From Raja brachyura (lineage: Eukaryota), in assembly GCA_963514005.1 (NCBI GenBank), contig OY740808.1, forward strand, positions 17,856,001 through 17,920,000: DNA of 64,000 nucleotides. The letters run 5' to 3'. The stretch's first letter is position 1. The number at the start of each line of letters is the position of its first letter. The position numbers and the translations under genes were made by a program. Positions 1 through 64,000 of the stretch are shown piece after piece. The notes beneath the pieces are model-generated. The model saw only the letters and a list, made by a program, of their open reading frames with translations, did no database searches and was not told the DNA's origin.

Positions 1-12587: not shown

Positions 12588-13512
12588 GTGAGAACTGGCT
12601 CATTGTTATGTTTCTTTCGAAACGTAAATGAGGTAAGAATTGATGAAGTATTGCTGGACTTTGAATCATTATTGCACTTTGAGTGGTGACTGCCAACTGC
12701 ATCAGTAAGAACAATTAGATTTTCTGCTACATTATTTTAAATCCTGTCTTCTGTTTCGCAAATTATATCATCCAATTTTCATTTATTGTCCCCAGTACTA
12801 GGGTATTTACAAGCCAGTTTCTTGGATCTGATCAATGAGTCTCCAAGCCATGTATTCTTGTAAGACCAAACTATTGTAAGATACCACCTTAAACCTACAC
12901 CATTTGCAACATATTACAATTATCTCCACACATTACATCATCACATGCAACTACGTTTTTTTACAGTAAAGACATATCAACACGTTCCAAAACATGTCCA
13001 AAACAGTGCATGTATGGACCAGAGAGCTGAATAATAATACTGTGTAACAATTTATTTTATTCCTCTTCATGACTCTTCTTTGACATAAGACGGTAACGTC
13101 AAAAAAGAATCCCACATACTGGTCACTCTTTACAGAAGTGAGTCTGGTGCATGAACCACATGGAGTCGGTAGAACAATCAAACTTCTCTGTTCTGACTCA
13201 CAATTATAGTTAACACATTACAATGTGTTTCATTTTTATTGAGTTCCGTTTCTGTCAGTAAAATGAAGATTTCTCACTGTCACAGCTGATGGTGTAGAGT
13301 AGAGTCATGCATAGAAATAGACCCTTCAGCCCAACTTATCAAGCATCATGATTCTGTCTATTACACTGAACCCATTTCTAAGCGTGACCTTAATTTCACA
13401 AACTCTTCCCACCACCGGGAGCAATGTTACAGTTAATAAATGGTAATAAATAAGTGCTAAATATCATGGTACACAGTATTGTGCTCAATTGTCTTTATCT
13501 TTCTGTTTCCAG

Positions 13513-13608
13513 TATCTGCCTCCACTTATTCCTCCCCGGGGAGAGGTGAATGCAGCTGATGCATTTGACATAGGATCATTTGATGAAGAAGACACAAAGG
13601 GCATTAAG
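13513..13608 (+). CDS. GRK3: GRK3 coding exon (exon 17 equivalent), AGC C-tail
   Basis: ccag/gtatt flanks, 96 nt, [32 protein letters not shown]. Confidence 0.96.
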
Positions 13609-13904
13609 GTATTGCCTGCAAGTTCAGAACAGTTCTCTAAAAGTTGCTCTTGGACTCTTAGAAAAAAATGTGAATGCTCGTAAAATGTGAAGTGCCAACA
13701 GAATAAATGGCGCTCAATAATAATCAGTTGCTAGTGGTGCTTTTGAAGTGGTTGGTACAGGTGTTTTTTCTGTAACCAGTTGATGCGGGTAGCTGCTTTG
13801 TAATGAGTGGTGCTTGAACAGTCACTCTGCAGCTGCGTCGTGTGGGTGGCACCTGTATTATCAGAAAGTGGTGACAATCTGCAACTTCCCTCAGTTGTTA
13901 ACCA

Positions 13905-14150
13905 TACACAGAGCACAGAACCAAGCTCTTTGGCCCATCTCATCCATGCCAATCAAGTTGAAAGCTGAGCTAGCCCCATTTGCTTGTGTTTGGCCCATAT
14001 CCCTCCAAAACCTTCCCTACCCACGTATGTCTCAGTGTTCTTTAAACATCACCATTTTACCCATTTCTACAGCTTCCTCTGGCGGCTCGTTCCATATACA
14101 CACCATTCTCTCCGTGAAGAAATTGCCCCTCGGGTCTCTTTTAAATTTAT
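13905..14150 (-). mobile_element. Old CR1 3' fragment
   Basis: Reverse-complement similarity to the CR1 3' ends at 18250-18445 and 5120-5247. Confidence 0.65.
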
Positions 14151-14698
14151 TCGCACCTTAGTGAAGGAAAGACAAATATTGTGCTGATTTTTAAAAGAAT
14201 GTTCAACAGAACGTGCTTTCAGATGGCAATCTTACAGAATTATAAAATAAACAATCCAGTGTATTACGAAGTTATATGCTGAACAAAGTTCTGTATATCG
14301 ACAGAAGTTAAAAAGGAAATGCGAATATGGTTCTTATCAAACAAGATTCACAGATTTAAATTAATTACGTATGGGAACTTAATTAAACCTTTAATCTCGT
14401 TCGTAGCAAAAAAGTCTGCACCTATGTTAATAATTGTTACTAATTTATTAATCCTCTTTAACTTGTGTTGCCGCACTTTTTTCCTTTCGGCTCCCTTACC
14501 CTTTCACCATTTTCTCTTCCCCATCCTTGTGTTCTCTTCCTCTTTCTTGCTCTCTCCATCCATATATTTTCTTCACTGTCTCTCTTGTCTTCTGTTTTTG
14601 GCTGATCTCAATTCTTGCTCTCTCTGTCGTGCACATCTCTTCTTCCCTTCTCCAATTTCTACTTTTCCCTCCCTGCATTTCTTATTTCTCCATCACAG

Positions 14699-14861
14699 CT
14701 GTTGGATAGTGATCAGGAGCTCTATAAAAACTTTCCTCTGGTGATATCGGAACGCTGGCAACAGGAGGTGGCGGAAACTGTGTACGATGCGGTCAATAGT
14801 GACACTGATAAAAACGAGATCAGAAAGAGAGCAAAGAATAAGATGCTTGGCCACGAGGAAG
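14699..14861 (+). CDS. GRK3: GRK3 coding exon (exon 18 equivalent)
   Basis: Long pyrimidine tract plus acag/gtagg, 163 nt, [54 protein letters not shown]. Confidence 0.96.
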
Positions 14862-15537
14862 GTAGGAAAGTTGATGGATCATAAACCAATTTCTATTGCA
14901 TTGTAAAATAATTGAAAATGCTACAAAGTACTCAGTGTGACATTCTAAATAATGATGACTTTCTACTAATGCACACCAACTGCTGTATATTTCCTGAATT
15001 TCACACTCTATCATTTAATGGGACTTTTTGTATTCTGTGTTTTTTTTAAATTTCTCATGCATGCTCCAAGACTCATGCCAGGAGGACTGAAATTGCATGT
15101 TAGTGTTCATTAGAATTCAGTTTTAATGTTTCCACATTTATAAAATATCAAGCCTCTTGCATCGTTTGATTACATTGATGCTTTCCACAGATACATTTTG
15201 GGGCCAAGAATTACAGATTCAATCTTTTATGAATAAGTTATTTCTAAATTACCACAAATGGCCAGGCTCTAAATATTATACCTTGGATCTGCTCACAGTG
15301 GCAGTGATATATCTTTATCGACTTACCACTCCTTCATTCATTAGAATTCATCTTGAACATATCAATTTTGTTTTCCAATGAAACTCTGTTGCCTAGTGTC
15401 AAAAACACTCCGCGAAGAAAGAAAGAAGATATCAGCATGCCCTGTTGCTCACAGCAGTCTATACTAGATTTATAGGAGGGAGACACCATTTAGATAGGGC
15501 AAAGTGAAAGAACCAAGCGAAAAAGTCATTAGGAAAT

Positions 15538-16397
15538 CTCAAGTCAAGTCAAGACAAAATTGTCATGTGTCCCAGATAGGACAATGAAATTCTTGCTTGC
15601 TGCAGCACAACAGAATATTGTAAGCATAAATACAGAACAGTTCAGTGTGTCTATATAGCATAGACCATATATATATACACAGAAATAAGCAGATAAAGTG
15701 CAATAAGCTGTTATAGTTCAGAGTCTGTTTGTTGGCAAGTTTAATAGCCTGATGGCTGTGGGGAAGAAGCTGTTCCTGAACCTGGATGTACCAGATTTCA
15801 GGCTCTTGTACCTTCTGCCCGATGGTAGCGGAGAGATGAGTGCATGGCGAGGATGGTGTAGGTCCTTGATGATGTTGGCAGCCTTTTTGAGGCACTGACT
15901 GCAATAGATCCCTTCGATGGTGGGGAGGTCAGAGCCAATGATGGACTGGGCAGTGGTCACAACTTTCTGCATTCTTTTCCGCTCCTGAATACTCAAGTTG
16001 CCGAACCAAGCCACGATGCAACCAGTCAGCATGCTCTCGACTGTGCACCTGTACAAGTTCGAGAGAGTCCTCTTTGACATACCGACTCTCCGTAATCTTC
16101 TCAGGAAATAGAGGCGCTGATGTGCTTTCTTTATAATTGCATCAGTGTGCTGGGACCAGGAAAAATCTTCGGAAATATGCACGCCAAGGAATTTGATGTT
16201 TTTGACCCTTTCCACCATACGGGACTGTGGGTCCCTATCCTACCCCTTCCAAAGTCCACAATCAGTTCCTTGGTTTTGCTGGTGTTGAGAGCTAGGTTAT
16301 TGTGCTGGCACCATTTGGTCAATCGGTCGATCTCACTTCTATACTCTGACTCGTCACCATCAGTGATTCGTCCCACAACAGTGGTGTCATCGGCGAC
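15538..16397 (-). mobile_element. 5'-truncated Rex1-type LINE
   Basis: ADDTTVVG..KTKELIVDF..KFLGVHI..QRLYFLRRL..SFFPTAIRLLN; (CTTGA)n tail. Confidence 0.9.
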
Positions 16398-16608
16398 ACA
16401 GCCGTCTTCGGATGTATGTAAATTAGTGTGTAATGTTTGGATTATTGAAGTGTTGTGGAAATCATAATAGCTGGGGAAAATGTAATTGAAACCAACATTA
16501 GGATCAACCATAATCTTACTGAATGGTGGAGTCTTAAGTGATGTCATGATCTATCCTGATAGTGTTGTAAGTTCTAAGACCTGGACTAATATCATCTTTT
16601 ATATGCAG

Positions 16609-16745
16609 ATTATGCCCTGGGGAAAGACTGCATCATGCATGGTTATATGCTGAAATTAGGAAACCCTTTCCTGACACAGTGGCAACGTCGTTATTTCTAT
16701 CTTTTCCCAAATCGGCTGGAATGGAGAGGAGAAGGCGAGTCACGG
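16609..16745 (+). CDS. GRK3: GRK3 coding exon (exon 19 equivalent), N-terminal half of the PH domain
   Basis: gcag/gtaag flanks, 137 nt, [46 protein letters not shown] (MLKL and GESR are GRK3-type); ends in phase 0. Confidence 0.97.
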
Positions 16746-17975
16746 GTAAGCACGTTTGCCTGACAAAAATTTGGAAATTGTTTGTGATCAGGCATATGAT
16801 TGTCCAGATTGCGACAAAAGAATGCAGGTTTTATCAAGATTAATGCTTCATTCGGGATATTTGAGTATTAAATGTAAAGAGCACTGAGGTTCGATAGAGC
16901 TCTTAAAGATAACGGAGTCAAGGGATATGGGGAGAAGGCAGGAATAGGGTACTGATTGTGGATGATCAGCCATGACCACAGTGAACGGCGGTGCTGGCTC
17001 GAAGGGCCGAATGACCTACTCTTGCACCTATTGTCTATTAGGAAAGGGAAGCTTCTATTTATCTGGTTCAATAGTGTTTCTCAAAAATAGAGGAAGGACG
17101 GCCAAAGTGAGAACTCACATCTTGTATTATTAGATTAATGTATCACAAATAATTGAAAACAATGATACATGAATGATGGGTCAATGGCTAGTGGGGTATT
17201 AATTACATTCTGCAGCTCCCCTTCATTTATTTTGTTTTCAACTTATTGAAGAATTTAAATCAAAATGGTAGACACACAGAAAGTGCAAAAACAGAATTGT
17301 GTTGGTAAGTGTAATGACTGTATTGCGAAACAGTTTTTCTAATGATATGACATGTTCTTCATTGTGACATTTCCCTTTAGTTGTGTGATGTAATTCTGTT
17401 TGGTGAATTATCAGGCCATAAAGATCAAAAGTTACTGCATGGCTAAATTTGAGTTTCTTGCTCTTACATTTTACAGATTTGTGCATATTGGTTCAGAGAG
17501 GTATTAATTTTATGAATCAAATTGGCTGAATTACTATTAGCATCTCGCTTTATTCATGGGATAAGGAAAGACCGCATGGGATAAGGAAAGAAAACAGATG
17601 GGCACATGGATAGGTCTCCTTTCCATCTCGGAAGACTGTCCCCATGGCTTTTTAAAAAAAATCGAAGCATATTTTTCGCCCCTCAGAGGCAGACTACATC
17701 TTTGAAATCTACCAGGACAATGTGTGTTGCGTTATATATTTTTTACATTATTATCAATAAAATTGTAAATGCAGAAGATCATTCCACACATTGTATTTGT
17801 TCAGTGACTGAAATATTTCCACATTTCAGCATTAGTTGGTTCAAAAAGATCCAAAGGATTCGTGTTCGCTGTTCCATTCAGAAATCTATTCCACGTCTTG
17901 AGGAAATATTTCAATTTAACAATTCTAAATTTACTATTTACTGTTTCACTTGTCCAATAGTTGACGGAGAAGTGT

Positions 17976-18445
17976 GAGGCTGCATTTTGGGAAGTTGAAC
18001 TAAGGCAGGACCTACACAGTCACCCTGTTATAGGAAAGATGTTGTAATGCTGGGAAGGGTGAAGAGAAGATTTACGAAGATGTTGCCAGGACTTGAGGGC
18101 CTGAGCTTTCAGGAGAGTTTGAACAGGCTAGAACTTTATTCCTTAGAGCGCTGGAGGATGAGGGGATCTTATAGGGGTGTATAAGATCATGAGAGGAATA
18201 GATACTGTAAATGCACAGTAGTCTTTTACCTAGGGGAACCAAGAACCAGAGGACATAGGTTTAAGATGAGGGGGAAAAGATTTAATAGGAATCTGAGGGG
18301 CAGCTTTGTTGCACAAAGTGGTGGTAGGTATATAGAGCAAGCTGCTGGAGGAGGGTGTTGAAGCAAGTGCTATCACTATATTTAAAAAAACATTTGGACA
18401 GGTACATGGATAGGATAGATTTAGAGGCATATGGGCCAAACGACC
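17976..18445 (+). mobile_element. Decayed CR1 ORF2 3' fragment
   Basis: RVKRRFTKMLPGL- and RTRGHRFK-like remnants typical of the CR1 C-terminus. Confidence 0.8.
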
Positions 18446-20937
18446 TGTATCTTTACTTCAGCTCCCCGTGGGCCTCCACCAGCAACTCCACAGATCATCC
18501 CTCCCCTCCGCCCACCAGCGGGCCGGAGCCATAGCCTCACCTGAATTCCAGGCTCTGCACCGGGCTCACAGCCTCCATGCTGCAGACTCCAACACCACGT
18601 GGTCTGACTCTCCAGGGTCCAACTGCTCCCCCCCCCCCTCCCCCACAGGGCACCAGAGTCATGATGGACCTTCCCCTTTCCCCCCCTTTTAACCAGGTTA
18701 CCCCGACCACACCCACCCATACAATAGTCCTCATGCCCCCCTCCTTTCTGAACACCCACCATCCCCCCACCAGAACTCGCCTCAACCTCTCTCCACTCCC
18801 CAGCCCTTCTCCCCAGCCAACCCCCACCCTTGTCATGTCTTCACTATCCCCCCCTGACCACCCCCTTTCCGATACGGAATGGTCTGTCCTCAACAGAGGC
18901 CTCATCTTCGTTCCCCTCCGCCCCCATCTCAACGAGTCCCGTGTCCACCACGACATAGAGCCTTTCTTCTGTTGCTTCCGCCTCCGTGCCTTTTTCTATG
19001 AGAAGGAATCCACACCACCCAGTGATGACCCTTTCTCCCGTCACTACTGGTCCCCCTCCTCTTGGACTTCCCCAAACGGCTTTCTACCCTCTCTAGACCT
19101 TTTTATTTCTAACTACCGGCGTCACATCAATCGTCTCAACTTTCCCACTCCCCTTACTTACTCTGACCACACCCCCTCTGAACGTACAGCCCTCTGCTCA
19201 CTCTGCAACAACCCGGACATTATAATCAAACCCGCCGACAAGGGAGGTGCCGTGGAAGTCTGGCAAGCCAGCTCTTGTACACCTCCTCCTACCTATCCTT
19301 GGACCATGATCTCACAGATGAGCACCAGGCCATAATCTGACAGACCATTTATGATGTCATCACTTCTGGCTGTATGCCATCCAACCTTATCGTTTCCCAG
19401 CCCCGCACATCCCAGTTTTATCTTCTCCCCAAAATCCATAAATACAACTGCCCTGGCAAACCCATTGTTTCTGCCTGCTCCTGTCCCACTGAAATTATTT
19501 CCATGTACCTCGACTCCATCCTATTCCCCCGGTCCAATCTCTCCCGACCTATGTCCAAGATACCTCACATGTTCTTCGTCTCTTTAATGACGTTCACTTT
19601 TTGAGCCCCACACTACTTCATCTTTACTATGGACGTACAGTCACTCGACACCTCCATCCCCCACCAGGAAGGCCTTGAAGCCCTGCATTTCTTCCTCAAC
19701 GGCAGAACCATCCAATTTCCCTCTACTAACGCTCTACTCTGCCTAGTGGAGCTGGTCCTCACCCTTAACTTCTCCTTCGGCTCCTACCACATCCTCCAAG
19801 AAACTTCCTGCAAAGACTATCCCCTACTCCCAATTCCTCCATCTACACCGCATCTGCGCCCAAGATGAGGCGTTCCATACCAGGACATCCGAGATATCCT
19901 CATTCTTTAGGGAACGGGGGTACCCCTCTCCCATCACAGATGTCCTCACTCGTGTCTCCTCGGTACCCCGCAGCTCCGCCTTGGCTCCCCCTTCCCCCTA
20001 GATGCAACAGAGACAGTCACCCTAGTCCTTACCTTTCACACCATTAGTTGTTACATACAACACATAATCCTCCAGAATTTTTGTCGCCTCCAACGGGATC
20101 CCAACACTAGTCACATCTTCCCATCTCCACCCCGTCTGCAGAGACCATTCCTTCTGCAACTCCCTGGTTAACTCATCCCTTCCCACTCAAACCACCCCCT
20201 CCCCAGGTTACCTTCCCCTGCAACCGCAGAAGATGCAACACCTGTCCCTGTACATCCTCCCTCGACTTCGACAGTCCTTTCAGGTTAAGCAGAGATTCAC
20301 TTGCACCTTCTCCAACCTCATCTACCTTATCCGTTGTTCAAAATGTTGACTCTTATACATTGGCGAGACCAAACTTAACTGGGCGATCGTTTCGGTGAAC
20401 ACCTTCACTCAGTCCACCTGAACCTACCTGATCTCCCCGTTGCTAAACACTTTAATTCTCCTTCCCATTCCCACACAGACCTTTGTGTTCTAGGTCTCCT
20501 CCATTGTCGGAGTGAGGCTAAATGCAAATTGGAAGAACAGCATCTCATATTTCACTTGGGCAGCTTACAGCCCAGTGGAATGAATATTGATTTCTCTAAC
20601 TTCAGGGAGCCCGGGCATTCCCTCTCTCTCTATCTCTCCCCCACCCTAGTCGCACCAGGTTCTCGTTTTCAACAACAAAGAGCTAACAATGGCCTGTTTC
20701 CTTTATCATCGTAACTTTTTGCATATCTTTCATTCATTGTTCTTTATCACTCTACTTCCCAACATCTCCCATCGTCTATATCTCTCGTTTCCCTTATCCC
20801 TAACCAGTCTGAAGAAGTGTCTCAATACCGAAACACCATTCCTTCTCTCCAGAGATACTGCCTGTCCCGCTGAGTTACTCTAGCTTTTTGTGTCTATCTT
20901 TAGTTTAAACCAGCATCTGCAGTTTACTTCCTACACA
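18446..20937 (+). mobile_element. Penelope-like element (RT plus GIY-YIG), frameshifted and internally deleted
   Basis: [67 protein letters not shown]; degenerate CTGAAGA..GAAAC near 20809. Confidence 0.92.
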
Positions 20938-21599
20938 TCGTGCATTTAAATTATGTGTTCTAGATATTTTAATATTATTTATGATCTTGTGTATCCCTAT
21001 AAGATCTTTTCACCGATACTTAGTTTGAAGACTGATAAGCTGAAGTATACCTAGCTGTCCCTCATTACTCAAATCTCTAAAGTGGGAATCATGTTTGTTC
21101 CTTCTGCATCATCAGATCAAGGTCTGATCAGAACTGGAAACCTCTACTAGGTCTAGTCCGATCAGAGCCCTTTACAATCTGATCATGCTGCTTTCATCCT
21201 GTAGTGTTGTCTTGATGAAATAATGGATAAATGTATTTGTCTCTTTTCACAGCCTCATCATTTCTCATCAACATATGAATTTGTTTTTTATGTGTAATTG
21301 CTGTCATTGAGCAAGCATAACAAGGCACTGCAAGCAGCAGTTATTGTTTTGATAGTGATCAGGCATAAATAATGTCCAGAATACCAAGAGCTTAACTGCG
21401 GTCCTTCACATCATGTGTCTTTTAGATTCATTTGAATTATCTGATATTTAACTTTTCAAGCCTAATACATCAGCAGCAACAACAAACTATCCTGTTAGTA
21501 AATGCATGGGTAAACGGCAAAATACAGTGCCCTCCATAATGTTTGGGATAAAGACCCCTCATTTATTTATTTGCCCCTGTACTACATGTCGATCAGTGT

Positions 21600-24500
21600 C
21601 ACTCATGTTATGAGTCATACTTTGTAGTTACGCCCAGGCTGGTGTTCAGCTCTCTCCTGCTGAATCTATTCAAGACCCTGACTGCCTACTGCACAAATTC
21701 CGACAGTTATGTGAGTTACGTACCAATTTAGTTATTGAACGGCATCTGTTTTTATCACGGTGTCAGAGACAGGGAGAACCTGTGGACTTGTACGTCAGTG
21801 CACTGAAGCACATCGCAAATCAGTGCAATTTCAGAGATATATGTGATAGCCTCATCCATGACCGTTTGGTTCATGGCATCCGCAATGATAAATTACACGA
21901 CGAGCTACTGCGGGATGCTGACCTTACTCTAGAGACTGCTGAAAACCGCTGTCGCATTGCTGAAATGGCTGATGCTCACATCAACGTTTTTGGACACTCT
22001 ACTGCTCGTGAAATTAATGTTGCTGGTATGTCTCATCAAATCTCTCCTCGTTTTCCTCAAGTGCCTGATGCCAAGTTGAGACTGATTGACAATTGCTTTA
22101 ACTGTGGGGGTTCACATGCTGCTGTTCGTGACCGTTGCCCTGCGCATGGAAAATTATGTCGATTTTGCAACAAAAGAAACAATTTCCTTAAGTGCTGTCG
22201 TTCACGTAACAGAGTTCATACAAGACAATATGTTAATTCGCTTGGCCGTGAAAGCTCTTTCTCAGAATTCTCTCAACCAGCTCCCATGGATTTACAGGCA
22301 GCAGGCGAAGTTGATGTCGATATACATGCTTTGTCTGATTTAATGCATAAACAACTAGACCCCAAGATCGCTTTACTCATTAATGGCAAAACTCTTTATC
22401 TGAAAGTAGATTCAGGGGGCCGCTGCAACTTCATTTGCCTGGCTGTATTCCAAAAGTTACGAAAAATAGAGATTGTTTCTCCAACGGCTGCCTCCCTTGT
22501 TCCATTTGCAGGAGGTTGAGTGCACCCTATCGGTCAAGAAACTTACAAAATTCTTAAAGGGTTGGACAGGCTAGATGCAGGAAGATTGTTCCCGATGTTG
22601 GGGAGGTCCAGGACAAGGGGTCACAGCTTAAGGATAAGGGGGAAATCCATTAGGACTGAGATGAGAAGGAATTTTTTCACACATAGAGTGGTGGGTCTCT
22701 GGAACTCTCTGCCACAGAGGGTAGTTGAGGCCAGTTCATTGGCTATATTTAAGAGGGAGTTAGATGTGGCCCTTGTGGCTAAGGGGATCAGAGGGTATGG
22801 AGAGAAGGCAGGTACGGGATACTGAGTTGGATGATCAGCCATGATCATATTGAATGGCGGTGCAGGCTCGAAGGGCCGAATGGCCTACTCCTGCACCTAA
22901 TTTCTATGTTTCTATGTTTCTAAATTGAGTTGCGCTGCTGTCTTAACTCGCGTGTCCACAACCTGGATTTCTATGTGCTTCGTGAAAATGTGCTGTCTCT
23001 GCTGGGTGTCAACGCATGTCAAGACATGGGTCTGATTGCTTTTAGCCAATATGTTTGTCATCTGACTACAGACTGTGACTTTAACCATCAAATCCTGACA
23101 CAATACAAAGTTTTGGTTGACAATAGGCTGGGCAGGTTGCCTGTCAGGTATACGATTACCATTGATCCTGAGGTAATTCCAGTTGTTTGTCCAGCTTTTA
23201 AGATTCCCCACGCTATGCGGGACCGTGTTCAAGGTGAACTTAACAGAATGGTGTCTCTAGGTGTGATTGCTCCCGTCGCTGACCCCTCGGATTGGTTCTC
23301 CACTATGGTTGTGGCTTCCAAGAAGAATAAAGACGAGATACAGATTTGCATCAACCCAAAGGACTTACAGCAATTAAACGACCCCACTATCCCATGTGCA
23401 CTGTGGATGAGATTGCTGCGCAGATGGCTGAGGCAACTGTATTCACGGTGCTAGATGCCAAGAGTTCATTCTGGCAGATTTCGCTGGAACACAACTCCTC
23501 CAAGTTAACCACTTTCAGCACTCCGTTCGGGCGTTACAGATTTCTTCGCATGCCCTTTGGAATAAGTTCTGCTAGTGAAGTATTTCAACAAGCTATGGAG
23601 CAGATGTTTGCAGGCTTCCAATGCTCTCATCATAGTGGATGACATCCTAGTTGCAGGACGAACGGTCAAAGAACACGATGCCAATCTGACGAAGGTCTTG
23701 GATCGTGCCAAGGCCATCAATCTCAAGCTGAACCCAAGATCTCAAGATGACTTTATCGTAATGGCCATGTCGTTTAATCCCTCATCCTGTATGGAGGATT
23801 TGGTTGCCCACACTGTTGCTGACAGTACTCTACGGTCGCTTACCTCCGTCATTAAGCACGGCAGGCCGGACAAACACGACAACGTTCTGCTGCCAGTCCG
23901 GCCTTTCTTTGCCGTCCTTGATGAGCTAGTGCTGCAGGATGGCATTGTCTTAAAAGGACACAAGGCTGTGGTCCCTGCTTCGCTGCACAGCAAGTATTTT
24001 AACGCTGTCCATGCAGGACACCCAGGCGCTGAAGCTACTGTCCTACGGGCAAGAAGCATGTTTTACTGGCCTGGTATGGCCGACTACATCACCAAGAATG
24101 TGGCATCCTGTGCAGTGTGCAACAGCTTGGCACCTCACCAACAAAAGCAACCACTTCTTTCACATCCGGTTCCTGCACTCCTGTGGTCTACAGTGGCAGC
24201 TGACATATTTGAGCGGCATGGCAAGGATGGTTTTGACATTGATCTTCACAGCAGCCCCACTTATCGCGGGGAGGTTTTGAAGTTATCTTGCCATTTTTCA
24301 GTCCAAGGATCTCTGGGTAGACTGTTAACTGACAACGGCAGTCAATTCAATACAGAGCTAATTCCGACGTGGCACGGTGCCTGTGGCAGATCAGGCATTG
24401 ATCACACACGTGGTTCTACCTGAGGAGGTTCAGTCCAGGTTACAACCAAAGCGTGACTCTCAAAAACAATGGTTTGATAAAACAAGTAGGCCAGTGCCAC

Positions 24501-24690
24501 CATTGACCATGGGGCAGGTGGTTCATTTACAGACTGACAAAGGCCACAACCGTATTGGTGTGATTTCTGGAGTTGCTTCTGAGGTACGCTCGTATATGGT
24601 CAGTGCCGATGGCGGCACCTACAGGCGTAACAGACAACATATCCTGCCTGTGAACGAGTCAGTTCCAACTCCGTATTATCCAGACCATAC
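21600..24690 (+). mobile_element. Ty3/Gypsy gag-pol remnant without LTRs
   Basis: Gag zinc knuckles (CFNCGGSH..C, CRFCNKRN); protease VDSGG; RT LDAKSSFWQI, RMPFGI, IVDD; integrase H..H..C..C and LLTDNGSQF; RNase H deleted. Confidence 0.93.
22538..22922 (+). mobile_element. Young 5'-truncated CR1 inserted in the Gypsy protease region
   Basis: Open frame ETYKILKGLD..RTRGHSLRI..FFTHRVVGLWNSLP; (TTCTATGT)n tail; Gypsy frame resumes after it. Confidence 0.92.
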
Positions 24691-26493
24691 AAGTATATAT
24701 GTCTTTACACTTCAGTTAGGATGTGTCTTTCCACTTCAGAGTTCATTGTGCTACTACCATCAGCAGTTGTATCATCAATGAGCCAGTACCTTCAATGTGC
24801 ACTTTAACCACATGTGATTTTTTTCTATTACAAATCTCAAATTGTGGAGTACAGAGGCAAATAAATAAATGATGGGTCTTTGTCCAAAACATTATGGAGG
24901 GCACTGTAATTAAAGGGGAATGAATGGGCCTATGAGAGAGATGAAGCTGCAGGATCACAGGGCATAGAGACAGGTGATTGGAACTGATGAGATTGCTCTT
25001 CTGGGAGCCTTAATGGAACCAAGAGACCGAATGGCCTGCTCCTGACTTGTAATCTGTTGCAAATACAATTCTTGATCTTTTTGAACAATGTATTTAACTG
25101 CTTCAATGACAGTGTGTCTATTTTGTCTATATTAAGTTGCCAATATTAAGTTGTTAGGGCATATCACAGATTCCTAGCATGGCACTTTCTCAAGCATTTA
25201 GTGAGGCAGAATCTACCTTAACTGTTAATGATATGTTTATACTGATAATCTTTAGCTTTAACCTAGTAATAGATTGTATTGTAAAAGAGGATTCGGGTAA
25301 ACATTTGCTTCTCTACCTAATGCCTACTTTTGAAGTTGTGCATGATCTTGCCCTATTTACGTAATATGAGTACCTTTGCATTGCTTGGTGACTCTGGCTT
25401 TGATTGGGAGCTCACAAGAGCAATTGGCTGGTAATAGAAATATCCCTTGGTACACTAAGGACTCTTCTGTAAATGGGCTGTAGGAAAGTATCCTTATTCG
25501 GCAATCAAGATAATTCTGTACCAGATTTAGAGTTGCTCAGTCAAGCTATGGAATGAGTTTTTGTCTGCGGTTAATGTATTCAGTCGTTAGGTAATGCAGA
25601 AAGATCTTTACTCTGCATCCAACTTGTGTTGTACCTGATCTATCCAGGTCAACAATGAAAAGGTAAAACCATGAAAACATTTTCTGGAATAATAGGAAGC
25701 AAAGTGAAAACTGAAATTAATAATCAGTCAGTGCAGTCAAACAGCAATGTGTTTGTGGAACATGATATTTAACCCAGCCTTGCAGATGCATCATGTCAGT
25801 AACAGCTGTCTAGCATGCACGTGCAATAAACGGCATAATTATAAACCTATTTAACACTGTCTCATATACACAGATTTGGGTGCATAATAACAGGCAGATG
25901 TTGGGTTCCGTTGAATATAATCCATTGATGTGCATTGTGCAGTAAAACATCTATCTATCTTCCTTTTGTTTTAAATTAGTCGCAGCACATAAAACTGCTA
26001 TTTATCCACAACAGGTCTTTGATTTTGCATTTTCTTTATGCATTTTTACAGAAAATGTTTTGCTTTCTTGGTGTTGAGAGATGTTATTTATTTATTCCTG
26101 TCTTCTTATTTTTTTATGCATTTTAAATGTAAAGGTCAGGCACAATACAAGTTAAAATACAGAGTAATGATGCTGATACACATTCTGTGAGTTGATCAAT
26201 CCCTACAAGATACCATGTTATTTTGCATATTTTGTATTGATAAATTTCAAGTAAAGGTTCCATTCTCCTGAAAGAAAACATAATATCATCCCTAAGGTGA
26301 TATATCTTAATCTTTTTGACCTGTTTGATAATATCAATGTCAGCCTTCACATGTTAGATCATGCACATTCACGCAGTGGTGTTTCATTGCCATGGCAATA
26401 AACTACTCTAGGAAGGTTGACTATTTTTGATGTGCACTCTCAGATCTATGTGATGCCATTTTAAATATTAAATAAACATTTTAATTTTAACAG

Positions 26494-26505
26494 AGCTTCA
26501 TTACA
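26494..26505 (+). CDS. Candidate 12-nt GRK3 alternative microexon (SFIT)
   Basis: ttttaattttaacAG|AGCTTCATTACA|GTGAGT; phase 0-0, matching the host intron. Prediction only. Confidence 0.45.
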
Positions 26506-26581
26506 GTGAGTAGATCAGTGCAACGCCCTATAAAATGAGATCTAATCAAACAAAGGATTTGTCGTGTTATTTTCCATTTAG

Positions 26582-26614
26582 GATGCCTGGATTATTTATA
26601 AAAGGCGTAGGCTG
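26582..26614 (+). CDS. Candidate 33-nt GRK3 alternative exon (DAWIIYKRRRL)
   Basis: CTAAT branch-like motif at 26542, acceptor gttattttccatttAG, open phase-0 frame, donor CTG|GTAAGA. Prediction only. Confidence 0.55.
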
Positions 26615-26775
26615 GTAAGAATACTGCTATCAAACTATAGCATCGACCCAGTCTCCCATGCTATAGTTGAAACTTTGGGTGTATTGTGGGGTCGTCATGA
26701 TTAGTTTTATTAACATATAACTATTTTCGTTTTCATTTTACATTGTCTTTCTGTCTCTCATTCTTTCCCCTTCAG

Positions 26776-26787
26776 CTAGCAGCTTAG
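26776..26787 (+). CDS. Candidate alternative terminal exon of GRK3 (LAA-stop)
   Basis: ~50-nt pyrimidine-rich tract ending ttccccttcAG, then CTA GCA GCT TAG; AATAAA at 27351 and 27628. Confidence 0.45.
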   Translation, partial: LAA

Positions 26788-28547
26788 CTATCGCAAACTT
26801 AATTATTCAAGAAGAGAAATGCTTTTAAATGTTGCATTTTATTTTTAGTTTCTTTAACATTCTCTCATCCCTCTTTTAAGAAGCAAGGAGAACAAATTGG
26901 GCATTTTCATTGATTTATTTTCTCCTTTGGTGGTCATCCTGTTTAACATATTCAGCCTTGCTGGAAGATTAGCCAAAAAACAATGAAATTCAATCAATTT
27001 AAGCCGTTTAAATGCTTATGTATCAGGCCACATGAAGCAGGGTCATACTAGCACAATCTATCTTAATTGACAGCCTTCCTGTGTGAATCGTTTTGATAGC
27101 CCACCCTGGGTTTGTATGGTTGTCCCTTGTGACAATGTATGTGCTTATACTCGAGCATTTCTGTAATGGTTATTTTTGTGAGGTATTGTTTTCTGATCCA
27201 ATTTGGAAAGTACAACCTCAAAACCACTATTACATAAAAAAAATTAAAGTAGTTGCAGGTGGTCAGTACCAACATGGAATATGTTTGCAAATTGGACCAG
27301 CTAGTTATGAGCAACGTCTGGGATTCTGACATGATAGCTTGGCTCTTGAGAATAAAACTACATTGCACCATCCATTTTCATTTGTATTCAGATCTATCTT
27401 TATTCTTCATTCTTTTCTGCCAATTTTCCTCTGCTTCATCCTCTCCTGATGATCTTGGCAGCTTGCTGGAGAAGTCATGATAATTGCTGACACAACTTCT
27501 GGTAATCTCCAATATTTTTGAAAATTGCAAACAAACATTTCCATTTTGGCCACAACTATTTAAAAATGCCCACAACATCCAGAAATCCCTGTGTCTATCA
27601 ATTCACCATCAACAGAGACCACAAAACAATAAATAATAAGATCAGATGTGTTCCTTCAAAGAAGCCAGGTTTGCTACACTCTGAGCTCAAGTACAGGCCA
27701 TTGAATTCTGTGCAGAGCAAGGTTGCCATTTCTTTTAATTCCTGCTCACTTGCACCTAGAATTTTACCGTATCAATATAAGTAGTGATTGAAATGAATTG
27801 TAGAAGGATGGAGTGTGACATTAAATTCTTTGAAGGATGATGAGAGAAATGATCTGAAAATGCAAGACTAAATTGTAATGGTGCATTGTACATGATCTGT
27901 TGAAAAGCTGACCTGCATAGAATTGAATTCTAAGCCTATCATTGTCTTGCCAAGATGTGGTTTTTTTTCACAGTATATGGATAGAGATTTTGTTTTAAAT
28001 TGAAATGGTTTTCCATGGATTGTGTTTTTGTATTCAGATGCTGAAATTGTTTAAAAGGCATAGTGAATTAAAACAACAGTGGGTTTGATTAGCATTCTAA
28101 AACAATGAGTCTGAATGAGTTCCAAGGTTTTTATCATCAAACTATCACTGGATCTCCAATTTAATTAATTCACACAATATTTTCATGGCTCTTCCTTGAA
28201 ACCAATGTCTTAATTTTTTTTCATTTCTTTGAATTCCTTATTAAGCTTAGAAACGTTCATTAAAAAAAATGTTTTATTGATTTTTAGAGGCAAGATGTTG
28301 ATGTTTTCAGAAATACATCAGAGTAGAAAATCAGTCAAATCGTTATTGCCAAAGCCCTAACAAGAGAATGTGTCCAATTCTAAACATAGCATTTAAACAA
28401 GTATGTTGAGACATTAGAAAGTTCGGAGGAATTATGCCAGGGAATCAGGGAGCTATGTAGAGGTTAAAGGGAGATTGATGAGAAGTTTTCCAAAAATTCT
28501 CAAGAATTTTGATTGAAAGAAGAAATGTTTCCACTAGTTTGGGAATA

Positions 28548-29203
28548 CAATCACAATCACAATAATACTTTATTAGCCAAGTATGTTTTGCAACATATGA
28601 GGAATTTCATTTGCCAAGTCAGTCATACAAATATAAAGCAATGGAACACCCTAAATACATTTTACCATAAACATCCACCACAGTGACTCCTCATTCCTCA
28701 CTGTGATGGAAGGCGAAAAAAAAAGTTCAGATCTCTTCCCTTCTTTGCTGTCCCACGGTCAGGGATGATCTTGACTCCGCGCGGCGATCGAACACCGCAT
28801 CGGGACTGGTCGAGCCTCTGCTTCGTTGGAGCTCTCGACTAGCCTCTCCAGAGACTGCAAGCTCACACTGGTAAAGTTTGCAAGCCGCAGTTGGAGCGAT
28901 CCCAGGCAAGCGATCAACTCCGATGTTCAGTCCCTGCCCAGCGGTGGGGCTCAAAGTCAGTCCGAGGATGCCTCCGGCTCCATTGATGGTAGGCCACAGA
29001 GCCATCGAGATGCGATCCGGAAAAAAATCGCATCTCTGGCATGGTAAGAAACTGAAAAAAAGTTTCCCCCGACCCCCCTCCCCCTCCCCCTCCCCCTCCC
29101 TAAAATAAACATTTACACAAACTTTTAAAACACACAAAAAAAAAGACGAAAACACAGACAGACTGTTGGGTGGGCTGCCAATCGTGCGGTGCCCCTGGTG
29201 GTA
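28548..29203 (-). mobile_element. Non-autonomous retroposon-like element related to 6913-7883
   Basis: (ATTGTG)n tail and AATAAA on the minus strand; shared GCCTTCCA.CACAGTGAG...TCACTGTGGTGGATG hairpin. Confidence 0.7.
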
Positions 29204-29452
29204 GATTTAAAATAATTAACAAATGACTAAATAGGATTTGAGAAGTTTTTATAGTGGAGCATCTTATGTTCCAGAAAGCGCTACGTGAAACAATTGAAAA
29301 AGCAAAGGCATAGAACCAAATGTATCTGCCATTCTCATCTGATTCTTCCTTTTGTTTTTTCTATCTGTTCTCCTGAACGATAGGGAGTTCCAGATGGGAG
29401 GGCATCTGGGCAGATGGATGGGAGCCAAATAAAGTCTCAGTTACATTAATAA

Positions 29453-30809
29453 CTAGACTAAGTGGGACCCGTTGGGTCCCAGCTTCACAAGGGAGGGCTG
29501 GTCCCCCGACGCAATATTCCACCTCTCCACCAATTCCAATATTGGTGGCCAGTGGGGGGGGGGGGGGGTGGCTTTCTGGAGCACTAGTATGGGTGTTGTG
29601 GGCTGAAGGCACTGGTTTCTAGAGGGCTAGTATGGACATTGTTGGCCGAATGGATTCTTGGGCTGGCGGCTCAGTCACTCAAGCCTGTTGTGCTGGCAGC
29701 TCACTCATGGCTGGTGGGCTGGCAGTTGACTCACGGCTATTCCTTGAAATTCCAGTTCAAGCAGGGTGCAAGGCCACGAAATTCAAGTGCAGTTTCTTAC
29801 CACTTCAAGCAGGGTGCAAGGCCACCAAATTCAAGTGCAGTTTCATACCATTTTAAGCAGAGTCCAAGGCCACTAAAGACAGCGAGTCGTGACGTCTCCC
29901 TCCTCCATCTTGCAGAGACTGAGCCACGCCCACACTTCTGGGTTTTAAAGTCCCACCCCCCTCCCACCAGAAGGGTCGTGGCCTTCATGGCGTGATTGAC
30001 ATTTTTAAAACACTAATACCTCTTTTATTTTTCATCGATGGGAAAAATCCTCAGCACCTTACGAGCGGAGGGGGACTCTAAGTAAGATGGCCAAAAATCA
30101 CAGCCGCACGTGGTAGCGTTTTTTCTAAAATCAATATAAAGCGCAAACAGGATGTGGTCAAGATTAGACCTTTAATTATACAGAAGGCAAGGCAACTTTA
30201 ATTAGGCAAGGCAACTTTAATTAGGCAAGGCAACTTTAATTAGGCAAGGCAACTTTAATTAAGCAAGGCAACTTTAATTAGGCAAGGCAACTTTAATTAG
30301 GCAACACAGCTTTAGCATTTCCAAACCAAAGGCAACACAGCTTTAGCATTTCCATACCAAAGGCAACACAGCTTTAGCATTTCCAAACCAAAGGCAACAC
30401 AGCTTTAGCATTTCCAAACTATATTTTCAAACCACATTAAGGGCACTGACAGGTCAGTAAAACCACTCACAGTTTAGTAGACATGTGTTCAGTGTTATTC
30501 ACAGTGCAGACTGAGTGACGTGACCCTCTCGCTCCCCCATCTTGCAGAGACTGACTGAGGCACTCAACACTTCTGGGTTTTATAGTCCCTCCAGAAGGGG
30601 TGTGGCCTTCTGGAGCGAGAATCTCAACATTTTTTAAACACTAATAACTCTTATTTTTAATCGATGGGAAAAATCCTCTTGTCCTGCACAGCGGAAGGGG
30701 ACTCTGAGTAAGATGGCCAAAAATCACAGTCGTAAGTGGCAGCGTTTTTTCTAAAATCAATATACAGAACACCAGGAAGTGGTCAAGATCAGACTATTAG
30801 TAATATAGA
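29453..30809 (-). mobile_element. Non-autonomous Helitron
   Basis: Minus strand A|TC 5' end at 30809 and CTAG|T 3' end at 29453; GGGACCC-nnn-GGGTCCC hairpin 11 nt from the 3' end; no TSD. Confidence 0.9.
30186..30420 (+). repeat. Two adjacent minisatellites inside the Helitron
   Basis: About 6 copies of GGCAAGGCAACTTTAATTA (19 bp), then 4 copies of GGCAACACAGCTTTAGCATTTCCAAACCAAA (31 bp). Confidence 0.93.
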
Positions 30810-33485
30810 TAAAAATACAGGTAAAGCTCAGCAGGTCAGGCAGCATGTGTGGAAAGAGAAAACTTTAATATTTCAGGTTTTTGACCCTTGCACAGAACAG
30901 GAAACAAGTTATTTTTTAGGAGTTTAGTTAATGTGTCAGTCAGAGTAGCAATTGGAAGCATAAAATCATCTGCTGTAGCAATGATCATTGATATGAGTGA
31001 GCTGGAATCACATTCAGGTTATTCTGGGGGATGATGGCAGATTCCTTCCAAGAAGGGCATCAATGAATACGTTTTTATGGCCATGTGGGTTTATGGGGTT
31101 TTTTGGCAGACACTACCATGTTTTTAAATTAATAATGTTTCATTTATTTAAGGATACTGACATTTCCAGCTGTCATGTGAGGTTTGAATTTGTGTTTCTG
31201 GATCAGAGGTGTAGAATTCTGACTGTTAGTCCAGTACCTTAATCGCTATGGCACTGTCTCCCTTATTCTCTTCATCATCGTGAGAATTTGATCTCCTTGG
31301 GTAATTACATCATTGCGCATGGCGTTTTATGTGCTGAGGAGGTCAATGCTATTGTTGCACCTGGCCAGATAATGTGGATTGAGGAACTGTCTTACTGTTG
31401 CTGGCCTGCCTCCATGGAATGTACAACACAAAACTGGTCAGACCAACTAATCCATGCCGGTATTTGTGTTTCACCTGCGCCTCCTCCCATCTTTGCTCAT
31501 ACAAGTCTATCGGTGTAAACCTCCATTCCTTTCGCCTTTGAATTGTTGTCCATCCTCTCCTTCAATAGATATATAGCTATTCACTGCAAGCACAGTTTGT
31601 AGTAGCAACTTACACATTCACGCCACTCTTCATTTATCAAGTTGATCCTTTCCCTGCAAATAAAAACATTCTCTCTGCAGAAACTTCATCAAAACTTTTC
31701 ATCATTGCAACTTATTTGCCCAATCTGCAATTTTATTAATGTTCCGATATAATTAATTACAATCCTCCTCCGTATCAACTATTTCCTTACCCCTTGCAAT
31801 TTGGAGTCAACTTTAAATTTAGAAATTATGTTGTTCCATTGTTTATGTGTCCACCTCCCAAATACCATTCCTCACCTCCCGCAATGATGGATGTTACCTG
31901 GTTTCTCCCTCTTAAGTAATGTAATGAAGTAATGAAATGATTCTAATCTAGAGCCACAATTCCCCAAAAAGATGAAGAATTTTGGAAAGTTAGGACTGTT
32001 TAATCAGCAATGCTTTTGTATATTTATTTCAATATTATTATGTCAAAGCAAGATCTTAAAATTGGCCTATCTTATTTTTTCATTTGTCCAAACTTCAGCT
32101 AATAATAAACTGTCAAAATGTTCTCCACTACTGGCTTTTAGTTTCTTGGCATTGTGTGCATTTTGTTCTTGTGCTCCATTGTGAAAATGGAATACATTTA
32201 ATGAGCTTTACATATTTTCCCTATGTATTCTCACAAACTTCTTTCTTCAGTGAACCTACATTTTTATTGCTTGCACAGTATATTTGCAGATTATTTTTAC
32301 TTTTTAACTTTTACAGTCAACATTTCAATGTTTTCCTCATATCCCATTTCTCATTACGTAGTTGTTCTGATCAACTGGATTCCCACATGTCCATGCACCT
32401 CTCTGTTGTTGACTGTGGTTACTCAGCTTTATAATTGGAGCATTGCCCTCTTTTCAATTTATACTGATTTTGTTTTGGAGTAATTACATTCACATTTTTA
32501 CACCCCCCCCCCCCATTATGTTTAGGTTTATCCATTAACATTTTTGCACTACTATTCCTCATTTATATCTAGTTCCTTTGAAATGTTTCTCATGTATCTT
32601 TGGTTTATAAGAATCTCTTCACTCTTTCAAACCTAATAACAAATTCAATCACATTACATTCACATGTTGGAACCTAACAGTTGTGCCTCTCTTCTAGATC
32701 AAATGTATGATTATCAGTGAATGAACAATTATAGAAAAAAAAAAGACTAAATGCAGTGACTTGACTTAATTTTCCAGCAAAGGCTGGAAATCTTTGCATA
32801 TATGATTTGGGGTCATGCCATATATTATAAAACAAGTTTTGAGATTACTTTGAAGATATGGAAATAGTAAACTAATTAAAAACAATATATTTGATAATCA
32901 TTTTGCGAGTTAGGAAACCTTAATGATATGTTTTGGTTTTCAGACTAATCAGTTTTCTTCTCATGTGATGTCCCAGTAGACACAGAATCGGGAGAACAGT
33001 ACGACATTCTTACAACTGTTGTCCAATTTAACCGGATGACTTTCTCCTGCGCACCCTTTCAGTTTGTTAGAGTTTTCTGTTGCGCTGTTTTACCATGATG
33101 GCCTGCCTACATGTGATTTGGGTAGACCAGGCCACAAATGACAACTGACTCCTTTTCTTCACCACATCCATAGCAGCAACACAGTTATAGCACCAGGCCA
33201 GGCTTCAGCATCGTTATTACCACAATGTCTACGTTTTGACTTAATGTAGAACACAGATGCTGTCCATCTAAAATCCCTATTTTTATGTGTTTGTCAATGT
33301 GTGGCCTCGTATAATTAGTTAAGTAGCCTCTAAGGCGATTTCTCCCATACCCAGAATGGCTTCCCCTTGGATAGTAAGTAGTAATAGGATTTAGCAACCC
33401 GCTGCAAAACCCAATGTCAAAATTAAGTAAATACTTTGACGTTCATTTCTGAATTTAACTCTTCTTTTCTGTTTTATTAATGTAG

Positions 33486-33599
33486 CAAAGCCTGCTGACA
33501 ATGGAGCAGATAGTTTCAGTGGAAGAGACTCAGATTAAAGATAAAAAATGTATCCTGTTGCGGTTTAAGGGAGGAAAGCAATTTGTATTGCAGTGTGAG
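33486..33599 (+). CDS. GRK3: GRK3 coding exon (exon 20 equivalent), PH domain
   Basis: gtag/gtaag flanks, 114 nt, [38 protein letters not shown]. Confidence 0.96.
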
Positions 33600-34645
33600 G
33601 TAAGTGCTTCTGTGGGTCAGGGAGGTCTAGAGATGAGTGGTGTGCCTCACCATTTTAACAATAGTAAAAATAGAAAAGCTTTATTGCTGTACTGTGACTT
33701 ACAGGAGTGGGTTTGATTCAGTATATTACATAAAGAAATTGATTAGACAGTTTTTGAAACTATTTGAGTTGGAGAAAGTTAATTGTTATATTGTTATATT
33801 GTTATATTGTTCAGTACAATAATTGATTGAAAATCTAAACAACAGCTTATATGTGGAATAAACTGATTGTTTACTTTACGGCACTAGATGTGAATCCAGT
33901 TCAGACTAATGAGATGAAAGTTCGATGAAGACATGAGCTGATTAGTTGATCTCAATTTAGTTCCAAGAACTCTTTGCCATTTTGATTCAGAGAAGCTGCA
34001 CGGATGAGTGACGCACAGAATATGTTCCCTCTCATTATTGTTGAGAAGGAAATTTACTCTTCATATATATATATAAAGTAACTTTATTTCATGGAGAACG
34101 GAATTAGAATATGTTAAAATGCTTCATTGCTTGACCAAAGCAAAAATTCATAATGCTTGTGTTTCAGGCACCTGATACAATATTCACAATGTGTTTTTGT
34201 GGTGGATAACTACAGTTAAAATATCCCTGGTCCCTCTGAAGAAAATATTGCTCAGGGTTGCTAGTCCCTGCAGGTTTCTAGAAAAGTTCATTAACAATGT
34301 TTATCTGCAAACTTCATCTGAGGACAGGACAAAGCCAGGCTAAATACCTCTCATAATTAAATATCTTGCCACAAATTTAGGAAGATGCAAGAAAGCTGTT
34401 AGTGATTGTTGTAATTTTCTATGTACTATGAATGGAGGGATATGGATCACATACAGGCAGATAAGATTAGTTTAATTTTGCATAATTATCATCATGGGCA
34501 TTGTAGGCTTAAGGGCCTGTTCCTGTGTTGGACTATATTCTATGTTCAACAAATACCACCGGGAGGAAGACAGTGGAGACAGTTAGGAAATGTAACTAAA
34601 GATTTAAACTGATGTCCTTGCACTTCCTTTTTGTTGTTTTTCCAG

Positions 34646-34807
34646 AGTGATCCAGAGTTTATCCAATGGAAGAAAGAATTAACGGAAGCTTTCAACGAAG
34701 CTCAGAGGGTGCTGCGGAGAGCCCCTAAGGTGCTGAACAAGTCACGTTCAGCAGTGGTAGAGCTGACCAAACCCCCTCTCAGCCACAGGAACAGCAACGG
34801 GCTTTAG
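34646..34807 (+). CDS. GRK3: GRK3 last coding exon (exon 21 equivalent), G-beta-gamma-binding C-terminus
   Basis: ccag acceptor; [53 protein letters not shown], then TAG TAG. Confidence 0.97.
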
Positions 34808-34942
34808 TAGAGAGCACTTGTGTGTGAGTGGGGGAAGAGAAACAAGAGACCAGAGGATGGTTTTGTGCAACTACTTCTATATCACCTCGTACGTGGTCCA
34901 GCGTGTTGTTATTAGTTAATTATATGATCCCACAAAACAGGG

Positions 34943-35006
34943 TATATATATATGTATAGATATGTATATCTATATCTATATATATGCATACATGTATGTA
35001 TATATG
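34943..35006. repeat. Imperfect (TA)/(TG) microsatellite in the GRK3 3' UTR
   Basis: Alternating purine-pyrimidine run ~135 nt after the stop codon. Confidence 0.75.
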
Positions 35007-38000
35007 AATGTAAGACTTTCAGAGCAGTTTGGCTGTTTATTTTCTATTGGAAGTATTGATGAACGAGTGTAGCACCTGTTAAATGCAACCACAGTGATCG
35101 CCGTGGTTAATGAGCCAACTCCACAGGAAAGGACTGGAGGATGTTGCCAAATAATTTTGGAGAATTTATTTTGTCATGCGTCATTGCGCCCTGGTGGTGT
35201 TCTTTGCTTCATATCGGAGGGTCGAAGGAACTTTCACGTACAAAGCAAGTGGCTGACTGGACCCGTGTTTCAGTCACTGATTCACTCAACTTTATTTTGC
35301 TCCTGGACTCCAACATATCACAAAAGACATGGGCACATATCGGTGGCCCATCCGTCGACATGGTTTTCCTGCTATCAAAATGTCAATTGGTGATACCTTC
35401 TGTCACCATTGCACTATGTGCCAATCGTCATATGTCCTGGGTTTATCTCAGTGTTTCAGACTCAGTGTCTTGCCACATATCTCTACCAGCTACTTATTTT
35501 CATATGTACCCAATATTGGGTGATTGTAGACATCAGTTGGAAGATGGATTGTTTTATCTCCATGGTAACCAGGTGCCAATTCATTTCTTGGTTTCTGGAG
35601 CAGTTACATTTGATCCTTGTTACACAGACTGTGAAAAACAATGGTGCGTTGGTGCTTAATTCCCTCCACCCTGTCTCATATCCCTGCTGATTGCAATGTT
35701 TCTATGAAAGACGAGAAAATGATTGCGACCATACTGGATTACCAGGTTTCCAATGTGTTAATATCGCTATCTCTCAGCAGTTGTTAAGTTTTCATGGCTA
35801 CTTGGATGTTGCTTTGTGGCCTGTTTTATTGATAGGATTTCACTGGTTGCTAGATATCAATACTGTCACATTTCATTGTCAAATTTCCATGGATAACGAA
35901 TTACAGTATATGGCTCAGTGTGTTTTGCCAAGTGTCTATGGTTACAAGATATATAACTATAGTTACTGATTCATGACTCATTGTGCTTCTGTGATGTCAG
36001 GTTCCAGCCATAGACTATTCTGCTATTGTTGGCAATTTTCTGTTACTATACTTAATTGGATGCTGATGAACAGATCTAGTTTGTTCCTGGTTTCCCTGAA
36101 CTTCGATATTGGTCCAGAATTACTGGACTCCATCCGTCATTAATTACTTGTGATAGTCTGAAGGATTTTGAAATCATTGCGTTGATGGGACATTGCCCCA
36201 ACCTCCAACCTGAATCCTTTACTTCAGTGCAATAAAAATATTTAGGAATTCCTGAATTCTACAGTACTTCTGATCCACATAGCACATGATTTGTTTTGTG
36301 AAGTCTTTGCCCCATTCCCACCATGAAGTGCAAAGTGCCAATGGACTTTACAAATTAAGGAAAATTTAAAACAGCGATTTAAGAGAAAGTAAAATATTTA
36401 TCATAGGTATTTCTGTGCAAGTGTACATAATGTTAAAAAACTAATATACCAAGAATTTGTGATAACAATGAGAAAATCTGAAAATGGTGATTACATAGCA
36501 TGAGTTGCTTTATCAACATGTCTTCGATGAACAGTGACAATGTATTACATCTTAATAATTGATCAGTTGCAACAAGGGTCAGCTATTAATCCGAATTTAG
36601 GGAGCAACATCAACGCTGAATTTTATTATTTTATGTTGTATTTTGATTTAGTTACAGTACCACTAAAATGTTTAAACCTCATATTTTGGCTGTAAAAAAT
36701 ACAAAAGTGATGAGTATAGTATTTTCTGGTTATATTTTTGTTTAGGACTACTACATTTAATGTGTACTGAAAAATAATAATAACAAGGATGGATTTGGCT
36801 CAAAATGTACCACAGCTATTGCCATAGCCTATTGCTGTAATAGAAGGAGAAACAAAATAGTTTGCAAGTGTGTCAGGACTGAGAGCTAAACTGATTGAGG
36901 TCATAACAATGAGTTCAGTTCCATTTGGAATGACGTCTTTGGCTTCTTCTTGGATTTGTCAGAAGGCTGTGCTATATTTGGACGCATTGTTGAACCTAAA
37001 TAGGGTTTAGGTTGCCTGATTTGAGTTAAGCTAATTGTTCGGTTGATTCTGAGGACTACAACATGAAAGGAAGTTTTGGAAATATTTTCCGCCCTTCAGA
37101 AACTTAATGCCCCAGTTAATGAGTTGTTTCTCTTCCTACTATCCTGTTTCTTCTTTTCTACACCTTGCCACATCCCTTGAAAGGAAATTTAAACATGCTT
37201 ACTCCATTTCACAGTGCCTCTGGAAATGTTCGTACCCAATTATTCAGACAGGTGATTAATTAATTTTATCAGTATGAAAATACCTTAAGACTTTTTATGT
37301 AATGTCATGTATGAACCTCATAAGGAAGATATTGGTGCAAATAATTTGTTTCTTGAAGAGAGATACACACTGGGTCTCCTTACGAGAAAGTACAGTACTA
37401 TATGTATATACAAAATTATGTTCACTGATTCAAGCTATTATTGTTCCCGCATTTTATTTTGTTGCAGAAGCTATAAATAATAATGCACTTTGATCTTTTT
37501 AGTTTTATTTTAGGTTCAAAAATTATTTATGTATTCTGGATATTGACCGTTATCAGAGGATGTGGGATTGATGCAGGAAAGTGATGATGAATTAAAGAAA
37601 GATCAAACTTGTGGAGTGTGTGAAAATGTCCCATCTTCCCTGTCTACCTACCTTCCTCTGGGCTCTACCCAAGGAATGCGTAGCAAACGTAAAAAATATA
37701 TCCCACTGCTTTTCACATTGCACAGCATGGTTCCTTGAGCGCATAATCTGTACACATTAAATTAGTTAGCATTGTATAGCAACCATCTGTAATATTTGAT
37801 ACAGAGAGCTGATTGTGACTAGTTAACATCATGACTCCTGGTTGATTCAATGATGCCTCATTGAAAATTATTTTATAGAAAACCCTTCTCTGCATTGCCT
37901 CCAGTGCAAATGTATTCCTGCATCAATATAGAGATCATGCTGAACACAGTGCCACTGATGTGGTCTCACAAGTACCCTATAAAATAGTATCTATACTTCC

Positions 38001-38339
38001 TTACTTTTGTACCCATACCACGTGCAGTAAGCAATTGAAATTCTATTTATATCCTGTATCCACACACTTTCTGCTTCTGTCACATAACCATTGTACTGCG
38101 ACATTTTGTAGTCACCATTTTAAAAAAAGTATTGATTTTTAATTTTTCCTTTCAAAGTGGGTAACTTAACATTTTCCCACTTAAAACTCCATCTGCTGAA
38201 TTGTTGCCTCATCACTTAATCTATCGAGATCCCTATGTGGGCTCTTCACAATGTGGGTTAACTCATCAATATTTGTATAATCGCCAAATTTAGCTGATTT
38301 CTGTTCAGATTTGTAGTTTTATGGTGTTATCACAATCAA

Positions 38340-39165
38340 AGTCATAGAGTCATACAGCACAGGAAAGTCCATTCAGCACAACTCGTCCATGCCGACCAAG
38401 TGCCCATCTATGCTAGTCCGATTTGGCCATCTTTGGCCCATATTTCTCTAACCCTTTCCTATCCAAATATATTTAAAATTTGGATCAAATTGAGTTTCTC
38501 CAGCACTTTTGTCTACCTTTTTAATCTTACCACTCTTAACTTAAATCTACGTTCTCTAGTTTTCGATTCTCCCCTCCTTTGGAAAATAACTTTGTGCATT
38601 CACCTTAACTATGCCCGTCATGATTTTGTACACCTCTATAAGGTTACCCTTGGTCTCCTATGCTCCAAGAAATAAAGACATAGCCTGCTCAATCTCTCCC
38701 TGTCACTCAGGCAGGGTAATTAAAACTGAACACAACACTGAACAAGTGTGGCCTCACCAGTGTTGTCCAACATAACATCCCAACTCCCATACTCAATCCA
38801 TTAGATAATGAAGGCCAGCATACCAAACGTCTTCTTCACAATGATGCCTGCTTGTCACACCACTTTCTGAGAATTGTATTTGCACTCCTGGATTCCTCTA
38901 CTCTATGATACAGCCTTACCATTCACTATGAAAGTTCTACCCTGATTAGTCTTCCCAAAATGCAACACCTCGTACTTGTATGAATTGAACGGGTTTCGCC
39001 ATTCCTCAACCACTTGCCCGGCAAATCTAGATCCTGCTGTAAATGTTGAGCACTATCTACGATACCACGTATTTTACTGTCATCTGCAAACTTGCTAACC
39101 ATGCCTTGTGTGCTCTCATCCAAATTATTTATACAAAATGATGAACAACAGTGGACCCAGCACAG
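38340..39165 (-). mobile_element. Decayed CR1 fragment
   Basis: INNLD..VSKFADDSKI..LQQDLD RT motif plus CR1 3' tail. Confidence 0.85.
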
Positions 39166-42100
39166 GTAGCTTAGGTGAAGTGTAGAGATGTAACTGCAGG
39201 AAAGTTGGAGTACCACATCTCATGATGAAGGATATGACTGCAGAATCCTCCAATTTCTCAGGCAATTAATTTTTGACTCGCCTTTACTCCAAGAGATGTA
39301 CTGTAATCGTTTATGATGAAGGAGACCACCATATCTCCTTCACATTCTAGGTTTGGAAACCTGCTTGTTTAGGAGAGGCCCTTCTGGTAAATTGAGCCAG
39401 CAAAGGAGCAGGATGAGATGCCCGTCTGCCTTAGATACCCTAAAGTAGGAGATTCCCCCCGTTGAGTACCAAAGAATCTATACCCTCCATTTTCTAGAAA
39501 GAAAGCCACATTATCTTCACAACCAATTGTTTTAACATACGCACCCGCCTCTGGTGATCTATTTTGGTAGTGTATGGCAAGATACTGAAGTCATGAAGCT
39601 CAGAGTACCAGCAGCCTAGAACATGCTGTGCTTGCAGTCACTCTATACAGCTGGGAAAGCCATAAGTTTAAACAAGTTTAAAACCATGGCTTAGGGTGAA
39701 GAATAACAAATAAAGAGAAAATTGCAAATGCAGGAAATTCGAAGCAGAAACGGAAAATGCTGAACAGCATTACTGAACAGTTTAGCCAGTGCATGCAAAG
39801 GGAGTTAGTTATATCGTGTGTGATATATCTTTACCATCAGTACCAGGATGGTATTAATGCTAGAGAGAACTGGATGGAATATGTGGTGAATGATAGCTAA
39901 TGTTTGGATTGCACCAAATTATAAATGTATAAAGACAATTATGTCAGGTAACATTTTTATTGATTTGTGATTAGTCTTGAGGTTCTGACATGCTAATAAT
40001 TCCACCAGCCACCATGCACATTGTCCCAATTTCTCTACATCCCGAGGATGACACAGTTTCAAACATCCAAGTTTCAAAACTACTCACACTTATTTCCATT
40101 CAGTGATAAAGTAAGTATGAATCTAAATAAATTAAGAGTGTGGGATATTGAATCTAAATACTTCATGTACATCAAAGTTTAGCTGTTCCATGTGTTCATT
40201 TCATTTGGTTGTTCTTGCATCCTCACAGTGACGTATACCCTCAACTAGTGACATTCCTATTGCTGATGAGGTAAATCCAGTGGAATTATTTCATAAACAC
40301 GCAAGGCACTGTGGGATTTAGTTGGAGGAAATAAATAAGCTGATTTAGCTAAATGATCCCTCCTGCAACGTGTACAAACTCTGTACCAAGTTTTGTTCTT
40401 TAAAAATGCCAAAAACTAGTCTGGAATAATTCTCATTCTATGGCACAACACATGTAAACTAATTCCAAACAAGTGAGCCATGTGATTTACACCTCTGAGT
40501 AAGTGATCCCATCTCTATGAAATACTCCTAACACTCCCTGTTTCTGCCATGTATAACCATTTCTTCACCCTGCAGGCAGACAGTACGACAGTGTCAGTAA
40601 TGGGGTGATAATGCTGAGCACCAAATCCAGGGGTGAGGGCAGATTCTTTCGTGAAAATTACATTTTAATTGTGTTCTTTGTGAAGTTCAAATTGTCGGGC
40701 AGTAGCAATGAATCAGTGCTTTATGGCTTCAGCTTGTGGTAAATTTTGTGCCTTTTGAGTCTTTGCACAATGAATAAATTGATTAATTCAAAATTTTGTA
40801 ATTATCATTAATCTGCAAGATTTATTTCAACTTTAAAATCGTATTTTTGCACCAGTTTTCAGGGATGTGAAAGAAGCTGCTTTGCATTAATGAGGCTGTC
40901 TAAATCGGGTTAATTCCTGTACTTTTTACTGCTGAAGAAATGCTTTAAGGATGTACTAGGAGTTGCAGCATTTCTAGTGGTGGCCCACGTGGTTTAAAAG
41001 TCAGGTGTTTCATCCCTATTGCTGAACCCAAGGTTCAAACATGAAGCTCCATGAAGCAAGGATGAAGCTGGGGGGTGGTGGTTGGGAAGAGGGACTATTT
41101 CAGGCAGGGACGATTATCAGCCATCATGCTTGACCTGGTTTAATCATGAATCTTATATTATTTAAGAAATGTGTTTTGCATAATTTACGAGCATGCCGAA
41201 GCTCGATCCTGGCGATCTGGCTCTGCTCCTCTTTATGCCCATGACAATCATCAACCTGCAGCACACTGGAGACCCTTAGAAAGGGGCTCCGGACTAGTTG
41301 GGCTCAGGGATGTGCACACTCTATTGTTTATCATGAAAAATTTTAATTCGAATGCAGATACATTTCCACATAAAAAGTGGCTGGTTTGTAATCAAGATTG
41401 TTTAATTTAAGACAAATGAGAGGAAGATAACTTGATAATGTTTTACTTGGGGCATAATTAAAAATAAGTAAGTAAAAGCTGATGAAGCTTGCACAGTCTC
41501 AAGATTGTTCATCACCTAACACTTTGCTGTTTTTGTTTGGGTCAATTGTATTGAAAAAAGGTGCAGAGCACCAGGGCTGGAATGATCCAGGGATAGGCTT
41601 GTCTCCAGGTGTGTTCAGTCGGACACGTGCATCACAGTGTACGCTGGTACAAGCCCACATTAGCCCCCACGAAGATATGCTGCATCTTCAACTTCTATAC
41701 TGTGCTTGAATTTTAAAAAAAAGGAAAAAAAAAGTTTTTTAAGCTTTTGTCTATTGACTGAATCTTGTTGTTATTATATCAGATGATGTATATAGTCTGG
41801 GGAAAAAAGAAGTATCTTATTTGCAGAATGTCTGACCTCCTCCTTCCCTTTCTCCCCCATTCATTGACCCTCTGGTCTTCAATCTGCATTTTTTTCAAAC
41901 AGTGTCTACCCTGTTGTGTAATGGATTCAGCTGTAATTTTTATGGTGGCATGAACGTGGATGAACTATCTTCAGTGTAAAATTCAGAATCGGTGGGGGAG
42001 AAGGGACAAGAAAGACATGTTATGTTATTTATTTGTGAAACTGTCTGTTTGACATCATTGTGACATTCTGACATTCCAAACTGAACTCTTGTCTGAATTA

Positions 42101-45100
42101 TTACGGTGCATGTGGTCGTATTTTATTGCTTATATGATTCTTTGAATCTTCTTCTTGTGTTTTATTATGAATTGAAGTGTGAAGATTCAAATGGACATTC
42201 TCTCCTCTGGTGGATCACTTAGTAATGCCAGCATGTAACTGAGCCATCCCGAGGAACAGGAGAAGACTTTTAAGGCCCTCAACTTTGTTATGTGTTCTGT
42301 CATTCAGTGAGACCTGTATTAATCCAACAACTTTGGGTCTGAATGCCATTAGCCAGCAAAATCTAACGTTGTTTAACATGAGATAGATCTGATCCTCTCT
42401 TTGAGGGTTCTACACGACCATCACCCTTTCCATTAAGAGGCATTCCCTGTCTTCTTCTGAATGGAGAACAATGTTCAATTTCCTGTCTCTGGGAAAATGA
42501 TTTGATCAAAGCCATTTTGGCAGCTGAGACTTCTGCTGCCAAAAGCATTAACCCATTTAAGTGCTTTCCAATGAATGCCCTCTGAAAAGTAGATGGGTGG
42601 GTGTTCTAATGAATTGGTTCTGAGTGTGTCTCCTCCTGTTCCGGATATAAGAGTGGCCACTTATCTAACATAGTTGTGGGATATTAACCGCTAATAGAAG
42701 TGTATCCCAGGATTTTTTTCAAGGGGAGAGGAGAGAAAAGTGGAAGAAAGGATTTTGTATACTTCCGATGTGAAACGTGGCATTTATCATAACGATGCCT
42801 GAATCTTCCTAGCTCTCTAGACCAAGTTGGTTTTATAAAGGTAGTACTGATGAGATATTAATTTATAAAGCACCTTATCACATCAAAATATCTCAAAGCA
42901 CTTTACCAAATTGATTACTGTTGGACCATAATGACTCATTGGAATACCATTGTGGTTTTGTGTACTGAGAAGAATATTCAGTTTGCATTAGCAAGGGTGA
43001 AAAAACAATATTAAAGTGTAGTCTGCCTGCAATTCTTCAACTTGGTCCATGCCTCTCTTATGCCACTTACTAATTTAGGCGGCAACAATCCTGCCTAAAA
43101 TGATAACCAGGTCTCATTTGAACAAAGGTAAGCTTGTTTAATTGGTATAGTGAACACTGCTCTCCCCCAGTTAAATGCAAGTGTTATTACATGTGAACTC
43201 CTGCCACAAACTAAGTGCTGGAAACTGCTAAAACCGTTAGCCCACTTGTTGGTTGAAACTCATTCAAGATTTTTGGTTTAAGAATTTACACACTGCACCA
43301 TTCATCACACAACTTGTTTGTCTCATTTTTCAACAGAATAGTCTGGAAATCCGTTTTCACTGACCATATTAGCACAAATGCCACATCTTAGTTTCCATTT
43401 TCCTACATACTTCAAAGAATCATTTCATATTTTTTACCACTAATGTAATAGTTCTTGCAAAGAGAGGGAAGATGCTTATTGTTAGCAAGATTTTTAATTC
43501 CAATTAAAAATAAGTACACAAGCCAGTGAATGCAATGGTCATAGTTTACTTTGAACATATCAGTGTGTGCTCTGTATAGGGGCCCATCACACGACAACAC
43601 AAGGCTGGACTTGTACTTGGTTAACATGGTAATTTCAGTATGTTATATCCCTTAACTTTGGGATTCATAAGTACAGGTCAGTAGTTTTATAATAAATGAA
43701 AACAGACTGCTTCACCATCAATGTATACAATTTTTAATTGCTTAACTGTATTTCTCAGATCTTGCTATGACAAGCAGCTGTTTCTGGATAAGGAAACCTA
43801 ATCTACCAACGACAGAAACGTTCAGACCAATAACTAATTTTGTAGCTCATGCTAATCAGATACAGCCCTTCCCAATTGTACAAACATGGCCAAGTAATGT
43901 ACCTCTCAAATCAGTGATCCCACAATCTCAGAAGCTCGCACCATTAACGCTTATCAAAGGTTACAGGTCAGACTCAAAGCGTAGGTGCCGAAGGAGCTAC
44001 AAACATTTCACAACGGGAGAGTGTCTGACTCATCGTTGCTGCATAGATGTTACAGCTCCATATCAGCTGATTTCACTTGAACAACCGTGTGGAGCATTAT
44101 TGTTGTGTGCACTCAATCACTCATCTGGATGGTAAGTATCATTGAAATCTCCACTTGAGTACAACAGTCTACTTTGACAGTCCAAGGAAGGTACTGCTTT
44201 TTCAGATGAGTCATTAACTGGTTGTCTAAATAAAACGTGGTTTTAACAAATTTCAGTCAAATGGCTATCTGTCCATTTTCATTTTTTTGTTTGTGAGAGC
44301 ATTTTCCTTTGGAATTGGCTACAGCACTTCCCACTTTGCAACAGTGCACTTCAAAAAGCACATCATTGGTTGTGAAGAGTTTTGGGGCATCCCGAGTGGT
44401 CCTCTCGCATGTTTGGCCTTGGATGAAATTTTCTATGGTAAAATTCCTAGTGGACAGTTTTACCTGGAGTTAGGAACATGCGCAGGGCAGGAACGAGCAA
44501 TTGTGCCAACAAGGATCTGTCGCTGCAACCTACCAGCAAGACTGACAGAGGTGCAAGGGCTGTAAGCAAATCCTTTTCCTCATCCGTCCTGCTCCCAGTG
44601 GAGTAAATGTGCTTTTTTAATCATTATAATTCAGTTTTATTTCTCATATATAGGTTAACACAGGGTCAACGGTACAATGAAAAGTGTTTGACACATGCCT
44701 TATGTGACCAGTCATCTTATGTCCCTTGTAGCCCTAAGTGGAATTCTCAGGAGCCTGAAAACTCACTGAATCACTCCTTTGAAATAACAAGATGGCGCAG
44801 AGATGGGGTGGGATAGTGAAAAATTTAGTAGAAGCCCCTGAAATGGAAAAGGAGAGTAGAAATGGAGTAGAGTCTCTTTATATCACTCAATAAGACATCC
44901 TTCAGAGATGAACTTTGGGGCCAGTACATTTTAAAATACCTGTACACAGCATCACTCATCAAACAATTTTAAGAGGTTCTGCAGCTCTGATGTTTGATTC
45001 ATTCAGGCCTTGGGTTTCTCACCTTCATTTGGAGTTGATTAAGAATTGTTATGTGGAGGGTGCATGTCCAATGAACTTTCCATTCTATTTCTTCATTTCC

Positions 45101-45143
45101 AATAATGGGAAATTAGAGTGAGGTAATTCAGATATCAGGCAAA

Positions 45144-45733
45144 CAAGTCAAGTCATGTGTCCCAGATAGGACAATGGAATTCTTGCTTGCTGCAACACAA
45201 CAGAATATAGTAAGCATAAATACGGAACAGTTCACTGTATCTATATAGCATAGACCATATATATATACACACATAAATAAACAGATAAAGTGCAATAGGC
45301 TGTTATAGTTCAGTTTGTTTGATGGCGAGTTTAATAGCCTGATGGCTGTGGGGAAGAAGCTGTTCATGAACCTGGATGTACCAAATTTCAGGCTCTTGTA
45401 CCTTCTACCTGATGGCAGCTGAGAGATGAGTGTGTGGCCAGGATGGTGTGGCTCCTTGATGATGCTGGCAGCCTTTTTGAGGCAGCGACTGCAATAGATC
45501 CCTTTGATGGTGGGGAGGTCAGAGCCAACGATGGACTGGGCAGTGGTCACATCTTTCTACTCCTAAACGCTCGAGTTGCCGAACCAAGCCACGATGCAAC
45601 CAGTCAGCATGCTCTCCACTGTGCACCTGTAGAAGTTCGAGAGAGTCCTCTTTGACATACGGACTCTCCGTAATCTCAGGAAGTAGAGATGCTAATGTGC
45701 TTTCTTTATAATTGCATCAGTGTGCTGGGACTG
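45144..45733 (-). mobile_element. Rex1-type LINE 3' fragment
   Basis: Closely similar to 15560-16160; same (CTTGA)n tail. Confidence 0.9.
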
Positions 45734-47466
45734 CAAATGTTGAACCATGGAGCCGAGATTAAATAAAAATAAAGTCACCTGCCACCTTCTGCCAAGAAGT
45801 GAGTTTAGGTAATATCCAGTGGCCATAGATTCAGAACACAAAATTGAGGCGTTTTAGCAATAAATTAAAGAGCAGGGAGACTCCAAGTATTACTGATTTG
45901 CAAATAAACGTACAACTGTGGAGGGCACAGCTTTTAAATAATGATATAGTCCATTACTATATAAAATGGGGAAAAAAGTGCCACAATTAAATCAGCAATG
46001 TTATAGTGGTTAGTTGAGGTTCTGAAGCCTCATTGATAAATTTGGATGTGCTGTGATGGAATCTGAAGGAACCAGTGACACCTTATGAGAACCTGGTGTC
46101 CTTGTACAAACATGATAAACAACCTTCATATCCAAGTAATGTGGCAGTCCAAGGCATGGTTTAATATTTTGTTGACTAAACTTATGGGCAGCATTCCTTG
46201 GACAGGTGTCAATGTAGACCAGTTCATGAATTATAACCTCTTTACTTAAGATAAGAATTCCAAAACAAACTAAAGGCCAATAGGAGAAGGCTCCATCTGG
46301 TTTGCATCTTGTTTGAGAATGATTGATATTAACAATTATGAATGATTTGTTACTTTATTCCAAGAAGATAGCTTTAGGCCAAATCTGGTTTCAAAACTAA
46401 ATTAAACAAAAATAAATACAAGGATTGAAAAATAATAAATCATTTATTGCAAAGCAGTACATCAGGAAAGTTGCCTGATAATACTCCACACTGTTACCGC
46501 ATTCTAAAAGAGTACAGCTGCATGTACTGCTTTACAGTGAAATGGGGAAATTGCAATTATTCGGTTTTCTCGTAGTTTGAAAGGCTGCAGATAGTAATTT
46601 TTCATTGAATTGTCTGTTTCCTTATCATTTTTTCAATGGCTCTCCTCTCCATGTATCTTCCAATCTGTGCTGTTTCACTCTGGTGTTCGAGATTGCTGTA
46701 ATCACTGCTGTACCTGTTAAATATCTGATGTCCATACTTTGAAGGTGCTCCATCTGCACAATTCCTTGAACACACAATCTTCATGAGAAAGGAAAAAATA
46801 ACTTACTGTATTTAGCACTTCACTGATAACTGCAGGACATTTTACACTTCACTCGTACGAAGTAAACAAAGTGTACGCTCTTATAACATCAGAAATGTCA
46901 CATTAATTTATACATGCAGAGAACGTATAACCAACAAAATGAAAGATGGATGATGTTGCTGGGATAAATATTAGCTGGACAATGAGAGAACTTCCTTGCT
47001 CATCTTCAATAATGTCTTGAAATATTTTACAGCGATGGAAGAGGATTGTTGGTTGAAAGTTTAAATTAAAAGACAACATTTCTAACGTTCAGCATTCCCT
47101 CAACAACTAAACTGAGGTCAGCCTTGGCTTTATGTTTGAAGTAGCATTGAACAAGTACCCTCTGATTCAAAGATGAGAGAAGCACTAACTTAGCCACAGC
47201 TAACACTGAATATCATGAGCTCTTCTCAAAGCTGCAGGTAATTTAATTACCTCTCCCAATCTCAATGTTGGCTAAAATTGTTGCACATTCACTTTGGCTA
47301 CCATCTACTTTTTAAATTTAATCATTGAAAAATCTACGCTCAGCTCTTCAACCATACACTTAACGTCACTTTCCCATCCTCCTGTTCCCATGCCACCTCA
47401 TCACCAATCTCGTGCTGATTTCCTGCATCAATCAGTTGAATAACTTTGGATTTCCACCTCGACTAA

Positions 47467-47799
47467 AGGGCCTGTCCCATTTACGTGACCTTTACAAGCG
47501 ACTGCCGGCACCCGTGATAGGTCGCTGAAATTTTAAACGTTGAAAATTCAGCGGCGACCAGAAAGATGCTACGACTCTTTGGAGACCTCTCACAACCAAA
47601 CTGGCGACATGTCGCGGGTGACCTCTCACGACCATACAGCTTGTATGGTTGTGAGAGGTCTCCTGTGGTCGTGAGAGGTCTCCAAAGAGTCGTAGCGTAT
47701 TTCTGGTCGCCGCTGAATTTTCAACATGTATAAAATTTTGGTGACCTATTATGCGTGCCGGCAGTCGCCTGTAAAGGTCACGTAAGTGGGACAGGCCCT
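47467..47799. mobile_element. PIF/Harbinger-type MITE
   Basis: TAA TSD at 47464-47466 and 47800-47802; long TIRs starting AGGGCCTGTCCCA; almost entirely palindromic. Confidence 0.88.
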
Positions 47800-49463
47800 T
47801 AAAACTGCACAAGTCCTTGTGTGATTCAACTTTGGTTCACTCTTTCCATGACAAAAAAACCTGGACTTTCAATTTCTTCTCAGCTTTCTGACCATCAAAT
47901 GCTCCTTTGCAACCATTGTGATTCCATTCCTTGCTACCTCATGTTTAATTTATATTATCCTTTTCTCACGAACTAGCAGAACATTACAGTACTCAAAGGT
48001 TTTATCAATTGCAGAACTCCAAGTAGTTATTTAAATCCACCCACTCACTGACAAAGTTCATGAAAACTGATGAAATGTCATGCATATGTGAAATCTAACA
48101 CAGCTTTACTTTTTCAACAATGTCTTTTAGTCTAGCTCAGCTGGTTTGATACAATACATTGCTGGTATCATGTATTGGCTTTCCACTGCTTGGTTAGCAG
48201 GCAACAAAAGCTTATCACTGTACCTCGGTACATGTGAAAATAAACTAAACTAAATTTAATCCTTATATTCATAGCCCAGTTTCTCCCTGGTTATTTTTCA
48301 CTCTACCTCGTGTTCAAACTGCCCAACTTTCTGGACTGAATTACATATTATTAATAGATGATGTTCAGAAAAATTGGCTTCAGTCCACAGTTCCCTTCAT
48401 TCTGCCACTCCATTTCACAACTATTCCTGCCCAAAGCATTTACACATCTTCTCACTTATAATTTCATCCACATTCATTAACAGTTTCCCTTTCAGTATTT
48501 ACAGTAATAAAGGCTGTATATGAGCAGCAATTATCCTGAATCTAAGGATGGGTCCCGACCATGACATGGTACCTATCCATTCCCTCCACCAATGCTGCCT
48601 GACCAATTGAGTTGCTCCAGCACTTTGTTTTGTTGCTCAAGGATCAAATTTCTGCAGTCTCTTGTGTCTTCATTGTCGTAATGTATCCCTGTCCACTCTG
48701 CAGGAATTCTGAGATGCACAGGTATAATTTGCGAAGGCAGAGTCCCAATGAAGCATCCGGAGATTATAACCAGTTTCAAACATCAGTACAAGATATCGTT
48801 GGGAATGAAGAGAAACAGGAGCACTTGCATTTGGTTTTCTGAAACCATATTCACTGCTTTGGAAATTTTCATCTTAGAAACGATGGAATAAGAACATATT
48901 TTAGCTCCTGAGGTTCTCACATTCCACACAGCAATTATTTAACACAGAAAGCACTTTGTGCCGAAATTATAAAATTGGTAGAGATTTTCAAATGAATTTC
49001 ATACATATCTAAATAATACTATTTTAAGAAGCAAAATGCAAACACATTCAACATTTTAAAGGCCGTTGTTTCAAACATTTGTTTCCATATCAATTGATTG
49101 ATAGAACTATCACAGGCAGAGACACTGCATTACGCTAATGAAAGGTTTATTAAAAATATCAATCTGATTTAATGTTATTATTTTGGGTATAGGAAGCTTA
49201 AAGATGTATGTAAATCAAGCTTTGTTTTGCAAATTATCTGCTAAATAATTGCTTCTGTGTAATTAAATATGGTGTAAATAAATTTGATCATTAGTTTTAG
49301 CCTGAATATTTGGTCTTGCAGTGTGGTGTTTTGTACCATTTTGGTGAATGCAGGAGTAAACTGATGGTTATTTCTAATCTGAGCATTTCAATATATGAGA
49401 GGTGATTAATCAATAGTACCCACTCCATTACATTGTAGATTTGGGGAAAAGAGACATTTTTAA

Positions 49464-52261
49464 TCAGATAAAGGTGAATTATTAACATAACCTAAAGACA
49501 TTAATAAAAGATTTGCTCAATTTTACCAAAATCTATATACATCTAAAACTTCTGCAAATAATACTAAAGTTACAAACTTCTTAGACAATTGTAATCTTCC
49601 AAAACTCAATACGGTGGAACAAGAGGAATTAGGAGCTCAGATTACATTTCAGGAAATAGAAGAAACAATAAATTTGTTGAAGAATGGTAAAACGCCAGCA
49701 TCAGATGGCTTTAGTAATGAATTCTATAAAAGATTCTACGAGATAATTTCTCCACGCTTACAAAATTTATATATACATGCTTTTAAAGAAAATATACTAC
49801 CAGAAAGACTAACCAAGTCAACTATTACATTTTTACCTAAAAAGGATAAATATCTAGAAGACCCAGGCTCAAATAGAGCCATAGCACTCCTAAATACAGA
49901 TCAAAAAATATTAGCAAAGACCCTAGCGAGAAGATTGAGTAAATTTGTTAGCAAACTAATAAACCCAGACCAAACGGGGTTTATACCCAAGAGATACTCA
50001 TTCAACAATTTGTGACGGCTGTTTAATATAATGTACTCACATAAAACTGAAGAGAAAGAATTAGCAATTATTTCATTGGATGCAGAAAAAGCTTTTCATC
50101 AAGTAGAATGGCAATATTTATTCAAAGTATTTCAAAAATTTATTATGGGAGATAATTTTATCTCATGGGTAAAATTATTATACGATAAGCCGACGGCTAG
50201 ATTACTGACTAATAATATATTATCCCCGAAATTCCAATTATCAAGGGGCAATAGACACTTGTACTAGTGATAGAGCCTTTAGCAGAAAGTATAAGAAGTC
50301 ATCTGAATATTCATGGATATAATACCAAACACTCAAATAATAAAATGTCATTATATGCAGACGACATATTATGTATTACAAATTCGTAAATTAGCATACC
50401 AAATATACTAAATTTAATAGAGGAATTTGGTTCTTTCTCAGGATATAGAATAAACTGGAACAAAAGCGAAATTATGACGATAAAACCTCAAGAGCCGACG
50501 CATCTGTTGAAATTCCCTTTTAGAATTGCAACAGAAAAATTCAAGTATTTGGGTATCCAAATTACTAGAAAATATAAATCATTACTCAACGCAAACTATA
50601 TGCCTTTATTAACTAAATTAAATCGGTTGATTAAATTCTGGAAAACACTGCCAATGTCCTTAATAGGCAGAATAAATGCTATAAAAATGATCTTCTTACC
50701 ACAAACACTGTACCTATTTAAATCAATACTAATATATTCACCAAAAAAAATATTTAAATAACTAGACTCTGATATTACAAACTTCATATGGGACTATAAA
50801 TCACACAGAATTCAAAGAAAACATCTGTGTAAATCTAAAGAATCAGGGGGACTGACACTCCCTAACTTCTTGTACTACTATTAGGCAGTGAATATTCAAA
50901 ATATAATCTATTGGTTGGACAGTTCTGCCCAACAAGTAGATTGGATAAGAATGGAGAGAGAGGATTGTTCCCCTTATAATATAGGAGCGATTCTTCTTTC
51001 CCCGATGAAACTGAACAATATAATATATACGAAGTATCCAATTATTCACAGTATAATACGAATCTGGAAACAAATAAAATTAACTTTAAAATTAAGAAAT
51101 TTATCGCTTCTTTCCCCAGTAGCTAACAATCCCTCATTCAAACCATCTATTATTGATAAAACATTTATCCATTGGGAAAGAATAGGAATTAAAATGATTG
51201 GAGATATGTATGAAATGGGAAAACTTTTATCATTCCAACAATTACAACTAAAATATAACTTGAAAAGTAACCAATATTTCAAATATCTTCAAATTCAAGA
51301 TTATTTGAAAAAATATATACAAGGATATCAAACTCTAACCTCAGATTTAACCTCTAACCTCTAACCTCAGGGACTGGGAACAAGAGTTATTGATAAAAAT
51401 CCCAAATGACAGATGGGAAAATGTTTTATTATATGTACATAAATGTTCGATTAATGTAAGACATAACCTAATTCAATTTTAAATTTTACACAGATTATAT
51501 TACTCGAAAACCAGATTGAATAAAATATTTCCAAATGTCTCCCCCATTTGTGATAAATGTCTAACTCAAAATACGACTATAGCATATTCCTTTGTCTCTT
51601 GCACAAAACTGCGTAAATTTTGGAATGAAACCTTTGGAACTTTTACAAAACTATTTAACACAAAATTGAACTCCAACACAGAACAGATTATCTTTGGATC
51701 AATGGAAGAGGGACGTAAATTAACTACGTTCCAAGAAGCTCTTCTTAATTATGGTTTAATAACAGCAAAAAAACTTATACTCAAATTCTGGAAAAACGCA
51801 ACCTTGCCAACGTTCAAAATGTGGATTTCAAATATGTCGGAAACGCTACATCTTGAAGAAATGAGATTCCTCCTACTAGGCAAAGTAGACCAATTCTTAA
51901 AGATTTGGTCTCCTTTTATCGACTTTTTACAAGCATATGGTGCAACATAACATAACCTTAGAAATTAAATGGTTCAGAACCGGATGACGGAGAGTAAAGA
52001 TATGAAATAAGTATATCTCTCCTAATTTATTTCCTCTACTTTCTCTTTTTCTTTCAATCTTTTTAGCTTTTTATCTCTGCTCTGTCTCTTTCGCTACCTG
52101 TATCTACTCGCTTATCTATCTATCTCAACACTCTTTATTTCCCTTTTTCTTTCACTGCTCTTTTATTATTAAATTAAAAATAAGAAGTTGTACAAGAATG
52201 GTAATGTGTATTAGGTACTTAGGTACCACACTATTGTACTTCTAAAAAAACAACAAAAAAA
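49464..52261 (+). mobile_element. 5'-truncated L1-clade LINE, ORF2 pseudogene
   Basis: GKTPASDGF..EFYK, DQTGFI, SLDAEKAF, LYADD, KYLGI, CDKC..C C-terminal motif; pyrimidine-rich 3' UTR and A-rich tail; internal deletion marked by (CTAACCT)n near 51335. Confidence 0.93.
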
Positions 52262-52639
52262 GATATTTGACAAGACCTTTAAGAACAATATTTGACAAAC
52301 TGCTGAAGGAGGTACGGGATGGACTTCTATTCAAAGATGTGGTAAAATGGACAAAGTAGTTTTTTGTGTAAGCAACCAAAGGAATTAAGCGATAACGGGG
52401 AGCTGATAATGTGCATGCAACTTAATGAATATTTGGTCTTGCAGTGTGGTGTTTTATACCATTTTGGAGAATGCAGGAGTAAACTGGTGGTTATTTCTAA
52501 TCTGAGCATTTCAATATATGAGAAGTGATTAATCAATAGTACCCACTCCATTACATTGTAGATTTGGGGTAAAGAGACATTTTAAATAATGTTTTTGATT
52601 ATTTCCTTTCCTTCTCAAACACTGCGATACAAGTAGTAG

Positions 52640-53170
52640 CAGGACTGGCGGCGGCGGGCGGTCTCTGTATTTGTTCCCAGGTGGGCTGTGTTGAGCTGGG
52701 GCGGGGCTGAGCGGCAGCTCCTGGCACCGAGCGAGGGGAGCCGGCGATGGTGGGCCGGTGGGGGCGAGGCTCCGAGCCGGACCCGGAGCTTCGCTCGCTG
52801 CCCTTCGCCCGCAGGCTCGCCTACTTCGACGGCGAGTTCGAGCGGCTGCGGCGGGAGCGGCGATTGCCGGCTTCGTCCTCGGCCCGGCTCCGGGCGCTGG
52901 AGCCGCTGCTGCGCCGCGGGCCTCGCCGCTCCCCCGGCCCTCGGTCGGCGCTGGCCGCCGGCGCCCTGCTGCTGCTACTGCTGCTCCTGCCATGCGGCCT
53001 ACTCCGCGCCGGCCCCGCCGCCCGCTTCCTCAGCTTCTGCGGCCGCGCACTGCTCATCCAGGTAGGTGTCCGGTCCGCGGCCCCCAACCCACCCACCCAC
53101 CGACCGTCCCGAACAAACCCCACCGCCTCCCGGCTGCTGAGAGTCTCCATTGCTGGCATTTCAGGCGTGG
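52640..53170 (+). promoter_or_regulatory. CpG island and promoter with GC box
   Basis: Abrupt switch to GC- and CpG-rich sequence; GGGGCGGGG at 52698-52706; ATG at 52747 in strong context (gcgATGG) with an in-frame TGA upstream at 52708. Confidence 0.8.
52747..53061 (+). CDS. Exon 1 of uncharacterised C6orf89/BRAP-like membrane protein
   Basis: 105 codons ending CAG|GTAGG; Arg-rich N-terminus followed by hydrophobic ALAAGALLLLLLLLPCGLL (signal anchor). Confidence 0.85.
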
Positions 53171-53250
53171 GGGGACCATTAATGGACTATCAACAATTAA
53201 AGTGCTGGGGTAACACAGCGGGCCAGGCAGCATCTCCGGAGAACATGGAT

Positions 53251-54286
53251 TAGCAATGTTACAAAATTTTGAGATTTTAAAAATCAAGTCTGCAATTTAT
53301 CCCATCAGGTAAAGCATAACAAGAAGTTTAATTTGACACCTAATTTACTTTCATATCTTCAGTATTAAGAAAGTTATGGCCATTTTCATGCTCGGAAATG
53401 AGCATCTTGCTTCCCATTGCCTTTCAATTGACTTAACTCAAAAGCTGTGATCTGGAAAAATTAAAAGCCCATAACTTTATTAAAAATTAAGAGAACTCAA
53501 TGAAATTTTCAGTCATTATAGATTGAAGCATTCTGAAACAAATATTAAACAATCTTACTTGGATTACCTGAAATTAAAGTATATAATTAGTTAGTTATCT
53601 AATTGTAGCTAATTACAAAATTCAATGAGTAGATCTAAACATCTATCAATTTCTTAAGAAAAGATAAACTTTTTTTTAATTGCCTAAGTGTCCAAATAAC
53701 ATTCACACAATAATCCACAATATAACATAATTTTTAAATCTCATTTTCATGAATTTCTGGGCCAAATGGAAGGAATTTAGTGTTTACTGCCTGTAAATAA
53801 ATGGCCATTTAAATCAACTAGCGAGTGGGTTTTAGCGGAATGCGGTGGATTGGAACGTTGCGGTTAGCGGTGAAGTAGGGGGGGAAAATACTGGGGGTTC
53901 ATACATTTTTTGGGGAACTCATTTCGCAACATTAAAATAGTATTTATGCCTCCCAAAAAACCAACTTTTAATAAAAAAATAAAGTATTTACCTTTTTTTC
54001 TCCCCTACGGAAAATGCTTCCGGTGGTCTGCGGTCACGGCTTTTGAAGGTGATTTTTAAATTACTCTAGTTAACAAATAACTTAGAGTAATTTAAAAAAT
54101 ACCTTAATGGATGAAATGTCGGAGCGATTTTTCTTCCGCAATTAAATCGCCCGACATTCATCGATTATCCTGGTCTGGTGAAAATCGGCACTTTAAGCCC
54201 GCCCCCCTCTGACAGGCGCTAAAGTCGCGCACACGGGGAGCGGCAGAAGTGCAGCGCCGCTAAAGGTAAGTTTTGTAACATACCTA
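53251..54286. mobile_element. Non-autonomous DNA transposon with 16-bp TIRs and 7-bp TSD
   Basis: CATGGAT|TAGCAATGTTACAAAA ... TTTTGTAACATACCTA|CATGGAT. Confidence 0.8.
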
Positions 54287-54301
54287 CATGGATAGGTGAC
54301 A

Positions 54302-54821
54302 GGGTTACACAAAAGGCTGGAGAAACTCAGCGGGTGCAGCAGCATCTAAGGAGATAGGCGACGTTTCGGGTCGAGACCCTTCTTCAGACTGGTCAGGGAT
54401 CAGGGAAACGAGAGATATAGACGGTGATGTGGAGAGATGAAGAACAATGAATGAAAGATATGCAAAAAAGCATTGGTGATAAAGGAAACAGGCCGTTGTA
54501 AGCTGTTTGTGGTGTGAAAATGAGAAGCTAGTGCGACTGGGGGGGGGGGGGGGGGGGGTGGAGAAGGAATGTCAGGGCCCGAGGGCTGAGGGAGAGGTGG
54601 GAAGGGGAGGGGGCAGTCTGGGTTAACAGAATTGAGAAAATTCAATGTTTAAGCCCAGAGGATGCAGACTCCCCAAGCGGAATATGAGGTGCTGTTCCTC
54701 CAACTTGCGGTGTTGCTCATTTTGGCCGTGGAGGAGGCCCAGGACTGAGAGGTCGGATACGGAGTGGGAGGGGGAGTTGAAGTGCTGAGCCACCGGGAGG
54801 TCGGGTTGGTTATTGCGGACC
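54302..54821 (-). mobile_element. Young Penelope 3' fragment with 11-bp TSD
   Basis: GATAGGTGACA at 54291-54301 and 54822-54832; GIY-YIG C-terminal EEQHLIFRLGSL on the minus strand. Confidence 0.85.
54357..54392 (-). ncRNA. Minimal type I hammerhead-ribozyme-like motif (Penelope-associated)
   Basis: Minus strand CUGAAGA-A-GGGU-CUCG-ACCC-GAA-ACGU-C; the palindromic ACGU could form stem III in a dimer; stem I is weak. Confidence 0.6.
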
Positions 54822-54980
54822 GATAGGTGACATTTCGGGTTGGGAGCCTTCTTCAGGCTGGATCATTGTTTACTGTTCCCGTCTGGATGTCCAGACTCCT
54901 GCTTGTCCCGGGCTTGTGGCCCCTGATTGTGACCCAGACTGAGTGCATTGCTGGGACATTTCTTACAGCTCACTGCTGCT

Positions 54981-55210
54981 TTTTTTTTCACAATAATAAA
55001 TATATATAATACATGAACCGTGCGAAACAATTCATCCGACATTTTCGGAGGCTATACAAATAGTTCAATACAGTCTACATTTCTCAAATTTCACAAATCT
55101 GTCCCCCACCCGTGCCACTCGTGTGCCCCCTGGCGTGGGATATCTCCCCTTATTTTGAGGGGCGTCTCCACCATACCGTGCCCCCCGTGTCCAGCAGCGG
55201 GACGACCCTA
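54981..55210 (-). mobile_element. 230-bp retroposed insertion with poly(A) and 17-bp TSD
   Basis: TACAGCTCACTGCTGCT at 54964-54980 and 55211-55227; poly(T) at the left edge. Confidence 0.8.
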
Positions 55211-56099
55211 TACAGCTCACTGCTGCTGCCTGTTCCCTGCCCATGGCCCGTCCTTTCACCCAGAGACATTGGGAAGGAAATCGCTGAACCAGATGCGGTT
55301 TTGTTCACAGTGATCTATCCAATCGTTTCCTGTGGATCGCCAACAATTCAAATTAGTTAATTAAAATTTCTGCACTGCACTGGAGGGATTTGACCATGCA
55401 CTTTGTTTCATTTGTCCAGGCCTCTCTATTCACTGCAGGACTTGCTGAGTTTCTCCTACGCCATGTACTTTGCTCAGGCCTCAAAATTACTAGTTTGGCA
55501 GTTTAACCAGAATGTTGCCACATCCAGAATGGCATGTTGGCTAAAACGGGCAAGGACATGAGTGAAACAGGATTTTAATGCCAATACAGTAATTACACAC
55601 CATCAGCAATGCTCACTTTTTTTTAAATGATAATTAAAAAACTGTAAATGCTACCTATATGAAATAAAAACAGAAAATGGTGAATGCAAGTCTGGTATTT
55701 GGGATCTTGATTTTAGGGGTTTGGGGTTCAGACCTGGGCTTGTGATGCTGTGGATTTTGGTTCAAATTCTTACCCAATGTTGCCACTGGCGTCCTTAGGT
55801 TACTGAGCCTCTGGGGCACCTTGTTTCCAGGCCTGTGCTATTGATGTTTTGGCTTCATGAACCAAAGCCTGGAGTAAATTTTAGTATTGCGCTCAAGCCT
55901 TGTAACAAAATTGTTTTTATCCCTCGAGTGGTCTATTTATTTCCCTTTGGAAATTTCACTTAACCTAATATTACAGTTTGAATGATGGAAAAGTTCACAT
56001 GGAAACGTCGGTTAACGCATGAGGATTATTTAATTTTATTGTACTCGGCAGAATTTAAATGGGTGGGGGGGGGGGGAAATCGCATTCAAAAAACGACCT

Positions 56100-56425
56100 A
56101 ATGAAAGGCCTCGATTGAGTGGATGTGGGACGGATGTTTCTAGTAATGGGAGAGTAGAACCAGAAGGAACAGCCTCAGAATAAAAGGATGTACCTTCAAA
56201 ATGGAGATGAGGAGGAATTTCTATAGCCAGAGGATGGTGAATCTGTGGAATTCACAGAGGCCAAGACATTGGTTATTTTTAAGGCAGAGATTGATAGGTT
56301 CTTGACTAGGAAGGACATCAAAGGTACAGAGAAGTATGGGGTTGAGAGGGAAAGACAGATCAGCCGTGATTGGAGTTGACTCAATGGGCTGAATGGCCGA
56401 ATTCTGCTCCTATGTCTTATGGTCT
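56100..56425 (+). mobile_element. Decayed CR1 3' fragment directly upstream of the exon 2 acceptor
   Basis: Similar to 22560-22920 (gagatgaggaggaattt..gtgaatctgtggaattc..tggccgaattctgctcctat). Confidence 0.8.
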
Positions 56426-56448
56426 TGAACACATTACTTACCTTTTAG

Positions 56449-56559
56449 TTGCTGCCTTATTGGGATTGGACGTTGTACTCCAACACAGACTGCCTGATCA
56501 GGAACCCCTATTATTTTGTGAGAGGCCTCGAGTCCTTACAACTGACTGACTGCATCAAT
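56449..56559 (+). CDS. Exon 2 of C6orf89/BRAP-like gene
   Basis: ccttttag/gtgagt flanks, 111 nt, phase 0-0, LLPYWDWTLYSNTDCLIRNPYYFVRGLESLQLTDCIN. Confidence 0.88.
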
Positions 56560-57425
56560 GTGAGTGTGGAACCATTGTGACAAAAGCTTCTCAAATTTTA
56601 TCTTGTGATGTTTCTGAAGTGGGGTGGAACCTTCACTGAGAGAGATAAAATCTTATTTCTACATGAAACTCATTGGGACTCAAATTCCCCGTTCAGGTTA
56701 ACTATTGAGGTATGGGATTGAATAATGTTCAATAACTAGCCTTCATGGTCTCTGCAACTGCAATGATTCATGCTCCTGTTGGAGGGTCCACGTTGTGTGA
56801 GTATAATGTATGAAACACATAAGCCCATTGACTAACGTGCACCTTTGCTACTGGTCATCAAAGTGGCAGCATTCAAATGTTGATTTTCTTCATTTCATTT
56901 TCATGGTAAAAATAAAAAATAAGTGAGTTTTGGGAAAAAGAGTTTTACTGATAGTAGATCTTTTACTAATTGATCAACCCATAAATATCCTGGGCTTTGT
57001 TATGCATTCCCTACTTTGGTTACTGCCTTATTTGGATTGGAAATCGTACTCTAATGCCTTTTTTGAGTTAGTTTACCTTGGACAAAGGGACTTTGCATGA
57101 CTATAATCAGCCTGGGTTTTCTCCAACAAGCATGATGAATATCTTGCCAGAATTTGAACTAACTGATTACTGATGACTTTCTGGGGCCAATGTTGTTCAG
57201 GATTAGCCTTCCAGTCTAAGATTATAACTGAACAGTGCTTGCGTGGGCAGCACTTAGCATCTGGGATTCAAAATGTGCAGGGGCTTATTCTTCAAGAGGG
57301 AATTTGGGGGAAAATCATTGTAAAGAATCATGGTTCTTCTCTACAGTGGCAAGATAAATTATATGTTTTAAGTTATTGTAGGTTTAGTTTGAAAGGTTGA
57401 GTGGTTCTCTATTTCATTGGTAAAG

Positions 57426-57581
57426 GTGTGCCAGAAATACCCAACCGTGGAATCTGTGCAGAAAGTGGATCCAAAAGTTGTTCTTCAGAAGTATCTGCGT
57501 CAGAATCTACCTCTTGTAATAACGGACGGGGCTGAAGAATGGGTTGCGCTGAGAGATTTCACTGTGCCATTCCTAGCTCGG
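57426..57581 (+). CDS. Exon 3 of C6orf89/BRAP-like gene
   Basis: aaag/gtaagt flanks, 156 nt, phase 0-0, VCQKYPTVESVQKVDPKVVLQKYLRQNLPLVITDGAEEWVALRDFTVPFLAR (YL..N.P.VI.DG..EW resembles the start of cupin-8/JmjC-like domains). Confidence 0.85.
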
Positions 57582-57986
57582 GTAAGTGAAAAGGGAAACT
57601 TTGTTTACCTTTACTTTATGTAACTGGTCTAGTGCTTAACTCTAGTGTGAGTCTAGAAAATTGATTTCACGGTACCTGCCCTCTTCTACCACAACCTGTC
57701 TGGGAGTCCTGTCAACTGTGGTCAGGATTAAGGAATAAAGGCTTATTAAAAACATCAGTGTGGAATATCTAATCATCACAGTAGATACTACAGAAAGAAA
57801 ACATGGAGAATGGAGTCATTATAGGCAGTGGGATGGAGGAGATTTTGGTCGAGATAGCTGTGGGAATTGGTGGGCTCGTAAAATTGTTTGGTGGTTAACC
57901 TCTCCCTTACGATTAAAATGGAGATGTCAAAAAAGGGAATAGTCAGATGTGGACTTTGTGAAAGTAGGGAAATCAGTAAATGGGAC

Positions 57987-58077
57987 CAGGGTCTCGACCC
58001 GAAACGTCGCCTATCTCCTTCGCTCCTTAGATGCTGCTGTACCCGCTGAGTTTCTCCAGCTTTTTGTGTAACCCCCC
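57987..58077 (+). mobile_element. ~91-bp Penelope-terminus-derived insertion with 13-bp TSD
   Basis: CAGTAAATGGGAC at 57974-57986 and 58078-58090; nearly identical to 8020-8105. Confidence 0.85.
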
Positions 58078-61019
58078 CAGTAAATGGGACTAGCTTAGAC
58101 AGGGCATCTTGGACAGAATGGATGATATTGGGTAAAAGGACCTATTTCCATGCTGTGTGGGTACTGAGATTTAACTCCCCCACACATTGTCGCCACCATA
58201 TCCCACTCTTCCGCACCTCGCTAGCCGTCTTGGTTATGAGCAGAGTTCTTTAGAGATTGCTACCCAGAGAGCTGACACCAAGGAGGAGGGTTAAGTAGGC
58301 AGAGACCGTATACGTGGAACTTGGACCCTGTGATCAGTCTTTGCATTGGGTTTGGGGATTGAAACAACATTGGTACTCAATGTAGGAGCAATAGGAGGCT
58401 GCCATCCCCTTCTAGTCTGCCCCTCTATTTAATACCATCATGGCTGATCTGTGCTGGCCTCTATTCTTCCTCCATGCCCTTTCTCTGTACCCGTGATCTA
58501 TAAAATAAGTATTCACCTAAAATATGTCATGCGTCTTTATGTGAGTGTTTTTTCATTTTACATGATGAATAATTCTAAGTTAAAATGCATCCTCATTGAG
58601 GGCACATTACAAACTGTCTTCATGTAGCATTGCTGCAGTCCCTGCCTGCTTTGGGTAGAAATGGTTCCAATGGTGTCAAAGCACTTGTTAGATTAAGCTC
58701 CTGTGAATGTGCAGAGAGTAGTAGACAGTTGTTCATGGAATTATCTTTGCAATTTTAATGAAAGTATTATGTACAACAGAGCAAATAACTTGTAAATGAT
58801 TTGTATCTTGCATGTGAGTAGAAATGTAATTGGCCGGCTCTCCCTGTAAATAGACACAGTTGTGGCTAAGTGGCATGGTGTTCCTGTGAGTGTTAAACAC
58901 AGGTTCTTGGCTGACACCAAATGCTCCACTTTCTACAGCAAGAGGAAATGCACAGTGGGCAACTTGTGACATAGTGAGGTGCCTGACCTGATGTCATGTT
59001 GAAATGTACATGCGAATACTTGGGCCAGTTTTGGAGTGGGCACCGTTTCACACAGAATTAATTTATAATATAATGTTCCCTGGGCCAAGTTGCTTTTGTT
59101 TATCATTTGTTCAATGAATTTCGGTATGAATGGATGTATTTGGTATTATAGGTAGGGGGAGTCAATGACCCCATTGAAGCATTGTGACGGTTAATCCCTT
59201 ACAGTGAAATCTTTTGTTTACTCCTCGAGCCTCTAGTGGATAACAAGTTGGGGCTCCTGATTGCTGCATCAGATGTACAAGCAGGTGACACACATTTGTT
59301 AACTAGATCATGTAACACAAGGATTTGTTTATGATTGTACACAGGATGAGGAAAGCTGTAAGGTGTGTACGTGCTTCCCCTTGTCTTTCAGCTGGCTGCA
59401 CCTCTGTGTGCCAAAAGCTAATAGTTTCCTGAGGAACTAGATACAAAATTAGTCTTTGGATTCCTGTCCATAGGTCAGTATGACTTCCATACATACACGC
59501 AATACTTTTGCTTCCTCAATCTGTATGTCAGGCCTGAGTGTTACCAAAGGTCATTGCTGTGAATTCTGATCAGTACTAACTCCACAGTTACGGTACTTTG
59601 CAAAAGTTATGTTGAGTTGAATCGTTAAAATGCAAAACTCAAGAACCATGTGACTGATGAGGATAATGTCTTGCTTGTTATCTCCTAGTTATAGGTGTGA
59701 GATCTGCTTTGATTTTTGAATTCTTGATCTCAGTGTTCGAGTTGCATTTTCATCAAAGTGGCAATTGTCGCACCATTGAGGTGGGGATGGAGCAATGAGC
59801 CCAAGCCTCGCCTGGCAGGTAGTGGTGCTTACATTTGGTCTGATGGGGCCAGATATTGAACCTCAGACACTCGGCTACCATGGACAGTTTTGCCATCACA
59901 ACAGGGAATTTGAAACGTTATTATTCCCAGAGGAGGAAATTGTGTGTGGTTTGGCAAGAGCCACTTGATGTGGAGAAGATGTCAATAACGGCGTTCATTA
60001 CGTGAGAGAACAGCTGTAAAGCACGAAATGGCAGGAAATAAGAAACTGCAAAAATAAGCAAAACAGAGTCCTGGAGGATTTCAGCAGGTCAAGAAGCATT
60101 TGTGGAGGGACCCTTGTTTAGACTGCAACAATAACATGTATTTCTGCATTGTTGGTAAAATGCCAAAAGATAATATGCGGAACAGCCTGTGACATTGACA
60201 GAGTTACTTGATCAAAACTGCGTGGAATAAGGACTGTGCTGATGAAGAAAATTGTGGCAAGATGATTCCAGAGCTTGAGTTCTTGGCAGTTGAAGATATT
60301 GGCTATCGGTTACGCAACCCCACTTAGAATCGGTGGGTGGTCAAGAGCAGAATTTAAGAATGTAAAATTATGGAGGCATAGGAGACTGCAGCTACTGAAA
60401 AAAAGAACAGCTGGAACAACTCTGAAGGTCAGAGAGTATCATGGAGGGAAAAGGACAGTTGAACTTTCGGTTCTCTAGATGAAGGGTTTCGACCTGAAAT
60501 TTTGACTGTTCTTTTCCCTCCACAGATACTGTCTGACCTGCTGGGTTTTCCAGCTGGTCTATTTTTCTTTCTTTAAAATTATAGTGTTGTTTAGCCAGTA
60601 GGCCTTATAGGTCAGTAAGCACAGGGTTAAATGTGAATGCGTGCTGAATATGCATAGACTGGTATAAGAGATTTTCATGATCGCAAGTTTAAACTGATAA
60701 GCAATGCACTAGAATAGTCTGTATAGAGGTGGTGAAGGCCTAGAAAATGGTTTTGACAGCTGAAAATTTGAGGCTGGAGTAAGATTGGACAGTTTTGTAG
60801 ATGTGGAAATAGATGGTTTTAGTGATATAATGGTCCAAAGCTCATTATGGGATAATTACCACAACCAGGTTGTGGGGAGGTAGTCTCAGGTCAGAATTGC
60901 CACACAGAAGGATGGAGTGTTGGCTGCGAGACGTGAGTATATGGCACCCACTGAAGATAATAACCTTTGTCTTCTAACATTTAATCTGAGATTTCAGGTT
61001 TTCAGGACCCCGTTTACAA

Positions 61020-61850
61020 GTTGCATTTGACACTGTCGTCTTGAACAATGATGAGATGGAATACAGGAAGGAGAGACCGTGACCTCTCCCTCAATGTCAG
61101 CAAGGCGAAGGAGCTAGCCTTTGCAAATTCCTAGATGGAAATATCTCCGACAATTTGTCCTGGAACAACCACATTGACGCAACAGGTTAAGAAAGCACAT
61201 CAATTCCCCTCCTTTCTCAAAAGAGACTACATAGCCTACTGTCTCCACCTCTTCATTTCTTTTTCCCGCCCCCGACCCCCGACATTAGTCTGAAGAAGGG
61301 TCTCAACCCGAAAAATAGCCTTTTTCTTCTCTCGATAGATACTGCCTCATCTGCAGAGTTCCTCCAACATTTTGTGTGTACCAATGAAATTCTTCATGTC
61401 TGCAATGATTCATTACCAATTTCTGTATTGGGAAGCATTGCAGAAGCATCACAGCTTGTTTTAGCAACTGTTCTCCTCAAGACCTCAAGAAATTGCATAG
61501 AGTTATGGATGCAACTGAGTTCATCATACAAAGCAGACTCCCACTCCCACTTCACGTTGCCTCAGGAAAGCAGCCAACATAATCAAGGACCACTTGCATC
61601 CCAGTCATTAGCTCTTCCCTCTTCTCCTTTGGGCAGAAGATACCAAACCTTGAATGCACACACCAACGTTCAGGAAGAGATTTTCTGCCATTGTTATCCG
61701 ACTCTTGAACTGACCTCTTGGGGTGTATTCCCAATCTACCCACCACTTTCTATCTGCAGCTCTTTCTCTGTAGCGATAGCACTATATTTTGCGCTCTGTT
61801 ATTTTCTCTTTGCACTACCTGATGCACGGTATGATTTGCCTGGATAACAG
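61020..61850 (+). mobile_element. Old Rex1-like remnant interrupted by a Penelope-end fragment (~61240-61380)
   Basis: Degraded similarity to the reverse complement of 15718-16397; SPLGRRYQTL motif. Confidence 0.55.
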
Positions 61851-62173
61851 GAAATTGGAAGAGAGAGGCAAAGGTGACTGTCATCAATGGGTTATGGCTA
61901 ATGCACCAAGAGAAACATAGTTGAGAAATAGATTAGATCTTTGAGGGACAATAGAGGTAAGGAAGCAGGCGTAGGAAAGGAAGTCGGTGAGAATCAATCT
62001 CTTGCCATAGCTAACAAGATGAAACCAAGCTAAAGTGGTCCAGGCCAGCTGGACAATGACAGAGGTATCGGAGAAAGATAGTGTGGTTTGTCGTGTTAAA
62101 AGTCCCGGCTTTGTGCGAGGAAACACATCGACTTAAATAAAGGATTGAACCTGTGTTGCTGTCTCTATTACAG

Positions 62174-62310
62174 TTATTCAGTGGACATCCAGTACTGCAG
62201 AATACAATTGTGTGCAGTTACTGGGACTCTCAAGACTCTCTGGAGAAAAGCCCAAGTGTTTTCTTAGAAAAGATCTATCATCAGAGACTTGCCCACTGGG
62301 CAGTTCAATG
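62174..62310 (+). CDS. Exon 4 of C6orf89/BRAP-like gene
   Basis: ttacag/gtaaga flanks, 137 nt, phase 0-2, LFSGHPVLQNTIVCSYWDSQDSLEKSPSVFLEKIYHQRLAHWAVQ(W). Confidence 0.85.
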
Positions 62311-63096
62311 GTAAGACAAAACTTCTACTTGATTGTTGCAGAGTTAAGTTCTCAGAAACATCGTTTCAAATTCAGTGCAGTGCATAAATGTTTTTAATTA
62401 AAAGTCTTATTTCCTAAGCAATGATTTGGCCTTCAAATTGTAATCTTGGCTGTGTTTTGGAAAATGCTTACTTGTTCATAGCAACAAATTCTAACCAACA
62501 GGGGAGACCATCTCCCAATAAACAACTTACATTTGAAAGAAAATCATTGATTTGAATTATTTTGTTGTCTTTGAGCAACTGACTTGCCAAGAAAGACGGG
62601 AATGGAGGATGCATGAATCAGCTGCTGGACATACTCTGTTACCTCCCACAGCTTCACCGATTGACTCTTGCAATTGCAACAGTCCCACTTACTCGGACTG
62701 AGTTCACACTTTGTCATTGCAGTTGCCACTTACTGTCATTTTAAGTGTCCTGACCAGCCACATGTAGCATATGCCCCGCTGATGACAATCCTCTACCTGT
62801 TGTGCATTGATATTGCTGTGTGATCACTAGTACCACCTGTGGTCTTTATTCTTGGGTCTTGTTTCTTCATATTGTATTTCATGGAGATGTTGTGCATTGC
62901 AATTGCATTGTGCATCATTTTTCTTTAGCTTTCTAAATTCATCTGTTGCAGTGAACCTCCTTTGATTTGGAAAATTGACCGCACCTAAATTAGAGTGGCT
63001 GCACAGACTTGCGAACTGAGCCAAGGCTTGTGCTCTGGTTTCAAGCATGATTATTGACAAGTGGACACAATAGATAAGTGGGTTATTTCTACACAG

Positions 63097-63247
63097 GAAG
63101 AATTGCAACAAAGCAGCAGCAAAGGTGATCCGTGGATTTTATCTGCGGCCTTACTTCCTTCCGGCAGTGGTGGAATTGGCAGAGTCCAACTGGTTGCTAA
63201 TGGCAGCACAAACAGAAAATGGTGGCACGGGGGACACATTTGTAAAG
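63097..63247 (+). CDS. Exon 5 of C6orf89/BRAP-like gene
   Basis: acacag/gtaata flanks, 151 nt, phase 2-0, (W)KNCNKAAAKVIRGFYLRPYFLPAVVELAESNWLLMAAQTENGGTGDTFVK. Confidence 0.88.
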
Positions 63248-63475
63248 GTAATAAAATGTGCTTGTGAATGATTGGTTCATAGTTTATGGTATTGTATGAG
63301 CGTTGACAGACCTGATACTCCCACAGTCTTGTACATCCTGTTTCAGTTGCTCAGATATTTCTGGGGCTTATTTAGAAGATGCAGAATGCCATTATCAACA
63401 AAATAAAACAATCTTAATTAATGTGGACTGGAGTAGCACTGGATTAAATGATGATCTGAATGATTTCCTTTGCAG

Positions 63476-63611
63476 GTGGGAGATCATGATGGGGACTTGC
63501 TGATGTGGATTGCCCAGCTACAAGGGGTTTTTGAGGTTCAGCTGTTGCCGAAAGACTTGTGTGCAAACAACTGTACTCACTACACCCTGCGGCTTTCACC
63601 TGGAGAAGCAG
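63476..63611 (+). CDS. Exon 6 of C6orf89/BRAP-like gene (gene continues beyond the window)
   Basis: tgcag/gtatg flanks, 136 nt, VGDHDGDLLMWIAQLQGVFEVQLLPKDLCANNCTHYTLRLSPGEA; parallels the QLIP..QC...C......EPGD motif recalled from human C6orf89. Confidence 0.85.
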
Positions 63612-64000
63612 GTATGCACATTTGTGCCAAAGGAAATCTAATATGTGTGTCCATGTGTGCAATTCAGACCTATTCAGAATGGCATATTGGTTTGTGCTGT
63701 TTACGCAATATGATGAGAAGCAACCAAAATCTGTAGCTGCTAGAAATATGGAATAAAAACTGAAAATATTGGGCATACTCATCAGATCAGCCAGCATCTG
63801 TAAAGAGAGAGAAGTAATTTACTCACTTTTCTTATTCAAGAGCTTTATTGTTATACTTAATTTAAAGGCGGATCATAATGTTAATGTTATCTTACAGGGC
63901 TTGAAGGAAATATTGGATGTGGCTATTTGCAGTTTGAAGAAGGGTCTCGACCCAAAATGTCACTTATCCTTCTTCTCCAAAGATGCTAGCTTGCCTGCTG

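What the first reader, a model, noticed from the sequence alone, without database searches (positions are those of the whole stretch)
26461..26800. Three-exon module in the GRK3 PH-domain intron that could swap the C-terminus
Seen: within ~300 nt of a TE-poor part of the 16.7-kb phase-0 intron lie three exon-like units, each with good splice signals and each in phase 0. They are 26494-26505 (12 nt, SFIT, donor GTGAGT), 26582-26614 (33 nt, DAWIIYKRRRL, donor GTAAGA, CTAAT branch-like site) and an acceptor at 26775 after a ~50-nt pyrimidine tract, followed by CTA GCA GCT TAG. The intervening introns are 76 and 161 nt, and AATAAA occurs at 27351 and 27628. Spliced to exon 19 they read ...GEGESR-SFIT-DAWIIYKRRRL-LAA*. 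Known: GRK2/3 reach membranes through PH-domain binding to G-beta-gamma and PIP2, whereas GRK5/6 use short basic/hydrophobic C-terminal segments. Inference: an isoform that drops the G-beta-gamma-binding half of the PH domain for a WIIYKRRRLL anchor, or cassette inclusion of 4, 11 or 15 aa within the PH domain. I do not know of such an isoform being described.
Basis: partly seen in the sequence, partly recalled or inferred. Interest (0 to 1): 0.85.

Follow-up and report, generated by a model that had tools for sequence, protein, structure and literature searches.

The report
Ancient GRK3 PH-loop cassette microexon
One of the three proposed mini-exons is real: an optional 33-base exon of the receptor kinase GRK3, kept from rays to mammals, that adds a short positively charged patch to the membrane-binding domain and likely strengthens or retunes how the kinase docks on membranes; the proposed swap of the protein's tail has no support.

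Summary
The coordinates are right, but only the middle unit is supported. 26582-26614 (33 nt, DAWIIYKRRRL) is a conserved cassette exon between GRK3 exons 19 and 20. The same insert, followed by exon 20, is in 50 of 252 retrieved proteins. These cover 30 named species: rays, gar, bichir, teleosts, amphibians, turtles, lizards, a marsupial and six placentals. Trp3 is kept in 29 of 30 and the net charge is always positive. In an amniote genomic contig (L003) the 36-nt orthologue, with its acceptor and donor, is the only significant match between the two introns. The insert lies in PH loop 3 and the modelled PH fold stays whole. The likely role is a splicing-controlled basic/aromatic lipid patch. 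The 12-nt SFIT unit, the LAA* last exon and the AATAAA signals are at chance level or unconserved, so the C-terminal swap is unsupported. No RNA run was available. The exon is in automated annotations, but ten literature searches found no paper on it.

The parts
16609..16745 (+). GRK3 exon 19 (PH strands 1-3, ends ...WRGEGESR, residue 597), phase-0 donor. The exon number is counted back from a 21-exon gene (recalled).
   Evidence: matches residues 553-597 of GRK3 chain 9ijj_4Z
24910..28550 (.). Single-copy, repeat-free island around the cassette exon, between high-copy repeats
   Evidence: contig depth about 6-12 inside against up to 10^5 in the flanking repeats; one 3.7-kb contig in each of 4 DNA runs
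26494..26505 (+). 12-nt exon-like unit SFIT; unsupported, likely a chance or decoy site pair
   Evidence: present; 2 other sense and 2 antisense units as good; in 0 of 252 proteins; no counterpart in L003
26564..26581 (+). Conserved 3' splice site of the cassette exon (branch-like CTAAT at 26542)
   Evidence: 16 of 18 letters shared with L003 9043-9060 (alignment)
26582..26614 (+). 33-nt frame-keeping cassette exon, DAWIIYKRRRL, inserted in PH loop 3 (beta3/beta4)
   Evidence: identical insert in P0047 (Rhinoraja isoform X1); orthologous inserts in 30 named species; genomic orthologue L003 9061-9096
26615..26620 (+). Donor GTAAGA; CTG|GTAAG is identical in L003
   Evidence: second-best donor score in the intron
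26633..26668 (+). Conserved intronic inverted repeat (11-bp arms, 14-nt loop) starting 19 nt after the donor; predicted RNA hairpin with a YGCY motif in its 3' arm.
   Evidence: L003 9112-9144 has a 12-bp stem with the same 9-bp core on both arms and a different loop; 0 of 6390 control tiles share such a pair of words; folds
26730..26787 (+). Pyrimidine tract and acceptor at 26776 reading LAA*; unsupported as an exon, possibly a decoy site or a splicing-factor binding tract
   Evidence: L003 has a strong acceptor at a similar distance (9247) but an unrelated peptide
33486..33599 (+). GRK3 exon 20 (PH strands 4-7); its acceptor scores weakly here and in L003
34646..34807 (+). GRK3 last coding exon (PH C-terminal helix and tail) to the stop codon

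Best explanation
26582-26614 is an alternatively spliced, frame-keeping cassette exon of GRK3, conserved from rays to mammals, whose 11-13 residues sit in loop 3 of an otherwise whole PH domain and likely act as an added basic/aromatic lipid-binding patch. SHOWN: exon, splice sites and frame; conservation of the peptide pattern (acidic residue, x, Trp, x, x, aromatic residue, then a Lys/Arg run); annotated isoforms with and without it in the same species; its position just after G592/E593 in the beta3/beta4 loop; a conserved downstream inverted repeat. PREDICTED: the PH fold stays whole with the insert as a protruding low-confidence segment; the inverted repeat folds as a hairpin. INFERRED: inclusion turns an acidic-to-neutral loop (EWRGEGESR) into a strongly basic one beside the PIP2 pocket formed by loops 1 and 3. 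Trp/Tyr would enter the headgroup layer and Lys/Arg would bind PIP2 or phosphatidylserine. The long isoform would therefore dwell longer on anionic membranes and need less free G-beta-gamma, while keeping the G-beta-gamma contacts (P585, R587, E589 and the C-terminal helix). Inclusion is likely tissue- or stage-regulated through the hairpin/YGCY element. SFIT and LAA* are most likely not used. My odds: about 0.95 that the exon is real; about 0.55 that lipid binding is its main job.
For: Protein level: the insert followed by exon 20 is in 50 of 252 stored proteins (two of the three searches were aimed at it, so this is not a frequency). It spans 30 named species and 22 distinct peptides; W3 in 29/30, D/E1 in 28/30, Y/F/L at position 6 or 7 in 27/30, net charge +1 to +5 in 30/30. 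The same 12-mer occurs in bat, buffalo, mole-rat and tenrec. Both forms are seen directly in 7 of the 30 species: Podarcis muralis, Hyperolius, Anabas, Echeneis, two Anolis and Erinaceus. DNA level: L003 against the window gives 10 blastn matches, 9 coding exons and this exon; of 8 intron pairs only this one has a significant match (E 9e-5 against 0.3 or more). Shared inverted repeat: 0 of 6390 control tiles. Structure: in the second AlphaFold model the PH strands and helix have block pLDDT 76-93 and the insert lies between strand 587-591 and strand 611-613; the Pfam PH score is not lowered (41.7 against 41.0, 41.6 against 39.2); the loop varies in length among distant GRK2/3 relatives. Literature: GRK2 G592/E593 lie in loop 3, linked to phosphoinositide specificity, loops 1 and 3 form one of two lipid pockets, and P585/R587/E589 contact G-beta-gamma (PMC6823287, passages with Table 2). 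GRK2/3 need both anionic lipid and G-beta-gamma (PMC8002388, passages). A PH-loop microexon switches lipid preference in cytohesin-1 (PMC6314551, abstract).
Against: No junction read was seen in this species; support rests on automated annotations whose reads I could not inspect. Peptide identity across species is only 44%, against 95% and 88% in the flanking exons, so constraint is on pattern and charge, which also fits a nuclear localisation signal or a calmodulin site. The insert is modelled at pLDDT below 50 and the whole-protein domain arrangement is wrong (rmsd about 22 A to GRK2 structures), so its position relative to the membrane or G-beta is not shown. It is not amphipathic in rays (helical moment 0.11). 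In the window the hairpin is marginal: z -1.06, with mean stem probability 0.01-0.91 by context, against 0.97 in L003. The core arms are identical rather than covarying and only two species were compared. No primate or mouse protein with the insert was retrieved (Pan X1/X2, Papio, Otolemur X1/X2 and Prolemur all skip it).
Confidence: 0.55

Rival explanations
1. Same cassette exon, but its main effect is on protein partners at the beta3/beta4 hairpin: it would weaken or strengthen G-beta-gamma binding, or add a calmodulin or receptor-tail contact, rather than bind lipid.
For: The insert starts 8-10 residues after R587/E589, which contact G-beta-gamma (PMC6823287; R587Q impairs that binding, PMC13494237). 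A near-invariant Trp followed by basic residues, drawn as a helix in both models, resembles a calmodulin-binding segment (recalled).
Against: Length (11-13 aa) and sequence vary (44% identity) more than a tight protein interface usually allows. The helix call is low confidence.
Confidence: 0.22
2. The exon adds a monopartite nuclear localisation signal that would send a fraction of GRK3 to the nucleus, as is known for GRK5/6 (recalled).
For: K-[KR]-x-[KR] is present in 25 of 30 species' inserts and sits on an exposed loop.
Against: 5 of 30 lack the motif, and the most conserved residues (acidic 1, Trp3, aromatic 6/7) are not needed for importin binding.
Confidence: 0.1
3. One reading: exon 19, with or without SFIT, joins the 33-nt exon and then a last exon LAA* with its own poly(A) site, replacing the second half of the PH domain by a basic/hydrophobic tail.
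For: 26776 has the richest pyrimidine tract of the intron. L003 also has its strongest intronic acceptor 150 nt after the cassette donor. The exon 20 acceptor is weak in both. A basking-shark model (P0019) ends in an unrelated tail after exon 19, so truncation at this intron is annotated in one shark.
Against: 0 of 252 proteins show it, and all 50 cassette forms run into exon 20. Peptides after the downstream acceptors are unrelated. L003 has 4 acceptors scoring 8 or more in the 617 nt after the donor, so one near 150 nt is expected. AATAAA is at chance level. Cutting after strand 3 would leave a half domain; P0019 loses the Pfam PH match.
Confidence: 0.07
4. The exon is included only at low level and the long isoform has no distinct function; it is tolerated because loop 3 is length-plastic.
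For: The skipped form dominates unbiased hits: the first search listed 65 skip against 21 insert-type rows, one of them an unrelated extension. The loop varies freely in invertebrates.
Against: Frame, Trp, charge, both splice sites and a flanking hairpin are kept between a ray and an amniote while the rest of the intron is unalignable; the same 12-mer is found in four placental orders.
Confidence: 0.06

Closest known systems
Cytohesin-1/ARNO 3-nt PH-domain microexon (2G/3G variants)
   Same: Conserved, frame-keeping microexon in a lipid-facing loop of a PH domain; it switches phosphoinositide preference and localisation (PMC6314551 abstract; PMC6823287 passages).
   Different: Loop 1 and one glycine there; loop 3 and 11-13 basic/aromatic residues here, next to a G-beta-gamma interface. 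No functional test exists for the GRK3 exon.
RefSeq/Ensembl-predicted long GRK3 isoforms (e.g. XP_078277585.1, XP_036209811.1, XP_021112789.1)
   Same: They are this exon: identical insert in the skate, orthologous inserts elsewhere.
   Different: Automated models only. I found no paper describing the exon, its conservation, its regulation or its function, and the flanking hairpin is not in Rfam.
GRK4/5/6 lipid-binding domains and GRK6A/B/C, GRK4 splice variants
   Same: Short basic/hydrophobic segments bind anionic lipids (PMC8002388); splicing diversifies GRK4 and GRK6 (PMC5821040).
   Different: Those are terminal elements in kinases without a PH domain. Here the segment is internal, added to a whole PH domain, and not amphipathic in rays. 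The review passage lists human splice variants only for GRK4 and GRK6.
SRRM3/4-dependent neural microexons
   Same: Short, frame-keeping, conserved, in a signalling-domain surface loop (recalled features).
   Different: 33-39 nt is above the 3-27 nt class, and there is no UGC enhancer just upstream of the acceptor in either species.

Membership tests
Conserved vertebrate cassette microexon (51 nt or less) | Length of 51 nt or less and a multiple of three, no stop in frame | tested here: met
   33 nt here, 36 nt in L003; 11-13 aa in 30 species
Conserved vertebrate cassette microexon (51 nt or less) | Splice sites conserved in an orthologous intron | tested here: met
   acceptor 16/18 and CTG|GTAAG shared with L003; one other species only
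Conserved vertebrate cassette microexon (51 nt or less) | Included and skipped forms both exist | tested here: met
   both annotated in 7 species seen directly; annotations, not reads
Conserved vertebrate cassette microexon (51 nt or less) | Junction reads in this organism | not testable with these tools
   no RNA holder listed; the runs laid were DNA-type contigs
SRRM3/4 neural microexon | Length 3-27 nt | tested here: not met
   33-39 nt
SRRM3/4 neural microexon | UGC enhancer shortly upstream of the acceptor | tested here: not met
   no TGC in the 20 nt before the exon in the window or L003; feature recalled
SRRM3/4 neural microexon | Neuron-specific inclusion | not testable with these tools
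   no tissue RNA data
GRK4-subfamily C-terminal membrane anchor | Lies at the C-terminus in place of a PH domain | tested here: not met
   50 of 50 cassette proteins continue into exon 20; PH match kept
GRK4-subfamily C-terminal membrane anchor | Amphipathic helix with basic and hydrophobic faces | tested here: inconclusive
   helical moment 0.09-0.23 in rays, gar, bichir, sea turtles and most mammals, 0.43-0.66 in teleosts and lizards; low-confidence helix in the models
GRK4-subfamily C-terminal membrane anchor | Binds anionic lipid and gives constitutive membrane residence | not testable with these tools
   needs liposome and cell assays
Alternative last exon / intronic polyadenylation (26776 unit) | Strong acceptor | tested here: met
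   11.4 bits, richest pyrimidine tract in the intron
Alternative last exon / intronic polyadenylation (26776 unit) | Poly(A) signal above background, conserved product or transcript evidence | tested here: not met
   AATAAA 12 sense against 18 antisense; 0 of 252 proteins; unrelated peptide in L003

The most novel reading that the evidence does not exclude
GRK3 has an unstudied splice switch, as old as jawed vertebrates and gated by a conserved intronic hairpin, that gives it a GRK5-like basic lipid patch on top of its PH domain. In the tissues that include the exon, GRK3 would sit on the membrane and phosphorylate receptors largely without free G-beta-gamma, blurring the textbook split between G-beta-gamma-dependent GRK2/3 and membrane-resident GRK5/6.
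Probability: 0.3. Interest if true: 0.78.

Novelty: new variant of a known kind. Interest (0 to 1): 0.55.

Why it matters
GRK2/3 are defined by G-beta-gamma- and lipid-dependent recruitment through the PH domain, and the one GRK3 chain that the solved-structure search returned is the 688-aa skipped form. A conserved isoform with a basic patch in the lipid-specificity loop could change basal receptor desensitisation and receptor preference in a tissue-specific way, and would be a candidate explanation for G-beta-gamma-independent GRK3 activity. It is cheap to test: junction counting in public RNA-seq, then one construct pair in liposome and membrane-recruitment assays. The conserved hairpin gives a direct handle on regulation.

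Tried and rejected
RNA evidence: no RNA holder listed, which is no evidence either way. The one laying used four contig sets and showed only DNA-type cover. The related organism differs at about 20 of 3688 letters, too few for a constraint test, and the places of those substitutions were not listed. A degenerate pattern for the tetrapod exon found nothing in metagenome contigs; the protein-based scan then gave L003, while L004 and L005 were not GRK3 loci of use. The own-genome search with exon 19 gave only this locus, so no GRK2 paralogue intron could be compared. The first AlphaFold model was unusable for the PH domain (residues 548-613 below pLDDT 50). The second has a wrong domain arrangement, so no membrane geometry was read from it. 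No complex prediction was run. Rfam had no match in 24900-28600. Earlier scan findings: none. Literature: ten searches; GRK3 or ADRBK2 with 'microexon' gave 0 papers. The circadian Adrbk2 cassette exon of PMC3446320 is a 102-nt exon of different sequence (supplement row). The cattle GRK3 event of PMC10940349 is listed as mutually exclusive exons without coordinates (supplement row), so it cannot be matched to or excluded from this exon. PMC3499511 and PMC8714921 mention GRK3 without bearing. Inserts set aside as not orthologous: Callorhinchus 8-mer (P0165), gar X4 11-mer (P0191), P0105, and the tails of P0019, P0036, P0038 and P0210. Splicing-factor motif counts (RBFOX, QKI, PTBP, MBNL, NOVA, ESRP, CELF) within 300 nt showed no clear enrichment.
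Full report
OBSERVATION. The window holds the 3' half of GRK3 from a cartilaginous fish close to skates and rays: nine coding exons match P0047 (Rhinoraja GRK3 isoform X1), four of them at 98-100%. Exon 19 matches residues 553-597 of a solved GRK3 chain. The three units lie as described and all keep phase 0. They sit in a 3.6-kb single-copy island between high-copy repeats. With a generic splice matrix (frequencies recalled) the three are not equal. The 33-nt unit is the only stop-free AG..GT unit of 51 nt or less at its score in the 16.7-kb intron (0 antisense). SFIT-grade units occur twice more on the sense strand and twice antisense. The 26776 acceptor is one of 8 near its score, though first by pyrimidine content. 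AATAAA is at background, 12 sense against 18 antisense.

THE 33-NT EXON IS REAL AND ANCIENT. A search with exon 19 alone, not aimed at the insert, returned 427 proteins of which 120 were listed. Among these, DAWIIYKRRRL stands between GEGESR and exon 20 in the skate isoform, and similar peptides stand at the same junction in a stingray, teleosts, a frog, turtles, lizards and a bat. Two searches aimed at the junction and three cluster look-ups added gar, bichir, salamanders, a marsupial, buffalo, mole-rat, tenrec and hedgehog. Of 252 proteins then stored, 150 skip the exon, 50 carry it, 45 have something else after exon 19 (32 begin with Val, as read-through into the intron would; 13 other) and 7 lack the region. 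Across 30 named species the insert is 11-13 aa in 22 distinct peptides, with Trp3 in 29, Asp/Glu1 in 28, Tyr/Phe/Leu at 6 or 7 in 27, and net charge +1 to +5 in all. Mean pairwise identity is 44%, against 95% and 88% in the flanking exons. Both forms were seen directly in 7 species. These are automated RefSeq, Ensembl or GenBank models. That most rest on RNA-seq junctions is my inference from how such short exons get annotated; I saw no reads.

GENOMIC CONFIRMATION. L003, a 12-kb contig with a compact amniote-type GRK3 (probably a bird, inferred from its short introns), has a 936-nt intron 19 with a 36-nt orthologue at 9061-9096 reading ALWTIYTKKHKL. It shares 16 of 18 acceptor letters and CTG|GTAAG. 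Whole-contig blastn gives 10 matches, nine coding exons and this exon; of 8 intron pairs only this one has a significant match. L003 has no frame-keeping 12-nt unit upstream: the only upstream donor above 5 bits pairs with an acceptor 26 nt away. It does have its strongest intronic acceptor 150 nt after the cassette donor (161 nt in the window). But the peptide is unrelated and 4 acceptors of 8 bits or more lie in those 617 nt, so I do not count this as conservation.

Both introns carry an inverted repeat just after the donor: window 26633-26668 (11-bp arms, 14-nt loop) and L003 9112-9144 (12-bp arms, 9-nt loop). They share the 9-bp core on both arms and extend it differently, outward in the ray and inward in L003. 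None of 6390 control tiles shares a 9-mer and its reverse complement with the L003 flank; 4 of 167 intron tiles hold a perfect repeat of 9 bp or more. The L003 stem is stable (z -3.1; pairing about 0.97). The ray stem is context-dependent (z -1.1; 0.01-0.91), because its loop can pair with the donor region instead. In the longer folds of both species the donor is paired. The 3' arm holds a YGCY motif, the MBNL type (recalled), but motif counts are not enriched. Rfam has no match. I infer a splicing-regulatory element; with two species and an invariant core, structure and paired protein sites cannot be told apart.

WHERE THE PEPTIDE SITS. In the second AlphaFold model (59 rows, 37 of them without the insert and mostly distant relatives) the PH domain is confident (block pLDDT 76-93), with strands 561-568, 576-583, 587-591, 611-613, 617-625, 628-635, 640-644 and helix 648-671. 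Residues 595-608 are below 50 and drawn as a helix between strands 3 and 4. The kinase domain and domain arrangement of that model are unreliable. Distant GRK2/3 relatives vary in this loop's length. In GRK2, G592/E593 are in loop 3, tied to phosphoinositide specificity; loops 1 and 3 form one lipid pocket; and P585, R587 and E589 contact G-beta-gamma (PMC6823287, passages and Table 2). R587Q impairs G-beta-gamma binding (PMC13494237, passages). GRK2/3 need both anionic lipid and G-beta-gamma, whereas GRK4/5/6 use basic lipid-binding domains (PMC8002388, passages). PMC3307776 (passages) notes that this loop is mostly charged residues, with conserved glutamates, and mentions no such insert in the passages shown.

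MECHANISM. Best reading (0.55): regulated inclusion adds an aromatic-then-basic patch beside the lipid pocket of a whole PH domain, raising or retuning anionic-lipid binding and lowering the need for free G-beta-gamma. None of these was tested at the bench. The absence of a swap form among the proteins is weak evidence, since only about 200 candidates were scored in each aimed search and clusters show few members, but it agrees with the DNA comparison.

WHAT IS KNOWN. It works like the cytohesin-1 PH microexon, which switches phosphoinositide preference (PMC6314551, outline and abstract). It meets the broad microexon definition but not the SRRM3/4 class (too long, no UGC enhancer), and it is not a GRK5/6-type C-terminal anchor. 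A review lists human splice variants only for GRK4 and GRK6 (PMC5821040, passages). Ten searches found no description of this exon. The library lacks most subscription papers, and splicing databases or supplements I could not see may list it. The mouse circadian Adrbk2 exon is a different, 102-nt exon, and a cattle GRK3 splicing event lacks coordinates. No primate or mouse isoform with the insert was retrieved; whether it is lost there is open.

VERDICT. Observation confirmed; interpretation partly supported. One real, deeply conserved, annotated but apparently unstudied GRK3 cassette exon with a conserved flanking hairpin; the other two units are unsupported. New variant of a known kind; interest 0.55.

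Noticed in passing
window 26633-26668; L003 9112-9144: Conserved inverted repeat just after the cassette donor; in the ray its loop (26648-26654) is complementary to the exon end and donor (26609-26615), suggesting two competing folds.
   Followed up: partly
window 33486; L003 9714: The constitutive exon 20 acceptor scores weakly in both species, below several unused acceptors in the intron.
   Followed up: partly
window 27393-27461: A second long pyrimidine tract followed by a CAG inside the single-copy island; no evidence of use.
   Followed up: no
L003 9328-9339: A 12-nt AG..GT unit (LLET) downstream of the cassette exon, unrelated to SFIT; shows that such units arise readily.
   Followed up: partly
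P0019 (basking shark GRK3 isoform X2), after residue 597: An annotated form ends in an unrelated 27-aa tail after exon 19; the tail has no match in this window.
   Followed up: partly
   Followed up: no
window 29752-30419: Tandem repeats of 48, 19 and 31 nt inside intron 19, next to a 120-nt direct repeat.
   Followed up: no
window 18535-19335, 21614-22519, 23566-24423: Stop-free stretches of 266-301 codons in intron 19, likely mobile-element remnants; not examined.
   Followed up: no
PDB 9ijj_4Z: The only GRK3 chain returned is from the mouse sperm axoneme central apparatus and is the 688-aa skipped form.
   Followed up: no
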